From a virus, in the IMG/VR virus record IMGVR_UViG_3300010381_000012: a DNA stretch of 64,000 bases; one strand, given 5' to 3'. A program made the translations under genes and the position numbers. Within the stretch, counting starts at the first letter, position 1; each line of letters opens with the position of its first letter. Shown here piece by piece: positions 1 to 64,000 of this stretch. The notes beneath the pieces are model-generated. The model had not been told where the DNA came from and ran no database searches. It saw only the letters and a program-made list of their open reading frames with translations.

Positions 1-240
1 GCAATGCAGCGTCATGCCGAGAATGCGGCGGTCGAGTGCGTTGTAGTAGCCGTCGGTATGCCAGTTGATCGGCTTGTGGGTGTAGGGAATGAAGTCGCCG
101 CGTACGCTGCTGCCTTCTTCCCCGGCCGGAGTGATGCTGGACAGCCCGTCCTCGTCGGCGAGGTAGTTGCCTTCCAGGCGGGCGAGGCCGAGCTGTTGTG
201 CCAGTTGGTGTGGCAGCGACTTGTCGGCGGCGGGCAGGTG
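1..240 (-). pseudogene. N-terminally truncated TauD/TfdA-type Fe(II)/2-oxoglutarate dioxygenase fragment (runs off window start)
   Basis: Minus frame 240->1 reads HLPAADKSLPHQLAQQLGLARLEGNYLADEDGLSSITPAGEEGSSVRGDFIPYTHKPINWHTDGYYNALDRRILGMTLHC with an HxD motif (WHTDG). Upstream the frame enters the tmRNA and meets TAA at 340-342. Confidence 0.7.
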
Positions 241-597
241 GGGGCGCCCTGGTTTCGACGGGGATAGTGAAGCCCTGGTTGCAGGTCGAGGTGCCGCGAG
301 GCCTCGTAAAACACGCGGCAACTGGTTAACTGCCAACGATTACGATTACGCTCTGGCTGCTTAATGACAGTCAGCGTCCCCTCAGCTGACGCCTGATACG
401 CTGAACCGGGACGCCAACCCCCATCAGGCTGGCGCAAACCTTCGTCCGTTGAGGGGCGCGCGAGACAACAGACGGACTGGCCGAAGGCGGCCCGGCCGGA
501 AGGCCTGCCCGAGGCGAGATTGTTTTTCGGTCTAAGCCTGTAGACGCTAGGAGCGGAGCATTCTCGGACGGGGGTTCGATTCCCCCCGCCTCCACCA
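241..597 (+). ncRNA. ssrA: tmRNA (SsrA)
   Basis: 5' GGGGCGCCCTGGTTTCGACGGGG; tag ORF 332-364 ANDYDYALAA*; 3' T-arm GGGGGTTCGATTCCCCC then GCCTCCACCA. Confidence 0.97.
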
Positions 598-610
598 AAA
601 CACTTTTCCA

Positions 611-654
611 CCAAGTCCCACAAGGCCCCAAAAGCCTTGTGGGACTTGGCTTTT
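611..654 (+). terminator. Intrinsic terminator after tmRNA
   Basis: Perfect 16-bp inverted repeat CCAAGTCCCACAAGGC / GCCTTGTGGGACTTGG followed by CTTTT. Confidence 0.75.
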
Positions 655-711
655 CAGGGGTTTTGCGTGCCTCTCAGTTCCACCCCGTTCCTTGACAGCC
701 CAAACATATCG

Positions 712-768
712 GGGGCAAAAATGGGGCAAAATTCAGCCTGACGAGCTCCCAGAGGTATATTTTGCCCC
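712..768. promoter_or_regulatory. Probable integrase arm-binding repeats
   Basis: GGGGCAAAA at 712-720 and 723-731, plus inverted copy TTTTGCCCC at 760-768, next to att. Confidence 0.55.
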
Positions 769-1970
769 AACTCACAGACGTTAAGATAAAATCAATCAAG
801 CCTTCCGGGAAGATAGAGCGCTTCCACGACAAGGGTGGCCTATACCTGGAGTTGAGCGTTGCCGGGGGCAAACACTGGCGCTGGAAATACAAGTTCGAAG
901 GCAAGGAAAAGCGTCTGAGTTTTGGGGCTTGGCCACGAGTGTCTCTCAAAGACGCCCGGGATAAACGGGACGCCTGCCGCCGGACGCTAGAGGAAGGCGC
1001 GGACCCAGGACAGGGAATAAAGCAGGGCCGGACCAAAGCCCATGATCCCGAGGCGGCTACGTTCAAGGCTGTGGCGGAAGAGTTCGTCGCGAATCAGAAA
1101 AACGTGTGGGCTGAAAGTCACGCCGAAACAGTTGAGGGAAGACTCCGGAGAGACGTTTACCCGCGCATCGGCGACCGTCCAATCACTGAGATTGAGCCAA
1201 CAGAGATATTAAGCATCCTCCGAAAAATTGAAGAGCGTCGGGCATTTGAGACAGCAAGCCGTGTTCTCGGTTTCTGCTCGCAGATATTTAGATATGGTGT
1301 TGCGATCGGCGCGGTGAAGTCCGATCCATGCAGAGATTTGAAAGGCGCGCTTGTCCCCTACCAGAAGGGGCAACATGCGGCACTGACGGACCCGGATGAA
1401 GTCGGTATGCTCATGGTTGCGATTGATGAATACAAAGGGACTGGCATTGTCCGGGCCGCGCTTTCTTTTTCTGCACTCACTTTTTGCCGGCCAGGCGAAA
1501 TAAGACGCGCCGAATGGATTGAAATTGACCTTGATAAAGAGATGTGGACCATACCGCCAGAGAAAATAAAAACAAGGATAGAGCACAAGGTTCCATTATC
1601 ACGTCAAGCGATATTCATACTCAAAGATATCCATCAATACACAGGGAAGGGCACGTATGTTTTCCCAAGCGTCAGGAGCGGAAGGCCTATTTCTGAAAAC
1701 ACTGTCAATATGGCCATCCGCAATATGGGGTACGCAAAAGACCGAATGACAGCCCATGGGTTTCGAGCAATGGCCTCTACGCTGTTAAACGAAACAGGCC
1801 ATAAGCATGATGTGATCGAAGCGCAGCTTGCGCACAAAGGTGCTGACAAAATACGCGCCGTATATAATCGAGCGCAGTATATGGATGATCGTAGAAAGTT
1901 GATGCAAGCATGGGCAGATTACCTTGACGCGCTAAAGGCTTCTGCGCTTAACGGCTTGTCTGGCAACTGA
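762..1970 (+). CDS. int: P4-like tyrosine integrase with arm-binding domain
   Basis: LTDVKIK..DKGGLYL..W..KY..GKEKRLSFG N-terminus; catalytic R (CRPGE), HGFR, H (LAHK) and Y (VYNRA); TTG start. Confidence 0.95.
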   Translation: MPQLTDVKIKSIKPSGKIERFHDKGGLYLELSVAGGKHWRWKYKFEGKEKRLSFGAWPRVSLKDARDKRDACRRTLEEGADPGQGIKQGRTKAHDPEAATFKAVAEEFVANQKNVWAESHAETVEGRLRRDVYPRIGDRPITEIEPTEILSILRKIEERRAFETASRVLGFCSQIFRYGVAIGAVKSDPCRDLKGALVPYQKGQHAALTDPDEVGMLMVAIDEYKGTGIVRAALSFSALTFCRPGEIRRAEWIEIDLDKEMWTIPPEKIKTRIEHKVPLSRQAIFILKDIHQYTGKGTYVFPSVRSGRPISENTVNMAIRNMGYAKDRMTAHGFRAMASTLLNETGHKHDVIEAQLAHKGADKIRAVYNRAQYMDDRRKLMQAWADYLDALKASALNGLSGN

Positions 1971-2155
1971 TCGTATACGCCCCGTAAGTCGTTAAGCCTC
2001 CAGACTGGAGTCTTACCCATATAGCGAGGTTTTGGTATTACCCCTCGCTGAATGTTACGATAGAACGTCGTCTTTGGCATGTTGTTAAGATATTCCCTTG
2101 CGTCGGACGCCCCGAGGAGCCGCTGCCCATCGCTCATAAGATCGTTATTTATCAT
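1919..2155 (-). CDS. AlpA-family excisionase/regulator
   Basis: KTTFYRNIQRGVIPKPRYMGKTPVWRLNDL winged-HTH pattern; convergent with int. Confidence 0.85.
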   Translation of the reverse strand: MINNDLMSDGQRLLGASDAREYLNNMPKTTFYRNIQRGVIPKPRYMGKTPVWRLNDLRGVYDQLPDKPLSAEAFSASR

Positions 2156-2160
2156 CTCCC

Positions 2161-2499
2161 CTACCCCTCGTTTTTTTCTATCTCGCATTGCCGCATCAGC
2201 CCAACCAGTTCCCGGTGCTCAAAAGGTCGTGCCGTCGGCAGCGCGTAACGGATGATTCCCAAAGCCCGGGCGAAATTTCCCGCACGCCACCAAAGTGTTG
2301 CCGCTGACACAGCCAGGATGCAGCGCGTCGGCTCGTCTGAGGCGACAGGGTCTAGTTGCCGGAAGGCCGCCTCTTCCTGTCTGGCCGCATACTTCCACCA
2401 CTTCTTGGCCTTGTACTTTTGGCCTCTCCTGGCCATCCTATCGCCCTCGGCCGCCTTGCGCATGGCTTGGTGGTGGAGTCCAGCGACGGTCAGCATCAC
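2161..2499 (-). CDS. Hypothetical phage protein
   Basis: ATGA-coupled ORF in early-left operon. Confidence 0.6.
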   Translation of the reverse strand: MMLTVAGLHHQAMRKAAEGDRMARRGQKYKAKKWWKYAARQEEAAFRQLDPVASDEPTRCILAVSAATLWWRAGNFARALGIIRYALPTARPFEHRELVGLMRQCEIEKNEG

Positions 2500-2732
2500 C
2501 TCTCCTCGCGTTCGGCCAGCCGTTCGATGGCGCGGGCCAGCGCCGCCTTGCTGACCTCGGCGTTAGCAATACCAATGTCCCTTGTGGCCTTGATCGTGAC
2601 GTCGTAAAACTTGGCGTCGGCCTCGTATTTTGCGATGTTCGTCCGCATATTGGTGTAATCGCCCCACGCCTTTGAACCGACCCAAAGGATCACCACGGCG
2701 AGAATGACGTACCAGCCAAGGTTGCTATTCAT
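2496..2732 (-). CDS. Small membrane protein
   Basis: N-terminal TM segment WYVILAVVILWVG; coupled ORF. Confidence 0.65.
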   Translation of the reverse strand: MNSNLGWYVILAVVILWVGSKAWGDYTNMRTNIAKYEADAKFYDVTIKATRDIGIANAEVSKAALARAIERLAEREER

Positions 2733-3084
2733 GTTCGTCCACCTTCCTTACAATCTCCCGGCTTTCCGCGACCGAGAGCCGCAGCGGCGCGCCGAGGTCG
2801 TGGGATTGAGCGTGACGGCGGATGGGGGCGAGGGCACGCTCAAGTCTTTTAACCCGGGCCGCATGCTCATCAAGCCATTTCGACAGATAGTCCGACGCTA
2901 CTTCTAGTTTGAAAATCTGTGTGTCTGCCTCAATTTGAAAAGTGCAAAGCGCAGAGCGGAGGCGGGCTATCATCGCGTCCTTGTCCGCAGCCTCCCACAT
3001 CGACCCATGGTCGCAGCAGGGGCAAGGACATGTGTCAAGAGGCGCAGACTCCATGTCGTATTTGCATCCTGTACAATTATTCAT
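2725..3084 (-). CDS. Hypothetical Cys-rich phage protein
   Basis: MNNCTGCKY..CPCPCC N-terminus followed by coiled coil. Confidence 0.6.
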   Translation of the reverse strand: MNNCTGCKYDMESAPLDTCPCPCCDHGSMWEAADKDAMIARLRSALCTFQIEADTQIFKLEVASDYLSKWLDEHAARVKRLERALAPIRRHAQSHDLGAPLRLSVAESREIVRKVDEHE

Positions 3085-3086
3085 TG

Positions 3087-3458
3087 CTATTCCCCCGGCA
3101 ACGGCGTCCATTCGTCACCGATCTTGAGCGGCCGAAAATCATGTTCCACGTCCACCCACCAGCATGGCGTGGCCCAATCACGGCTCAACCGGCCGGTGCT
3201 TTGATGGCCGACAAGATACACGCGCTCATCGCCGGGAAGCGTCCCCGGCGTTTCGTCGTAGGTTGTGCCGCGTGGGGTGCGAGGAAGAGCGTTCCAGGAC
3301 ATAATAGCTTCTTCCTCTGTTTCCTCGCATGGCCCTCGTAGGCCGCATTTTGTGCAACAAACATATTCAGCCATGGCCAAAGCAGATATGCGAACCTTGG
3401 CTTGGCCTCGACACTTTATGTTTGGGCACGGTTTCAGTTCATCCGGCATGGCGGGCAC
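3087..3458 (-). CDS. Lar-like (restriction alleviation) zinc-ribbon protein
   Basis: LKPCP..C....CCTKCG.RGP..ETEEEAIMSWN pattern typical of the Lar family. Confidence 0.65.
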   Translation of the reverse strand: MPAMPDELKPCPNIKCRGQAKVRISALAMAEYVCCTKCGLRGPCEETEEEAIMSWNALPRTPRGTTYDETPGTLPGDERVYLVGHQSTGRLSRDWATPCWWVDVEHDFRPLKIGDEWTPLPGE

Positions 3459-3693
3459 CCTCCTTATCCTTCCCCCTTACTCTAATCTCGCGCTCTATAA
3501 ACGCCGCGAATGTACGAAGCCGGCTGTGACCGCCAGCCTTGAGAAAGTTTGCAAGGTTGCCAATAGAGTCAGCAACAACCATTTGCTCTATCTCATGGGC
3601 CAGGTCATTGCCGTTTCGCGTTGCCTCCTGGAAGTTGAATGACGCGACACGACCGGACGGGAATCCGTAGGGCGTAACCTTCATTTCAGCCAT
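3439..3693 (-). CDS. Hypothetical phage protein
   Basis: ORF with GGAGG-type RBS in operon. Confidence 0.55.
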   Translation of the reverse strand: MAEMKVTPYGFPSGRVASFNFQEATRNGNDLAHEIEQMVVADSIGNLANFLKAGGHSRLRTFAAFIEREIRVRGKDKEGARHAG

Positions 3694-3702
3694 GACGGCC
3701 TC

Positions 3703-4104
3703 CTAGTAATATCCATTCGGATCGTGGAGCTTTGACGGCTTTAAGCGCTCTTCGAGTCCAGCGCATCTTGAGGCCAAGCGGTCGCGGTCCTGGCGCAACG
3801 CCGCGTTCTCGGCCTCCAGAGTGGCAATCTTGTTGGATTGCTCCATTCCCAGGTGGAAATAACGATCCCTCGCATCTTCCAACTCCCCGATGAATGCGGC
3901 TTCTTTCCCGGAAAGGATGGCCAGTATCAACCCTCGAAGCTGATTCGCCCGGCGCTCGCAAAGATCGTCATTTTTCATCTTGTATTCGTTCAAGGCCAAG
4001 TCGCGTTCATGGCGTCCAGCATCTTCGATGCGTTTTCGCTTGAGCCGATCCACCTCCGCCTCCAACTCCAGGATGCGCGCCTGGGCCTGTGCGAGGTCGG
4101 TCAT
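3703..4104 (-). CDS. Coiled-coil hypothetical protein
   Basis: MTDLAQAQARILELEAEVDRL; ATGA overlap with upstream stop. Confidence 0.65.
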   Translation of the reverse strand: MTDLAQAQARILELEAEVDRLKRKRIEDAGRHERDLALNEYKMKNDDLCERRANQLRGLILAILSGKEAAFIGELEDARDRYFHLGMEQSNKIATLEAENAALRQDRDRLASRCAGLEERLKPSKLHDPNGYY

Positions 4105-4785
4105 GGCTTTCCGACCCTCACTCCAACCGCCCACGCCCAGGACGTGTCCCAGTGGTAGCGGGTGCCGTATTTGGCGGTCCAGGTGTCGCGGAGCACGGTC
4201 AACGGCGACATGCCGCGCGTGCCAAGCGATGCGTCAGCTACACCGGATTTCTCGGCGTCCTCGTAGGTGATGCTGTTGCAGCGCACGCACCTCACCCCCA
4301 CGACCTCCAGCGTGATCCTGCTTGCCCAGGCCGGCATGGTGGCGGGGGAGCGCCATATTGCCTTGCCGTGTTCGGGATGAGGTGGCATTTCTCCGTCGGT
4401 CCTGTACGCGACGTAAGACAGACGGTTTGGTTGCGCCGGGATGCCCATTCGACCACGGACGGCACGAGTACGTTCCGGTGGGATCTCCTCGTCGAAAAAC
4501 TCTTGCCACACCTCCCGGCAGCGCAGCCGGTCACCGGGAGCGCCGAGGGGGCATTGCAGACCGTGTGACACCGCTTCATATCCGGTCACGTCCTTGTCCA
4601 TGGGAGCCTCGAAAACCCACGCGTCAGGCCCCCAAATAGAGTGGAACGAAGAAAGGTGAACGCTGGAGAAGTCGATATCCCTAAGACCCATGGGAAACCG
4701 CACCGGCCGCACGACCAGACCCAGCGCGCCCGCCAGCGCGGCGCGGACTTCGTGGGGGGTGGAGGATTAGGGATCGTGTGGTCAT
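4101..4785 (-). pseudogene. ASCH-like phage protein with a 1-nt frameshift in a G6 run (4754-4759)
   Basis: C-part has RLRCREVW and WRSPATMPAWASRITLEVVGVR..ITYEDA. An ATGA-coupled start at 4785 gives MTTRSLILHP, which joins HEVRAALAG only if one base is removed. Confidence 0.65.
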
Positions 4786-4973
4786 GCTGTCCCAGCCTCC
4801 TTGTAGAGGATCTCGTCAGCCATTTCCCTTGACGCTTGGGTGTATATCTCTCGTGCGCCTTTCGGGAGGGCTGCCAGGGGGACAACCACAAATTCGACGT
4901 GCCACTTCGCCAGCTTGTCGGCCACCTGGAGCTGCTCCCGGATAAAGGCCAAATTCGGTTTTTCGTCGGGCAT
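4782..4973 (-). CDS. Hypothetical phage protein
   Basis: AAGGAG RBS, MPDEKPNLAFIREQL. Confidence 0.6.
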   Translation of the reverse strand: MPDEKPNLAFIREQLQVADKLAKWHVEFVVVPLAALPKGAREIYTQASREMADEILYKEAGTA

Positions 4974-5194
4974 GTTCTTCTCCTTTTCGGCTTCAACCGA
5001 GACTGTGAAGCGACCGGGCGCGCTGCACTCCCTGTGGTTGCCCGGCTTCACGGACAGAGGGGGAAGCGGACCGACAACCGGCCAGGAAGCAGGAACCTGG
5101 GCTAGCCGCTGGCCATTGCGGCCCCTGCTACAGGTCGGGCATCGTTCCCCCGGTATGAAATCCCTGGCCGCACCTCACAGCCCCGGTAGAAGCC

Positions 5195-5214
5195 CCGTCG
5201 TGGGACGGGGCGGG
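5195..5214 (-). terminator. Possible terminator hairpin
   Basis: GCCCCGTC-GTGG-GACGGGGC just after the stop of 5218-5853. Confidence 0.4.
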
Positions 5215-5217
5215 TGG

Positions 5218-5853
5218 TTATGCAGCTTTCTCCTCCTTGCCGAACCCAAGGCTTTTGAAAGCCAGCTTCATCCCCAGCCAGTGCAAAATGATTCTCGCCA
5301 TAGGGATATTACCGGCATCCCAAAGCCCTGACTCGCTGTAGGCTTCATCGCCAAGGACTTTTGAAATGGGATCGTCGGCGGACTCGTGGAACTCCATCAC
5401 CTTGGAACGCCATTCCCATTCGCTGTGGGCAACAGCCCGGAGGTCTTCAAAAAGTTCTGTGGCAATGGCGACCATGGATGCGTCATTTTCATGCTCGGCC
5501 ATGACGTCTTCCCACTGCTCTTTGAGCCAATCCATAGCGGCAGACTCAAGCCATTCTTTCCCCCGACGTCCATTTTCGGACGCTTCACATTTCGAGAAGA
5601 AGTAGCCAACATCAAGACCGACCAGGAAGTCAGGCGTTATCTTGTCACCCCAGCAGTAGACAGCCTCCCCGAGGTCTCCGCTGATATACAGGTTGTTTCT
5701 CAAGATAATAATGTCCATGTAGTAAATGGACGTTCCATCTTGTTTCCAAAGGACATGCCAAGGCTTCCCTGGCTCAAATGGACCAGATGCGATGGCCTCA
5801 TGGTTTCTGAATTGCTTGTGTCCATCCTGGACTTCCCGTTCAAGTCGCGTCAT
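5218..5853 (-). CDS. Conserved hypothetical phage protein
   Basis: 211 aa acidic ORF, LYISGDLGEAVYCW. Confidence 0.75.
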   Translation of the reverse strand: MTRLEREVQDGHKQFRNHEAIASGPFEPGKPWHVLWKQDGTSIYYMDIIILRNNLYISGDLGEAVYCWGDKITPDFLVGLDVGYFFSKCEASENGRRGKEWLESAAMDWLKEQWEDVMAEHENDASMVAIATELFEDLRAVAHSEWEWRSKVMEFHESADDPISKVLGDEAYSESGLWDAGNIPMARIILHWLGMKLAFKSLGFGKEEKAA

Positions 5854-5860
5854 ACCTTCC

Positions 5861-6580
5861 TCACCTGATGATGTTTATTCCCGGCAGGCGCACGGAAAGC
5901 CACTCCTGGATGGCGTCCATGGCCTTGTTGCGCCACGCCTCGCCGTCAGCCACGAACAGTCCGGGCGAACCTTCCTTGGACAGGCGGAAGAGGAACTGCC
6001 GCGCCGGCTGCTCGATTTCCTGGAAGGTGCAGAACGGATGCAGGGTCACGCGGGGTTTGGTTTTGCGCTCGGACACGAGGCGCGCCCCGGCTTCGACGGT
6101 GACGGTCTGGCTGGTGCCGTCGTCCTTAATGCCGCCGCCGGCTTCGATCTTGATGGCGGCCACGTCGGCCAGGAGCGCGTCACGGTCGCCGGCCTCGGTG
6201 AACATGGCATTCAGGCCGATGATGAAGTTCTCGCTGGGCATGAACTGTCCGAACTCAAAGAGGGGCAGGATCGGCTCGGCCGTGGCGATGATTTCGCGCT
6301 GCTTGAACGGGCCGAACACCGGGCCGAGAAGCATGACGTGCGTCGGCGTGTCGACGTGGACCAGGGACTTGGTCATGTCATGCTCGTCCACATTGGCCTT
6401 GATGTAGCCCACAAGCCCGGTCAGGGTATGCAGGCCCAGGCTCGGGACCTCGGGATCCTTGATCGGCGTCGGCGTGCCGAAGACGTACTTCCTGCCGTCG
6501 ACTTCCTTGACGCACCGGTCGTTGATCTGGTCCTTGAGGGTGGCGACGAACTGCAGGGCTTCGGCGGAACAGTTATCCAC
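5861..6580 (-). CDS. Conserved phage protein (partner of 6573-6935)
   Basis: 239 aa, LHTLTGLVGYIK and VTLHPFCTFQEIEQP; strong coding bias. Confidence 0.8.
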   Translation of the reverse strand: MDNCSAEALQFVATLKDQINDRCVKEVDGRKYVFGTPTPIKDPEVPSLGLHTLTGLVGYIKANVDEHDMTKSLVHVDTPTHVMLLGPVFGPFKQREIIATAEPILPLFEFGQFMPSENFIIGLNAMFTEAGDRDALLADVAAIKIEAGGGIKDDGTSQTVTVEAGARLVSERKTKPRVTLHPFCTFQEIEQPARQFLFRLSKEGSPGLFVADGEAWRNKAMDAIQEWLSVRLPGINIIR

Positions 6581-6935
6581 GGGCGGCCTCCTTCATGGGG
6601 GTGACTTTGGGGTTGTCGATGGGAAGTTCGCACTGGTCGGGGCGGGTCCCGATCTCAGGGATGAACAAGGCCAACTCACCGTTGTGGTCGGACTCGACCA
6701 TGGACGTGATGGAGACGGGCTTGACCGGGGCCAGGGCCGTCTTGACGGCGTAGGTCATCTCCGGGAAATTCCGCTGCTCGTTCGGCTTGAACGCGACCTC
6801 AATGACCAGCTTGCGGGCTTTCTTGAAGTCCGTGTTCGGGTCCTGGATGTTGGCCGTGACCTCGGACAGGCCCTTGTTGACGATTTCGGCCAGACCATCC
6901 CGGCCAAGGCTTTCAAAATCCAGTTTGATGCTCAT
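6573..6935 (-). CDS. Conserved phage protein (often annotated replication-terminator-like)
   Basis: VTANIQDPNTDFKKARKLVIEVAFKP..VKTALAP pattern. Confidence 0.75.
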   Translation of the reverse strand: MSIKLDFESLGRDGLAEIVNKGLSEVTANIQDPNTDFKKARKLVIEVAFKPNEQRNFPEMTYAVKTALAPVKPVSITSMVESDHNGELALFIPEIGTRPDQCELPIDNPKVTPMKEAARG

Positions 6936-7228
6936 ACGTTTCTCCTTGAAGGTTTTTGGATTCTACGCCGACCGCACTCCCTACAGTGTTCGGCGTGATT
7001 GACTTCGCAATAGACCTTTGCTCCGCCCAAGCTCTCGAATGATCCTTGGTTGGATGTCGGTATCAGTTCAAAATCCGTCCCTTCCGTCGTGTATTTTATC
7101 TGATTGTCCTCGAGGACTGGCCTGATGCGATAATAGAACTCCGGGCTTCCGCACTCGTCAGTGTAGACGCCCGGGGCGCTATAGATTGTGTTGTCGTTTT
7201 CGTCGTATTCTTCAGCCCATTCGAGCAT
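6932..7228 (-). CDS. Hypothetical acidic protein
   Basis: MLEWAEEYDEND; start overlaps upstream stop. Confidence 0.6.
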   Translation of the reverse strand: MLEWAEEYDENDNTIYSAPGVYTDECGSPEFYYRIRPVLEDNQIKYTTEGTDFELIPTSNQGSFESLGGAKVYCEVNHAEHCRECGRRRIQKPSRRNV

Positions 7229-7419
7229 TAGTATCGCCTCCCATTCGGCTTCTGGAATTGCTGCTTGAACCCGCAGGGATGGCCGCAGTGGTAGCCGCCA
7301 CAAAACGGGCAGCGGTATGGCTGTGTCCCGTTCCGGGCCATGGCCTCGGCCTGCTCCATCGTTTCGTGGCGGATTTTTCCGGCGCAGGCCTTGCGGCGAA
7401 GGTGGCGTTTGGAGGCCAT
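7228..7419 (-). CDS. Small zinc-finger protein
   Basis: RRKAC.GKIRH...YRCPFCGGYHCGH. Confidence 0.7.
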   Translation of the reverse strand: MASKRHLRRKACAGKIRHETMEQAEAMARNGTQPYRCPFCGGYHCGHPCGFKQQFQKPNGRRY

Positions 7420-7646
7420 CACGCAACCACCTTCGCCGGAAGGTTGTAGCCGGCGCGGCAGGCATTCACATGCTCCCGCGCACGCTCGACGCACTCGCGG
7501 AAGGTGGGCTCGAAGCCCTGGGTTTCGATCAAGGCGTCAGCGATGGTGGCCAGTCCGTTGATGACTTCCTTGGAATAGCCTTCGGCTATCAAAACCTTCG
7601 CCAGGGCGAGGGCCTGCTCAAAGCGCTCATATTCGTGGAGGTCCAT
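7419..7646 (-). CDS. Hypothetical protein
   Basis: MDLHEYERFEQAL; coupled ORF. Confidence 0.6.
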   Translation of the reverse strand: MDLHEYERFEQALALAKVLIAEGYSKEVINGLATIADALIETQGFEPTFRECVERAREHVNACRAGYNLPAKVVA

Positions 7647-9475
7647 CACTCCCCACCTCCCTCGCCCATCGCCTCGCCCACAAACCGGCTTACGGGGCTT
7701 TCGTAGACGCGCACCCGGCCGTCCTGGCCGATCTTCTCGCTTCGCTCCGGCCGAACGGCCAAGGTCAGGGCGTCCCGGGCCCGGGTTATGGCCACGTAGG
7801 CAAGCCGGCGCTCCTCTTCGATGTCGCCGGCGTCCACGGCGCGCTTGCTCGGCAAGATGCCCTCGTTGCAGCCTGCAAGGATCACGTAGGGCCATTCCAG
7901 GCCCTTGGCGCCGTGGATGGTGGCCAAGGTGACAACGCCGGGTCCGTCAGGATCGGCGGCGGGTATCTCGTCCTGGACGTCGTAGGTGGAGAGCCATTCG
8001 AGGTAGGCGGAGACGGTGCGCTCCTGTGGTGGGCGTCCGGTGCAGTAGTCTTCAAGGAAGGTCAGCACCTCGACGGCTGGAAGGGGTTCCTGGAGGTCGT
8101 CGCAAGGCTCCATGGCCGTGTCGAGGTCAGTTCCTCCAGAATGGATCGCAAAAAACCGCACGGCTTCCCCGCTGGCGTTTTCAACCCATGCTTGGAAGTG
8201 GCTCTTGTCCTCTCGAACCGCCCTCCCCCGGATCGCGGCATACTCGTCATCCGAGATGCCCAAGGCTTCCCGGATCAACAGGAACGCGAAGTTGTCGAAC
8301 GGGTTCACCAACAACTTGAGGAACGCATGGAACCGCCGGAACTCCTCGCTGTTGGTCAGCGCGGCCTGCCGCCCAACGTAGAGGTACGGCACGCCCTGGG
8401 CGTCCAGTTCTTCGGCCACGCGCTGAAGCAGGACGTGCTTACGGGCAAGGATGGCGGTTTCGCGGGGAAGAAACCGTTCCGGTGTTGCGGCTTGGACCAC
8501 GCTGGCAATGACCGCGCTGTCCATCTCCCGGCGGGTATCAACAAGCGCCCCGTCTTCCCGATAAGCGGTCATGGTCTTCGACAACCGGATCACGTTGTGG
8601 TCGATCAGGCGATTTGCCATTTCGACCACCTGCCAGCCCGACCGATAGTTTCTCTCCAGTCGCATGACTTTGAAGCTGTCGGCGTTCTCGATCAGGTATT
8701 CTGGGCAAGCGCCCCGCCAGGAGTACAAGGACTGGTCGATATCCCCGACCGCGAACAGCGTTGCCGACAACCCGGCGGCCATGGACTCCAGGAGGCCCCA
8801 TTGCAGCCGGTCAAGGTCCTGGACTTCGTCCACCAGCGCGTGCCGCCAGCCGAGGTATTGCATGACCTTCGGCAGGAGCAGCATGAAGCCGGTGAGGAGC
8901 CCACCATAGGTCAGGGCGTTGTTTTCGCGGCATCGGGCCATGAAGGCGCGGAAGAGGTCGAACACCCCCTTGTCGAGTGCGGAAGGCTCGATGCCGGTCG
9001 CGTAGTAGGCTCCGAAAGCCGCGTCGATTTCCTTCTTCGGAACCTTCCAGGCCTTGCCCTTGAGCGCCCCCATCTCCGTGGCCACCTGCCGCAAAAGAAA
9101 CGACTCCTCCCATTCGCTGTAGACCGTGATATTGTCCGGCCGCAGGCCGAGCAGCTCCCCGAACCGGCGAAGCTGCACCAGGGCCAGGGCGTGCATGGTG
9201 CCCATGGTCACGCCGTAGGCCTTGTTGCCGATCCGCTTGAGCAGGCGTTCACGCATTTCAGCCGCGGCCTTTCGGGTGAACGTGACGGCCACGATCTCGG
9301 ACGGCGAGGCCTGGCACTCCTCGATCAAGTAGGCGATCCGCTCGGTGAGCACGCGCGTCTTGCCGCTGCCGGCCCCGGCCAGAACCAGGGCCCGGGGCGC
9401 GTCGGTGGTCACGGCGGCAAGCTGGTCCGGGTCGAGCACGGCGCGCGCGGCGCAGCCAGGATTAGGCGTTTCCAT
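7646..9475 (-). CDS. UvrD/PcrA-family SF1 helicase
   Basis: LDPDQ, AGAGSGKT, VDEVQD, VGDIDQSLYSWRGA, NYRS, TIHGAKGLEW, EERRLAYVAITRA. Confidence 0.97.
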   Translation of the reverse strand: METPNPGCAARAVLDPDQLAAVTTDAPRALVLAGAGSGKTRVLTERIAYLIEECQASPSEIVAVTFTRKAAAEMRERLLKRIGNKAYGVTMGTMHALALVQLRRFGELLGLRPDNITVYSEWEESFLLRQVATEMGALKGKAWKVPKKEIDAAFGAYYATGIEPSALDKGVFDLFRAFMARCRENNALTYGGLLTGFMLLLPKVMQYLGWRHALVDEVQDLDRLQWGLLESMAAGLSATLFAVGDIDQSLYSWRGACPEYLIENADSFKVMRLERNYRSGWQVVEMANRLIDHNVIRLSKTMTAYREDGALVDTRREMDSAVIASVVQAATPERFLPRETAILARKHVLLQRVAEELDAQGVPYLYVGRQAALTNSEEFRRFHAFLKLLVNPFDNFAFLLIREALGISDDEYAAIRGRAVREDKSHFQAWVENASGEAVRFFAIHSGGTDLDTAMEPCDDLQEPLPAVEVLTFLEDYCTGRPPQERTVSAYLEWLSTYDVQDEIPAADPDGPGVVTLATIHGAKGLEWPYVILAGCNEGILPSKRAVDAGDIEEERRLAYVAITRARDALTLAVRPERSEKIGQDGRVRVYESPVSRFVGEAMGEGGGE

Positions 9476-10058
9476 GGGTGTCCTCCACGCGGACCACGTC
9501 CCAGCCCTCCGGGACTCCCGCCGGTTCGTGACAACTGTTGCAAATGACCTGCGTCCCCGGATTGGTGGCGGCCATGTGTTCCAGGGCCAGGGTAAGGTGA
9601 GCCTCGTCGAGCTCGGCCGCCTCGAGGATCAGCACTCGGTGCTTGGCGTCACCCAGGAGCGCATGGGCCAGGGCCGCGTCGAACAGCACACGTTGCCCGC
9701 CGGAAAGGCCGGCGTGGGGAATCTCCTCCCCATCCGGCCGCCTCCAGGCCAGGGCCACGGCGCCGTCGTCCTCGATGCGCATGTCCGCCTTCCCCTCGGG
9801 GAGAATCTGCCCCATGGCGGTGGCCAGCTTGGCACAGGTGGCGGCCACGGCCTTGGCCTTCTGGCTTTTGAGGTCCTCCAGGATGGCCTTGGCTTCCCCG
9901 GCGGCTTTGCGGGCTTCGGCGGCCTTGGTCCGCTCGGCCTCGGCCGCCTCGTCCAGCCCCTTGGCTTGGTTGTAGAGGGCGATCTCACCCCGCAGAGACT
10001 TCAAGCGGGCCTCGAGGCCCGCTATTTGTTGTTCAAGAATCGCAGTGTCGGCGCTCAT
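9462..10058 (-). CDS. Rad50/SMC-like ABC ATPase, C-terminal half
   Basis: N-terminal coiled coil; signature LSGGQ; Walker B/D-loop-like VLILEAAELDE; H-loop NSCH. Confidence 0.8.
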   Translation of the reverse strand: MSADTAILEQQIAGLEARLKSLRGEIALYNQAKGLDEAAEAERTKAAEARKAAGEAKAILEDLKSQKAKAVAATCAKLATAMGQILPEGKADMRIEDDGAVALAWRRPDGEEIPHAGLSGGQRVLFDAALAHALLGDAKHRVLILEAAELDEAHLTLALEHMAATNPGTQVICNSCHEPAGVPEGWDVVRVEDTHGNA

Positions 10059-11008
10059 GCGGCCTCCCGTGGCAGGCCCTTGCGGGCCTTGGCCAACTCC
10101 TGTTTGATGACCATGCGCGCGGCGCACACGTCGCAGCCGGTTCGGCCCATGGTGGAAAGGATGCGCTCGAGGATAGCGGCCATGTCGGGAGCGGCCACCT
10201 GCGGCGTGTCCATGTGCGGGGGGGCGGACGGGAACAGTTCGGGGCCTGCCGAGCCGACGACATACCCGGAGGCGTCCAGCGGGCCACCTTGGGCCGGCTG
10301 CTCGGCCTGCCGTGCTTCGGCCTTGGTCTGCTCCTCGGCCCGGGCCGCCGCGATCCGCTCCGCTTCCAGGTCGGCACGAGCCTGGGCCAAGTCGGCCTCG
10401 GCCTGCTCGATCTCGTGTTGCTTGTCGGCCATGGTTCCGGCCGGAAGCTGGAGATTGGAGCGACGGGAAAGTACGGTCGCTACGGCGGTCATGGCCTCGC
10501 GCTCCTGCCGCTCCAGGTCGTTGACGCGTTTCGTCTGCGCCTCGATCTTGGCCGCGATGTCGCGCACGTTGCCCTCGGGCGGGAACAGGCGGAAAAGCTC
10601 GTCGACCTTCTTGGCGTCCGAAAATCCCAGGAAAACGGAGAGGTCCACCAGGGCCACATCGGCCAGGGCCCGGGCGTATTCGTCCGGCTTTACGCGGATG
10701 CCACCGACATGAAGGTCCTGGGACACGGTTCCTTTGGTCGAACGCTGCCAGCGGCGTTCAAGCTTGGTGCCGTTTTCCAGCACCACCCCGGCGCGAAGAT
10801 CCTTGCCGTCCTGGCTCTTGAATGCGTCCAAAATGGCCGCGTTTTGCTTTCCTCCCGCTCCCGGCACGTAGCCGAGCACGGCGAGTTGTAGGGCTTGGCT
10901 CCGGCTGGACTTACCGGAGCCGTTTGGCCCCACCACCAGGGTCAGCCCCTTCAAGGGGGCCTTGAACGTGGCCCCCTTGAAGCTGTGGGCGATGACGGCG
11001 GGGATCAC
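10055..11008 (-). CDS. Rad50/SMC-like ABC ATPase, N-terminal half
   Basis: SFKG; Walker A GPNGSGKS; coiled coil; C-terminal CDVC. Confidence 0.85.
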   Translation of the reverse strand: MIPAVIAHSFKGATFKAPLKGLTLVVGPNGSGKSSRSQALQLAVLGYVPGAGGKQNAAILDAFKSQDGKDLRAGVVLENGTKLERRWQRSTKGTVSQDLHVGGIRVKPDEYARALADVALVDLSVFLGFSDAKKVDELFRLFPPEGNVRDIAAKIEAQTKRVNDLERQEREAMTAVATVLSRRSNLQLPAGTMADKQHEIEQAEADLAQARADLEAERIAAARAEEQTKAEARQAEQPAQGGPLDASGYVVGSAGPELFPSAPPHMDTPQVAAPDMAAILERILSTMGRTGCDVCAARMVIKQELAKARKGLPREAA

Positions 11009-12306
11009 GACGCTTCCCCATCAACCATGCGGGAGATGATGTTGTAGAGCTCCCGGGCCTGGGCAGGCGTCACGGCCGCGTCGGGCTTGATGCTCATGCG
11101 CAGGCGGGCCTTACGGTCTTCGTCTGGGCAGGCCTCGCGGGTGGCCTCGTAGTTGGCGAGGTCCTTTTTATCGGCGTCGGACAGCTCAAAGATGGCTTTG
11201 GCCGTCTCGGGCTTTTCGGCCTGGGGCGCAGCCGGCGGAACGTCATCGGCGGCATGGTCATAGGTGCCGTTGCCGTTCGGGGCCATGTCGATGGGCGCGG
11301 AGGCTTCGGCCGGGGGAAGTTCGGGGGCGCTGTCTTCGTCTTCGGCCCCAATCAGGTCGGGCTCGGCGTCCATGTGGTCGGTGCCTTTGGCATATTCAAT
11401 GGTCATGGGCTTCTCACCCTCGCTCAAGGCAATATGCCCTTGTCCCGACCCGAGAGCCTCCACCTGCCCCAGCATCGAATCGTAGGCGGTGCCGTCCCAC
11501 TTCATGAGGCCCCCGTTCATCGGCCGCCAACAGAGGATGGCCAAGTCCCAGCGGTTCCCAGGGGCCTTTTGGAGCCCAGAAAGGTGCTTGCAGGCATTTC
11601 TGCAGGCGAACGTTTGCGCGAAATCCATGGCCTTTTTTTCGCGGTTGATAATCGTTTTATACCATTCCAAGGCCTCCTTATGGGAGGAGTCCACCCATAG
11701 AGCCATGACCTCATCAAAAGCGTAGCGGCCCCAGTCACCCGGCTCTTTCGGTTTTCCCGCATCGATCGGGCGCAGTTTGAACGCCTGCGGCATCTTGGCG
11801 GCCTTGGCGAGAAGGTCGATCATCCGGTAGCCGGGAACGTCGTAAAACGTCGTCCAGTCCCGAACCATGGGGATACCCTTGTCGGAGAAACGAAACGCGA
11901 TGGCGCGGGCGTAGATGCCCTTGATCCTGCCGTTGGAGTCGTCACGAACCACATGCGGGTTCGTTTGCGGAACACCGTCGACGATGACCGTCTTGGGGAA
12001 AATAACGTTCGCGCCGGCGGCTTCGGACCATTTTTCATAGCCTTGGGCGGAAATGACGTGGGGTCCTCCCGGGACAGGCTGCACAAGGCCGCCATTCTCC
12101 ACGGAAAGCGTCAAGCGTTGTTTGAAGGCCTTGATCTGACCCGAGGAATCCCGAAGCGTGAAAGCTTCGTTTGCGCCAAGGGCGACCACGTCCTTGCTGT
12201 GCATGGCCGCGAGGTACGCGGTCAGGGTCTTCCCTTCCTTGGGCATGCTGGCTACCACGGCCCCAAGGGCGGCCTGGGCCTCGGTTTGCAAATTGGCATA
12301 GGTCAT
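11005..12306 (-). CDS. Large phage protein, possibly a ssDNA-annealing recombinase
   Basis: 433 aa, globular N-part with acidic low-complexity tail; position in recombination cluster. Function is an inference. Confidence 0.6.
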   Translation of the reverse strand: MTYANLQTEAQAALGAVVASMPKEGKTLTAYLAAMHSKDVVALGANEAFTLRDSSGQIKAFKQRLTLSVENGGLVQPVPGGPHVISAQGYEKWSEAAGANVIFPKTVIVDGVPQTNPHVVRDDSNGRIKGIYARAIAFRFSDKGIPMVRDWTTFYDVPGYRMIDLLAKAAKMPQAFKLRPIDAGKPKEPGDWGRYAFDEVMALWVDSSHKEALEWYKTIINREKKAMDFAQTFACRNACKHLSGLQKAPGNRWDLAILCWRPMNGGLMKWDGTAYDSMLGQVEALGSGQGHIALSEGEKPMTIEYAKGTDHMDAEPDLIGAEDEDSAPELPPAEASAPIDMAPNGNGTYDHAADDVPPAAPQAEKPETAKAIFELSDADKKDLANYEATREACPDEDRKARLRMSIKPDAAVTPAQARELYNIISRMVDGEAS

Positions 12307-12346
12307 GGGGTTCCTCCTTGACTTCTTCGGCCGTCCGGCCGACGAA

Positions 12347-12544
12347 TTAGCTTGCTTGTTTTTGCTCCACGCAGGAGATTTTCTTGGCCGCCCCGATGTC
12401 CCCGCATTGGGGCGGATCGTTTTTGTGGCCGCAGTCGCGGCAACGGCATTCGCCCCACAGGCGGTTGCCGCAGTTCTCGCAAAAATGGACGAGCAGGGCC
12501 GGATGCGCGATCGTGAGCATGGTGGCATGGTGGGTGGCGGTCAT
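12347..12544 (-). CDS. Zinc-ribbon microprotein
   Basis: FCENCG...CRCRDCG. Confidence 0.6.
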   Translation of the reverse strand: MTATHHATMLTIAHPALLVHFCENCGNRLWGECRCRDCGHKNDPPQCGDIGAAKKISCVEQKQAS

Positions 12545-12789
12545 GACGCACCCCCGGCGCCAACGGTTTCGCGGGTACATTCTTTCGGGGAAACCGGGGC
12601 CTCCGCCGGTCGCTCATCGTCGGACCTCCAGTGCTGGTCGCAATAAGCGCTGTCGGGCATGTAGATTGCCCCCACCCCTCGCAGGCCGTAATCTCGGCGC
12701 AGGGGCTCCAGCACATCCACGCAAAATCCGCCGTCCCCACGGAGTTCGCAGTTGCCGCAGCAATCACCGGGCTTACGTTGGCGGGCCAT
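12541..12789 (-). CDS. Cys-rich hypothetical protein
   Basis: CCGNCE..FC..YCDQH; GGAGG RBS. Confidence 0.65.
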   Translation of the reverse strand: MARQRKPGDCCGNCELRGDGGFCVDVLEPLRRDYGLRGVGAIYMPDSAYCDQHWRSDDERPAEAPVSPKECTRETVGAGGAS

Positions 12790-12792
12790 GAC

Positions 12793-12957
12793 CTACCTCC
12801 CCGTCGGCCACATGCCGACTTCGCTCTTGAGCGCGTAATACTGTTCCTCGACATGCCCGGGGTTGCGCACCGCGCTCACAAGCATGGCGGCTACAAGCGC
12901 GACACCGACGATGATTCCGGCCATTGTGATGTGCCAATACTGGTGATCTCGCTCCAT
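12793..12957 (-). CDS. Small membrane protein
   Basis: AGGAGG RBS; TM segment ITMAGIIVGVALVAAMLVSAV. Confidence 0.65.
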   Translation of the reverse strand: MERDHQYWHITMAGIIVGVALVAAMLVSAVRNPGHVEEQYYALKSEVGMWPTGR

Positions 12958-13046
12958 AGCCGCCCTCCTTGGAAAATTAAGGGCCGCCCTCCTAGCCAAG
13001 GCGGCCCTGCTGCGGACGATTCCGCGTCACCAGCGCGAGGCTGGGA

Positions 13047-13180
13047 AGGATGGTTGATTGCGCTCATCCGCGCGGGACTTGCAACGACGGTAACAAGGCT
13101 TGGCCTCCCGGTCCCTTCTGCGAGCGGAGACATGCGAAACCGCCTGGCAGCCTTTCGGCCACTGACCAATCAACCACCCT
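13047..13180 (-). ncRNA. Candidate structured RNA (multibranch)
   Basis: 14-bp closing stem 13047-13060/13167-13180 (one G-U); internal GCC-GAAA-GGC and GGGAC/GTCCC helices; no credible ORF. Confidence 0.4.
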
Positions 13181-13713
13181 CACCAACCCCACGCCACGGG
13201 CGGCCAACCCCTTTGCTTTAGTCGGCCGCCCGTGGTCATGAGCTTTCCTTTGCCACTGCACGGATTTTACAGCGCCGCGCGCGCTATAGCCGTAGACGTT
13301 TGGGAGGATCTTTTCCCGACAACGAGTGCCTTACTTCTCGCTACCGGGATGGATGGGACGACAAGCGCAACGTCCTGCGTAGGCCGTAGCCATCAAGTCC
13401 AGCGTCTTCTTTCGTCATCGTCCCATCTCTCGCCCACCACGCGGCCGGCTGTATCCGCGCCTCTCGGCATTGTTTACCGGCCGCACGATGGGCTATTGCA
13501 AGACACCTCTGCCATGCCGCAGTGGGGGCCACGGCCCCGGCCGTAACGTGGCCGGTGACGGTTGAAGTGGATAAAGCCGGCCCCGGGATGTCCTAACGAT
13601 GAACTTCTTCCCTGCCGTGGCTAGGCCTTGAACTACAGGGCATTCATCCACCGAACCCTCCCCATCAAAGTCGGGCGTCCAGGGCATCCCAGGAGATTTG
13701 CTTGAGACTCGAA

Positions 13714-13837
13714 CGTGTGGCTGGCCGGGCTTGATACCGGCTCCGGTCTTGCAGGACCCGTCTAAAAACGGGGAATCCACCGGGGCTGATCGCCTGCTAC
13801 GTTCGGGCCGCGTGTCCTTCCACGCCGCAGCCACACG
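13714..13837 (-). ncRNA. Cloverleaf RNA resembling phage C4-type antisense RNA
   Basis: Perfect 10-bp closing stem CGTGTGGCTG/CAGCCACACG; arms GCGTG-GAAGGA-CACGC and GCCGG-TATCAAGC-CCGGC. Confidence 0.6.
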
Positions 13838-13912
13838 CTCGGTTCCCAAGCGTGGCGGGGGACTCATCATCCCCAGCCAAGTAATCCAGTGGCATTGGTA
13901 CATGGTCGCCGT

Positions 13913-14158
13913 TTACAGTTCGCTTCCATTCATCTGTTCGTGCCATCTGGTGGATTCCGACTTATTCCCGGTGAGCGCGGACTGGATTCTGGATAATGTT
14001 CCCACGGCGTCGGTGTGGTGCATTTCGAGAGTTTGAAGGAAGCGCACGATCTCTTCCGCCTTATCTCCGCCCAAAGCGATGATGGCCGTATAAGCCTTGT
14101 TGTACTGCTTGCTTATTTCGTGCTTGTCATTGGAAGTATGCAGCGTGGTCATAAACAC
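13913..14158 (-). CDS. Hypothetical protein
   Basis: GGAGGT RBS; 81 aa helical ORF. Confidence 0.6.
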   Translation of the reverse strand: MFMTTLHTSNDKHEISKQYNKAYTAIIALGGDKAEEIVRFLQTLEMHHTDAVGTLSRIQSALTGNKSESTRWHEQMNGSEL

Positions 14159-14405
14159 CTCCCCTTTTTTCGGTCAGGTCCCACGCCGTGCGCGAGGCCA
14201 ATCCCGAGGGCGTCCGAAGACGCCCCGGTATAAATTCGTCGTTTCGCATTGCTCGATCGAGGCTCGAACGGGCCTTGTTTGTACGTCGCAGAGCGTGACC
14301 CCACGATGCGACGGTGGTTTGCGGGTAGGACTCTTCGGGGGCCAAAACCCTCGCCTCTTCGCGGTCATCCTGTGACCGCGTTCTTCACCCGCAGGGCCAA
14401 CTAAA

Positions 14406-14566
14406 TTTTCAAAGATCGCATCGAGCCTGGAATGGATGGCTGGCCGCATGGGGTTGCGGTTGCCACACCGCGCCTACCGTTACGGGCTGGCTTGCCCATC
14501 CTCGTCACCACGCCATGCGGCTAGAGGTTCGCAGCCATCCGTTCCAAGCTCGATTGTCAAAGATCG
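14406..14566 (-). promoter_or_regulatory. Two boxA-like antitermination sites
   Basis: Minus strand CGATCTTTGACAA (14554-14566) and GCGATCTTTGAAAA (14406-14419) resemble lambdoid/rrn boxA. Confidence 0.5.
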
Positions 14567-14819
14567 TTAGTGGTTGAGTTGTAAAGAAATCCTTAACAAC
14601 TGAGCCTTTGCCGCCTGTTGCTCCCTTCTTGCCTCGGCTTCCGCTCCTGCATGTGCTTTCCCCCGCCCTGGCAGTCCCTCGTGGGCCTGTGCTCCAGTTT
14701 GGTTGCGGCTTATGCTGTGCGTCTGCTTCGGCTGTCTAAGAGCTGTCCCGCTCCGCCCTGGCCCGGCCATCCGGCGTGTGCTCGGGGAGGCGGGTGGGCC
14801 ATGTGCGTTGCGTTGGGCA

Positions 14820-14903
14820 AAGTCTTAATCAAATCGGGTTAGCAGTCAAGGCAAATTTAATCTTATTTGCAAAAACCAAATATGGCTAAAATTTTTTGAT
14901 TAG
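14820..14903 (-). promoter_or_regulatory. PL-like leftward promoter with repressor operators
   Basis: TTGACT-17-AAGACT; 18-bp pseudo-palindromes TTAATCAAATCGGGTTAG (14825-14842) and CTAAAATTTTTTGATTAG (14886-14903). Confidence 0.6.
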
Positions 14904-14998
14904 CCTGGGGAGGGAGAGGGGGCAAATCGTGGGTAACGGGAGGCCTGCTTTTTGCTTACAAAGCAACTCGCGGGAGGTTAACATCTAAAATACGAGGT

Positions 14999-15379
14999 AT
15001 GCAGATGTCTGAATTCTTGTCTTTATGCGAAATGGCAAACAAGCTCAGCATGGTTGGCGTTGCGATTATCGAAGTGAACGAAGAAAAGTTAGGGCTTACT
15101 ATATCAGATTGCAGCGACAACTATTGTGCCATGATTGGCATAGGAAGAAATGAGCTTATCGGGAGGGACCCACGCGCCTACAAAGAATACGAAGACGGCG
15201 CGCGGATAGATGACTTTTTGACGCACTTACAGATGGGGCAAGTGAACGAGGTTGAATACACGGAAGTGTATTCTTGCGGCCTGAAGGATAAAAAAAAGAC
15301 GGTGGCCATACCATTTCGGTACGGCAACCGCCTTTATTATGTTTCTATGTGTATGTCGCTATTGCTTACTCATATCTGA
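14999..15379 (+). CDS. Stand-alone PAS-like domain protein
   Basis: GVAIIE..ISDCSDNYCAMIGIGRNELIGRDP matches the PAS N-x2-F/Y-x3-G-x4-E-x2-G pattern. Confidence 0.6.
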   Translation: MQMSEFLSLCEMANKLSMVGVAIIEVNEEKLGLTISDCSDNYCAMIGIGRNELIGRDPRAYKEYEDGARIDDFLTHLQMGQVNEVEYTEVYSCGLKDKKKTVAIPFRYGNRLYYVSMCMSLLLTHI

Positions 15380-16153
15380 CCAAGAGTAGACGACCTTCCC
15401 GATAACAACGTTTGACAGCTGGTCCTCAAATTCTTGCGTAACATTTATAGAATAAGGAGGGAAAAACTTATTGTCAGAATGCACAATCAATAGAGACTCC
15501 ATCCCTTGTTGTTGAAGGCTCAATCTTTTGACAGCTATGCCATCATACTTGTCACGAATGAGGAAGATGTTCCCTTTGTTTATTGATGGTATGATGATGT
15601 CGTTCCTGTCTATAACTATAAAATCGCCGGGGTGAAGTGTTGGCTCCATGCTGTTTTGTTTATCAGCGAGGCGAGAACATAGCAGGTTTCTACGTCGTAA
15701 CAGGGCTGGTATGTTTTTCCATAAAATACACCAGCCCTGTATTCCATCCTCAGGTATAAGCCCGGGCCCGGCGGCAACCTCTGCCGATGTTAGTGGGATG
15801 GCCCGATATTCATCCCCCACAGGCGGCGGCGTATTCCCTTCGATATTCAAAAGCTCCGGGCTGGCGAACGTCAAGGACCTGTCGGTGACGTTGACCTCGC
15901 CGGGCCAAACGAGTTTTACACCAATTTTATCAAGTATCTCGCAAACATCCTTATAACCAGTGTTGATACCACGGCCGAGGCGGTTTAGGGTGTTTTGTTT
16001 AACCCCCCATTCCCTGGCCGCTGCGCTCTCGTTCCCATCAAACTGATCGGCAACTAGGCGCTTCACTTTTTCGCGGACATCCTGGGCTAACGACATACCA
16101 CCCCCGCTTTTTCCGTCGGGGGTAGTGGGTTTCTCATTTTTTGTCTTAATCAT
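15359..16153 (-). CDS. cI: CI-type repressor (HTH + S24 peptidase); alternative start 16096
   Basis: HTH ESAAAREWGVKQNTLNRL; AG cleavage site (AAGPG); catalytic SMEP and VKRL. Confidence 0.93.
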   Translation of the reverse strand: MIKTKNEKPTTPDGKSGGGMSLAQDVREKVKRLVADQFDGNESAAAREWGVKQNTLNRLGRGINTGYKDVCEILDKIGVKLVWPGEVNVTDRSLTFASPELLNIEGNTPPPVGDEYRAIPLTSAEVAAGPGLIPEDGIQGWCILWKNIPALLRRRNLLCSRLADKQNSMEPTLHPGDFIVIDRNDIIIPSINKGNIFLIRDKYDGIAVKRLSLQQQGMESLLIVHSDNKFFPPYSINVTQEFEDQLSNVVIGKVVYSWSDMSKQ

Positions 16154-16203
16154 ATCGCAACTACAGCCTTGACAGTCTAATCATATCAGATTAGCCTGAA
16201 GTC
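16146..16203 (+). promoter_or_regulatory. PR promoter and operator
   Basis: TTGACA (16169-74)-17-TAGCCT (16192-97); palindrome CTAATC-ATATCA-GATTAG at 16177-16194; half-site TAATCATATC at 16147-16156. Confidence 0.75.
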
Positions 16204-16464
16204 ATGAACACGGAAAAAGAGCTTCAAAATCTGGTAACTACCCACAATGTCAGCCAAACGTTCATCGCTGAGCGAAGCGGGGTTTCCCAAATCACAGTTT
16301 CCCGCTGTTTCCGTGGTTTGGCTAACAATCCCAGGCTCAATACTCATAAAAGACTAAAAAGAGCCATCCGTCAAATCAAGCGGGAGCTGGTGGAGGGGAC
16401 GCTTCCCCGGGAAGCGTTTCGCTACGCCCGTCCGGTTGAAGCTCCCCAGCACGCGGAGGCCTAG
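16204..16464 (+). CDS. cro: Cro-like HTH regulator
   Basis: VSQTFIAERSGVSQITVSR; divergent from cI. Confidence 0.88.
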   Translation: MNTEKELQNLVTTHNVSQTFIAERSGVSQITVSRCFRGLANNPRLNTHKRLKRAIRQIKRELVEGTLPREAFRYARPVEAPQHAEA

Positions 16465-16466
16465 CC

Positions 16467-16574
16467 ATGCCCGAGACCTCCGCCCTCCTCCTCTCTATCT
16501 CCCTGGCCTCATTCGCTGCCGCCGGCGTCATTCTCGTGGCGTTCCTGCGCAGGCTGCGCCGGGGGCATCGATGA
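16467..16574 (+). CDS. 35-aa membrane micropeptide
   Basis: MPETSALLLSISLASFAAAGVILVAFLRRLRRGHR; GGAGG RBS. Confidence 0.55.
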   Translation: MPETSALLLSISLASFAAAGVILVAFLRRLRRGHR

Positions 16575-16740
16575 CCCGCTCGAAGCAAGCCATATCGGCC
16601 GGCGTTTCGGCCTCCACCAGCTTGTACCCCTTGAGACAGGCCCGCACGTCGTTGGCCGGGGCCATGACGGGGGAGCGAGCCCATTGTGCGCACTCGCTAC
16701 AGGTCGGGAGTTTCACCGCAGTCTCCAATGGGCAGGGCAA
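16528..16740 (-). CDS. Cys-rich hypothetical protein (antisense to early-right operon)
   Basis: TCSECAQW..AC..AC.FE. Confidence 0.4.
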   Translation of the reverse strand: MPCPLETAVKLPTCSECAQWARSPVMAPANDVRACLKGYKLVEAETPADMACFERVIDAPGAACAGTPRE

Positions 16741-16972
16741 GCTGCATCTCGATGAGCCCCGGGAATCGTTCGATGGCCATCCTCTCGGCCTCGCGCACGA
16801 GTTGCGGCCACGGCATGTCAGCCGGACGTTTCATGGTGCGCCAGCGCACGGCATCGGCGGAGCGCACGCGCAGCAAGACGTAGATGATGCCGGGGCAATC
16901 GGGGTCTGTGTAGGGGTGTATGGAGAGATGTTTTTGCTCGGGCATGGGAACACGATACTCGCCCATGCGCAA
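16697..16972 (-). CDS. Hypothetical protein (antisense)
   Basis: Protein-like composition HPYTDPDCPGIIYVLLRV. Confidence 0.45.
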   Translation of the reverse strand: MRMGEYRVPMPEQKHLSIHPYTDPDCPGIIYVLLRVRSADAVRWRTMKRPADMPWPQLVREAERMAIERFPGLIEMQLALPIGDCGETPDL

Positions 16973-17000
16973 CCGGCAACCATAACATTGTAGGCTGTTT

Positions 17001-17516
17001 ATGGAAATTAATACCGCAGGTTACAACGAGTTTTTGAGCTGCATCAAGGACATGGTGCTCGGCGATCCGAAAAGCATTGAGGTTTTCGCGGATGGCCTCG
17101 GCGTCTCCGTGTCCCACCTCTATCAAAAGCTCGACCCGAATTACCCCGACGCCAAGCTCCACGCCCGTGAGGCCTTCATTTTGATGATGAACTGCGAAAA
17201 CCCGCAGCCGCTTTTGATGCTTTGCGGGAAAAAGAGCCTGTCTGTCTCAAATTTGGATGGTGTCGAACCGGATAAAGACACCGTCGAAAAGGAGTTGCTG
17301 GACAACGCCAGCGCCTACGCCCGCTATCAGGGCGTGCTGGCCGATCCGAACTCGACCGAGGACGACGCCATCAAGGCCCGCATGAAACTGGATGACGAGC
17401 TCAACCAAGACCATGTCTTATTCTGCCGGGCTCGTGCCAAGGGCCATGTCTATGCCCCAGGCGGAACTATGCGCACGACGCACATCCCTTCCGCCAAGCG
17501 GGGTGCGCACCAATGA
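17001..17516 (+). CDS. Phage regulatory CII-like protein
   Basis: FADGLGVSVSHLYQKLDPN..KLH pattern; position after cro. Confidence 0.75.
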   Translation: MEINTAGYNEFLSCIKDMVLGDPKSIEVFADGLGVSVSHLYQKLDPNYPDAKLHAREAFILMMNCENPQPLLMLCGKKSLSVSNLDGVEPDKDTVEKELLDNASAYARYQGVLADPNSTEDDAIKARMKLDDELNQDHVLFCRARAKGHVYAPGGTMRTTHIPSAKRGAHQ

Positions 17517-17683
17517 CCATCCCCGACACCTGTCCGCAAGCTACTGCCTATCCAATCCCGGAAGTCTGCCGCGACTACCTGCGCGTCGATCAGCATCAGT
17601 GCATCAACTGTGGTGAGGCCGAGCGCCTGCGCCAGCAGCAGCAACGGCGGCGTGCGGACGCTGTCGCGAAGGGGGTGCGGTAG
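17513..17683 (+). CDS. Cys-containing microprotein
   Basis: MTIPDTCPQ..VCRDY..HQCINCGE; ATGA coupled. Confidence 0.55.
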   Translation: MTIPDTCPQATAYPIPEVCRDYLRVDQHQCINCGEAERLRQQQQRRRADAVAKGVR

Positions 17684-17685
17684 CC

Positions 17686-18657
17686 ATGGACATGACCGTA
17701 ACCCACGGGACTCCTGCCCCATACGGGCCTGACGCCATCACGCGCACACTCGACCGTGCCGGCGGCTCTGCCGAAGCCTCGGCGTCTGCCCGGATGCGTG
17801 GCCGCCCCTTTAACTGCTGCCGTGGCATGGGCCGGATGACCGGAGCACAGTGTCTCGCAAAATTTCGCGCCGATCACCCCACGTGCTCCAGGGACAACGG
17901 CTGCACCGTGGGCAGAATCGAGGACGCAAAACATCTGGAGGATACCATGGCGAGAGGAATTTGCAGAAATCCCGAATGCCCGAACGCTGGTGAACGACTT
18001 CGCCTGGTTGCCCGCGGCTTTTGTTCAAAGTGCTACCCCAAGGTGCTCAAAGGTCTGATTCCCGACCCGGACAAACAAGAGAAGGCGGAACCGGTTGACC
18101 CGTTGGAAATCCGGGAGTGCCCCGAAGAGTGTATCGAAGGTGGCGGCCTGAAGGCTGAAAACTCGCCCCTAAGGCTTGTGCACGAGGCCGAAACGACAGG
18201 AGAAAACAAGGGAACAGGGGTGGCGGCTTGCCAAGACCATTCCGGCGAGTCCACCAAAATGGTCCCCGACCTCCCCGAAGACCTCGACCGGCCGTTCCAT
18301 TTCGGCGGCTTCAACTTCGGCCCGGCCCCGCATCGCCGCATGGTCGGCTCCCATCTCGCGGCCATCACGGCCAAATCCCTGTCTCTGCGCACGGGCGTCA
18401 TCAACGAGCACGACCTGGGGCGCTACGACTACGCCCGCATCGCTGTTTCCACGGACGGCAAGGCCCTGGCCGTCAAGTTCTACCCGGACAAGCGCCCCGG
18501 TGCCCGGAAAATCCAACTCAAGCGTCGGTCGAATGCCCTCATCGCCATGGAGCCGTTGGTGGCCCAGCACCCGGAATGGATTGGGCGCGAGGCCCCGCTG
18601 GAATCCATGGGCGTCGAAGGGTGGTTCCTCATGCGCGTTGGCGGGGAGGCGGCGTAG
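17686..18657 (+). CDS. Hypothetical Cys-rich DNA-binding protein
   Basis: CRNPEC..RGFCSKCY zinc finger; AbrB-like beta-rich C-terminus (inference). Confidence 0.65.
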   Translation: MDMTVTHGTPAPYGPDAITRTLDRAGGSAEASASARMRGRPFNCCRGMGRMTGAQCLAKFRADHPTCSRDNGCTVGRIEDAKHLEDTMARGICRNPECPNAGERLRLVARGFCSKCYPKVLKGLIPDPDKQEKAEPVDPLEIRECPEECIEGGGLKAENSPLRLVHEAETTGENKGTGVAACQDHSGESTKMVPDLPEDLDRPFHFGGFNFGPAPHRRMVGSHLAAITAKSLSLRTGVINEHDLGRYDYARIAVSTDGKALAVKFYPDKRPGARKIQLKRRSNALIAMEPLVAQHPEWIGREAPLESMGVEGWFLMRVGGEAA

Positions 18658-18659
18658 CC

Positions 18660-18899
18660 ATGGCCGACAAACAACTCACCTGCCCGGGCTGCGGTGCAGC
18701 GATAACATGGACAGTCACAGAGCCCGGGAAATTGCACCTCGGGTGCGCCTGCCATTCCATGGTGTTCGACGTCGCCAAAGCTACGGAAGGCGACATTTCC
18801 GCCCTGAAGATGACTGTCGAGCGTGAGCTCCACGAAGCCTACGCGGAAACGATGGCCATGGTGGCAGCGATGGCGCCGGAAGCGGGGGTGCGGCAGTGA
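18660..18899 (+). CDS. Zinc-ribbon protein
   Basis: LTCPGCG..LGCACH. Confidence 0.6.
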   Translation: MADKQLTCPGCGAAITWTVTEPGKLHLGCACHSMVFDVAKATEGDISALKMTVERELHEAYAETMAMVAAMAPEAGVRQ

Positions 18900-19702
18900 C
18901 CAGCGCAGACGTCCGCACAGCCTTGCGCACGCGCTTCACCTCTCCAGAATGGGCGCTTTTCTTTGAGGTTGGAGACGGGACGGGCGCAAACCAACGGCGG
19001 TGGGCCGATGCCGTGGCCATGAATCTTTGGCCATCACGCGGCTTGGCGCTCCACGGATTTGAAATCAAAGTCTCCCGCTCCGACTGGCGGTCCGAACTCA
19101 AGAACCCGGCCAAGGCCGAACCGGTGTCGCAGTATTGCGATTACTGGTGGATTGTGGCCCCAGCCGGGATTGTCCCGAAGGAAGAGCTGCCCGACACGTG
19201 GGGTCTCTTCGAGGTTGTCCAGACGGGAAAGCTCAAACAGGTGGTTTCCGCTCCCCGACGTGAGGCCAAACCAGCGGGCCGACCGTTTATGGCCGCACTC
19301 CTGCGTCGAGCCGGGCAGGTGGACGAAGAGGACATCCGCAAGGCCGTGATGGTGGAGACCTCCAAGATCAGGGAACAGCATAAGAAGGAGGTGGATCGGG
19401 AGGTAAAACGGCAAGTGGAGCGGTACAGCCGCGTGGTTGAACGGGCGAAAGAAATTAAGGATTTGTGCGGCATCGACCTCCTTCATTGGACGCCAACGGA
19501 AGAAATTTCGTCCGCCATAAGATTCGTTTTAACGGCTGGAGCCGCTAATTCCTATGGCGGAATCGACCGCATCAGGAACAGCTTACGCCGTGCTCTGGAA
19601 CAGATGGATCAAGCTGTTGAAGAGGCACAAGGCCAGAGGGAGGCCATAGATTCCCCTGCACCGTGCAGCGGCCACGCCAGTGTGGTTCAGGTAGGAGCGT
19701 GA
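18896..19702 (+). CDS. MmcB-like PD-(D/E)xK endonuclease
   Basis: FEV..RWADAVAMNLWPSRG..GFEIKVSRSDWRSEL..KAE..YCDYWW. Confidence 0.85.
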   Translation: MTSADVRTALRTRFTSPEWALFFEVGDGTGANQRRWADAVAMNLWPSRGLALHGFEIKVSRSDWRSELKNPAKAEPVSQYCDYWWIVAPAGIVPKEELPDTWGLFEVVQTGKLKQVVSAPRREAKPAGRPFMAALLRRAGQVDEEDIRKAVMVETSKIREQHKKEVDREVKRQVERYSRVVERAKEIKDLCGIDLLHWTPTEEISSAIRFVLTAGAANSYGGIDRIRNSLRRALEQMDQAVEEAQGQREAIDSPAPCSGHASVVQVGA

Positions 19703-19704
19703 GC

Positions 19705-20073
19705 ATGTACGACCAATCTGCCCATATCACCGACCTGCAGGCCCGCAACACCGAACTGGTCTCCCAGGTCCGCATCCTCGAACGCGCCCTAAGCGACAGG
19801 GGGCCGGGTATCTCGGCGATCCTCCACGCCTACCACAAGGCCATCGAGAAGCATCAGCGGTTCCCGGCCGCCATTGACTCCCAAGGGGTAATCCTGGCCG
19901 AGGAGTTGCTCGAGGCTATGGCCGATCTCAATGCGGCCGGCCTAGCTGTCATCCGTGCCATCAACGACCACCGGGACGAAAATCCCGACCTGGATCGGGT
20001 GCGGGAAGAATACACCCACGTGGGGGCGGTTGTGCTGCGGACGCTGGGCAAATTGGCAGGAGCCAAGGGGTAG
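19705..20073 (+). CDS. MazG-like all-alpha NTP pyrophosphatase
   Basis: ILAEELLEA..VREEYTHVGAVVLR. Confidence 0.55.
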   Translation: MYDQSAHITDLQARNTELVSQVRILERALSDRGPGISAILHAYHKAIEKHQRFPAAIDSQGVILAEELLEAMADLNAAGLAVIRAINDHRDENPDLDRVREEYTHVGAVVLRTLGKLAGAKG

Positions 20074-20077
20074 GAAA

Positions 20078-21064
20078 ATGGCCAATAAGGCCCCGGCATT
20101 TCAGTTTTACGCCAAGGACTGGCTGGACATGCGCGTCATGCGCATGAGCTACGAAGCCCAGGGCGTCTATGCACGCCTCTTGGCGCATATGTGGGCCGAC
20201 TCCCCGAACCAATGCTCTATCGAAAACAACCCCAAGATGCTCTCCCGTTTGCTCGGGTTGAGCGCAAAAAAATTTCAAAAAATCATCGCAGAAATTCAAT
20301 GGCCGAATGATCCTATCTTCCTCGAGGAGGACGGTTTTTTCATCTCGAAGCGTCTCCGTAAGGAGAAAGAAAAACAAGTAAAGATAAGCACTAAGAGGGC
20401 AGAAGCAGCCGAAAACCGGTGGGGTAAAACGGATGCAAATGCATCTGCAAATGCAAAGCAAGCGCAATGCAAACAGGATGCTCTTCAGTCTTCATCTTCA
20501 TCTTCGGATGAAGAGAAGAATAACAGGGTGTCCCCCCTACCCCCCAGAGGGGGGCAAGGCCCTGTCGTTTTGCCTCCGTCCCCCGAGGATGACCCGGACG
20601 CCCAGCCGGGTGCCGAGATTTCCAGCCTCAACGATTGCGTCGTTGAGTTTCAGGACCTCGCAGCAGCTTACCAGCAGGCCGGGGGGTTCGTGGACGTTGC
20701 GCCAGCCTACAAGCTCTACGAAGCCATGCGCCACAATTTCCCGCTGGCCAGGATCGTGGCCGATCTGGAGCAGCGCAAACTTTGCGACCAATGGCAGCGC
20801 GGGAAAATTCCGAAGCTTTCAAACTATCTCCGGGATCGGGTTTGGCTCAATGCGATTCAGACCCGGGCCAGTCCGTCTCGCGACCCGACCACGCCGAGGA
20901 ATTACCGGGAATGTCAGGATGCCGAACGCCGCCAGGAGGCAGAGCGCTTGAGAGCAGGGAGGATGCAGCATGGTCAGACTGGAATGGGCACTGATCCGCA
21001 CAGCACTGGGAGAATGCAACATGCGGCTCTCCCCGCATCTGCGGCTCCTACCGGCCGAACTTGA
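20078..21064 (+). CDS. Replication initiator (YdaU/DUF1376 type)
   Basis: PAFQFYAKDWL..MSYEAQGVYARLLAHMW. Confidence 0.88.
   Translation: MANKAPAFQFYAKDWLDMRVMRMSYEAQGVYARLLAHMWADSPNQCSIENNPKMLSRLLGLSAKKFQKIIAEIQWPNDPIFLEEDGFFISKRLRKEKEKQVKISTKRAEAAENRWGKTDANASANAKQAQCKQDALQSSSSSSDEEKNNRVSPLPPRGGQGPVVLPPSPEDDPDAQPGAEISSLNDCVVEFQDLAAAYQQAGGFVDVAPAYKLYEAMRHNFPLARIVADLEQRKLCDQWQRGKIPKLSNYLRDRVWLNAIQTRASPSRDPTTPRNYRECQDAERRQEAERLRAGRMQHGQTGMGTDPHSTGRMQHAALPASAAPTGRT
20432..20506. repeat. Probable origin iterons inside initiator gene
   Basis: TGCAAATGCA twice plus GCAATGCAAA, then TCTTC(A) four times. Confidence 0.55.
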
Positions 21065-21329
21065 CGGGTGTGCGGATATTTTGGCTAAGGACCTCGCCCC
21101 ATGGACGAACCGACGTTTTCTGGCGGCCGTTGATGAGCACCGCCGGCGCTCGAATTTTGTCCCGACCACCCGTGATTTGATCGTGGCCGATCAGGTCGCC
21201 CCGACTGAGCCTGAGCGTAGCCCGCTGCCACCTGGGGAGGAGGATCTGGAAGCGCAGTTTGCGATAAACCGCGCCGGCGTCCGCCGCATCCTTGACGAGG
21301 TTTGCCGCGGTAAACGGGTGGTGGCATGA
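20970..21329 (+). CDS. Helicase-loader/P-like replication protein
   Basis: Follows initiator; FLAAVDEHRRRSNFVPT pattern. Confidence 0.55.
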   Translation: MVRLEWALIRTALGECNMRLSPHLRLLPAELDGCADILAKDLAPWTNRRFLAAVDEHRRRSNFVPTTRDLIVADQVAPTEPERSPLPPGEEDLEAQFAINRAGVRRILDEVCRGKRVVA

Positions 21330-21517
21330 CCCGCCCTTGCGACGACCACCCTGGCATCCGCTGCGCCACTGGTGGTGTGTGCCGCGGTAAACTGTACTGG
21401 GAGGGGAAGGCCGATAGGCCGAAACCGCTCTCTCAGGTTCCCGAATGCAAATGGCCCGGCCGAGCGTGGGAATGCGTTAGGCTGGATAATCTCGATCAAA
21501 CCATCAACCCGGCCTGA
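21326..21517 (+). CDS. Cys-rich microprotein
   Basis: PC..C...C...EC..EC; ATGA coupled. Confidence 0.55.
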   Translation: MTRPCDDHPGIRCATGGVCRGKLYWEGKADRPKPLSQVPECKWPGRAWECVRLDNLDQTINPA

Positions 21518-21538
21518 CGTGGCCGGCAGGAGGACAAA

Positions 21539-21958
21539 ATGGATCGGTACGAAGCGATAAAAGAGGCTCTGGAGATCGTTAAGGCCCAGGCGAGCGTGCG
21601 CACCATGAACGAGGATGAAATCGTCTCCATGGTCGGAAATTTGGCCCATGGGATTCAGGTGGCGGCCGGAACGATGCCGGTGCCCGAAGCCGAACAGCCG
21701 GCCCTGGCCGTCGATCCCAAGAAGGCCATCCGCGAGGCCAGCATCACCTGCCTCGAATGCGGAAAGTCGTTCAAGATCCTGACCAAGAAGCATCTGGCCG
21801 CGCATGGCATCACGCCGGAGGAATACCGCGAGAAGTACGGCATGAAGAAGGGTACCCCCCTGGCCTGCAAGTCCCTGCAGCGGGAGCGCCGCAAGAAGAT
21901 GCGGGAGATGAAGTTGTGGGAGCGGCGTCAGAAGCCGGAAACCGAGGCGAAGCAGTAG
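21539..21958 (+). CDS. mucR: Ros/MucR-family regulator
   Basis: DPKKAIREASITCLECGKSFKILTKKHLAAHGITPEEYREKYG. Confidence 0.93.
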   Translation: MDRYEAIKEALEIVKAQASVRTMNEDEIVSMVGNLAHGIQVAAGTMPVPEAEQPALAVDPKKAIREASITCLECGKSFKILTKKHLAAHGITPEEYREKYGMKKGTPLACKSLQRERRKKMREMKLWERRQKPETEAKQ

Positions 21959-21959
21959 C

Positions 21960-22478
21960 ATGCCCGGGGCGCGCGTTGACATTTCCGAAATTCATGCGGC
22001 CGGCGGCCTCAAGCCGTGGCTTGAGCGAGAATTGCGAACTGCTGGCGTGCGCCCTCTCTCACTTGTTTCCAAAAAGGAAACAGATCCGAATCGGCCAAAA
22101 CCGGCCAAGCGGTCGGAGCATGACGAGCAGGCCCTTGTCGTCGCCCGGGCTGAAGCGCTTGCCCCGAGCGTGCCGGCGTTGAAGTTGCTTCATGCCATAC
22201 CCAACGGCGGGCACCGGAACAAGGCGACAGCCGGGAAGCTCAAGGCCGAAGGAGTCAAGTCCGGAGTGCCGGATTTGTGTTTGCCTGTGCCTATGGGCGA
22301 TTGGCACGGCCTCTACGTTGAGATGAAGGCCCACAAAGGCCGGGTGAGCGACGAACAACGACAGTGGCTCATGGCCCTGCGCGCACACGGCTACCGCGCG
22401 GAGGTCTGCGTTGGGGCGGACGCGGCGTGGCGGATGATTTGTGAGTATCTGGGAATCGGGGACGAGCACCGGGGGTAG
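21960..22478 (+). CDS. VRR-NUC nuclease / Holliday junction resolvase
   Basis: EHDEQ..HAIPNGG..GVPDL..YVEMK..SDEQRQW. Confidence 0.9.
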   Translation: MPGARVDISEIHAAGGLKPWLERELRTAGVRPLSLVSKKETDPNRPKPAKRSEHDEQALVVARAEALAPSVPALKLLHAIPNGGHRNKATAGKLKAEGVKSGVPDLCLPVPMGDWHGLYVEMKAHKGRVSDEQRQWLMALRAHGYRAEVCVGADAAWRMICEYLGIGDEHRG

Positions 22479-22500
22479 GCCTGACGGCCTGGGAGAGAGG

Positions 22501-22752
22501 ATGCAACAGGACGTGTTGGCACAAATCATGGCTGAGGCGATTGGGCCGGAACAAGCGCAGAAAGCCGCCCAGGCGCTTGTTGATTCCATCGGTGGATCAC
22601 GGATCGATATCCCCAAGGGTGACATGGAGAAACGCAACGTGAGGAACAGGCAGATCAAGTCATTGTACCGGCAAGGGGTTGGATTCTCGTTTCTGGCGGA
22701 CCGCTTCGCCATGAGCGAAAAAAGCATTCGGAGGATTGTGAAGGCAAGCTGA
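22501..22752 (+). CDS. Mor/C-family late transcription activator
   Basis: IGGSRIDIPK..RNRQI..LADRFAMSEKSIRRIV. Confidence 0.88.
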   Translation: MQQDVLAQIMAEAIGPEQAQKAAQALVDSIGGSRIDIPKGDMEKRNVRNRQIKSLYRQGVGFSFLADRFAMSEKSIRRIVKAS

Positions 22753-22760
22753 CGCATTTT

Positions 22761-22805
22761 TTTCCCACCCCGGGGGCGGCGCGTGTCCAAACGGCCGCCC
22801 ATGCT
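22761..22805 (+). promoter_or_regulatory. Putative activator-dependent late promoter 1
   Basis: TTTCCCAC-N4-GGGGCGGCGCGTGTCCA-N10-CATGCT; motif shared with 37841 and 52786. Confidence 0.65.
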
Positions 22806-22872
22806 GGCCCCAACAAACGGCCCGCCCCACTCCATCCGGCTGTGCGCGGCGGGCCACCCTTGGGGGCCGCCT

Positions 22873-23721
22873 ATGTCATACCGATTCGGGAGCCAATCCC
22901 AGGCCAATCTAGCCCAATGCCACCCGGCACTCCAAGCTGTGGCCAGGCAGGCGCTTCAGGTTTCCGCCGTCGATTTCTCCATCACCGCCGGCGCCGGCCT
23001 TTGCTTGGTCGTAGCCCCCTATCCCGTCAGCGCTTCGCCTGCGAAATTTGAGAGAATCGCCACCGCATTCAAGCAGGCCGCCCAGAATCAGAGCGTCAAC
23101 CTGCGGTGGAGCGGTGATTTCAAATGCTTCGCCGACTCCGGCCATATCGAGATCGACGAGCCGACCGGCGGGCAGTGGCCGGCATCCTCCCCGGCTGCTG
23201 CCCCGGAGTCGGTGCAATCAGGTTCCGTCGCTCAGGGCGGCCCAGCCTACGAAAAACTCATTGCCTGGCTCAAGGCCGAAGAGGGCCTTGTCCTTAAGGG
23301 GCACTGGGACCGTATCGGGAAGGTTTGGGACATCGGCTACGGCTACAACCTCACCGCCCACGGCGTGCCCGACCACGAAGCCCGCGGCCTCGTCTGGACT
23401 CCCGAACAGGCCGACAAGGCCCTGCGCACCGAGGTAGCCGCGGCCATGGTCGAGCTCGAATCCCATTGGCCTCGCTGGGACGATGAGTTCGACCAGGTGC
23501 GACAAACCGTTTTTGTCTCCGGGGTCTACCAGCTCGGCGTCGGCGGTGCTTCGACATTTCACAACACCATCGCCTGCATCCGGTCCCACGATTTCCCCGG
23601 GGCTGTCCGCAATCTCCATGCCTCAAAATGGGCGCGCCAGACGCCGGCCCGTGTCGGGCGCATTGAGCAGATGCTTTTGACCGGGGAGTGGCCGAAATCC
23701 GCCAACGGGGTGACGCTATGA
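22873..23721 (+). CDS. Endolysin: degenerate M15-peptidase-like domain + GH24-type lysozyme
   Basis: N-part YRFG..HPAL..VDFSI..WSGDF..DSGHIEI; C-part EEG..D..WDIGYG..SKWARQTPARV. Confidence 0.85.
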   Translation: MSYRFGSQSQANLAQCHPALQAVARQALQVSAVDFSITAGAGLCLVVAPYPVSASPAKFERIATAFKQAAQNQSVNLRWSGDFKCFADSGHIEIDEPTGGQWPASSPAAAPESVQSGSVAQGGPAYEKLIAWLKAEEGLVLKGHWDRIGKVWDIGYGYNLTAHGVPDHEARGLVWTPEQADKALRTEVAAAMVELESHWPRWDDEFDQVRQTVFVSGVYQLGVGGASTFHNTIACIRSHDFPGAVRNLHASKWARQTPARVGRIEQMLLTGEWPKSANGVTL

Positions 23722-23885
23722 CCATCCAGGAAGCCAAGGAAAAGGGCCTCTGCCGCGATTGCATCTACCGCGTGGTCGGTCCCGGAGAAATGCAGTGCAG
23801 CAGCCCGCACCCGGAGGACAGGCCCTGTCCCGGGAAACGGTCGCGCGAGGAGTTGATGCGCGAGGCAGGGGGCGAGCGACAATGA
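23718..23885 (+). CDS. Cys-rich microprotein
   Basis: LCRDCIY..MQC..PC. Confidence 0.55.
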   Translation: MTIQEAKEKGLCRDCIYRVVGPGEMQCSSPHPEDRPCPGKRSREELMREAGGERQ

Positions 23886-24142
23886 ACCCCTTCAACTCCA
23901 GGAAGCTGATTCAGGGCCTCGCCGCTATCGCCGTCCTTGCCGCTAGCGCAAAGCTCGGCCTGAGCGAGCACACCATCTGGATCCTCGGCGGTGTCGCCCT
24001 GGCGTGCAGCGGCTCCCAAGCCCTTCAGGACCTGTGCAAGGCCGCCACTGAGCTTTTGCGCGTCTGGTCGGACCTCAAGCCCTTCATCTTGAGCCAGGAG
24101 CAACCATGCGATTCCTCTGCGCCCTCCTCGCCGTCGTCGTAG
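23882..24142 (+). CDS. Holin-like protein
   Basis: SRKL..two hydrophobic helices; in lysis cassette. Confidence 0.65.
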   Translation: MNPFNSRKLIQGLAAIAVLAASAKLGLSEHTIWILGGVALACSGSQALQDLCKAATELLRVWSDLKPFILSQEQPCDSSAPSSPSS

Positions 24143-24270
24143 CCTTGGCCACGGCCGGATGCGCTCGGTTGCTAGGCTTCGACGTGCGCCTCGGGCCGCC
24201 GGCCCCGTTCTGGACAGATACACTGGCCGGCCCGGACCGCGTCCAGTCCGAGCCGCTGATTCGGAGGTAA
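24106..24270 (+). CDS. Small lipoprotein (o-spanin-like candidate)
   Basis: MRFLCALLAVVVALATAG-C lipobox, Pro-rich 54 aa; AGGAG RBS. Confidence 0.65.
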   Translation: MRFLCALLAVVVALATAGCARLLGFDVRLGPPAPFWTDTLAGPDRVQSEPLIRR

Positions 24271-25196
24271 TGGGCATGCGCATCGTTTCCTACGACGGCG
24301 GCGGGATAAAAGGCTACCTGCCGGCCATTGTCACGGCCGCCATGGAGTCGAGCACGGGGAAGCCAATGGGCATCATGGCCGACATGCTGGCCGGCACCTC
24401 CACCGGGGCGATTCTCGCGCTTGGCCTGGCTGCCGGTATCCCCGCCGGGGAGATGGCCAACTTCTACCGCGCCAAGGGCCCGGCCATCTTCCGGCGCTCC
24501 TGGGGTAAGCGGCTGCGGTCGTGCTTTGGCGTGGCGGATGAGCAGTACAGCAACGACGCGCTCCATGCTGGCCTGCGCGACATTTTCGGGGACAAGAAGC
24601 TCTCCGGCCTCGCCACCCCCTGCATGGCCGTGGCCTATGAGATCGAGACACGGCAGGTGCTCTTTTTCACGTCCTGGGACGCACAGCGTGATCCACACCG
24701 GGACTTCACGTTGGTTGACGTGGCCATGGCTTCGGCTGCGGCGCCCACGTACTTTGAACCATGGGCCGCGATGAGCGTCGCCGGCGACCGCCTTGCCTGC
24801 ATCGACGGCGGCGTGGCGGCCAATGACCCGGCGCAATGCGCCCTAGTCGAAGTGCTCAAGTATGGGTACGGGCTCGAGGGAATCTCCCTTGTATCACTCG
24901 GCACAGGCCAGGAAGATCGGGCCTACCTGCTCAAGCATGCCCGCAACTGGGGGCTCGCTGCCTGGGCCCGGCCGCTGCTCGATATCCTTTTCGCCGCGGC
25001 TTCCGACGTCACCGATCACCATTGCCGCCACATGCTTCCAGGCCGGTACGTGCGGCTCCAGCAGGATATGAGCGAGCCCGTGGGGATGGACCAGACGGAT
25101 GACCGAGCCTGGGCCGTCATGCGCATGTGCGCCAGGAAGATCGTGGAGCGGGATGAGTTCACGGCGGCCCGGAGGCTACTCAAAGGGGAGGCGTAG
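24270..25196 (+). CDS. Patatin-like phospholipase
   Basis: DGGGIKG oxyanion loop; GTSTG nucleophile; SAAAPTYF; DGG. Confidence 0.95.
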   Translation: MGMRIVSYDGGGIKGYLPAIVTAAMESSTGKPMGIMADMLAGTSTGAILALGLAAGIPAGEMANFYRAKGPAIFRRSWGKRLRSCFGVADEQYSNDALHAGLRDIFGDKKLSGLATPCMAVAYEIETRQVLFFTSWDAQRDPHRDFTLVDVAMASAAAPTYFEPWAAMSVAGDRLACIDGGVAANDPAQCALVEVLKYGYGLEGISLVSLGTGQEDRAYLLKHARNWGLAAWARPLLDILFAAASDVTDHHCRHMLPGRYVRLQQDMSEPVGMDQTDDRAWAVMRMCARKIVERDEFTAARRLLKGEA

Positions 25197-25198
25197 GC

Positions 25199-25453
25199 GT
25201 GGGTGAGGACGAGGTTAGGCGCATTGCCGAGGCTGTGGCGGCGGCTCTCACAAAAGAAGGGGCCGGGAAGTGCGGGGTGCCAACATGCTGCGCAAAATGT
25301 CCCATCTCCCCGGAAGAGCACGCCGAGCAGCATCGCGCCATGAAGGGAGCCTTGAAAATTCGATCCATCATCGTGGTCAAGATACTGGAATATGGAGCTA
25401 TTGTTATTGCAGTTTGGGCGCTGACCAGGATGGGATTCAAGGTCCCGCAGTAG
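25199..25453 (+). CDS. C-terminally anchored membrane protein
   Basis: C-terminal TM ILEYGAIVIAVWALT; end of lysis cassette. Confidence 0.65.
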   Translation: MGEDEVRRIAEAVAAALTKEGAGKCGVPTCCAKCPISPEEHAEQHRAMKGALKIRSIIVVKILEYGAIVIAVWALTRMGFKVPQ

Positions 25454-25780
25454 CCCAGGCAGGCCAAAACCTCGCGGCGGCTCCACCCGGCCGCCGATAT
25501 GCCCGGCAGGCCAAGTAAGTCCGGGCGAACGGATAAACGGGAACCTCTTTTTGGAAGGCGTGTGTCGAGTGGGTGAGCCTGCCCCGGGGGAAACTGTCGT
25601 TAAGCCCCGTCAACAACGATCGGCAGGCACCATGGTAGGCCCGATTATTTCGCGAGGAAGAGGCACAGGATATGGCCGGTTTCAGGGATTTCTAGGGGTG
25701 AATTGCGCCTTGAGCGTGAGCAAAATTTCGGCAGAGGCAACGAAATTCTCCGAAACAACCTCTTGGAGGAGGTGAAAGTC

Positions 25781-25909
25781 ATGGCGACCGCAATGCAGTC
25801 GGCAATCAACAAGGCGACCGGCGTTTCGCGCAACACCACGCGGGCCATCCGCAAGAACCAGCTTCGGACCGCCGCCCGGCGTAAGTCCCGGGGAGGCCAG
25901 GGAGGTTAA
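25781..25909 (+). CDS. Basic micropeptide A (42 aa, ends RGGQGG)
   Basis: Strong RBS GGAGGAGGTGA; MATAMQSAINKATGVSRNTTRAIRKNQLRTAARRKSRGGQGG. Confidence 0.75.
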   Translation: MATAMQSAINKATGVSRNTTRAIRKNQLRTAARRKSRGGQGG

Positions 25910-25915
25910 CCCACC

Positions 25916-26008
25916 ATGGGCAAGGTTATCGCTTCCATCTTGAACCGCCGTCGTGGCCAACTCAAAAAGGCGGCTACGCGTAAAACGCGCGGCGGCCAGG
26001 GAGGCTAA
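25916..26008 (+). CDS. Basic micropeptide B (30 aa, ends RGGQGG); absent from ORF track
   Basis: GGAGGT RBS; MGKVIASILNRRRGQLKKAATRKTRGGQGG; paralog of A. Confidence 0.75.
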   Translation: MGKVIASILNRRRGQLKKAATRKTRGGQGG

Positions 26009-26014
26009 CCGTCA

Positions 26015-26677
26015 ATGGCCGGACTCTACCTGTCCATACAGGCTGCGTCGGCCATCACCGACCGGGTCCTTGTCGGCGTCTCATGCGGCAAGGATTCGGT
26101 CGTTACTCTTGACCTGTGTGCTCGGAATTTCAAGCACGTTGAGGCCTTCTTCATGTACTACGTGAAGGGCCTTGAGTTTCAGGAAGCGGCTCTTCGGCAC
26201 TACGAAAAGCGCTACGGCATCAACATCCATCGTATCCCCCACTTCATGCTTTCGGAATGGCTCCGGTATGGAACATTCCGGCTTATGGACTTTGAAACGC
26301 CTATCGTTTCCGTTCGGGAGACTTACGATTACCTACGCGAGAAGACGGGAATATACTGGATAGCGTGCGGAGAGCGTATAGCCGATTCCGTCGTGCGCCG
26401 GGCGATGATTAAGCACTCAAGCAGTATCGATGAGGACAGGGGACGTTTCTACCCCGTGGCGGAATGGAAAAAGGCTGACGTCATGGCCTACATCAAGCAA
26501 CGCCGTCTGTTCCTTGGCCCTGAATCGGCAAAGCTTGGGTTTTCCTTTCGGTCGCTTATGCCCGTCGACCTCATGAAAATCAGAGAGCATTTCCCAGATG
26601 ATTTTAACCGCATCAAAGTCTGGTTCCCGCTCGTAGAGGCCAGCATCAAGCAATATGAGTACGCCCAAAATCAGTAA
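26015..26677 (+). CDS. PAPS-reductase-like PP-loop protein
   Basis: VLVGVSCGKDS PP-loop; GERIADSVVRR; FYPVAEW. Confidence 0.9.
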   Translation: MAGLYLSIQAASAITDRVLVGVSCGKDSVVTLDLCARNFKHVEAFFMYYVKGLEFQEAALRHYEKRYGINIHRIPHFMLSEWLRYGTFRLMDFETPIVSVRETYDYLREKTGIYWIACGERIADSVVRRAMIKHSSSIDEDRGRFYPVAEWKKADVMAYIKQRRLFLGPESAKLGFSFRSLMPVDLMKIREHFPDDFNRIKVWFPLVEASIKQYEYAQNQ

Positions 26678-27350
26678 ATTTCAGCGCTGCGACATCGAAA
26701 CGATCCAGCGCGACCAGATCCACGGCGCGCCGTACAACCCCCGCGTCATCAACGACGGCGCGAAGAAACGCTTGAAGAAGATGCTGCGGCAGCATGGGCT
26801 TGTGACCACGCTCGTCTGGAACAAGCGCACGGGAAACCTTGTCTCCGGCCACCAGCGGCTTGAAGCTCTCGACGCCCTAGAGGGGAGCCAAGACTACGCC
26901 CTACACGTGGCCGTCGTCGACGTGGATGCCAAGGAAGAGAAGAAACTCAACGTCCAGATGAACAATCCGTCCATGCAGGGCGAATGGGATTTGGACAAGC
27001 TGGCCGACATGGCCCTTGAAGACGACATCGGTTTTTCGGAGATGGGGTTTTCCGACGCTGATGCCGAGGTGCTTTTCGGCGGCGATTCCCGGCTTGCCGA
27101 CCTCTTCCATGACCCCGAAGAAGTGGCCGAGACGAAAGACACGCTGCGCGACATCAAGAAAGACCGTGCCGAAGCGACAGGGCGCTTAAAAGAGGCGCAA
27201 GGGGCCGGCTTTATCGTGACGGCTGTGGCTCAGGACGTGAACGAGAAAGAGGAGCTTTGCCGGGCGTTGGGCCTGCCGTCCTACGAGGAGTTTGTGCCGG
27301 CGGCTCTTATCCTGCGCAAGCTTGCGGCTGTTGGCGGCGCTGCGAAATGA
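26655..27350 (+). CDS. ParB/Srx N-terminal-domain protein
   Basis: YNPR..LVWNKRTGNLVSGHQRL. Confidence 0.9.
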   Translation: MSTPKISKFQRCDIETIQRDQIHGAPYNPRVINDGAKKRLKKMLRQHGLVTTLVWNKRTGNLVSGHQRLEALDALEGSQDYALHVAVVDVDAKEEKKLNVQMNNPSMQGEWDLDKLADMALEDDIGFSEMGFSDADAEVLFGGDSRLADLFHDPEEVAETKDTLRDIKKDRAEATGRLKEAQGAGFIVTAVAQDVNEKEELCRALGLPSYEEFVPAALILRKLAAVGGAAK

Positions 27351-27741
27351 ACTCCATGTGCGTGAAATCCTCGCTCGCTCCGGGCAACGGTCGCAAAAAC
27401 GGCGGCTCCAGGTTGAAGATGCGCTGCCGCCCCTTGACCGCGAACGGCTCGATTTCCCGCGCGTTGGCCAACACCCAGGCGAACCCGGCCGGGTTGGGCA
27501 TCTCATCGAGGCATGCCGCCGCCATGTCGCCAGCGACAAAGGGGCGCACGGCCACCAGTTCGACGACCGCCAGCGCATACCCACCCGGGGCCACGGCCCC
27601 CTCCTCCAGCAGGCAGTCCTTGGCGCTCGCGCAAATGAGCAGGTCGCCCCGGTGGCTGGTTTCCCACGAGCGGGCCTCGATGGTTTTTTCGCCCAAGGCG
27701 ACCAAAGAAGCCCAGGGCTGATAAATACTTATAGCTTTCAT
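27307..27741 (-). CDS. ASCH-domain protein
   Basis: AISIYQPWASLVALGEKTIEARSW. Confidence 0.92.
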   Translation of the reverse strand: MKAISIYQPWASLVALGEKTIEARSWETSHRGDLLICASAKDCLLEEGAVAPGGYALAVVELVAVRPFVAGDMAAACLDEMPNPAGFAWVLANAREIEPFAVKGRQRIFNLEPPFLRPLPGASEDFTHMEFISQRRQQPQACAG

Positions 27742-27747
27742 AAAAAG

Positions 27748-27776
27748 ACTATATCAAAATAAAGAAAGACTGTCAA
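27748..27776 (-). promoter_or_regulatory. Near-consensus sigma70 promoter for ASCH gene
   Basis: TTGACA (27776-71)-17-TATAGT (27753-48); predicted +1 coincides with the ATG. Confidence 0.7.
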
Positions 27777-28402
27777 TGCCAAGAAACCCAGATAAGAAGC
27801 GCTGCACAGCCACTTCCAAGCGGTCGGGTGAGCAGTGCAAAAACTGGGCTGTCCCTGGTAAAAACGTATGCCGGTTCCATGGCGGCAAAAGCAATGGCGC
27901 TCCTAAAAACAACAAAAACGCTCTCAAAACTGGAGCTTATGAGAGCATCCTTGTCGATACCATGGATGATGATGAAAAAAAGTATTTTGCATCCATACAG
28001 CCTGACCCACTCAAAGAGTGCGAAGAAAAGATAAGGCTCTTAAAAATTCGTGAACTGCGGATGATGCGACGGATTAAAGATTTGCGTGCCAAGGCGTCGC
28101 ATGGTGACAAGATGGCCATGGAGACGGTTGCTGCAAGTCAAACAAAGACGGAGACGACCAGCCAGGGCGGTGAAAAGACAACGGTCAAGTCGGCAACGGC
28201 GCAAACACGGTCGCCCGAGACGGCCATACTTGAGGTGGAAGAGGCGTTAACTCGGGTCCAAAATGAGCTAGGGCGTTGGGTGGATCGGTTGGCCAAGCTG
28301 CGGGCCGAGGGCGTTGGGGAAGACGAGAACGTGCCTGATCGGGTTGAAATCACAATTGTTGACGGGAGAAAGCCTTGTCCAGAACCGCAAAGCCAACCCT
28401 AA
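27776..28402 (+). CDS. terS: Terminase small subunit (HGGxSTG-type)
   Basis: RCTATSKRSGEQC..CRFHGGKS; precedes terL. Confidence 0.85.
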   Translation: MPRNPDKKRCTATSKRSGEQCKNWAVPGKNVCRFHGGKSNGAPKNNKNALKTGAYESILVDTMDDDEKKYFASIQPDPLKECEEKIRLLKIRELRMMRRIKDLRAKASHGDKMAMETVAASQTKTETTSQGGEKTTVKSATAQTRSPETAILEVEEALTRVQNELGRWVDRLAKLRAEGVGEDENVPDRVEITIVDGRKPCPEPQSQP

Positions 28403-29685
28403 ACTCTCCACAGTGGGATTTCTTGTCGCTGCCGCACAAATTCCGCGCCTTTGTGGGCGGGTTCGGGAGCGGGAAAACATATACGGGCTGTTCTGGTATG
28501 GCACGGCATTTCTGGGATTTCCCGGGTGTCCCATGCGGATACTTTGCGCCGACCTACCCCCAGATACGGGACATTTTTTACCCGACAGTCGAAGAATGTT
28601 TTGAGACATGGGGCCTGCGTACAGTCGTCAGAACTGGTACACACGAGGTAGATGTTTTTAAGGGCAGACGCAGTATAGGGAAAATCATTTGCCGCTCCAT
28701 GGACAATCCAGGGTCGATCATTGGTTTTAAGATAGGCCGCGCTCTTGTTGACGAATTGGACGTGTTGCCAACGGAAAAAGCCAAGCACGCTTGGAGAAAG
28801 ATCCTTGCCCGTCTGCGCTTCACCTCGCCAGGGTTAAAGAACGGCGTCGACGTGACAACAACCCCTGAAGGTTTCAGGTTTGTTCATGAGCAATTCGTCA
28901 AGGCCCCAAGAGGGAATGCGGCGCTACAGGCCCTTTATGGGCTTGTTCATGCTTCCACATATGACAATGAAGTCAACCTGCCGGAAGATTACATCCACTC
29001 CCTGCTTCAATCTTATCCTCCGCAGTTGATCGACGCCTACATAAACGGGAAATTTGTCAATCTCCAGACCGGCACGGTCTACATTGCTTATGACCGCGTG
29101 AAAAATGGCTGCACCGATATGCTCCAAGACGGTGAAGCCCTCTTCATCGGCATGGATTTCAATGTCGGGAAAATGGCCGCCGTCGTCCATGTGAAGCGCG
29201 ATGGTCTGCCCAGGGCCGTGGATGAGATTGTGGGGGGCTATGACACGCCCGACATGATCCGCCGGCTCAAGGAGCGCTTTTGGCGCTTCGACGGGCACAC
29301 CTATCAGCAGACGCGCCAGATTCGGGTTTACCCCGATGCCTCGGGCGATTCCCGGAAGTCGGTGAATGCCTCAGCCACCGACCTCGCCTTGCTCCGACAG
29401 GCCGGCTTCATTGTGTGCGCCCCTGCCGCGAATCCGCCTGTCAAGGACCGCGTGAACTCCATGAACGCGATGTTTCTCAACGCGAAGGGTGAGCGCCGCT
29501 ACCTCGTGAATGCCAACACCTGCCCGGCCTATGCCGACGCCCTGGAGCAACAGGCTTGGGCGACGAATGGAGAGCCGGACAAGACGACGGGACATGACCA
29601 CCCGGTCGATGCCGCCGGCTACTTCATCCACAAGGACTATCCGTTGGTTAAGCCCACCTTCTCCACCACCGAACTCCTCCTGTGA
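28375..29685 (+). CDS. terL: Terminase large subunit
   Basis: GGFGSGKT; VDE; GMDFN; YPDASG; HDHPVDA. Confidence 0.95.
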   Translation: MSRTAKPTLNSPQWDFLSLPHKFRAFVGGFGSGKTYTGCSGMARHFWDFPGVPCGYFAPTYPQIRDIFYPTVEECFETWGLRTVVRTGTHEVDVFKGRRSIGKIICRSMDNPGSIIGFKIGRALVDELDVLPTEKAKHAWRKILARLRFTSPGLKNGVDVTTTPEGFRFVHEQFVKAPRGNAALQALYGLVHASTYDNEVNLPEDYIHSLLQSYPPQLIDAYINGKFVNLQTGTVYIAYDRVKNGCTDMLQDGEALFIGMDFNVGKMAAVVHVKRDGLPRAVDEIVGGYDTPDMIRRLKERFWRFDGHTYQQTRQIRVYPDASGDSRKSVNASATDLALLRQAGFIVCAPAANPPVKDRVNSMNAMFLNAKGERRYLVNANTCPAYADALEQQAWATNGEPDKTTGHDHPVDAAGYFIHKDYPLVKPTFSTTELLL

Positions 29686-29693
29686 GGTTTGCC

Positions 29694-31196
29694 ATGTCCG
29701 ATACCAAGAAAGCCAACGTCAACACCCCTTCTTTCGCCTACAACGCCATGGAGCAGGCCCGGGAACTCCCCCGCACCCTCATGGGCGGCACGAGGGCCAT
29801 GCGCGAGGCCGGGCAGAAGTACCTTCCCCAGGAGCCGGCCGAAAGCGTCGAGGCCTATGACATCCGGCGGGAACGGTCGACCCTCTTCAACGCCTACAAG
29901 CAGGCGGTCCTCGATTATGTGGGCAAGGTGTTCTCGAAGCCCATTCACCCCAAGGAGGACGTCCCTGACGAGATCAGGGGATGGCTCGAGAACGTGGATC
30001 TGGCCGGGAACGACCTGAATGCTTTCGCCAAGGAGGTGTTCAAGGACGCTTCCTACGGCGTCTCCTACATCCTCGTCGATTTCCCGCGAATCCCTGCCGG
30101 CAGGAACTTGGAGGAAGAGCGCAAGGCCGGGGCCCGGCCCTATTGCGTCCACGTCCCCTGTCAAAACCTTATTGGCTGGAAGTCGGCGCGGATCGGCGGG
30201 GTGGAGACGTTGACTCAGGTCCGCATCCGGGAAACGAACGTGGAGGATGATGGGGAATGGGGGGAAAAGACCGTCAACCGGGTACGGGTACTGGATTTGA
30301 AGGATGGAGTTTGCACGTTCACGGTCTGGGAGGAGCAGCACAGCGCCACGGAAGGAAACACGTGGAAGATTAACCCAGACCTTTCCGGCGCCATGTCCAT
30401 CGGCTTCATCCCTATCGTGGCCGTCTATACCGAACGCACGGGCTTCATGTCCGGCGAACCGCCGCTTTCCGATCTGGCCGATCTAAACGCGCAGCACTGG
30501 CGGTCATCGAGCGACCAGGAAAACATCCTGCATGTAGCCCGGGTGCCGATCCTCTTCGGGAGCGGATTTCCAGAAGATGGTGGATCGCAAATGAATGTTG
30601 GAGCCGGTAGCTTCACCAAGACGCCGAGCGATACCGCCAAGCTCCAATATGTCGAGCACTCCGGGGCGGCCATCGAATCGGGCCGCGTCAGCATCCAGGA
30701 CATCGAGGACCGTATGGCCAAGGTGGCCATGGATCCTATGGTGCGCCGGCCGGGGACGGTGACGGCTACCGAAACCAGCGTCGGCACGGCCAAGGCGAGT
30801 TGCCCGCTCCAGGCTTGGGCCTGGGGGCTCCAGGATTCGCTTGAACTTACGCTGCAATACATGGGGGCATGGGTGGGAATCGCACCCGATGATTGCGGGG
30901 GCTTGGACGTGAATAGCGACTTTGGCCTGTCCATCACCGACATGACCCTGGCCGAGATGACCCAGGCGTATCAGGCCGGCCTGCTCTCGCGTCAAACTAT
31001 CTGGGCCGAGCTGCAGCGCAGGGGCCGGCTGTCGGACGACTTCGATGCCGAGGAAGAAATGGACCGCCTCATGACCGAGGCTCGCGACGGGACGATTCAG
31101 TCCGCGGCTACTCGGTTTCTGAATCCGGGTCTGGCTCCGGGAACCCCTCCAACTCCCGCTTCGGGCCCTCAACCCGGCCAAGGGGAACCTGCGTGA
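29694..31196 (+). CDS. Portal protein (DUF4055 type)
   Basis: YLPQEPAES..R..RSTLFNAY; PPLSDLADLNAQHW. Confidence 0.9.
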   Translation: MSDTKKANVNTPSFAYNAMEQARELPRTLMGGTRAMREAGQKYLPQEPAESVEAYDIRRERSTLFNAYKQAVLDYVGKVFSKPIHPKEDVPDEIRGWLENVDLAGNDLNAFAKEVFKDASYGVSYILVDFPRIPAGRNLEEERKAGARPYCVHVPCQNLIGWKSARIGGVETLTQVRIRETNVEDDGEWGEKTVNRVRVLDLKDGVCTFTVWEEQHSATEGNTWKINPDLSGAMSIGFIPIVAVYTERTGFMSGEPPLSDLADLNAQHWRSSSDQENILHVARVPILFGSGFPEDGGSQMNVGAGSFTKTPSDTAKLQYVEHSGAAIESGRVSIQDIEDRMAKVAMDPMVRRPGTVTATETSVGTAKASCPLQAWAWGLQDSLELTLQYMGAWVGIAPDDCGGLDVNSDFGLSITDMTLAEMTQAYQAGLLSRQTIWAELQRRGRLSDDFDAEEEMDRLMTEARDGTIQSAATRFLNPGLAPGTPPTPASGPQPGQGEPA

Positions 31197-31361
31197 GCTC
31201 GCGGAGCGTCAACGCTTTCCCGAGTGCGATCAACCGTTGCCGGTGCGGAAGTGATAAGTCGACGCGCATGATGCCGTTGCGGTCGTCCTCGATCTTTTGG
31301 GCGAATAGCTTCCGGCGCCGTTCTCGCTCTTCTTCGCGTGTGGGCATGGGGGCGGCATAGC

Positions 31362-32486
31362 ATGGGAGAACAGACCGGACAACAGCTTTACGACCTGTAT
31401 GAATGGGCCAGGGCCACGGCCTGGCGGTACAATCTGGACCTCTTTGAAGCGGAAGCCCTTCAAGCGATCTTGGCCACCCTCGACAAAGGGCGGCGCGAGA
31501 TCATGCGCGAGTTTCAGGCCCGCTATGCCAACGCGAACCTTTCCGACTGGCAGGAGTCCCGGCTTGAATCCCTGCTCTACGAGATGGAGGATTTAACCGC
31601 GGGCGTCCGGTCGGAGCTCACGCAGCAGTACACCACCATGTCCGTCACGGTTGCGGCGCCCTCGATCACCGAGACGGTGGGGGCACTGTCCGTGGCCGGG
31701 CTGGCCAAGGGCGTGAACAACGTGGCGCTGTCCTCGGCTCAGCTTCGGGCCTTCTTTCAGGAAACGCCCTTGGGCGGCCGGCTGATCCAGGGATGGGTTG
31801 ACCGGAGCTTTTCCTACAGCGTCCAGGGCCAGATTCGGCAGGCCATCAACGTGGGTGTTTTGCGGGGCGAAGGCTATCTCGGGCTGGTGCGGCGTGTCGA
31901 AGACGGGTTCGGCATGGCGCGACAGGACGCGGTGACGCTGACGCGGACGTTTGTGAGCGCGGCCAACAATCAGGCCCGGGATATGGTCTACAAGGCCAAT
32001 TCCGACGTGGTCCGGGGCTGGAGGTGGATGACGGCCGGCGACAATCGCGTTTGCCCCATTTGCCTGGCTCTTCATGGGCGCGAGTTTAAGCTGGGGGAAG
32101 GTCCGGAAACTCCGATCCATCCCCGGTGCCGATGTGTAAAATTGCCCCGTACAATCACTTTCCGCGAGCTCGGCATCCCCATCGACGAAATGAAGCGCGA
32201 GGCGGACCGCTGGGTCATTCGCGGCCGCAAAGACTACGACGGCGAAATCCTGGTCCGGGGCGTGCATGAGGGGGGTAAGGACAAGACCTTGCGCGTGGGC
32301 CGCTACGCCACGGCTGACGACTGGTTTGGCGACCTCTCCGGCGCGGAGAAGCGGTCTACCAGCCTGGGCCCGGGGCGAGTGAAGCTACTTGAAGACGGCC
32401 GGATCAAGATGCAGGATCTTGTGGGGCTGGATTATCAGCCCAGAACCTTGAAGCAACTGGAGGCGCTTGCCAATGTCCGCTCATGA
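31362..32486 (+). CDS. MuF/SPP1 gp7-like minor head protein
   Basis: WRWMTAGDNRVCPICLALHG..PIHPRCRC. Confidence 0.92.
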   Translation: MGEQTGQQLYDLYEWARATAWRYNLDLFEAEALQAILATLDKGRREIMREFQARYANANLSDWQESRLESLLYEMEDLTAGVRSELTQQYTTMSVTVAAPSITETVGALSVAGLAKGVNNVALSSAQLRAFFQETPLGGRLIQGWVDRSFSYSVQGQIRQAINVGVLRGEGYLGLVRRVEDGFGMARQDAVTLTRTFVSAANNQARDMVYKANSDVVRGWRWMTAGDNRVCPICLALHGREFKLGEGPETPIHPRCRCVKLPRTITFRELGIPIDEMKREADRWVIRGRKDYDGEILVRGVHEGGKDKTLRVGRYATADDWFGDLSGAEKRSTSLGPGRVKLLEDGRIKMQDLVGLDYQPRTLKQLEALANVRS

Positions 32487-32727
32487 CGACCTCACCCGCA
32501 AACGTCTCGCCATAGCCGCCTTTCACAATGCAACGGCGGATCATCTGGAGCGTCAGGCCGTGGGCCTCTTCCGCCAATCCGGCGCGTCTCGGGCGGCAGC
32601 GAACCACGCGGCGGTGATGCCGGCGGAAGAGGTGGAGAAGGTGTTCCCGCTGGTCATGACCGCCATTGAAGAAGAGAAGCAGAAAAGGGCATTGGCGGGG
32701 ATGGAGGTGGAGAAAAGAGCAAATTAA
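32473..32727 (+). CDS. Hypothetical protein
   Basis: GGAGG RBS; overlaps MuF stop. Confidence 0.6.
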   Translation: MSAHDDLTRKRLAIAAFHNATADHLERQAVGLFRQSGASRAAANHAAVMPAEEVEKVFPLVMTAIEEEKQKRALAGMEVEKRAN

Positions 32728-32742
32728 TACAGACACTCTATC

Positions 32743-33150
32743 TTAGAGCACCCTCGGGAGTCTTTTCTCTGCGGGAATCTTTGTATGCTCGACGGCCATC
32801 TCACAAGACACGCATACATAAAAATATTCATCTTTCGTCATTTGGCATGTCTTTCCATATTTGTCATGACATCGCGCACAAAACGGTCCAACATTCTCCC
32901 CTCTCTCGTTTTTAGACCAATAAACTCCACCTTCAAAAAAAAGAGAATTTTTTTCCTCAATCTTTTTCTTAAGTTCGAAATTTTCTTGCCGAAGATTGGC
33001 ATTTTGATTCCGAAAATCGAGGAGTATTTCCTTAAGCTCCATAATCTTTTCTTGAGCCTGAATGGTCATGCCCTTTTGGACAAGGTCGCTAAGGGTGGAC
33101 AGCGCGATCTTTATATCGGAACCGCTAATCATTTCTCCATCCTCCAACAA
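32743..33150 (-). CDS. AT-rich coiled-coil + Zn-finger moron protein
   Basis: GPFCARCHD..YVCVSC; AT-rich codons. Confidence 0.75.
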   Translation of the reverse strand: MLEDGEMISGSDIKIALSTLSDLVQKGMTIQAQEKIMELKEILLDFRNQNANLRQENFELKKKIEEKNSLFFEGGVYWSKNERGENVGPFCARCHDKYGKTCQMTKDEYFYVCVSCEMAVEHTKIPAEKRLPRVL

Positions 33151-33446
33151 GGGCTTTGGCGTACTGCCGATCGTGCTCTAGTCCAGCCTTCACCATCTCG
33201 GCATATTCTAGTAGTTGTTCTTCGTAGGTTTTATATGCCCTACGCCCAAATCGAAGCCTCTTCGCCTATCCACCGCGCGTTGAGCTTCGACGCCGCATCA
33301 TTCCCGTTCTGCGGCAGATTGGCGAAAGAGTCGCCGGCAACGACTTTCGAGCCGAAAACAAGGGATATGTCGTGGGTCATTTTTCAATTTCCTTGAGTTG
33401 TGATTTTATAAACTCTGCAAACTCTGGACTATTTTCAATTATGGTA

Positions 33447-33701
33447 TTATTCAGCAGCCCTTCCAGGTGCGGATTTTTCATCTAAGACTTGCTTGATATT
33501 ATCTTCCGAAAACACAATTTGTTTCCCGTTTTTGTCAACCACTCCCTTCCACGCGACGATGGCCCCCGATCTTGCGGGAGGGGTGAGTTTTCTAACCTTG
33601 CAGGTCGTCCCCCCAATTTCTACATCGACATATAAGTCTTTTGGCTCTTTCATCTTTACCACCATAGCATCCGTGGGGGGGTGTTGAAGGTTATTTACCA
33701 C
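33447..33701 (-). CDS. Hypothetical protein
   Basis: AT-rich coupled ORF. Confidence 0.5.
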   Translation of the reverse strand: MVNNLQHPPTDAMVVKMKEPKDLYVDVEIGGTTCKVRKLTPPARSGAIVAWKGVVDKNGKQIVFSEDNIKQVLDEKSAPGRAAE

Positions 33702-33873
33702 CGTATCGGTTCTGTGTCATCCACTTTTCAACTATAGCCACCGCTTTGTTGTGGATATCAACAGGGAGTTGGCGGTACAGCGCATCGCAAGCCCAATTAA
33801 AATAGCTGTCTGAGACTTCCCCGATAGAAACAAGCTGATCCACTGAAGAGACTGTTTTATTTTCGTGCTTCAT
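33691..33873 (-). CDS. Hypothetical protein
   Basis: ATGA coupled. Confidence 0.5.
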   Translation of the reverse strand: MKHENKTVSSVDQLVSIGEVSDSYFNWACDALYRQLPVDIHNKAVAIVEKWMTQNRYGGK

Positions 33874-34331
33874 TTCCCCATCCTCCTCCCCTCACAAATC
33901 CCTCGCCCTGGCGCAGGCTCCATCCCCGCTGGCATGTACCGCCGATATTGGTCCCTCGGGAGCTCCTTCGGACAAATCACGTTGTCGGTCGATATCCCGG
34001 CCGCTGTCGCTTCGGGTAGGGTCCCGGGGAGAACCGGCGACGTGACGACGATCCGGCCCATGTAGCCGCCCTGGGGGCCGTAGACGGCAGCGGATTGAGC
34101 GAAGGCCAGCCCGGCCAGGAGCGCCACCAGAAGCAGCCCGGCCAAGGCTGGCAGCAGGCACCCGAACGTCGTCCGGTTGTAAGGCCGGTTGTAGGCCGCC
34201 TTCTTCGGGTTCGTCAGCCATCCCCAGCCACGCGGGGCCTTGAGGCCTAGGGAATGACGAATGAACCGGGCCGGCGACGTGCGGGCCGCGATGCGCTTGC
34301 GGAGGGAAGGGACGCGGAAGCCGATTTTCAT
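33870..34331 (-). CDS. Conserved basic phage protein with TM segment
   Basis: MKIGFRVPSLRKRIAARTS..GWLTNPKKAAYN. Confidence 0.75.
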   Translation of the reverse strand: MKIGFRVPSLRKRIAARTSPARFIRHSLGLKAPRGWGWLTNPKKAAYNRPYNRTTFGCLLPALAGLLLVALLAGLAFAQSAAVYGPQGGYMGRIVVTSPVLPGTLPEATAAGISTDNVICPKELPRDQYRRYMPAGMEPAPGRGICEGRRMGK

Positions 34332-34708
34332 GATATCACCAACGGGCGCAGTGGATGATAGAGATTATCTAAGTCCTCGGACCTGTTTAGGCTTTCAAAC
34401 CAATCGGCAATACCTTTCTCGCCAAACTCCTGTGTTATCTTTGCCATTTTCGTTTGAAGTCGCCTCTCCATTTCGGACATAGAGGCTGCGTCTGGTGTTT
34501 CTCCTTCCCAAGACACAAGAAACGGCTTCCCCTGTTCCCATGGCACCCAGTCATCGGCCACGGAAAGCGTTCCGAGAATAGTCCCGACTAGCCCGCCCTT
34601 GAGGATTGCCCGTCTGGTCTGTCCCACCGCAGCCCTCTTGTATATCCTGAACGCCTTCAAAGTCTGTCCGGGCCGTCTTTTTATTCTGGGGGAATGGTCT
34701 TGTTTCAT
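34328..34708 (-). CDS. Hypothetical protein
   Basis: 126 aa coupled ORF. Confidence 0.55.
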   Translation of the reverse strand: MKQDHSPRIKRRPGQTLKAFRIYKRAAVGQTRRAILKGGLVGTILGTLSVADDWVPWEQGKPFLVSWEGETPDAASMSEMERRLQTKMAKITQEFGEKGIADWFESLNRSEDLDNLYHPLRPLVIS

Positions 34709-34712
34709 ATTA

Positions 34713-34931
34713 TCACCTTGGAAGGGCGTTCCATCTCAACGCCAGTAACGCCAGCTTGTCCTCGTAGTCGGCATCCTCAGGAGAGGTTACACCGCCGATG
34801 AGTCCATATCCACAGGTCGAACACGAAATGGAAATCTCTTCCTCGTAAGCGAATCCGGGCTCGGAGATTTCGCGCGACCCTTGGAAGACGCTGTCGCTTT
34901 TACACCACGGGCATGGTTTGGGTTGGTCCAC
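34713..34931 (-). CDS. Second Lar-like zinc-ribbon protein
   Basis: PKPCPWC..ISCSTCG..WNALPR. Confidence 0.7.
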   Translation of the reverse strand: MDQPKPCPWCKSDSVFQGSREISEPGFAYEEEISISCSTCGYGLIGGVTSPEDADYEDKLALLALRWNALPR

Positions 34932-34954
34932 TTTTCCCGCCCTCCGATTTAGCT

Positions 34955-35386
34955 CTATTTTACTTCACCCGTCTCGTCTTTTCCAGGGCCAAGACATCCA
35001 GTCCCGAGAAAATGCGCGCCGGGGAATACGCCCTTTGCCCTCGGCCTCCCCGCCTTGACCGGTCGCCATCGCTCCACCTCGCCCAAGGGCACGAAGTGCG
35101 TTTTGCCGACCTTGACCGCACGGATGTAGTCCCGGGCTATCTGCTGCTGTACCGCCTGCCGGGTCAGGTCGAGAATCACGGCCACCCGGGCCACGGGGAG
35201 CATGCCGCCCTGGGGACCCTCCGGCCAGCCGGCTAGGTAGTCGCGGCAGGTCCGGGCGTCGGCCAGGGTGGCGCACTCGTTGGCCTGCCATTCGGCCACA
35301 GTATAGGCGGCCGGACGGCCGTCGGGGCCGGGGGCGTCCGGCGCGATGTCGGAGCCCCCGAGAATCTTGGTGATGAGGTCGTGCAT
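34955..35386 (-). CDS. Excisionase-like HTH protein
   Basis: LPVARVAVILDLTRQAVQQQIARDYIRAVKVG. Confidence 0.75.
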   Translation of the reverse strand: MHDLITKILGGSDIAPDAPGPDGRPAAYTVAEWQANECATLADARTCRDYLAGWPEGPQGGMLPVARVAVILDLTRQAVQQQIARDYIRAVKVGKTHFVPLGEVERWRPVKAGRPRAKGVFPGAHFLGTGCLGPGKDETGEVK

Positions 35387-35390
35387 TCGG

Positions 35391-37145
35391 CTATGCGTCC
35401 TTGTGTATGATGAGCATGGCCACGTTTACGCCAGTTCCGGCGGCCTTGAAAGAGCCTTCAGGGAGAACCCGCCACTCCTCGGCCATGGGGCGCAATGTGT
35501 TGTTTTGGCGTGGCCCGTTGGCGCACAGCGCAACCAAAGTCCCGCCCGCCTTGAGCATGCCGAACGCATGCTTGATGTGCTTGATGTCCGCGCCGTTCTC
35601 AAAGGGCGGGTTCATCACGATCCGGTCGAACGTTCCCAGGTCGCCGTTGCAGGCCAAAAAGTCGGCCTGCTTCACGGTCGCGTGCGGGTAGTCTGTGCGC
35701 AGCTTGTCAGCCAGGCCGTAGTTAATTTCAACCGCCGTCACGCGACCGCAAGGAATGGCGCGAAGCAAATTCCCCGCCCCAGCGCTCGGCTCAAGGATGG
35801 TGTGGCCTTCCTCGATGTCGGCGGCCTGGATCATCTCGGCGGCGATGTCGTGCGGCGTCGGGAACAGTTGCGGCACGGCTATGACTTCCACGGGCCCGGC
35901 CTTCACGGCCTGCTTCATGGCGGAAAAAGCCTTGTCGTCCTCGGTCGGTTCTTCGCGCGGCACACTGGCGACAATGGGGCGCGGGGTGGGCTTGGCTCTT
36001 TCAATGGGGGCCGGCCGGTCGTGGGTCTTGCTGTCGGTCAGAAACACGCAAACAAGGCTGTGACGCCGCAACGCCGTGCGCACGCGGTGCGAATTGCCAA
36101 CAACGCGCGTGCCCTTATAGTCGTTGCAAATATCGGCATATTCGGCCTTGGTCATTTCCACTTGCGGATAGTGGATCATCTCGCCCTTGTGGTAAATATT
36201 TTCGATGTCCAGCCCTTCCGGGGCACGGTAGTTGCACAAGGGGAGCGGCGCGGGCTTCTTGGGCTTCTCCAGCAACTTGGATTCGCCTTGCTCTTCCAGC
36301 ATGGCCCGCTCGTAGGCAATGCGGTTTTCGTAGTGGGCTATCCAGCGGTCATAATTGGCGATTGAGCGAGGGTAGACGCGCCGGGCTACGTCCTGAAATT
36401 CCTCAACGGACGCCGGATTATCTTGGTCCGGGTTGAGGGCGTACCACGCCGAAGTGCCGGAGGGGTTTTCATTGGTGCAGTTGATGCGGAGCCCGTAGCG
36501 GTCAGAGATGACAAGCGCCTGCTCTCGGGTAAGCCCTTCCGTGGTCCACAATTCAAGGCCTTTTTCGGCTTCGGCCTTGCTGCGTTCAACTTTGCGCTTT
36601 TCTGCCTCAAGGCCCTTGATGCGTCGGGCGCGCACGGCCGGCAGGTCCTTGTATTTGGCGGCGGCAAGCGCGCCGGCGGCCCTGGCCTGCCAGTATTGGG
36701 AGGTCTCCCACAAGTTGACGGCCTTACGCATGCCACTGTCGATACGTTCGGCGTCCTTGCGGGCATGGCGTTCGCTGTGATGACCGACAAGGATGGGCTG
36801 GCCAAGCGGGATGCCATCGGCCAGGGCGGAAACGGCATTTCGGGCGGCGTGGGCTTCCCGGGCGCGCTTGCCGCTGTAGCCATCGAAACGGTCGGCCCGC
36901 TGCTCGGCTCGGTCAACAAGGCTCGTGTCCTCGTCGCCAATCTCGCCGGCCAGCTCCAGGGCCAAATCCTCGCGGGCGGGCGTCCACATGGGAGCCACGA
37001 AAAGCTCTTGCTTCGCAGCCCACTTGTAACCGGCGGCTTTCACGCGGGCGTAGGTCTCGGAATCCAAGCGGCGCACGGGGTACAGGCGAAGCTTGTTGTC
37101 TTCTGGGGAATATGTGGCGGTCATGTCGTTCATGGTGTCAGCCTC
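35391..37145 (-). CDS. DUF3560-domain protein fused to N6-adenine-type methyltransferase
   Basis: IPLGQPILVGHHSERHAR (DUF3560); QLFPTP, ILEPSAGAG, VMNPPF. Confidence 0.88.
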   Translation of the reverse strand, partial: EADTMNDMTATYSPEDNKLRLYPVRRLDSETYARVKAAGYKWAAKQELFVAPMWTPAREDLALELAGEIGDEDTSLVDRAEQRADRFDGYSGKRAREAHAARNAVSALADGIPLGQPILVGHHSERHARKDAERIDSGMRKAVNLWETSQYWQARAAGALAAAKYKDLPAVRARRIKGLEAEKRKVERSKAEAEKGLELWTTEGLTREQALVISDRYGLRINCTNENPSGTSAWYALNPDQDNPASVEEFQDVARRVYPRSIANYDRWIAHYENRIAYERAMLEEQGESKLLEKPKKPAPLPLCNYRAPEGLDIENIYHKGEMIHYPQVEMTKAEYADICNDYKGTRVVGNSHRVRTALRRHSLVCVFLTDSKTHDRPAPIERAKPTPRPIVASVPREEPTEDDKAFSAMKQAVKAGPVEVIAVPQLFPTPHDIAAEMIQAADIEEGHTILEPSAGAGNLLRAIPCGRVTAVEINYGLADKLRTDYPHATVKQADFLACNGDLGTFDRIVMNPPFENGADIKHIKHAFGMLKAGGTLVALCANGPRQNNTLRPMAEEWRVLPEGSFKAAGTGVNVAMLIIHKDA

Positions 37146-37338
37146 TTGCCCTTTCCAAGCATTCGCGATGTCCAAAAATGCACCCTATGTAGAAAGTAAA
37201 AGGCACCCCGTCTTCGTCGACGCTGCTCCCGTATTTTGTTTGGATGTAGACGCTATCACAACGATTTCCGCATATTTCGCAATTTCCATAGCGTTCACTA
37301 CCGAATCCGGTAGGTTTTAACGTATAGGTTAAGCTCAT
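37138..37338 (-). CDS. Small Cys-containing protein
   Basis: YGNCEICG..FGHRECL. Confidence 0.6.
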   Translation of the reverse strand: MSLTYTLKPTGFGSERYGNCEICGNRCDSVYIQTKYGSSVDEDGVPFTFYIGCIFGHRECLERARG

Positions 37339-37401
37339 GAACTTGACTCCATCGATTTGCGGGCCTACCCTCTTCTTTGCTCGAGATCGGGGTAAGCCCT
37401 G

Positions 37402-37444
37402 GTTTCACTTCCAGCCCCTACCGGTTGCCGCCGGTGGGGGCTTT
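37402..37444 (-). repeat. Solitary CRISPR-repeat-like hairpin (weaker copy)
   Basis: AGCCCCCACCGG-CGGCAA-CCGGTAGGGGCT followed by GGAAGTGAAAC. Confidence 0.4.
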
Positions 37445-37606
37445 CTCGTTGGCCTCTCGTTCGGCCGCTTCCTTGCTCCACTTGAGTTGGTGCCGGGCCG
37501 CCCGGTAGCCGGCGGCGGCCAGTTCATGGTTGCCGCGCATCACGTCCATTCTCGCAAAGGCCTTATTGAGTTCGTAGGCTGTCCGGTGCTGTTTACTGGT
37601 GGCCAT
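37418..37606 (-). CDS. Small helical protein, first gene of accessory operon 1
   Basis: GGGGAG RBS; MATSKQHRTAYELNKAF. Confidence 0.65.
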   Translation of the reverse strand: MATSKQHRTAYELNKAFARMDVMRGNHELAAAGYRAARHQLKWSKEAAEREANEKAPTGGNR

Positions 37607-37661
37607 CTCTTCTCCCCTTGTCTTGTTTTCCCGGCGGGCCGTTCCCGCCCTCGTTGTAAAT

Positions 37662-37689
37662 ACAATATCAACGTAAAAATTTTTGTCAA
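37662..37689 (-). promoter_or_regulatory. Leftward sigma70-like promoter of accessory operon 1
   Basis: TTGACA-16-TATTGT with AT-rich upstream tract. Confidence 0.55.
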
Positions 37690-37840
37690 TAACTTTTTAT
37701 TAAATTCCCCCAAAAATCTCTGCTCCGAGCTCTACCCCGCCCTGTCTCCATTCCCTCCCCAAAAATATTTGCATCCGTCCGGTATTCGATGCGCACGGCC
37801 GCTCGTAGCGTGGGCAAGAAATCGCCAAGCCCCTGCAAAT

Positions 37841-37885
37841 TTTCTCATGCAGGGGGCGGCGCATGTCCATGGCGGCCCATAGCGT
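37841..37885 (+). promoter_or_regulatory. Putative late promoter 2
   Basis: TTTCTCAT-N4-GGGGCGGCGCATGTCCA-N10-TAGCGT. Confidence 0.65.
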
Positions 37886-37949
37886 GGGTTGCATCTGCAA
37901 GCAGCCGCTCGGCGTGATGCTCTGCGGCTTGATCCGGGAGGGATCGAAA

Positions 37950-38678
37950 ATGGCGTTGAAACTCGTGCTGGATACCCTGGACGGCCTCGAAGAAGGCCAG
38001 AAGGCGCTTTACGTCGAGAAAGACGGGAAGTTTCACCTCGACGTGGATGGCCTGGAAGACACTTCCGGCCTCAAATCGGCGTTGCAGAAGGAACGTGAAC
38101 GCGCCCGCGACTTCGAGAAGAAGCTTTCCGGGCTCAAGGACTTGGACCCCGAGGAATACGCTCGGCTGAAGAAGGAGGCCGAGGAACGGGCCGCCAAGCA
38201 GATGGAAGAAAAAGGCGAGTTCGACAAGCTCCGCGAGAAGTGGCGCGCCGACCAGGAAAAGAAGGAAGCCGAATTCAAGGCCAAGTTGTCCGAAAAGGAC
38301 GCCCTGCTCCGCAAGCTCCATCTTGACCGCGAGGTTCGCGAGGCCGCGCTCAAGGCCGGCGTCATCCCCGAGGACGTCGAGGACGTCATGCACCTCACCT
38401 CGCCTCGCTTCCGCATGGAAGAAGATGGCGGGATTACCGTCCTGGGAAAGGACGGCCAGCCCTCCCCCGACGACCTGAGCGCCTTCTTTGCCAAAACCTA
38501 CAAGGAAGAGCGCCCCAAATTTTACGCCGGAGCCGGCGCTTCCGGCGGCGGCGCTCCGCAGCCCAGAGGCAACCAGCAGGGTGCCCCGCAAACCATCCTC
38601 GCCAGCGACATGAAGGCCTTTGGGGCCAACCTGGAGGACATCGCTGCGGGAAAAATCTCCGTCCAGCCTCAGTCCTAA
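37950..38678 (+). CDS. Capsid scaffold protein
   Basis: LYVEKDGKFHLDV..GLKSALQKER coiled coil; GASGGGA tail. Confidence 0.88.
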   Translation: MALKLVLDTLDGLEEGQKALYVEKDGKFHLDVDGLEDTSGLKSALQKERERARDFEKKLSGLKDLDPEEYARLKKEAEERAAKQMEEKGEFDKLREKWRADQEKKEAEFKAKLSEKDALLRKLHLDREVREAALKAGVIPEDVEDVMHLTSPRFRMEEDGGITVLGKDGQPSPDDLSAFFAKTYKEERPKFYAGAGASGGGAPQPRGNQQGAPQTILASDMKAFGANLEDIAAGKISVQPQS

Positions 38679-38710
38679 GCGCCGCAGGTGGACGGGAAAG
38701 GATCTGACAA

Positions 38711-39865
38711 ATGCCCAACGTCAATACGCTCACCAAGGTCGTCCCGCAGATTCTTGCCCAGGGCCTTCTGACCCTGCGCCAGACCTGCGTCATGCCGCGT
38801 TTGGTCAACGGAAGCTACGGTATCGATGCCGCCAAGCAGGGCGCAACCATTGATATCCCCGTCCCGTCCGCCATTTCCACCAACGCCGTCACCCCGAGCT
38901 ACGTAGCCCCGGATGACGCCGGCGTGACCCTGGACACGGTTCCCCTGGCCATGGACCAGTGGCGTGAGGCCCCCTTCTTTCTGTCCGACAAGGACATGAT
39001 GGAAGCCATGGGCGGCGTGATCCCCATGCAGGCCGCCGAAGCCGTCAAGGGGCTGGCCAACTTCGTGGACGCCTATCTGCTCGGCCTCTACACGGGCATT
39101 TACGGCCTCGTCGGCACACCCGGCACCACGCCGTTTGCCACCGATGTGACCGCTGCCACCGCCGCCCGCAAGGTGCTCAACAACCAGCTTGCCCCCATGG
39201 GCGACCGCCGTTTCGTCTTCGACGCCGACTGCGAGGCCAATGCGCTTGGCCTGCGCGCCTTCCAGGACGTTTCCTGGACCGGCGACGCCCAGGGCATCAA
39301 CGAAGGCAACATCGTCCGCAAGCTCGGGTTCAACTGGTTCCTGGACCAGAACGTGCCGACACATACCGCCGGCTCCATCACCACCGGCCTTATCGCCAAG
39401 GCGTCCACCGCCCAGGCCGTCGGGGCGAAGTCCATCACCTGCACCACCGCCGCCTCCACCGGCGCGTGCGCCCTCAAGGCTGGCGACATCATCACCTTCG
39501 CCGGCCAGGATCAAACCTACGTCGTTACCGAAGATGCTACCCAGGCCGCTGCTGCCACGGACGTCACCGTGAAGATCGAACCCGGGCTCCAGAAGGCCCT
39601 GGCCGGCTCCGAGGCTGCGACCGTCAAGGCGTCCCACGTGGTCAACATGGCCTTCCACCGCGACGCCATCGCCTTCGCCAACCGGCCGCTGATGGATTCC
39701 GCCGATGGCCTCGGAAATATCATCCAGAGCGCCCAGGACCCGGTTTCCGGCCTGTCCCTGCGCCTGGAGATTTCCCGGCAGCATAAGCGGACCCGTTGGT
39801 CCTACGACATCCTGTTCGGCGCGGCCCTGGTGCGCCCGGAACTGGCCTGCCGCGTCGCCGGCTAG
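38711..39865 (+). CDS. Major capsid protein (P22 coat-like)
   Basis: GATIDIPVP; MAFHRDAIAFANRPL; YDILFG..VRPELACRVAG. Confidence 0.93.
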   Translation: MPNVNTLTKVVPQILAQGLLTLRQTCVMPRLVNGSYGIDAAKQGATIDIPVPSAISTNAVTPSYVAPDDAGVTLDTVPLAMDQWREAPFFLSDKDMMEAMGGVIPMQAAEAVKGLANFVDAYLLGLYTGIYGLVGTPGTTPFATDVTAATAARKVLNNQLAPMGDRRFVFDADCEANALGLRAFQDVSWTGDAQGINEGNIVRKLGFNWFLDQNVPTHTAGSITTGLIAKASTAQAVGAKSITCTTAASTGACALKAGDIITFAGQDQTYVVTEDATQAAAATDVTVKIEPGLQKALAGSEAATVKASHVVNMAFHRDAIAFANRPLMDSADGLGNIIQSAQDPVSGLSLRLEISRQHKRTRWSYDILFGAALVRPELACRVAG

Positions 39866-39921
39866 GCCCGACCATAGAGCGGCGGGCGATCTAAGGGGTG
39901 CCCGCCGCAAAGGAGAACGCC

Positions 39922-40182
39922 ATGCGCGGAATCAAGACCATCCGCATTGAGCACGAGGGTTTCCCTGACGGGATGCTCATCAATGAAGACGATTTCGACC
40001 CGAAAGAACACACCAAATTCGGCGAGGCCGCCGAAGCGGAGCCCAAGGCTCTCGCCGACATGACCACCGCCCAGATGCGCGCCTACGCCAAGGAGAAGGG
40101 CATTACCCTCGGGGCCGACGCCACCACCAAGGACGCCGTTCTGGCCGTGATCCAGGCCGCCGAAGCGGAGCCCAAGGCGTAG
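39922..40182 (+). CDS. Small head protein with HeH/LEM-like domain
   Basis: MTTAQMRAYAKEKGITL..TKDAVL. Confidence 0.7.
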   Translation: MRGIKTIRIEHEGFPDGMLINEDDFDPKEHTKFGEAAEAEPKALADMTTAQMRAYAKEKGITLGADATTKDAVLAVIQAAEAEPKA

Positions 40183-40185
40183 CCC

Positions 40186-40716
40186 ATGGCGCTCGTCGTC
40201 GAAACAGGGGCCGGCGTCCAGGGCGCCAACACATTCGCGGATGTGGCCTATGCCGACGCCTATTTCGCCGCGTCCGGGGAAGCGACATGGGCCGGTGAGA
40301 ATGCGGCCAAAGAGGCCGTTCTTGTCCGGGCGGGGCGCTACCTGAATGGCCTTCGCTGGATCGGCGACAAGGTTGACCGCGTCCGACAGGCCATGTGCTG
40401 GCCACGGTATGACGTGCCCCTGCCTGGCGATTCCGGCGCGAACTACCTGCGTTCCTACTACGTCAATTGCTGGCCCTCCAACGAGATCCCCGAGGCCGTC
40501 AAACAGGCCCAATGCGAAGCCGCCCTGCGCTACCTCGCCGGCACGGACATGCTGCCGGACCTGGAGCGCGGCGGCCAGGTGGTCATGGAGCGCGTGGACG
40601 TCATCACCACGCAATACGCCAACGGCGCGCCGGCCGGAACGCGGTTCTTGGCGGTTGAGGCCCTGCTGCGGCCGTTTTTGAAGTCGAGCGCCAGCGTCAC
40701 GCTGGTGCGGGGGTAG
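40186..40716 (+). CDS. Head-tail adaptor (DnaT-like)
   Basis: MALVVETG.GV.GANTFADVA..QAMCWPR..IPEAVKQAQCE. Confidence 0.88.
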   Translation: MALVVETGAGVQGANTFADVAYADAYFAASGEATWAGENAAKEAVLVRAGRYLNGLRWIGDKVDRVRQAMCWPRYDVPLPGDSGANYLRSYYVNCWPSNEIPEAVKQAQCEAALRYLAGTDMLPDLERGGQVVMERVDVITTQYANGAPAGTRFLAVEALLRPFLKSSASVTLVRG

Positions 40717-40718
40717 CC

Positions 40719-41000
40719 ATGGGCATTGAGCGCTACGTCAGGGTCGAGTCGGAAAGCACCACCAGGCAAATGCGCGTGGTCGATCCAGCCACCGGTGCCG
40801 CCATCCCCGGCGTGTGCAACATGACCATCCACATCCGTGACCACGAGGGGAAGCTGCTCCCCGTCCCGAAGGCCGTCATCGAGCTTTACTGCCGCGTGGA
40901 CGTTGTGGCCGCCCTTGAGGTCCTGCCGAAGGAATGGCCGGGCAAGGACGCCGTGGATGGAATGCCGGAAGAAATCACGAACGTGAGAGCGCCGGAATGA
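40719..41000 (+). CDS. Hypothetical protein
   Basis: Coupled ORF. Confidence 0.6.
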   Translation: MGIERYVRVESESTTRQMRVVDPATGAAIPGVCNMTIHIRDHEGKLLPVPKAVIELYCRVDVVAALEVLPKEWPGKDAVDGMPEEITNVRAPE

Positions 41001-41368
41001 CCACCTACAAACCAGTCGCCCTCAAGTCCTACCACGGGTTCGAGAACAAATTTCGTAGCGGGAACAGGGTGTGGCTTGTCTCCGTTTTGATCGACCGGGC
41101 CAAGGCGCTTGAGCCTTTCGACCTCCCGCTTGTGGCTCTTTTCGTCGGCCAGCACGTTTGGGACCCGATCGAGTCGGCCGTTGACCTTGCCGCGCACATG
41201 AAGCGTGTCATGGCCGCCGACATGGATTGCCCCATCATCCTCGACGCCGAGGGCTTCGTCATGGACGGCTGGCACCGCATCACCCGGGCCTTGGTCGAGG
41301 GGTGCGCCACTATTCGGGCCGTGCGGTTCAACGAGACGCCGCCGTGTGACTATGTGGAAGGAGAATAG
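40997..41368 (+). CDS. Minimal ParB/Srx-like protein
   Basis: PIIL..G.VMDGWHRITRA. Confidence 0.75.
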   Translation: MTTYKPVALKSYHGFENKFRSGNRVWLVSVLIDRAKALEPFDLPLVALFVGQHVWDPIESAVDLAAHMKRVMAADMDCPIILDAEGFVMDGWHRITRALVEGCATIRAVRFNETPPCDYVEGE

Positions 41369-41370
41369 GC

Positions 41371-41862
41371 ATGGGATACGATTCGACAGCCGCAACACAA
41401 GCCCACATCATGCGCGTGGGGGAACTCATTTCCTTTGTTGTTTCGGAGCTTCTCAAGAGGTCGTCCGCCCACGACAAGAGCAAGCTCGAAGAGCCCGAGA
41501 AGGGCATCTTCGACGTCTTTACCCCTAAACTCAGGGACGTGACCTATGGGAGCGAGGGATACAAGGCCTTTATGGCGGAGATGAGGGTTGCCATTGAGCA
41601 TCATCATCTCAGCAACAGGCACCATCCCGAGTTTTTCAATGGCCCCGAGTGGGGTGGCAATCGCGGTATTGAAGCGATGAACCTCGTGGATCTGGTCGAG
41701 ATGATCTGCGACTGGGTAGCCGCTTCGGAAAGGCATGCAGACGGCGACCCCATCAGGTCTGTCGAGGTCAACAAGGAGCGATTCGGCTATTCCGCCGACT
41801 TGGCTTCGATCCTGGCGAACACCGTCCGGGCCATCAAAGCCGGGGATAGCTCGAAGGTCTAA
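41371..41862 (+). CDS. HD-type hydrolase (DUF5662-like)
   Basis: HDKSKLE; HHH..NRHHPE; DLVEMICDW. Confidence 0.8.
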   Translation: MGYDSTAATQAHIMRVGELISFVVSELLKRSSAHDKSKLEEPEKGIFDVFTPKLRDVTYGSEGYKAFMAEMRVAIEHHHLSNRHHPEFFNGPEWGGNRGIEAMNLVDLVEMICDWVAASERHADGDPIRSVEVNKERFGYSADLASILANTVRAIKAGDSSKV

Positions 41863-41867
41863 GCCCC

Positions 41868-42236
41868 ATGAACTACGCTGCTATCGCCGTCCGGTCTGCC
41901 GCCCAAATCAAGGCCAAGGGCCAGCCCATCACCATCACCCGCGCGCAAGAGGGCCCCGGCGAGTTCGACCCGACGACCGGGGCTTACAAGCCGACCACCC
42001 CGCTCACTTTCACCGGCTACGCCATCGCTACCAGTTACCGCCAGGACTTGGTTGACGGAACGCTCATCCAGCAGGGCGACAAGCTTTTCACCGTGGCCGC
42101 GTCCGCTTTGGGATGTACGCCCATGACCTCGGACACGCTGACGGACGCCGGCGGCGACGTCTGGTCCGTCCAAAACGTGGACATCGTGTCCCCGGGCGGC
42201 GTGGCGCTGCTCTACAAGGTCCAGGGGAGGAAATAG
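41868..42236 (+). CDS. Head-closure protein
   Basis: GEFDPTTG..VDGTLIQQGD..P..ALLYKVQGRK. Confidence 0.82.
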   Translation: MNYAAIAVRSAAQIKAKGQPITITRAQEGPGEFDPTTGAYKPTTPLTFTGYAIATSYRQDLVDGTLIQQGDKLFTVAASALGCTPMTSDTLTDAGGDVWSVQNVDIVSPGGVALLYKVQGRK

Positions 42237-42238
42237 CC

Positions 42239-42364
42239 ATGCTTCATGATTTTATCAATCTGACTTGGTTAGCTTTCGCCATAAAGCATCCCGTCCTCAG
42301 CGTTATTTCCCTTGGCCTCTTCCTTGCCGTAAGCGCCATCGTTTTTTGGTGGGAGAGCAAATAG
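42239..42364 (+). CDS. Membrane micropeptide
   Basis: 41 aa hydrophobic; GGAGG RBS. Confidence 0.55.
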   Translation: MLHDFINLTWLAFAIKHPVLSVISLGLFLAVSAIVFWWESK

Positions 42365-42793
42365 ATGCAGGCCAACCTTCAATCCAGCGCCGACGCCTTC
42401 GGGCGGGCCCTGCAAGAGATGGTGGATTCCGTGGAGACGGATTTCCGGGCTGTCGTTCGCGCAGCCATTCTTAAGCTCATGGTGACCCTCACAGAAGAAA
42501 ACCCCAAGGACACTGTCCGATGCGCTGCGTCATGGATGGTCGGACCGGATTGGACGGACTGGAAAGAGCCACCTGGAGACTACAAGGGCATGGACCTTGC
42601 CGCCAAGGTACAGCAGATAGTCGCCGCGCTCCCTGATTCCGACGTCTACGTGCTCTACAACAACATCGAATATCTCATGGCGCTTGAGGATGGGCATTCC
42701 GAGCACGCCCCGTCCGGCTTCATCGCCAACGCCATGCTGGCCTTCGCCGAACACGTTCAAGGGGAGGCTCAAAGCCGGGGGTACTCGGCATGA
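42365..42793 (+). CDS. HK97 gp10-like neck protein
   Basis: PKDT..SW; YNNIEY..LEDGHS..APSG. Confidence 0.85.
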   Translation: MQANLQSSADAFGRALQEMVDSVETDFRAVVRAAILKLMVTLTEENPKDTVRCAASWMVGPDWTDWKEPPGDYKGMDLAAKVQQIVAALPDSDVYVLYNNIEYLMALEDGHSEHAPSGFIANAMLAFAEHVQGEAQSRGYSA

Positions 42794-43206
42794 CCGATGA
42801 CGCCATTCTCAGGGTCCTCCAGGCCTACTTCTACGCCAATTGGACAGCCACACCTGCTGCCTACGACAATCTTCCCTTCACGCCACCTGCTGACGGGAAA
42901 TGGGTCAGATTCACCGTTGTTCTGGGCCCATCTTTTTCCGACGAGGTGGGGCCTGATGCTTCAAGCCATAGCAACGGCGTGGTCAAGGTCCAGGTATTCA
43001 CCCCGGAAGGATGCGGCGTGCAGGTCGGGGCAGCCTTAAGTTCCCAGGTCAAAGCTCTTTTTAAGGGCAAAGACGTGGACGAGGTATTTTTTGCGCCAGG
43101 GGACAAGCCAGGTCAAGAAGGCCCGTCCACCAGGGATAACGGCGTCACGAACGGAAACCAGCAACACACCGTCACATGCCCTTTCTGGGTGCAGGACGGG
43201 GAGTAA
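42790..43206 (+). CDS. Tail terminator protein
   Basis: YDNLPF.PP..WVRF; GVVKVQVFTP.G.G. Confidence 0.82.
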   Translation: MTDDAILRVLQAYFYANWTATPAAYDNLPFTPPADGKWVRFTVVLGPSFSDEVGPDASSHSNGVVKVQVFTPEGCGVQVGAALSSQVKALFKGKDVDEVFFAPGDKPGQEGPSTRDNGVTNGNQQHTVTCPFWVQDGE

Positions 43207-43216
43207 GGAGAGCGTC

Positions 43217-43393
43217 ATGAACGCCCAGGAAATCCGCGACAAGGCCAACGCCCTTGGCGACGTCGTCAAGGGGCTTGTCGAGCGGTTCGAGGACGAGACG
43301 GACACGACGGTGACCGACTTGGCCATGGTCCGCGTCGAGTACCCCTTGCGTGATGAACTCGTGTGCATCCAGGTCGGCGTGAAGGTGCTGTGA
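43217..43393 (+). CDS. Hypothetical protein
   Basis: AGGAG RBS. Confidence 0.55.
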   Translation: MNAQEIRDKANALGDVVKGLVERFEDETDTTVTDLAMVRVEYPLRDELVCIQVGVKVL

Positions 43394-43587
43394 TGGACTA
43401 CTTTTCCGACTTTTCGATCACCCCGCCACCGGGCTCCGTGCTGGTCAAGCACACCTGCCCCGCTTGCGACCGGATGATCGAGGAGTCCGAACCCAAGTTT
43501 GCCCGTGTCGTTTGCCCCCGCTGCGGCGAACGCATCGTTTTCAGGGGGGGCGTGGCCGTCGAGCACCGGCCGAAACGCCGGCAGTAA
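43393..43587 (+). CDS. Com-like CxxC/CxxC zinc-finger protein
   Basis: TCPACD..VVCPRCG. Confidence 0.6.
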   Translation: MDYFSDFSITPPPGSVLVKHTCPACDRMIEESEPKFARVVCPRCGERIVFRGGVAVEHRPKRRQ

Positions 43588-43675
43588 CCGCGCCCCGTCC
43601 CGTTGAGCCCCGGAGCCTCTTGAAGGCCGGAGGGCCTGGAACAACCAGGAACTTCGACTTTTCGAGGAGGCTACC

Positions 43676-44839
43676 ATGGCCATCGAAGAAACCATCGCCA
43701 GAGGCAGAGAGTTCGGCTTCTTCTGCGTGGCGGAACCCACCAGGGGCGGCTTGACCTTCCCGGCCTCGACCGATGCTGTCCTGGCCGCTGGCTTCCCGGA
43801 CATGAACCAGAACCCGAGCTACACGGACTCGGAGGAAATCCAGACCGGTACCCGTGGCCTGGTCGAACAGTTTCAGGACATGACGCCTGCCGGCACAACG
43901 CCGTTCAAGATGTACGCCCGCCCGAGCGGTACGCCCGGGACTGTCCCTATGGGTGACGCGGTCCTGCGCTCCATGTTCGGGAAGCAAACGGTCAACGCGG
44001 GTATCTCTGTCGTCTACTCGCCGGCCATCGACAAGCCCAGCTTCTCCACATGGTATCGACGCGGTCCGGCCCTCTTTTTCGCGCGCGGCTGCGTCGTGGA
44101 CCAAGGCAAGGTGAGCGCCGTCAACAAGGGTGGCGTCGCCCTCGACATGAACGTGCAGTTCATGGAGATGGGCTGGTGCGGCCTGGACGACCTGGCTGCC
44201 GATGCGGCTTTCGACGCCGCCGCCATCACCGTGAGCCACCCGAAGCGGTACAAGGCCGGCGGCCGGATCTACAACAAGACCCAGAACGACAGCGCGACCA
44301 ACGGCTACGAGATCACCGCCGTCAATTACGATACCGGCGTGCTGAGCATCTCGCCCAACATCGTCGCCGCCGGCGGCTGGGCCACGGGTGACGTCATCCG
44401 GGGCTATCTGCCCACGCCGACCAAAATCGGCAAGCCCATCGAGTGCCGCAAGACCTCGATCACGATCGGCGGCGCCACCACGCGGCTCATGTCGCTCGAT
44501 ACCACCTTTGCGGACAAGATCCAGATGGTGGACGACGAGATCACCGAAAGCGGCTTCCCCGAGGACTACGGCGAGGACGCCCGTAAGGTGTCCGGAACGA
44601 TCAAGGGGCACTTGCGCCCGGCCGCCGTGGACAAGTTCAAGGACGGCTTCGACGGCTTGGAACAGGCCATCGTCGTCAACTTCGGGAACGTCGCCGGCTA
44701 CATCCTCCAGCAGGATATGGCGCGCTGCCGCATCCAGGTCCCGAAGCTCACCAACAACGGCCCGTTTGTTGACTGGTCCACCGACTATGCCGGCCTCGAG
44801 GTCAACGGCGAAGACTCCATGATCTGGACCTTCAAGTAG
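43676..44839 (+). CDS. Major tail tube protein
   Basis: 387 aa; strong coding bias; RKVSGTI; located between terminator and chaperone genes. Confidence 0.85.
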   Translation: MAIEETIARGREFGFFCVAEPTRGGLTFPASTDAVLAAGFPDMNQNPSYTDSEEIQTGTRGLVEQFQDMTPAGTTPFKMYARPSGTPGTVPMGDAVLRSMFGKQTVNAGISVVYSPAIDKPSFSTWYRRGPALFFARGCVVDQGKVSAVNKGGVALDMNVQFMEMGWCGLDDLAADAAFDAAAITVSHPKRYKAGGRIYNKTQNDSATNGYEITAVNYDTGVLSISPNIVAAGGWATGDVIRGYLPTPTKIGKPIECRKTSITIGGATTRLMSLDTTFADKIQMVDDEITESGFPEDYGEDARKVSGTIKGHLRPAAVDKFKDGFDGLEQAIVVNFGNVAGYILQQDMARCRIQVPKLTNNGPFVDWSTDYAGLEVNGEDSMIWTFK

Positions 44840-44935
44840 GACTTCACCTTTTCGCGGGTCGGATAGGGCGCGCGCCTGACAAGCGGAATCCCCGGCCGCT
44901 TCCGGCCCGCAATAACGGGGGAAGGGGAAAACATC

Positions 44936-45729
44936 ATGGCTGACTGCTTTTTGCTCGAACCGGAAGAACGGACCATTCGCGTGGTCGAATACATGAAGGC
45001 CACCTGGACCGGAACGCCGCTCGAAACCAGCGAGGATCAGGCCCTCGAACGGAAGTTCCTGAAGTACAACGCGGCCACCGGCAACATGGTCATCGAGGAC
45101 CACGTTGGCCTGCTCAAGGAGCGCGCCCGCCGGACCATCACCAACTTCACCGGGCTTCCCGGAAAGGACGGCAAGGACATCCCGTTTTCGCCGGCGAACC
45201 TCGACCGCCTCTGCGAGATGCACGCCGGTCTCATCAACAAGGTTATGGCCGAGCTCCGCAAGCCCGACGCCCTCCTGGTCGAGGCCACCGAAAAAAACTC
45301 CTAGCCTGGGGACGCTGGAAAATATGGGGGCTGGATGGCGATCCATGCGAGGCGTGCCGCGACGTCTACGAGATGGACGACCTCCCGCCCCCCTGCGGCA
45401 CCCCGGAGTGCTCGAAGCCGGCCCCGCTTTTTCCCACCAACGCCATCCCATGGAAAATCTGGCAGACCGCACACCAGTTCGACCGGAAGACGCGGACCGA
45501 GTTCATGGTTTCACTGGCCGGGGCTCAATCCCTGGCCGTGCCGCTGCCCATCACGAGCGAGATTGTCGACCGGCTGCGCAGGGCCTACCGGGAGCCCGTG
45601 GAGACGTTGGAACGGGTGCTCAAGCTCGAAACTGAGGTGTACCCGCTGATTCTGGAGCGGTGGAAGCGAAACAAGGACAAGCCAGACGGGGGCGGGAGCG
45701 GGAATCCGTGGGGAGAGGAAGAAGGGTAA
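44936..45729 (+). CDS. Tail assembly chaperone G (44936-45304) and -1 frameshifted GT product
   Basis: Slippery A-AAA-AAC at 45292-45298; -1 frame open to 45729 (LAWGRWK..CEACRDVYE..PPPC). Confidence 0.85.
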
Positions 45730-45755
45730 GGGGCCGGCGAGAGTCGGCCCCTTTT
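45729..45755 (+). terminator. Intrinsic terminator ending head/tail transcript
   Basis: AGGGGCCGGC-GAGA-GTCGGCCCCT-TTT. Confidence 0.75.
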
Positions 45756-45762
45756 GCGTTTG

Positions 45763-46398
45763 TTAGAGTTTCGCGGCCAGCACCTTTCCTCTCTCTAAAA
45801 CCGTCTCATCCTCGACCGCCGCCAACCCAGCCCAGCCCAGAAATTGCGCCATGGTCACGCGCTCACCTTCCGGCAGCCGTGCATTGATGCGTGACAGACC
45901 TGCCGCCAGCATCCGCTTGACCTCAGGGGCTACGTGGATGCGCAAACGTCCCTCGCGATCGTCTTGACGGCGTTGCTTGTACCGATCCTGGGGCTGCCGG
46001 CGATCACCCTCGGCGACAGGCGGCGGAACATCCCGGAGGCGCGCCTGCTTCGCAATTTTCACGGGTTTTAACCCTTCCTTGCATGCCTTGACCTTGACCG
46101 CGCCGACGCTGCGCTTGAGCGAGGCAGCAATCTCCTCAACGGATTTCCCGCCCTCAATCATCTCCCGCATGCGCGGAAAATCCTGCGTCCACGACTTGCC
46201 AGCCGTCTTACTGTAGAGCGCGCCAGCATGGCGGTAGTGCTCGGCGTACCATTTTGCAGCCGCCACCGTAGACGTGTACCAATATCCGGCACGCTCTTCT
46301 CCGTCACATAGATTGTTTTTTATTGCCTGCACAAGAGTCGTTCGGTCAACGCCCATCCGCTTTGCTTCCTGTGCGGCCGAAATATCGTATTTTTGCAT
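45763..46398 (-). CDS. Double-HTH DNA-binding protein (Aca-like candidate)
   Basis: SAAQEAKRMGVDRTTLVQAIK and KSVEEIAASLKRSVGAVKVK; RBS GGGGTAGGGG. Confidence 0.7.
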   Translation of the reverse strand: MQKYDISAAQEAKRMGVDRTTLVQAIKNNLCDGEERAGYWYTSTVAAAKWYAEHYRHAGALYSKTAGKSWTQDFPRMREMIEGGKSVEEIAASLKRSVGAVKVKACKEGLKPVKIAKQARLRDVPPPVAEGDRRQPQDRYKQRRQDDREGRLRIHVAPEVKRMLAAGLSRINARLPEGERVTMAQFLGWAGLAAVEDETVLERGKVLAAKL

Positions 46399-46432
46399 CC
46401 CTACCCCAGCGCAGTAATTGCACCATAGTGGT

Positions 46433-46473
46433 GTTTCAATCCACGCTCCGCCATCTTCAGATGACGGGGCGAA
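46433..46473 (-). CRISPR. Solitary type I-C-like CRISPR repeat unit with extended stem (no array)
   Basis: TTCGCCCCGTCATCTGAAGATGGCGGAGCGTGGATTGAAAC versus recalled Desulfovibrio I-C repeat GTCGCCCCCCACGCGGGGGCGTGGATTGAAAC; last 14 nt identical. Confidence 0.7.
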
Positions 46474-46481
46474 GCATGACG

Positions 46482-46724
46482 TTATACCCTCACCCTGCAA
46501 ACAACGTCTCCGTTGGGGTAAACATCAAAAGCGCAAGGTGAATATTCGGAGTTTCTGTTCAAAAACCAATCCAATTCGGAAAGTCCGTCGTCGCCCGGTT
46601 CTTCTGAAAACGTCCTTCCGATGTTTATTTTTGCATACCACCCATCCATATTCCCATTGCCTTGCCATTCGAGCTGATACTTTACGTCGTCAAGCCATAT
46701 TGATTTTGGTAAACGGTGTATCAT
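46482..46724 (-). CDS. Small acidic protein (Acr candidate)
   Basis: 80 aa, D/E/W rich; GGGAG RBS. Confidence 0.65.
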   Translation of the reverse strand: MIHRLPKSIWLDDVKYQLEWQGNGNMDGWYAKINIGRTFSEEPGDDGLSELDWFLNRNSEYSPCAFDVYPNGDVVCRVRV

Positions 46725-46744
46725 TTCATTTCTCCCTTATTCCA

Positions 46745-47377
46745 CTAATCCCAATAGGCGCTCTCGGGCAGCCAGTTATCCAGTACGGCGCGGGCCTCGT
46801 CCTCGCTACCGCCCTCAGCCAATATCGCCACGGCCTTGGAGCCAGCGGAGGCCTTGTGGTGGTTGCTGGCGCAAGAGTAGCTTTCGGCCTTGAGGTAGAG
46901 AGCGGCGCGGGGGAACTGTGCGGCGAGGTCAGACGACGAGACGGCTGGTTTGGTAGGAGGGTTGACGCCGTCGTTGCCCTCGTCTTTCATCATGCGCTCA
47001 AATTCTTCCCGGTAGCGGGCCTCGTCCGCACGGGTGGCACGCAGTTTGGCAAGGCCAGGAACGGCCAGTTCGAGGGCGTCCTCGCGATGATTACGAGCCG
47101 CGATATAGTTGTCGCGGTATTCGGCCAAGGCCTCGTCAAAGGCAGGCTTGGCCCCGATGGCCATAACATACCCACCCCAAAAATAATCGACAGGGTCTTT
47201 TCCGGCCTTGCGGACCATGTCCACCGCGAACTTGGGGAGCGGGTAGTCCGATTTGAAATTCAGAGGGAAATCGAAATCCTGGGTCCTGCCGGCCTTAGAA
47301 ATTCGGGCCTTGCCAGCATCCGTATCAACCTCAATGGTTAGTCCAGCCAAGTCCCGGAAAATTTCGCGCATTGCCAT
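46745..47377 (-). CDS. Hypothetical protein, first gene of accessory operon 2
   Basis: AAGGAG RBS; 210 aa; strong coding bias. Confidence 0.8.
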   Translation of the reverse strand: MAMREIFRDLAGLTIEVDTDAGKARISKAGRTQDFDFPLNFKSDYPLPKFAVDMVRKAGKDPVDYFWGGYVMAIGAKPAFDEALAEYRDNYIAARNHREDALELAVPGLAKLRATRADEARYREEFERMMKDEGNDGVNPPTKPAVSSSDLAAQFPRAALYLKAESYSCASNHHKASAGSKAVAILAEGGSEDEARAVLDNWLPESAYWD

Positions 47378-47453
47378 TTTGGAGTCTCCTTTCGGGGCGT
47401 ATTCTCGCCCCGGTCAGGGTTTGCGGGCCGGGCCGCTTCCCGCCAGCAAGAAA

Positions 47454-47482
47454 AAACTAGCGCGTGTAGAAACTTTTTGCAA
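47454..47482 (-). promoter_or_regulatory. Leftward promoter of accessory operon 2
   Basis: TTGCAA-17-TAGTTT with T-rich upstream tract. Confidence 0.5.
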
Positions 47483-47581
47483 GAAAAATTTCAGTCCGCG
47501 CAAAAAAGTTTCGGTGCTCGCATTATGGCCTAAAAAAGGCCGCCCTCCCGAGCGGCCCATATCCTCTTATTCTCCCCTGCC

Positions 47582-47716
47582 CTACGCCGGCACCACCTCC
47601 GGGGCCGGGGCGGCGTCATCGCGCTTGCCGATCCGTTCCCGGGCGATTGCGCGGGCGATCTCAATTATTGCCATAGCCAGGGCCTTTGCCTCGTCGGTGT
47701 TGCGGGGGTTGCTCAT
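47582..47716 (-). CDS. Small hypothetical protein
   Basis: MSNPRNTDEAKALAMAIIEIARAIARERIG; GGAGG RBS; terminator-like hairpin follows near 47537-47556. Confidence 0.55.
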   Translation of the reverse strand: MSNPRNTDEAKALAMAIIEIARAIARERIGKRDDAAPAPEVVPA

Positions 47717-47720
47717 GGTC

Positions 47721-48695
47721 TTACCCCCTCCTCAGCAGCGAGTGAATGGCGACCAGACCGTCCATGGCCTCGAAAATGCACCGGTAGGCCGTGCGCATAT
47801 GCTCGTCAGCGATTTCAAACATAGCACGGTGCGGGCCCATGGCGTGGTCAAGGAACGTGGCCACGCCGGAACGGCGGTTTTCCCGGAAGGGGCGGAAAGC
47901 CTCGGCCTTAATGGTGTCCAGATCCTTACCGAGCCGTTCAAAGGCATCGGCGGCCCGAAAGGAAAGTCGGCGCCACATCTCGGAGCCTTCGGGCAGGCTC
48001 GGGTAGAACTTGATATAGTCCTGAATCGTGTTGGCCTTGGGCGCTTCGGGGAGCGACTTGGGCTGCTCACCGGCCGGAAGCGCCGTCCGCACCTCCATGG
48101 CCAGGATGTAGCTCACCACGTCCTGGTACGCGGCCTCGGGCAGGTCCTCATACTTGGCGACCTTGAACTTGTTCTTGAGGCGCGACCACGCCTCCTTAAA
48201 CGCCTTGGGACGCAGTTCCGAGGGGTAATGCGACACCTTGGCCGCGATCAGGTTTTGGATCGAAAGGCGGGAGGACGTGGAGATGGTGGTGGGAATGGCC
48301 GCCGGGGCCTGCTGGCGGGCAAGCTCGGCTTCCATGGCGTTGAAGGCTTCGATGTAGCGCAGCTTCCAGGCCATGGCCTCCTTGCCGGTGAAGCTCATCA
48401 CGATCAGGGCGAAGCCATCGCGGGTCATGAGGTAGGCGCGCTCCTGGCGGGTGCCACCCCGAGGATGGGGAAGTGCTACGGACACCTCCTCAAAATTGAG
48501 GGCACAGAAATTGCTTGGCAGATGATGGCACGTCTGTGTGATTGCCCTCATCACATTGTCGTGCCGCTTCTTGAAGTGTTCAGCGACGGCGACGGATGAA
48601 GCCCGGGGATGGCCGTTGACGAGAGACAGGATGGGCATTGCGCCCGGAAGACCATTGCCCGTCGAAACGGGTTCGGATAAAATAGCCTGAGCCAT
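47721..48695 (-). CDS. Rha-family antirepressor with ORF6C-like domain
   Basis: SSVAVAEHFKKRHDNVMRAI; YLMTRDGFALIVMSFTGKEAMAWKLRYIEAFNAME; FKVAKYEDLP. Confidence 0.92.
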   Translation of the reverse strand: MAQAILSEPVSTGNGLPGAMPILSLVNGHPRASSVAVAEHFKKRHDNVMRAITQTCHHLPSNFCALNFEEVSVALPHPRGGTRQERAYLMTRDGFALIVMSFTGKEAMAWKLRYIEAFNAMEAELARQQAPAAIPTTISTSSRLSIQNLIAAKVSHYPSELRPKAFKEAWSRLKNKFKVAKYEDLPEAAYQDVVSYILAMEVRTALPAGEQPKSLPEAPKANTIQDYIKFYPSLPEGSEMWRRLSFRAADAFERLGKDLDTIKAEAFRPFRENRRSGVATFLDHAMGPHRAMFEIADEHMRTAYRCIFEAMDGLVAIHSLLRRG

Positions 48696-48770
48696 GGTGC
48701 ACCTCCACGTAAGGTGTGCTGGGGTTAGGCCCTAGTCGAGCGTTGGCGCGCTCGGTTGGGGCCGTTTTCG

Positions 48771-48920
48771 TTACTGGGTTTCCTTGGAACGCTCCAATTT
48801 CTCCTTGACAGCTTCGATCATCCAGTCTTTTAGGGCCTTCCCCTCCTTAACGGCCGCAATCTTCGCCTGTCGGTGAAGCTCGGTCGGAAAGTTTTTCATG
48901 TTGAAAACCATCGTTTCCAT
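48771..48920 (-). CDS. Arc/RHH-type repressor (49 aa); absent from ORF track
   Basis: METMVFNMKNFPTELHRQAKIAAVKEGKALKDWMIEAVKEKL; palindrome GCTAAT-CAGC-ATTAGC upstream (48941-48956). Confidence 0.8.
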   Translation of the reverse strand: METMVFNMKNFPTELHRQAKIAAVKEGKALKDWMIEAVKEKLERSKETQ

Positions 48921-49090
48921 GTTTCCCCCTTGGGAATACTGCTAATCAGCATTAGCGGCATTGTCAACCCGGCCCGCGCGAAATTTTCATCATGTCAAGA
49001 AAAAAACCACTCGTCAGGGCTTGCTCTCTCATGCCGGCAGTTGGTATCGGTTTTTCGAAAATATCAAGAAATGACAAGGGGTCACAAGAA

Positions 49091-50398
49091 ATGACCAAGC
49101 ACACTCTCTTTATTCTATGTCAGATTTGTCTCTCATTTATTGGATGGAGCCAATGCGATGCTTTTGCCGCTCCCCCCGCGCCTGAATGGGTTTTACTTAT
49201 GAGCGGCAACCAGGGTGATCTTCTTTGCAATAAGGCTGGCATACAGGACGATGGAAGCTCTTTCAAAAGGATATTATGCAAGACAAATATCGACGATTCC
49301 AACAGGGCCATGCTTAAATATATTGATAGCGCCATAGATTTTTCTAGCGCATACGTTTCATATTCTGAAGTCGAATTCAACTGCCAAGAGCTAAAATATC
49401 ATCTTATTCAAGATTCAGTTTTTGGCCGTCCCAACAGATTATTATACAAGAGCACAAAACAATACCCTGTCGGCCAAGAATATGAAGGGTCGACGATGTA
49501 TAATGTGCTAAAAAGGATGTGCGAACTTTCAGGCCAACCACTTGGCGTTGCGCATACGGAGAGTCAGACATCAGGGGACGATCCGCTTGCCAAAGCCTTG
49601 GCCGACGCCAAAAAGAAGGCAAACCGAGTATCGCCAAGCAAGATAGAGTCAACAAAAATGCAAACTAAAAGGGAAGTTTTCAAGAAAAAGTGCTGCACAA
49701 ATTACGACGACATACACAATATCTTTATCGATTTTTCACGTTTTGAGCACTTACCAAAGAAAGATGAGTTTGAAACAACAGTTCAATATAACAAAAAAAT
49801 CGAAGACCTAAGAAATGAGGCCAAGAAGATAGAAGACAGATGCTATCTGTTTTTGCTGGATACCAAGGGGGGATGGTCGCGATACAACGCCGATGACGGT
49901 ACTATGGCTTTTGGCATCAACTACCCTGGGGCAATCTTATTAAAAACAGATGTAAGCGGCTCTGATTATATTGGAGAAAGTCCGTTGGGATTAACTAAAA
50001 ACATAAAGAAAATAATTGAAACAAAATACTCTGTTTCTTTTACAAATATAGAAAGCACATCATATACAAAAACAGACAAATATAATGGGTATATACCAAT
50101 AGGTAGCGTTTCTATCGAGACAGAGAAAGCTAAAGAGCTAAAAAATAGATACGCGGTAGCGATTCTAGCGAAGCCAGAGAAAACATATAGTGACGATGGG
50201 AAACAAATATACTTCAAACATGACTATTACAAAATATCTCCAACCATACAATCACCATATGACACTCAGTTCTTAAGCGAACAATTTAGCTCTAAACTTC
50301 TAGCGGCAATCGTGATAGACACTTCAAGCGGAAAAGTCCTTAAGTACAAATCGTTCGATGGCGACACAGGATGCATCAGCAATTATGAGATCAAATAA
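49091..50398 (+). CDS. AT-rich exported moron protein
   Basis: Signal-peptide-like MTKHTLFILCQICLSFIGWSQCDAFA; AT-rich codons. Confidence 0.8.
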   Translation: MTKHTLFILCQICLSFIGWSQCDAFAAPPAPEWVLLMSGNQGDLLCNKAGIQDDGSSFKRILCKTNIDDSNRAMLKYIDSAIDFSSAYVSYSEVEFNCQELKYHLIQDSVFGRPNRLLYKSTKQYPVGQEYEGSTMYNVLKRMCELSGQPLGVAHTESQTSGDDPLAKALADAKKKANRVSPSKIESTKMQTKREVFKKKCCTNYDDIHNIFIDFSRFEHLPKKDEFETTVQYNKKIEDLRNEAKKIEDRCYLFLLDTKGGWSRYNADDGTMAFGINYPGAILLKTDVSGSDYIGESPLGLTKNIKKIIETKYSVSFTNIESTSYTKTDKYNGYIPIGSVSIETEKAKELKNRYAVAILAKPEKTYSDDGKQIYFKHDYYKISPTIQSPYDTQFLSEQFSSKLLAAIVIDTSSGKVLKYKSFDGDTGCISNYEIK

Positions 50399-50512
50399 CG
50401 CCAATTAGCGTTGGCGCGCCTGCCCGCAAAAATTTTCCTCCGTGTCAAGAAAAAAGAAGGCCCTCGGATTTTTCGGGGGCCTAGGGCGGGTTGAACAGGG
50501 GGAAAGTCAATG

Positions 50513-50794
50513 CTATTTTGTAAGTAGCTTCACCAGGGCGGCAATGATGGCGGATTGGGCCACCAGCATGCCCGCCACCCACTTGATGAGGTCAGCCTTG
50601 GTTTCGGCCAGCTTGGTGTCAACGTCTGCCTTGAGCAAGGCGATGTCTTTTTGAACAAGCGCGATGTCGTGCTTGGTCGCCAAGTCTTTCCTGATGGCCT
50701 CGTCCTGGTTCTCGAACAGCTTGGCGATGACTTCGGCCGCTTCGGGGCCAACAGCCTTTTCCAGTTTTTTGGAATCGTCGAAAAGGAGCGTCAT
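50513..50794 (-). CDS. DUF1640/CCDC90-like coiled-coil membrane protein
   Basis: LATKHDI..KADLIKWVAGML. Confidence 0.85.
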   Translation of the reverse strand: MTLLFDDSKKLEKAVGPEAAEVIAKLFENQDEAIRKDLATKHDIALVQKDIALLKADVDTKLAETKADLIKWVAGMLVAQSAIIAALVKLLTK

Positions 50795-50825
50795 AGGGTT
50801 CCCATGGGGCTAGAGAGCGAGGAAG

Positions 50826-51233
50826 TCAAGGAATCCCCTGCGCGGCGTCTATTTTTTCGGCCCGCTGCTTGGCCAGATTGGCGCGCGCCCTTGGGAGGCG
50901 TTTGACTATATCTCTATAATGTGGGCTTTTGTCTTCATCAAGGCAATCAACACCTGGAGTCTTCCCTTTCAGTTTCATGTTTTCGTAATACATTCCCATA
51001 ATTCTTATATATAGTTCGCATATTTTTACCTCTAGCTCATAATTTTTAACCTTCTTTGCCAAGATAGCTACACGCCTAAAATTACCAGGAACTGGGAACT
51101 GTCCTTTTTTCTGGAAAAGCTCCATCTGCCTGCGACAGCACAACATCATTTCGTCTATGTTATGTTTATCTATTGATGTAAAAAATGATATGTGAACTCC
51201 ATTTATATAATTAAATATATCTTCTTCAGTCAT
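50826..51233 (-). CDS. AT-rich hypothetical moron protein
   Basis: 135 aa; follows 51236-51733. Confidence 0.65.
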   Translation of the reverse strand: MTEEDIFNYINGVHISFFTSIDKHNIDEMMLCCRRQMELFQKKGQFPVPGNFRRVAILAKKVKNYELEVKICELYIRIMGMYYENMKLKGKTPGVDCLDEDKSPHYRDIVKRLPRARANLAKQRAEKIDAAQGIP

Positions 51234-51235
51234 AG

Positions 51236-51733
51236 CTACTCCACCACAATCGACCGCACCACATACGGTCCCGGGTCCCTCTCCCTACCCATGACCAGTA
51301 CAAGGCGCTTCCCCTCAAATGTGACAGATTTTGTCACTTGTAGGCTGCCAGGAAGTTTTGGGTCTTTCTCGATATTTAGATTCACCATCGGGACAGTGAT
51401 GACCTTTAACGTATTATTAAAAAGCTGCCCAACGTAGATATTCCCAGTCGAGAACTGTAAGGAGTCAACAGAGCGTTCAGATATGCGTTGCCCTGCCTGG
51501 GAAGGCGAGGATGAATGATTCAATAAAGATGCAGAAGTGTTTATATCTTTCCCACAACTTTTTGTTATAATGCCAAAGGCTACCATCAAGAGAAATATTC
51601 CCAAGATAGCCAACCATCCTGTATTGCGGCTGGCTTTCTGTCCCAATTTGGCAATCGGCCGCCCACACCCCGGACACGCCTTCGCCTTGTCCGACACCTC
51701 CCGCCCGCACTCAGGACACTTGACAAGCGCCAT
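51236..51733 (-). CDS. Zinc-ribbon + TM protein
   Basis: MALVKCPECGREVSDKAKACPGCG; single TM. Confidence 0.85.
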   Translation of the reverse strand: MALVKCPECGREVSDKAKACPGCGRPIAKLGQKASRNTGWLAILGIFLLMVAFGIITKSCGKDINTSASLLNHSSSPSQAGQRISERSVDSLQFSTGNIYVGQLFNNTLKVITVPMVNLNIEKDPKLPGSLQVTKSVTFEGKRLVLVMGRERDPGPYVVRSIVVE

Positions 51734-51796
51734 ACAGCCCTCCCCTTTCGTGCCCCCGATACCAGCGGACAGGGCGCAAGGGCAAGCGGCAGGCTA

Positions 51797-51822
51797 CAAA
51801 AAAGCCCCGCGCGGGCGGGGCT
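51797..51822 (-). terminator. Terminator of TA operon
   Basis: AGCCCCGC-loop-GCGGGGCT with A-tract on plus strand. Confidence 0.7.
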
Positions 51823-51845
51823 GATGGGGCCAGGGGTGGGGTGTG

Positions 51846-52100
51846 CTACCGGTAAACTTCCTTTCTGTCGGCGACCTTTAAAACTTCGACAATAAGCTGC
51901 CTATCCTGGACGTCATACACAATCCGGTAGTTTCCGACGCGGATGCGAAGACCTTTTTTGTCCGTCAGTTTTTCAGAGCCATGGGGCCTGGGGTTATCGG
52001 CTAAGGAATCGATCGCCGCAGCAATCACAGGCTGTACGGAATGAGGGAGTTTGCGAAACTCTCGTTCCGCTCCAGGCTTAAATATTATTGTGTAGGGCAC
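51846..52100 (-). CDS. relE: RelE/ParE-family toxin
   Basis: LADNPRPHGSEKL..RIRVGNYRIVY..KVADRKEVYR. Confidence 0.93.
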   Translation of the reverse strand: MPYTIIFKPGAEREFRKLPHSVQPVIAAAIDSLADNPRPHGSEKLTDKKGLRIRVGNYRIVYDVQDRQLIVEVLKVADRKEVYR

Positions 52101-52522
52101 AAGCCAAGTTCAGCCTTGAGCTGTTCCCATGGGATGCTTGGGGCGTTGTCTTGCTCAGCCGCGATCATGTCACGGATATCTTCTGCATCTTCAGCAACCA
52201 AGCCCCACACGTCCGAAGCTTTAAGGAATTTTTCTCGGACAAGAGGGGTCAGAAGCCCAAAGCCATGGGCAAGAAGACGAAAATCTTTTTCAAGGCTCCG
52301 TGCGGTGTCGATCCTTTCAGACAAACACGGAGGAGACGATTCCGCGAGCGCAGGGCAACTGTGCAAGCACTCTCGCGCAGATTTCCCGACAGATATGGCT
52401 CGGCTTGCTACCGCAAACGCTTGGATTGCTATGCGCAGCCTTGGCCGGGGGACAAGGTCGGCGACCCATCTGGCGAGAGACTTGGCGTCACACTGGATCT
52501 CATCATGGGTAAGGGCTGTCAT
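52085..52522 (-). CDS. Putative antitoxin with long N-terminal extension
   Basis: C-terminal EDAEDIRD..IPWEQLKAELGL; overlaps toxin start. Confidence 0.7.
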   Translation of the reverse strand: MTALTHDEIQCDAKSLARWVADLVPRPRLRIAIQAFAVASRAISVGKSARECLHSCPALAESSPPCLSERIDTARSLEKDFRLLAHGFGLLTPLVREKFLKASDVWGLVAEDAEDIRDMIAAEQDNAPSIPWEQLKAELGLCPTQ

Positions 52523-52785
52523 ACGTTCATCCCTCACTCGTTATGCCGTTGGTAGCCATGGGACTATCCCTAACATCGGGAGGGCTCCTCTCGTCAACTC
52601 AAATAAGGCCCTTTTAAGAAAAATCAATCCGCAGGCCATTCCGCGTACTCCCCTACAGCCTGCCCTTATCCTCCAAATTCTCTTAGTTATTTAAATGCCT
52701 CGCGGCGGGCTAGGTCCCTCTCTCGCATCCCCATGATGGTCCATGCGCGGGCGTCTCTTCATCCTGGCTGAGCTTGGCCCGAAAA

Positions 52786-52830
52786 ATTCCCATCGCAGGG
52801 GCGGCGGATGTCCAGAGGGCCGGGCAGCAT
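52786..52830 (+). promoter_or_regulatory. Putative late promoter 3
   Basis: ATTCCCAT-N4-GGGGCGGCGGATGTCCA-N10-CAGCAT. Confidence 0.65.
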
Positions 52831-52855
52831 GGGGCAAACCGGGGAGGGAAAGTCA

Positions 52856-53128
52856 ATGGACATCACGCAGACGGTGCCGGAAGGCGTGGTCGGGATTGTC
52901 AGGTTGGACATGGTCAGGGTGGCCAAGTCCAAATACTCAAGCGAGATTGTTGGGATACAGCATGATTTCGCCTCTGGCCTCGAACGCCTCGACAAATCCA
53001 TTGATGTGCTCCATGCGCAAGGCCTCATGACCGAAGAAGTTGTATGCACGGTAAGATTAAGAGCGCTCAACGTTGACAGAGCCATTGTTGAACAGCTTAT
53101 CGACCAACTCGCGTCCGAAGAGATATAA
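52856..53128 (+). CDS. Hypothetical protein preceding tape measure
   Basis: GGAGGG RBS. Confidence 0.6.
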   Translation: MDITQTVPEGVVGIVRLDMVRVAKSKYSSEIVGIQHDFASGLERLDKSIDVLHAQGLMTEEVVCTVRLRALNVDRAIVEQLIDQLASEEI

Positions 53129-53149
53129 CGATCCTTGTAGGCTTCTACT

Positions 53150-56100
53150 ATGCCTAGCGCCGGTTACCAAGTCACAATAGACACCTCCTCCGCCAGAACT
53201 AACATTTCTGCGCTACGCAAGGAGATGGAGGACCTGCGCGCGTCAAACAAGTTGTCTGCAACGGAATTTGACGCCCTCAAAAAGAGAATTGTCGAACTTG
53301 AAGCATCAATTGGCGACACGAAGGGGATTGAGACCCACCGGAAGGCCGTGGAGGCCGACGCCAAGGCCATGGGGCTTACCGAGAAGGAAGCCAAGGCCCT
53401 CGGAGAGCGGGTTGTCCAAAATGCTGCGCAGCACAGGGAGGCTAGCAACAGCGTCTCTTTTTTAAATCAGTCTTTTGGTGCCCTCGTCACGCAGGTCACA
53501 GCCCTGGCCGGGGCCTATGTTTCCCTGCGCAGCGCTGCGTCGTTCCTCTCGGATTCCACGACTCTGGCCGCCCGCTATGACACGCTCGGCATCGTCATGC
53601 GCACAGTCGGCGCAAACGCCGGTTACGCCGCCTCGGAGCTCAACACCTACCAGACTTCCTTAGAGCGCACGGGCATTTCCATGCTGGCCTCCCGCCAGTC
53701 CATTTCGCAGATGATCCAGGCGCAAATGGACTTGGCGAGCTCGTCAAAACTGGCCAGAACTGCCCAGGATGCCGCCGTCATCGGCAATGTGAATTCCTCG
53801 GAAGCCTTCGGCCGCATGACCACGGCCATCCAGACGGCGCAGCCGGAAATGCTTCGGACCATGGGCATCATCGTCAATTTCGACGAGGCCTACCGAAAAT
53901 ACGCCCGGACCATCTCCACGACCACGGACGCCCTGACCGAAAACCAGAAGATGCAGGCCCGTGTTGCCTCGACCATGGAAGCAACCAGGGCTATTGCCGG
54001 GTCCTACGAAGCCGCCATGGGCACCCCAGGGAAGCAGGCGCTTTCTCTGGAGCGCTACTGGGAGGACTTCAAGGTCAATCTCGGCGAATCATTCCAGCCT
54101 GCCTACAAGTCCCTCATTGAAGGGACAACGGATGCGCTCAAGGACTTCACGGAAGTTGTGAAGGACCCGTCTTTCCAGACCAGCATGAAGGAATGGGCGG
54201 ATAGTCTCGGGGCTGTGGCGAGGGCCATGGCCGAGGTTGGCAAATGGGCCGGCATCCGCTCCCAGGTGGGCACGCTCACTGAAGGAAAGAAACTCCTTGA
54301 TGATGGCCGGGTGGATTCTTCTTGGTGGAAAGACTTCACAAGCGGGGACCTGTTCGATTTCTCTGGCGAAAATAGCTGGAGCAACTACAAAAACGCCTCC
54401 AAGCGCCAGCGAATGGTCGATGAGGCCAAAAAAGGCCTTGAGGCCCAGAGCCGGGACTGGCTCGCTCTCCATTGGGGCTACGTCCCTGGCGAGACCTCTG
54501 CCCCGGGCGATTCTCCCTACACCTCCGATATCCCGAAATCTGGCGAAATCGGCAAGCTCTATCAAGCCCAGCAGACACGCGAGGCCTACGACCTCAAAGA
54601 CACCATCTCCAGGTATCTCGAGAAAAACAAGGGATACCAGTCAACGTCCGCTCTCCTCGATGAGGCCACCAAGACATGGACCGGTGAGCGCGCCAACGCC
54701 TCCCGGGCGCAATCCCTGGCCCAGGCCATGGGCGATTCGCAAATGTACGCCGACGCCCAGCAGATGCAGGCCGAGGCGGATCAAAAGCTTATCGAAACGC
54801 GGCGGCAACTCCTCAAGGTCAACGAGGATGTGCGGAGGTCGGTGCAGGGGATGGCCTCTTCCGCCCTATCCGCGCAAGCCGATCTTTTCGGCGATTCCCG
54901 CACGTCCTCGGCCATCAAAGACCTCCAGACATACAATGACGAGCTTGCGCAGTTCCGCGCGCGCATGGCCACCTACAAGGGCGACGATAAGGAATCTGTC
55001 ACCCGGGCCGGGGAATACTGGATAAACTACAACAAAGGGCTCCGCGACGCGAAGCGCACGCTTGAGGACTTCCGCAACACCCTCTCCACGGTCGGCGACC
55101 TCATGTCCGACCTTGGCCGCCTCACAGGTTCCCCCGAGGCCTCCTACCAGGGGGCCATGTTCCGGTTGAAGTCGCAGTATCAGGACGACATCAAGCAGGC
55201 TGCATCCCTCGGCATCGGCAAGGACCTCGTCGATCAGGCCTACACGCTCAAGGCCCGGGAAGCGTGGCAGGAGTCCTACAAGGGCCTTTCCGACATTGAC
55301 GGATCGGCCTTCGACCAACGCCGTGCCATGCTCTCGCGCGAGGTTGAGGACTTCCGCAAGGCTGGCGCGGATGAGGTGGCGCTTCGCATCTACGCGGCCC
55401 AGAAATCCGAGGATATTGCCCGAAACGAGATCGAGTCCCGGCAGGCCTACGCCGGTAGCTTTACCGATTTTTTGCGGGGGCAGGTCAACATCGAGCTCGG
55501 CCTGTACCAGGGCCAGCAGAGCCAGCAGCTTTCCGCGTGGCAGGATTACTACAACGACCTCAAGACGCTCGGCCAGGGCTGGATGGACACCACCAAGTCC
55601 GGGCTGGTGGACCTCATCGACGGCGCCGTAACCGGTAAGGGCGAGGACGCCTGGAAGAACATGCTGGCCAACATGCGCCGGCAGACGCTCCAGTTTTTCG
55701 TCGACATCGCCATGGATTGGGCCAAGGCCAATGTTTTCAAGCCGGCCATCGGCGGCGCACTGGGAATCGGCAGCGGCGAGACGGCCACCAAAACGGTCGA
55801 GGGCGCGGCCCGGGGGCTTGCCTCGCAAGCCGTCAGCGCCCCGGCCAGCGAATCCGTTTTGGCCTGGCTCGGCCAGGGCGTGCCGACGTACACGCCGGCG
55901 CAGGTCACAACCCCTATGCAGGAGGCGGCCAAGGCCCTGGGCTCCATCGCCGGAAAGTACGAGAGCGGCGGAAACTACGGCCTTGTCTCCAAGGGCGACA
56001 AATGGGGCGACCCGGGCGGCGTCAGCTACGGGAAATACCAGCTTTCGTCCGTGCGCGGTTCCCTGGGCGAGTTCCTGAAGGCCTCAGGCTACACGGACCA

Positions 56101-59100
56101 CCCGGCCGTCAACTCCGACGCCTTCAAGTCCTGGTGGAAGGATCAGGCGCAGAGCACGGCTTTCCAGCAGGCGCAGGAGTCGTTCGCCTCCGAGAAGTTC
56201 TACAAGCCCGTGGCCAAGCACTTGGAGTCCATGGGCTACGGCGCCGGGAATGACCCGGGCGTTCAGGAAATGCTCATGGCCATGGCCAACGCCCACGGCG
56301 TCGGCGGGGCCGACAAGATCCTGGACCGGTCCCTGAAGGGCTTCGATCTGGGAACCATCTCCCGGGATGACTTGATCCGGGCCGTCTACGCTGAGCGCAT
56401 GAAGGGCCCTGGGGATTCGCTGGAGTATTGGCGGTCCTCGCCGGCCAACGTGCAATCCAGTGTCAAGCGCCGCCTGGGCAACGAGATGCAGGACGTTCTT
56501 GGCGCGTCCTCCCAGCCCTACGGCCCCGCCGGAGAGACGGCCACCCGGGCCGTGGCCTCGGCCGCGTCCTCTTACGGTCTTCTTGGGGCCAATTTCGGGC
56601 AGCTTGGGGCGCAGTCGATTCTCTCCAAGATCGACACCCGTGGTGGCATCTATTCGGCCCTGACCGGCGACAGCGCCTCCTACGCCTGGAATACCTCGAA
56701 CATCACCCAGGCCGGGGGAACCGCAAGCTCCTCCTTCTGGGCCGCACCCACCGGCGGGAACGTGTGGGACGTCTCCACCTACACGAGCGCCCTTTCCGGC
56801 CTGTCTTCCACTGACGCCACCACGGCGGCCAAACTGGTGGCCATGGGCTTGTCGCCGGATCAAGCCGTCACGATGGTCACGGGCGCGTCCGGAGGATCTT
56901 CAACCGCCCAGGCCGTCAACAGCCAGACCGCCCAGCAGGGGACGAACTTCAACGCCTCGGACCTGCTGAAAAATTCCGGGAGCGGATCGTGGGTCGATTC
57001 GCTCGACCAGTGGGGCTTTGACAACCTCGGCATCGGCACCGACATGAGTGCCAAGGACGTTTCGGCCTTCGCCGGGAAGAACGTCACCGGATGGGAAGGC
57101 TCAACTTCGACCGGCTTGGGCACCATCGCCTCCGGGGCCCTGACCGGCGCCATGGCCGGGTACGGGATTTCCTCCCTGGTCTACCCGAATGGCACCGGAA
57201 CGGTGGGCGGGACTTTAGGAGGCCTGGCTGGCGGTGCGATCGGGTCCACCCTGCTTGGCAGCGCCCTGGGAGGCCCCATCGGCGGTATTGTCGGTGGCCT
57301 GCTCGGGTCCGTCCTGGGCGGATCGGAAACCAAGAAGACAGAAAAGACCGGTAGCGGCGTCACAGTCAATATTACGGGTGGCAAGATCACTCAGTCCGGC
57401 TACGACACCTACCGGACGACCACGTCTGGCATGTTCGGGTCGTCTAGCACCAGCCATTCCAAGTCGGCCAGTATAGGCGACCCGGAGCTTGAGTCCGCCT
57501 TCCGGTCGGCGCTCGATTCCTACACGGCCCAAAACTGGCGCTCCTCGGTCAACATGGGGATTTCGGCCTCTGCGCTCAAGTCCTTCAGCTTCCCCTTTGA
57601 TTTCGACATCGACTCGGAAAACGCCTCGTTCGCAGCCCGGTCCGTGGCCAACTATCAGGCCTACCAACTTCTGGACAACGCGGGGCTGCGCGGCGAGTTC
57701 GACGAGGTCGCCAAGTCGGGCGAGGTCTACGTCGACGAACTCAAGCGCATCGCCGACGCCTACAACACCGGGTCCATCGCGGCCTCTGCCGCCGGCACCA
57801 GCTTGGAGAAGCTGGCCGGAACCATGTCCACCGTCTTCCAGGGGGATTGGTTTTCGCAGGTGTCGGACCTTCTTGGCGGCACGGACCAAGCCAGCAGCGC
57901 CTTTTCGACCTACATCCGATACGGGCTCTCGAAATCTGATGCCATCGGCTACGGCCTTTCGGCCTACGCCGGTGGGGCCGGGAGCTCCATCGCCCAACTC
58001 GGCGACGACAGCGTCAACATGGGGAATTTTTGGGATAAATACACCGAAGCCATGAACGCCGGCAACATGAGCGCGGATCAGTTCGCACTCTGGTCAAATG
58101 CCGCCAGCTACATGGCCAATTACTCGGACACCCAGTATCAGGCGCTCGACCTCATGCAGACGATCAACAACGTCCGCATCGCCCAACTTAAACAGGAAAT
58201 GTCCGAAGTCCAGAATGTCAAGGTCATGGTGGATGGCCTCAACACATCTGTTTCGTCGGCCTACTCCACATACAAAAATCTGTATGACACCCTGACGTCG
58301 TCCATCCAGTCTATCACCTGGAGTTCGTCTCTCTCCCCGAATACGCCGACAACAACTTTCAAGCAGCAGCAGGCGTATTATAATCTCCTCAAAAGCAAGG
58401 TTTCCAATGAGGATTCCAGCAGCCTGACCTACTCGTCTGACGTCTCGAAGTTGTCTAGCTTCAGTCAGACATATTTGCAGTCTGCAAAATCCTACTACGG
58501 GTCGTCGTCGCAATACTACAAAATTTACAACGATGTCACCGGAGAACTTTCCAAGCTTCAGGCGACGACCAAAACGGAGATGGAATACCTCGCCGAGCAG
58601 TTGCAGGCCCAATATACGGTCATCAACCAAAATCAGGCCGAAATCGACCAGCTCACGATGACCAACACCAACCTGCAAATTCTCGGGGCAGGGCTTGACG
58701 CGCTCGGCACGGACATTTCGAGCGGCCTTTCTGCGATCCTGGCGGCCATGAACTCGTCTTACGAGTCGACCTGGGTGTCCGACATCGCTTCGGCCATGTC
58801 GGCCTACGCGGAATCCTACACGGCCACGGTTGCCTCCCTGGCCACCACATCCACGGTCGACACGTCGTCGCTTGCCAGTACGGACTGGTCGGGCCTCTCC
58901 ACGCTGACCGGGTACGCCACGGGTGGCGACCCGGCCGCCGGCGAGTGGGCCTATGTGGGCGAGAGCGGGCCGGAACTGGTGCGGTTCGGGAAGGACGCCC
59001 GGGTCTACAACGCCGACGAGACGAAGGGCATTCTGGCGGCCAAGGGAGGGGACGGGAAGGCCGCAGCGAACGCCGTGAACCAGAACACACAGGTCACGGC

Positions 59101-59200
59101 CTCCGGATTTAATGCCCTTCTCCAGGCCTTCCAGGGCATGACCAAGGAATTTCAACGCATGCGCGTCGTGGCCGAGCGGCAAGCGGCGGGGAGGAATTGA
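53150..59200 (+). CDS. Tape measure protein with internal muramidase-like domain
   Basis: 2016 aa Ala/Ser-rich helical; KYESGG..GDPGGVSYGKYQL; glycine zipper; GYATGG..GESGPELV tail. Confidence 0.93.
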   Translation: MPSAGYQVTIDTSSARTNISALRKEMEDLRASNKLSATEFDALKKRIVELEASIGDTKGIETHRKAVEADAKAMGLTEKEAKALGERVVQNAAQHREASNSVSFLNQSFGALVTQVTALAGAYVSLRSAASFLSDSTTLAARYDTLGIVMRTVGANAGYAASELNTYQTSLERTGISMLASRQSISQMIQAQMDLASSSKLARTAQDAAVIGNVNSSEAFGRMTTAIQTAQPEMLRTMGIIVNFDEAYRKYARTISTTTDALTENQKMQARVASTMEATRAIAGSYEAAMGTPGKQALSLERYWEDFKVNLGESFQPAYKSLIEGTTDALKDFTEVVKDPSFQTSMKEWADSLGAVARAMAEVGKWAGIRSQVGTLTEGKKLLDDGRVDSSWWKDFTSGDLFDFSGENSWSNYKNASKRQRMVDEAKKGLEAQSRDWLALHWGYVPGETSAPGDSPYTSDIPKSGEIGKLYQAQQTREAYDLKDTISRYLEKNKGYQSTSALLDEATKTWTGERANASRAQSLAQAMGDSQMYADAQQMQAEADQKLIETRRQLLKVNEDVRRSVQGMASSALSAQADLFGDSRTSSAIKDLQTYNDELAQFRARMATYKGDDKESVTRAGEYWINYNKGLRDAKRTLEDFRNTLSTVGDLMSDLGRLTGSPEASYQGAMFRLKSQYQDDIKQAASLGIGKDLVDQAYTLKAREAWQESYKGLSDIDGSAFDQRRAMLSREVEDFRKAGADEVALRIYAAQKSEDIARNEIESRQAYAGSFTDFLRGQVNIELGLYQGQQSQQLSAWQDYYNDLKTLGQGWMDTTKSGLVDLIDGAVTGKGEDAWKNMLANMRRQTLQFFVDIAMDWAKANVFKPAIGGALGIGSGETATKTVEGAARGLASQAVSAPASESVLAWLGQGVPTYTPAQVTTPMQEAAKALGSIAGKYESGGNYGLVSKGDKWGDPGGVSYGKYQLSSVRGSLGEFLKASGYTDHPAVNSDAFKSWWKDQAQSTAFQQAQESFASEKFYKPVAKHLESMGYGAGNDPGVQEMLMAMANAHGVGGADKILDRSLKGFDLGTISRDDLIRAVYAERMKGPGDSLEYWRSSPANVQSSVKRRLGNEMQDVLGASSQPYGPAGETATRAVASAASSYGLLGANFGQLGAQSILSKIDTRGGIYSALTGDSASYAWNTSNITQAGGTASSSFWAAPTGGNVWDVSTYTSALSGLSSTDATTAAKLVAMGLSPDQAVTMVTGASGGSSTAQAVNSQTAQQGTNFNASDLLKNSGSGSWVDSLDQWGFDNLGIGTDMSAKDVSAFAGKNVTGWEGSTSTGLGTIASGALTGAMAGYGISSLVYPNGTGTVGGTLGGLAGGAIGSTLLGSALGGPIGGIVGGLLGSVLGGSETKKTEKTGSGVTVNITGGKITQSGYDTYRTTTSGMFGSSSTSHSKSASIGDPELESAFRSALDSYTAQNWRSSVNMGISASALKSFSFPFDFDIDSENASFAARSVANYQAYQLLDNAGLRGEFDEVAKSGEVYVDELKRIADAYNTGSIAASAAGTSLEKLAGTMSTVFQGDWFSQVSDLLGGTDQASSAFSTYIRYGLSKSDAIGYGLSAYAGGAGSSIAQLGDDSVNMGNFWDKYTEAMNAGNMSADQFALWSNAASYMANYSDTQYQALDLMQTINNVRIAQLKQEMSEVQNVKVMVDGLNTSVSSAYSTYKNLYDTLTSSIQSITWSSSLSPNTPTTTFKQQQAYYNLLKSKVSNEDSSSLTYSSDVSKLSSFSQTYLQSAKSYYGSSSQYYKIYNDVTGELSKLQATTKTEMEYLAEQLQAQYTVINQNQAEIDQLTMTNTNLQILGAGLDALGTDISSGLSAILAAMNSSYESTWVSDIASAMSAYAESYTATVASLATTSTVDTSSLASTDWSGLSTLTGYATGGDPAAGEWAYVGESGPELVRFGKDARVYNADETKGILAAKGGDGKAAANAVNQNTQVTASGFNALLQAFQGMTKEFQRMRVVAERQAAGRN

Positions 59201-59201
59201 C

Positions 59202-61496
59202 GTGGGCGTCCCGGTCTACCTCCTTGAGGTTTCCTACCTCGACCCCGCCACCATGCAGGCCGGCATGCTGCGTTGCGCCACAGGCGGGTATTGTACCCGT
59301 CCCGACGACGACCCGGCGAACACATTTTACGCGCCGCGCATCAAGGTCCCCAACAACTGGCAGGCAGCCGTTTTCAAGGATGGACTGACCGGCGGCGGCG
59401 CGGACGGCGGCAATGGAGTGGCGCAACTCATCGCCCTGGAATCGGAGGGCGAGGCGGGGGACTATCTCGACCAGTACATGCGCATGGCCTTTGACGGGCA
59501 ACCTCTCCGACTCCTCTACGGGGACAATGAGGCTCCCTATTCCGATTTCGCCGTCATTCTGACCGGAACGCAGTCCCAGCCGGAATTCACCTGGGGTTAT
59601 ATGTCCGTGAAGGTTCGGGACTATAGCAAATTTTTCGATAAGGCGCTCAGCCAGTACACGTTCCTTGGCAACAACGTGGCCGGCGTCGGCATTGAGGGCA
59701 CGCCTGACGACCTCATGGGTAAGACGAAGCCGCTTTGCTTCGGTCGCTGCCCGAACATAAGCCCGCCCTGTGTCAGCGCCTATTACATGCTGTTTATGGT
59801 CCATGCCGGCGTTGATGGGCGAGGCGGCCAAATCAAGGCCGTGGACGCCGTCCATGTGGATGCTGTGGCTTGGGCACTGGATACCTCGCACGGCGGCGAC
59901 GGCGCGGGTGGCGCAGGGGATTTCGCCACGCCGGCCACACTTGCCGCCTCGACCATTACCGATGGGGCCTATTTCCAGACCTGTTTGGCCTACGGGCTTG
60001 TCAAGATCGCGGGGGCCGTCTCCTCGGGTATCACCTGCGACGTGCGCGGCTGCGCCCTGGGCGGCATCTACGTGGACACCGTGCCTGGCATCATTCGGCG
60101 AATCGTCGAGCACTACATCCGGCGCAAACGGGTCAACCTCATCCAGTGGAGCGAGGATTTCAGCCAGGCCGTGTGGACGGCTTCGGGGTTGACCAAGGGC
60201 GCCGTCATCGCCTCAGGCCAGTTTGCCGGCATGACGCCCCTGGTCGAGGACGCCTCGACCGGAACACACACGCTGTCCCAGTCGTTGACGCTCGGCACGG
60301 GCATGTACTGCTTTTCGATCCCGGTCACGCCGGCCGGGCGCACCCTAGCCCGGCTCAAGCTCGTCAACCCGAGCAACACGGCCAACAACTGCTTGGCCGA
60401 TTTCGACCTGACCACGGGCGAAGTCTTGCTTCTCCAGGCCAATGGCGCGGCCGTGGGGCCCCAATACGAGGCAACCGGGTTCATCACGGATGGCGGCACC
60501 GTTGTCGACTCGAGCGGCGCGCTCCGCATCTGGGTGGCCGGCCAGCCGGACGAATCCTTTTCGCAGATCCAGGCCACGCTCTCCCTGCTCTCCGGGACTG
60601 CCGGCAGTTACACCGACTCCTATGCCGGATCAGGGGCTATCGGGGCCTACGTGGGTGCGCCGAGCCTTGGTGCGCAGATTGAGGCTTATTCATCGCCGGC
60701 CATCTATACCGGCCCGACAACGGCCAGCCCGGCGGCCGGTTACGATCCACCGGTGGGCCCGGAGGTGCATGCCGACAGCTTTACCGCGCTTGCCTCCCTG
60801 GGGACAGCCAACGGCGAGGTCGGCTACGCTGTGGCCGCTGGCGACACCACGACCGCTTCCGACGTGCTTTCGGCCATCGCATCCAGCCTGGGGTGCTGGT
60901 GGGCTTTTGACCGCAACGGGCTCATGCGCATCGGGCAGCTTTCCAGGCCGAGTGCCGCGGCTGATCCGGTCGCGCAATTCACCCTTGACGTCGACGGAGC
61001 CGTCTCCACCATCATCGAGGGTTCTTTCGACCGGTCAGCCCCCTTCGACAGCAATGATGGGACGATGGCCTATCGCATCATCATGCAATGCGTCCACAAT
61101 TGGACGACACAGCAAAAAAGCGCCTGCGCGACTGTTCTTTGGGAAAACGATCCGACCCGCGTGGCGTGGGTTGGCAAGGAGTGGCGGGAAATCCGGGCAG
61201 AGAATCTTTCGACGCTGGCCGCGCATCCCTTGGCCTGTGAACTCTCTTTCACATCATATTTGACCAAATTTTCAGACGCCCTTGCCGAATGCAAGCGCCT
61301 TTTGGCGTTCTATGGACAATACCTCGACAGATTCACCTTCAGAACCACCATTGATTCCATAAAAAAAGTCAACATTGGCGACATTGTTTCCATACGAATG
61401 CCTCGTTTCCAACTCGACGACGGGAAAAACTTCGTCGTGACCAGCATTACAGAGGTCCACGAAATGGCCGAAGCGACAGTTGAGGTTATAGGCTGA
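59202..61496 (+). CDS. Tail tip/hub protein with inserted beta-sandwich domain
   Basis: GKTKPLCFGRCPNISP; VNLIQWSEDFS insertion; after TMP. Confidence 0.75.
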   Translation: MGVPVYLLEVSYLDPATMQAGMLRCATGGYCTRPDDDPANTFYAPRIKVPNNWQAAVFKDGLTGGGADGGNGVAQLIALESEGEAGDYLDQYMRMAFDGQPLRLLYGDNEAPYSDFAVILTGTQSQPEFTWGYMSVKVRDYSKFFDKALSQYTFLGNNVAGVGIEGTPDDLMGKTKPLCFGRCPNISPPCVSAYYMLFMVHAGVDGRGGQIKAVDAVHVDAVAWALDTSHGGDGAGGAGDFATPATLAASTITDGAYFQTCLAYGLVKIAGAVSSGITCDVRGCALGGIYVDTVPGIIRRIVEHYIRRKRVNLIQWSEDFSQAVWTASGLTKGAVIASGQFAGMTPLVEDASTGTHTLSQSLTLGTGMYCFSIPVTPAGRTLARLKLVNPSNTANNCLADFDLTTGEVLLLQANGAAVGPQYEATGFITDGGTVVDSSGALRIWVAGQPDESFSQIQATLSLLSGTAGSYTDSYAGSGAIGAYVGAPSLGAQIEAYSSPAIYTGPTTASPAAGYDPPVGPEVHADSFTALASLGTANGEVGYAVAAGDTTTASDVLSAIASSLGCWWAFDRNGLMRIGQLSRPSAAADPVAQFTLDVDGAVSTIIEGSFDRSAPFDSNDGTMAYRIIMQCVHNWTTQQKSACATVLWENDPTRVAWVGKEWREIRAENLSTLAAHPLACELSFTSYLTKFSDALAECKRLLAFYGQYLDRFTFRTTIDSIKKVNIGDIVSIRMPRFQLDDGKNFVVTSITEVHEMAEATVEVIG

Positions 61497-62407
61497 TGGC
61501 CAACTGCCTGATTTGCTACCCGGATTACACTGCATCGGCTGTCGTCACGGGAGAAGGATGGTCTACGGCATTGCCCGTGACGAATTTGCAGACGCGGTTC
61601 CTGCGACAGTTTGCCAGGACCGCATCGGCAGACCTTTTCACGCCGGCCGTCGCCTTGCCTGATGGGGATCAGGCAAGCGCCGTTATTCATATTGATTTCA
61701 CCAAGCGCCGATATCTCACGGCCTACGCCCTGGTCGGTCACAACCTTACCCGTAAAGCTCAGGCCCGTATCATCCTCTGGTCTGACGAGACACGCACCAC
61801 GATCATGCACGACTATGGGTGGCAACCTGTTTGGCCCCGTTGGTACGATACTGTGCAACTGCGGTGGGCTGACTCGAACTTTCTTTACGGTCAAGTCACG
61901 GACGAACAAATAGGGAAAATAAGCAAGATTTATCTCTATCTGCTCAATTCCGACAGCTTTTCTGCAAGCGCAACAAGCGTTCAATATTCGAGCATCTACA
62001 TAAAAGATGCAAACAACACAGACAAGCGTTTGGATATTGGGCGTTTATACATGGCCGAAGACTGGAGCCCCAGACACAATATGATTTATGGGGCCTCCCT
62101 GGCCTGGGTTGATCCATCCGTGGTGGATAAAGCCCTTGACGGCACGAAATGGTTTGACAAGCGCACCAAGAACCGCATTGCCGTGTTCCAACTTAAATAC
62201 ATGAAGCCAGTTGAGGGGGTTAACAAGGCCCTTCTACTGACGCAGATGGCTGGCATCACGGAAGACGTCCTTTATGTATTCGACCCAAACAATGCACAGC
62301 TCATGCAGCAACGGTCATTTGTAGGGTGCCTTTCTGAATTGAGTCCGCTTGAATGGTGGATGTTTGGCCTTACTTCAATGGCCTTCAAAATTGAGGAGTC
62401 TGTCTAA
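61496..62407 (+). CDS. Tail tip (distal-tail-like) protein
   Basis: RLDIGRLYM..W.P..NM.YG pattern. Confidence 0.75.
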   Translation: MANCLICYPDYTASAVVTGEGWSTALPVTNLQTRFLRQFARTASADLFTPAVALPDGDQASAVIHIDFTKRRYLTAYALVGHNLTRKAQARIILWSDETRTTIMHDYGWQPVWPRWYDTVQLRWADSNFLYGQVTDEQIGKISKIYLYLLNSDSFSASATSVQYSSIYIKDANNTDKRLDIGRLYMAEDWSPRHNMIYGASLAWVDPSVVDKALDGTKWFDKRTKNRIAVFQLKYMKPVEGVNKALLLTQMAGITEDVLYVFDPNNAQLMQQRSFVGCLSELSPLEWWMFGLTSMAFKIEESV

Positions 62408-62940
62408 TGGCAGTTTTACTCGCTCTCACCGCAAAAGACCGCCTTAGCCTCGGGTACAACGGGACTGGTTCTGGTTATTGCGGATACAACGGAGAAAAAT
62501 ACGACCCCATCACCAACCCCGGCGGCATGGACGGCAACGGCGTCACGGTCAACTGGGTCAATATGGCCGCCGACATGGTTGCTCTTGGGCTTTCGACTGC
62601 CCAACAAGCGCAGATGGTTTCCGGCTACCTGGCAGGGGTGAACGGGTGGACGCAGGAGATCGGGACTATATCGAGACTTTCGGGCACGCAGTTCACGGTT
62701 TCCGGTGGGGTGGACAAAGCGTCCCTCTATAAGACCAACCGCGCCATATCCATCATTCAAACCGCTTCCGGCACCGGCTACGTCTCGTCAAGTTCCTACG
62801 ATCCTGAAACCGGCCTCACAACCGTCACTGTGAGTGGTGTCACCCTTGATACCGGATTGGCAGAAATCTGGTTCGGCCAGGACCCATCAAATGCGCCGCT
62901 AACAATTTCAAGTCCTATTGCAAACCAAGTCTTCGGCTAG
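62407..62940 (+). CDS. Tail fibre/adaptor protein
   Basis: Coupled ORF, Gly/Ser/Thr-rich. Confidence 0.65.
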   Translation: MAVLLALTAKDRLSLGYNGTGSGYCGYNGEKYDPITNPGGMDGNGVTVNWVNMAADMVALGLSTAQQAQMVSGYLAGVNGWTQEIGTISRLSGTQFTVSGGVDKASLYKTNRAISIIQTASGTGYVSSSSYDPETGLTTVTVSGVTLDTGLAEIWFGQDPSNAPLTISSPIANQVFG

Positions 62941-62949
62941 GAGGCATAT

Positions 62950-63321
62950 ATGGCCAACAATACTAATTTCGCCAAACTTCCTCTCTCCGGCGGACCCTCT
63001 AATGGCCGACGTATCAAAGTGGCTGCCACGGCCGACCCTGGCACGTTAATCCATATCGGCCCTGCCGATCCGGCCGTGACGGATGAGGTCTGGCTCGATG
63101 CCTACAACTCAAGCAATGCCGCCGTTGACCTCACCATCGAATGGGGAGGGTCAACGTCACCCGACGACCTTATTACAAAAACGATCCTGCCAAAGTCCGG
63201 GCTGGATTTGATCATTCCGGGGAATGTGTTGGTTGGGGCGGAAACCCCGCTCGTCGTGCGAGCCTACGCGGGCACGGCCGACGTCATCACCATCGGCGGC
63301 TACGTCAACAGGATACAGTAA
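62950..63321 (+). CDS. Virion structural protein
   Basis: GTLIH..DEVWL..VRAYAGTADVITIGGYVNRI. Confidence 0.7.
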   Translation: MANNTNFAKLPLSGGPSNGRRIKVAATADPGTLIHIGPADPAVTDEVWLDAYNSSNAAVDLTIEWGGSTSPDDLITKTILPKSGLDLIIPGNVLVGAETPLVVRAYAGTADVITIGGYVNRIQ

Positions 63322-63322
63322 C

Positions 63323-64000
63323 ATGCAGCGTATACGATCCAGGCAAGCGCCGTATGCCAACCTACAGCGTCCGTGGCAACTTCGCATGAGTTTTGGAGAA
63401 GCAGGCGGTAATCTACAAGGGTTATTTTCGCTCTACCGCAGCCAGGGCGATGTTATGATTTCGTCGGCCACAAATATCCCCACGACGCTTGATGGCCCTA
63501 TCCAAATGGTCCGCTACGGATCGCTAACGGTTAACTCAGTGCTATCCGCATCTAATCGATGTAGAGGTTTGATTGTGCTGTGCGAGTCCCTTGCAATCGG
63601 GGCATCGTGCGGCATCCACACGGACGGTCTGGGGGCTGTCGGATCATCCACATGGATAACGCAGGATATCACAATCCCATCGTTTGCTGTTATTTCTGGA
63701 AAGGTAACACCAGCTCAAAAATTTTTGGCGTGGATACGCGATACGGGCTTTGCAATTTTTGATCCTACGCTTTTCGCCCTATCCCCGCCATCCATGGGAG
63801 ATATCCAGACAGATTATGCCGATTGGCCCGGGCGCGGCACGGCCATCATGACAGCCACGGGACGCGGATCACGTGGCTCGCGATATAGCGCGCTCAGCGG
63901 TCAATCTAATGGCAACCCCGGAGGCGCCGGGACTAATGCCCCAGCCGGGGGCGGATGCGGCGGCATGTATTTGTCATCCAATGGTTTTGCCGCTTCAGGA
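63323..64000 (+). CDS. Gly-rich tail fibre-like protein (partial, runs off window)
   Basis: Open frame MQRIRSRQ...GNPGGAGTNAPAGGGCGG to window end. Confidence 0.65.
   Translation, partial: MQRIRSRQAPYANLQRPWQLRMSFGEAGGNLQGLFSLYRSQGDVMISSATNIPTTLDGPIQMVRYGSLTVNSVLSASNRCRGLIVLCESLAIGASCGIHTDGLGAVGSSTWITQDITIPSFAVISGKVTPAQKFLAWIRDTGFAIFDPTLFALSPPSMGDIQTDYADWPGRGTAIMTATGRGSRGSRYSALSGQSNGNPGGAGTNAPAGGGCGGMYLSSNGFAASG

Follow-up and report, generated by a model that had tools for sequence, protein, structure and literature searches.

Introduction

Phage RNAs that commandeer Cas proteins have been discovered only very recently. Those described so far act as sponges for Cas proteins (Racr) or imitate a host regulatory RNA that is directed to a promoter (Cracr). 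RacrIC1 is a solitary type I-C repeat within an mRNA; it is active and lies 11 nt downstream of an acr gene, in one transcript with it (PMC10651486). In a Cracr, which is phage-borne, a degenerate repeat precedes a short guide with a PAM-proximal partial match to the host CRISPR locus. A single repeat with a single pseudo-spacer (psiR and psiS) is a described Cracr architecture (CracrVA1), type I-C candidates have been predicted, and the elements are often found beside acr genes (10.1101/2024.10.29.618823). Type I Cascade skips pairing at each sixth position of the guide; regulatory guides often carry mismatches there, and partial guides mismatched at every sixth position bring about repression without cleavage (PMC10120712). 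At the protein level, CasPR phage proteins bind inside cas coding sequences and block RNA polymerase, and one of them is needed in lysogeny (10.64898/2026.02.23.707548).

We analysed a 64,000-nt stretch of viral DNA (IMG/VR record IMGVR_UViG_3300010381_000012), referred to below as the window, in which a type I-C repeat-like unit (psiR) is followed by a pseudo-spacer (psiS) that runs up to the start codon of a gene for an HTH protein (Table 1). Like RacrIC1, the unit is a prophage-borne I-C repeat that stands alone, a few nt past a small ORF and without cas genes; Racrs, however, only sequester Cas proteins and are target-free, whereas here a PAM-matched partial guide follows the repeat. Its likeness to Cracr RNAs is that the psiR-psiS unit is phage-borne and joins a degenerate repeat to a PAM-flanked partial guide, and the inverted elements of sister prophages fit that class directly. 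In contrast to described Cracrs, which mimic host CreR or CreA and target cas or creT promoters, as is also seen in one sister prophage (L002), the window guide points to a coding motif inside the cas3 ORF, is like no host crRNA-like RNA seen, and sits in an RNA that has no terminator and runs into an ORF. With CreR and CreA (10.1101/2023.03.10.532045; PMC10120712) the unit shares the 5' handle, ~10-21 nt of seed-side pairing, sixth-position mismatches and, by prediction, binding without cleavage, and such elements occur in the I-C loci of this bacterial family. The genes for CreR and CreA, however, belong to the cas locus, and the host uses these RNAs for autoregulation or toxin control, whereas the window unit is phage-borne and has its target in a coding region. 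Like CasPR, the unit would be a phage factor that silences CRISPR-Cas from within a cas coding region, but CasPRs are DNA-binding proteins (CapR and AP2 domains), shown for types I-B and II-A, while here a host Cascade reprogrammed by RNA would bind. Known Cracr and CreR targets are promoters, and there is no precedent among RNA anti-CRISPRs for a target inside a gene.

We favor, with some reserve, the reading that psiR-psiS is a Cracr-like phage guide RNA of type I-C, which recruits host Cascade to the coding part of cas3 and, without cleavage, shuts down the operon.

Table 1. Features of the repeat locus and the corresponding repeats of related phages (positions are those of the window unless a locus is named).
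Feature	Position	Strand or orientation	Remarks
Type I-C repeat-like unit (psiR)	46433..46473	(-)	41 nt; based on sequence, fold and uniqueness
Predicted 11-nt 5' handle, UGGAUUGAAAC	46433..46443	(-)	Same letters as family I-C repeat handles
psiS guide part, positions 1-21, ACCACTATGGTGCAATTACTG	46412..46432	(-)	Partial match to cas3 coding strand, TTC PAM at target
psiS 3' part	46399..46411	(-)	Shine-Dalgarno-like GGGGTAGGG of HTH gene; no target match
Gene for 211-aa HTH protein	45763..46398	(-)	Last gene of leftward operon
80-aa acidic ORF with RBS	46482..46724	(-)	Stop codon 8 nt before repeat; ORFan
Gene for 210-aa conserved protein	46745..47377	(-)	Upstream border of variable slot
Repeat in L025 and L019/L020		Same orientation to HTH gene as in window	Nearly same first 16 nt after repeat
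Repeat in L003, L004 and L026		Strand opposite HTH gene	Shortened repeat, ~18 nt, hairpin, T-run
Repeat in L002	5870-5950 of the locus	Minus strand of locus; opposite HTH gene	Two-repeat mini-array

Results and discussion

A solitary type I-C repeat in the leftward operon

Read 5' to 3' on the minus strand (46473-46433), psiR consists of TTCGCC, a hairpin and GCGTGGATTGAAAC. The marks of an I-C repeat are all present, namely (G)TCGC at the 5' end, a GC-rich hairpin with CGC/GCG as its closing pairs, and the handle. The handle, UGGAUUGAAAC, is the canonical I-C handle. The preliminary description had proposed a comparison with host arrays; among arrays of the host's family, the CRISPR repeat of one genome, G070, ends in the same 17 nt as psiR (GGAGCGTGGATTGAAAC, handle plus stem base). 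[quoted passage not shown] In the predicted fold, the hairpin stem starts with 3 bp, continues after a C/A mismatch with 8 bp and ends in a UGAA loop (-16.9 kcal/mol, z = -3.3). The earlier claim of a solitary 41-nt type I-C repeat is therefore borne out by handle, stem base and fold, although the stem, put at about 13 bp in that account, comes to 11 bp with one mismatch, compared with 7 bp in real repeats of the family. This long stem and its C/A mismatch might impair Cas5d.

The 14-nt 3' part of psiR occurs once in the window; the other matches to it there number six, all at 3 mismatches (7 found versus 6.8 expected). A weak handle-like site at 47488-47501, with 3 mismatches, lies in an AT-rich promoter-like spacer and was judged to be a chance occurrence. 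We regard psiR as more than chance because diverged relatives hold an I-C-like repeat at the same place. The absence of another full copy and of cas genes, previously reported for the window, holds for the whole 68-kb provirus record as well: psiR is present in one copy, there is no array, there are no cas genes, and Cas5d had no match in the provirus. Exact copies of the 40-nt unit were found neither in species-representative genomes nor in IMG/VR, and an Rfam scan at gathering thresholds gave no match to a CRISPR-repeat family.

The position of psiR 8 nt after the small ORF suggests co-transcription with that ORF. No consensus promoter was found near psiR, and the unit has no second repeat or terminator that would define the 3' end of its RNA. 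Contigs assembled from RNA runs cover the psiR region evenly; these are contigs only and cannot show transcription.

The features given so far could be accounted for by a plain Racr decoy, which is the main rival to our reading. The repeat would be cut and bound by Cas5d, Cas7 would polymerize on whatever sequence lies downstream, Cas proteins would be sequestered, and the match to cas3 described below would be functionless. A solitary I-C repeat in a prophage without cas genes, placed directly after a small ORF as racrIC1 is after acrIC5, is in keeping with such a decoy, and a decoy needs no target. With RacrIC1 as precedent, the RNA anti-CRISPR role put forward in the preliminary description is a sensible frame for the locus. 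What speaks against a decoy as the full explanation comes from psiS and from the related phages.

A PAM-flanked match between the pseudo-spacer and cas3

The pseudo-spacer comprises exactly the 34 nt (46432-46399) that had been counted between the handle and the HTH start codon, and the N-termini of four homologues confirm the ATG at 46398. Its length fits the spacers of arrays in the family, which range from 33 to 37 nt. Type I-C systems, which the preliminary description had mentioned for Desulfovibrio, are common in the family of the host (Cas8c in 78/301 genomes).

The preliminary description regarded the 34-mer as a place for Cas7 to load and proposed that it be searched for TTC-PAM targets. 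That search located a site in cas3 of two genomes, G215 and G070, and the first 21 nt are not a mere landing pad but a PAM-flanked partial guide against cas3. With G070 cas3, positions 1-21 of psiS pair with mismatches at 6 and 18 only; with G215 cas3, the match is 16/17; in both genomes TTC precedes the target. The match begins at the first base past the handle; counted to position 17 or to position 21, it comprises 15-18 effective pairs in G215 and G070, where the PAM is TTC. In place of the 3' part of psiS, the related phage L019 has another RBS-bearing sequence.

The target lies ~1.2 kb into an ORF with Cas3_HD, DEAD and Cas3 C-terminal domains. It spans the codons V-F-T-T-M-V-Q-F-L, the Phe codon being the TTC PAM, and the F-T-T-M-V-Q-F-L site is conserved in I-C cas3 across several phyla. 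The guide is apparently aimed at a conserved coding motif of cas3. This would be a different choice of target from that of the described phage RNAs and one that is harder to escape, because the host can vary synonymous positions only.

As a control, the 127,958 21-mers of the window (both strands) were searched against 372 kb of family I-C loci. Only one, which begins directly after the handle, finds a TTC-flanked site at which all paired positions match; five others match these loci, but without a PAM. Since the locus set had partly been fetched through the PAM and seed pattern, the independent statistic is co-location with cas8c. The codon-level PAM and seed pattern has 12 matches in the family, and 11 of the 12 are inside cas3, sharing a contig with cas8c, which lies ~2.1 kb downstream of them. 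A degenerate 14-mer seed gave 23 matches in the 301 family genomes, which is chance level; one of these 23 sits in the I-C locus of G215, has TTC before it and extends to 16/17 nt. Within G215, the sole genome-wide match to the 14-nt seed is the one in cas3. The combined handle and seed pattern gave chance matches only in species-representative genomes and none in IMG/VR or JGI metagenomes, and no host crRNA-like element with a psiS-like guide was found in species-representative genomes or family loci. The decoy reading would have to set aside a register-exact, PAM-flanked 21-nt match that is unique among the 21-mers of the window.

Elsewhere in the window (37339-37444, minus strand), we observed a hairpin whose downstream sequence, CTGGAAGTGAAAC, differs from the I-C handle; 21-mers from this stretch had no TTC-flanked match in the family I-C loci.

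A guide matching cas3 could also be an inert relic, that is, a decaying repeat with a self-targeting spacer gained by recombination from a host array, or a site of DNA-level recombination with host arrays. A spacer taken from cas3 beside TTC would initially look alike, only 21 of the 34 nt still match, and a promoter or terminator was not detected. Against this, the prophage lies beside a tmRNA gene and not in a CRISPR array, and the conservation of the unit in related phages, described below, also speaks against a relic.

Type I-C loci of the host and its family

The prophage, which comes from a sulfate-reducing bacterium, adjoins ssrA: the tmRNA gene (window 240-597, plus strand; Rfam 186.7 bits) is found at the provirus edge. 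Of 301 genomes, G215 comes closest in this tmRNA flank of the window, at 99% identity, and it is from this close relative that we infer the presence of a type I-C system in the host and the cas3 allele that it carries. G215 has a full I-C locus with an array of 25 repeats, and its cas5 starts 17 nt past cas3. Spacers of the G215 and G070 arrays have chance matches of 11-17 nt only in the window; there is therefore no sign that these arrays target this phage.

The I-C loci of G215 and G070, which belong to clade B, also contain solitary repeats. That of G215 is located between cas7 and cas4 (L101, minus-strand offset ~945-1040). Its guide is unrelated to the phage guide, which is therefore not a copy of it, and no seed target of the G215 guide was found within 18 kb. 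In G070, a solitary repeat is located upstream of cas3 (L103, minus-strand offset ~1290-1320), and its guide is likewise unrelated to that of the phage.

A solitary degenerate repeat and guide just before cas5 are found in many Desulfovibrionaceae I-C loci (at ~700 in L040, L043, L044, L050, L051 and L066), and these elements look like host CreR-type I-C autoregulators. One genome of interest is that of S. alcoholivorans DSM 5433 (G001), the host of the sister prophage L002, which has a type I-C system (Cas8c, array repeat). Its cas3-cas5 spacer (L011 ~9380-9490) contains a solitary degenerate repeat and then a guide-like sequence; a partial target of this guide, mismatched at 6 and 18, is found ~60 nt upstream. 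This is the layout of the host crRNA-like RNAs that regulate cas genes. G001 belongs to another I-C clade, in which the homologous cas3 codons read V-V-T-T-S-V-Q, with no TTC and no match to the window guide, and this fits the presence of a different guide in the prophages of that clade.

Two further observations concern this group of genomes. G001 has another solitary, nearly canonical I-C repeat at L013 ~2064-2095 (G001:C10:86062-86093). Solidesulfovibrio sp. DCME (G002; L012 8100-8925) carries a sister prophage with an I-C-type unit; because this genome has an I-E-type array and no Cas8c, a system cognate to the unit is absent from the host that now carries it.

The variable slot in related phages

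The region between the conserved 210-aa gene and the HTH gene is a variable slot, which in relatives holds unrelated small ORFs or none. The 210-aa protein that borders it is 76% identical at the same position in L019 and is also encoded in L026 and L029; it had no match in Pfam, PHROG, PDB or Atlas. Most of the close relatives also have an I-C-like repeat in the slot, in one orientation or the other (Table 1). Across these units the stems vary in sequence yet still pair, and the CGC/GCG base and the handle are kept. Conservation of the handle in related prophages, which the preliminary description had asked for, is seen in those relatives that have a unit.

In the three diverged sense-type phages (HTH proteins 63-84% identical), both the handle and positions 1-16 of psiS are kept. 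The guides vary at positions 3, 6, 12 and 15, which correspond to the third positions of Thr, Thr, Val and Gln codons (n=3). The L019 allele fits the cas3 allele of G143/G042 with mismatches at 6 and 12 only, and the window allele fits G215 and G070; with n=3 phages, the guide alleles seem to follow synonymous variation in cas3. Past position 17, the L019 guide is unrelated to those of the window and L025, and while L025 keeps the 34 nt, the spacing in L019 is 41 nt. These three are the only sense-type examples known, with none more in IMG/VR, JGI metagenomes or species-representative genomes.

This pattern bears on both of the alternatives raised above. A relic should not keep its handle and seed where flanks, stems and downstream sequence have diverged, nor should its stems vary and still pair, and we consider that explanation improbable. 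For the decoy, the difficulty is that the seed is kept in diverged phages and changes only at third-codon positions of cas3 or at flipped-out positions, and that sister phages hold clear guide-type RNAs in the same slot. Sequestration with a meaningless cas3 match is therefore unlikely to be right, if still to be taken seriously; decoy action is more probably one additional effect than a complete account.

The guide-type RNAs of the sister phages are encoded by the inverted units. The second guide of L002 matches the promoter-region target of the G001 regulator at 15/15 paired positions, with mismatches at 12 and 18 only, and because of this match to the target of a host regulator we consider the inverted units to be Cracr-type mimics. 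The first spacer of L002 (32 nt) has no other copy in IMG/VR; its best match in the family, 13/15 with TTC in G293, near crRNA-like elements, is suggestive only. A single genomic slot would then be supplied with guides of different sequence and in either orientation, matching two I-C clades.

Promoter and terminator scans of the inverted units gave nothing at the thresholds of the tools. By eye, promoter-like hexamers precede these units (4/6 each, 17-nt spacing, 6 nt before the repeat), and they are weak, since the scans found nothing at thresholds. In L026 (3930-3985), two partial repeat ends are arranged face to face (ACCCACGCCGGC ... GCCGGCGTGGGT), which could be a trace of an inversion that flipped the cassette between phage lineages.

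A possible route from the phage RNA to cas silencing

Our reading of psiR-psiS as a Cracr-like guide RNA builds on what is observed at the locus: the identity of the repeat, the register-exact and PAM-flanked match to cas3, the conservation of handle and seed, and the presence of guide-type RNAs in the slot of sister phages. The steps that would lead from these to silencing are as follows. The RNA would be transcribed within the leftward operon, and host Cas5d would cut it at the base of the hairpin, so that the RNA begins with the 11-nt handle and continues into the pseudo-spacer. On this phage RNA, Cas7, Cas8c and Cas5 would assemble, and the first 21 nt of the pseudo-spacer would guide the complex to the TTC-flanked site in the middle of cas3. 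By analogy with the RNAs CreR, CreA and Cracr, pairing that ends at 21 nt should give an incomplete R-loop, with no recruitment of Cas3. Cascade bound in this way would then be a transcriptional roadblock on cas3; in G215-like loci, where cas5 directly follows cas3, the roadblock would also hit the genes for Cascade. As a likely second effect, the RNA would compete with real crRNAs for Cas proteins in the manner of a Racr. The phage probably turns the host CRISPR machinery against its own expression, beyond merely soaking it up.

If so, the range of RNA anti-CRISPRs would come to include type I-C in sulfate reducers. The element also provides a simple search rule for others like it, namely to look anywhere in the cas genes for a PAM-flanked match to the seed that comes after a solitary repeat.

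The HTH gene and its leader

The preliminary description had placed the HTH gene at the center of a Cascade-sensing switch, in which Cas5d and Cas7 on the leader would block translation of the HTH repressor, so that the upstream genes would be on only in CRISPR-positive hosts. The arrangement of the leader is in keeping with this idea: psiS contains the RBS and ends at the ATG, 34 nt is a typical spacer length for the family (33-37 nt), and L025 keeps the same 34 nt. In relatives, however, the repeat is on the opposite strand, at 41 nt or absent, and coupling in cis to the HTH gene is therefore not a conserved design, although Cas5d cleavage and masking of the RBS may still take place in this phage.

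Nor do its matches and genomic context mark the HTH protein as an Aca. It has a weak Pfam HTH_23 match, a PHROG 323 regulator match and HTH_17/AlpA-like leads. Its homologues are few (47-84% identity), come from Solidesulfovibrio prophages and metagenomic phages, and occur both with and without an upstream repeat; a profile search of metagenome contigs gave no match. The repeat-free homologues lie at the end of an operon for SNF2, PAPS reductase and ParB, and distant ones have neither the gap nor the repeat upstream. The HTH gene ends the replication operon in relatives and is more probably a core phage gene than a dedicated Aca. As for the upstream genes that a switch would control, the ORFs in the slot are unrelated between relatives. 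The 80-aa ORF, which lies where the preliminary description had placed its Acr candidates, has a good RBS and, by eye, a G+C content below its surroundings; it had no Pfam, PHROG, PDB or Atlas match and no homologue among 5.8 billion proteins. With the match to cas3 left unexplained as well, we regard the switch as highly improbable.

Another form of coupling would be compatible with the guide RNA reading that we prefer. The last 13 nt of psiS are the ribosome-binding region of the HTH gene, and capture by Cascade would use up that leader. The transcript could then do two jobs, as a Cascade roadblock in cas3 and as the HTH leader, with each loaded Cascade removing one HTH message. We think this quite unlikely; if true, HTH output, together with anything under the control of the HTH protein, would report the amount of Cas5d and Cas7 in the cell.

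One other RNA candidate was noted near this operon. At 44856-44921 (plus strand) the window has an Rfam match to the int-alpA sRNA (39.8 bits; gathering score 35.8), which falls between genes of the tail region, its strand converging on the HTH operon.
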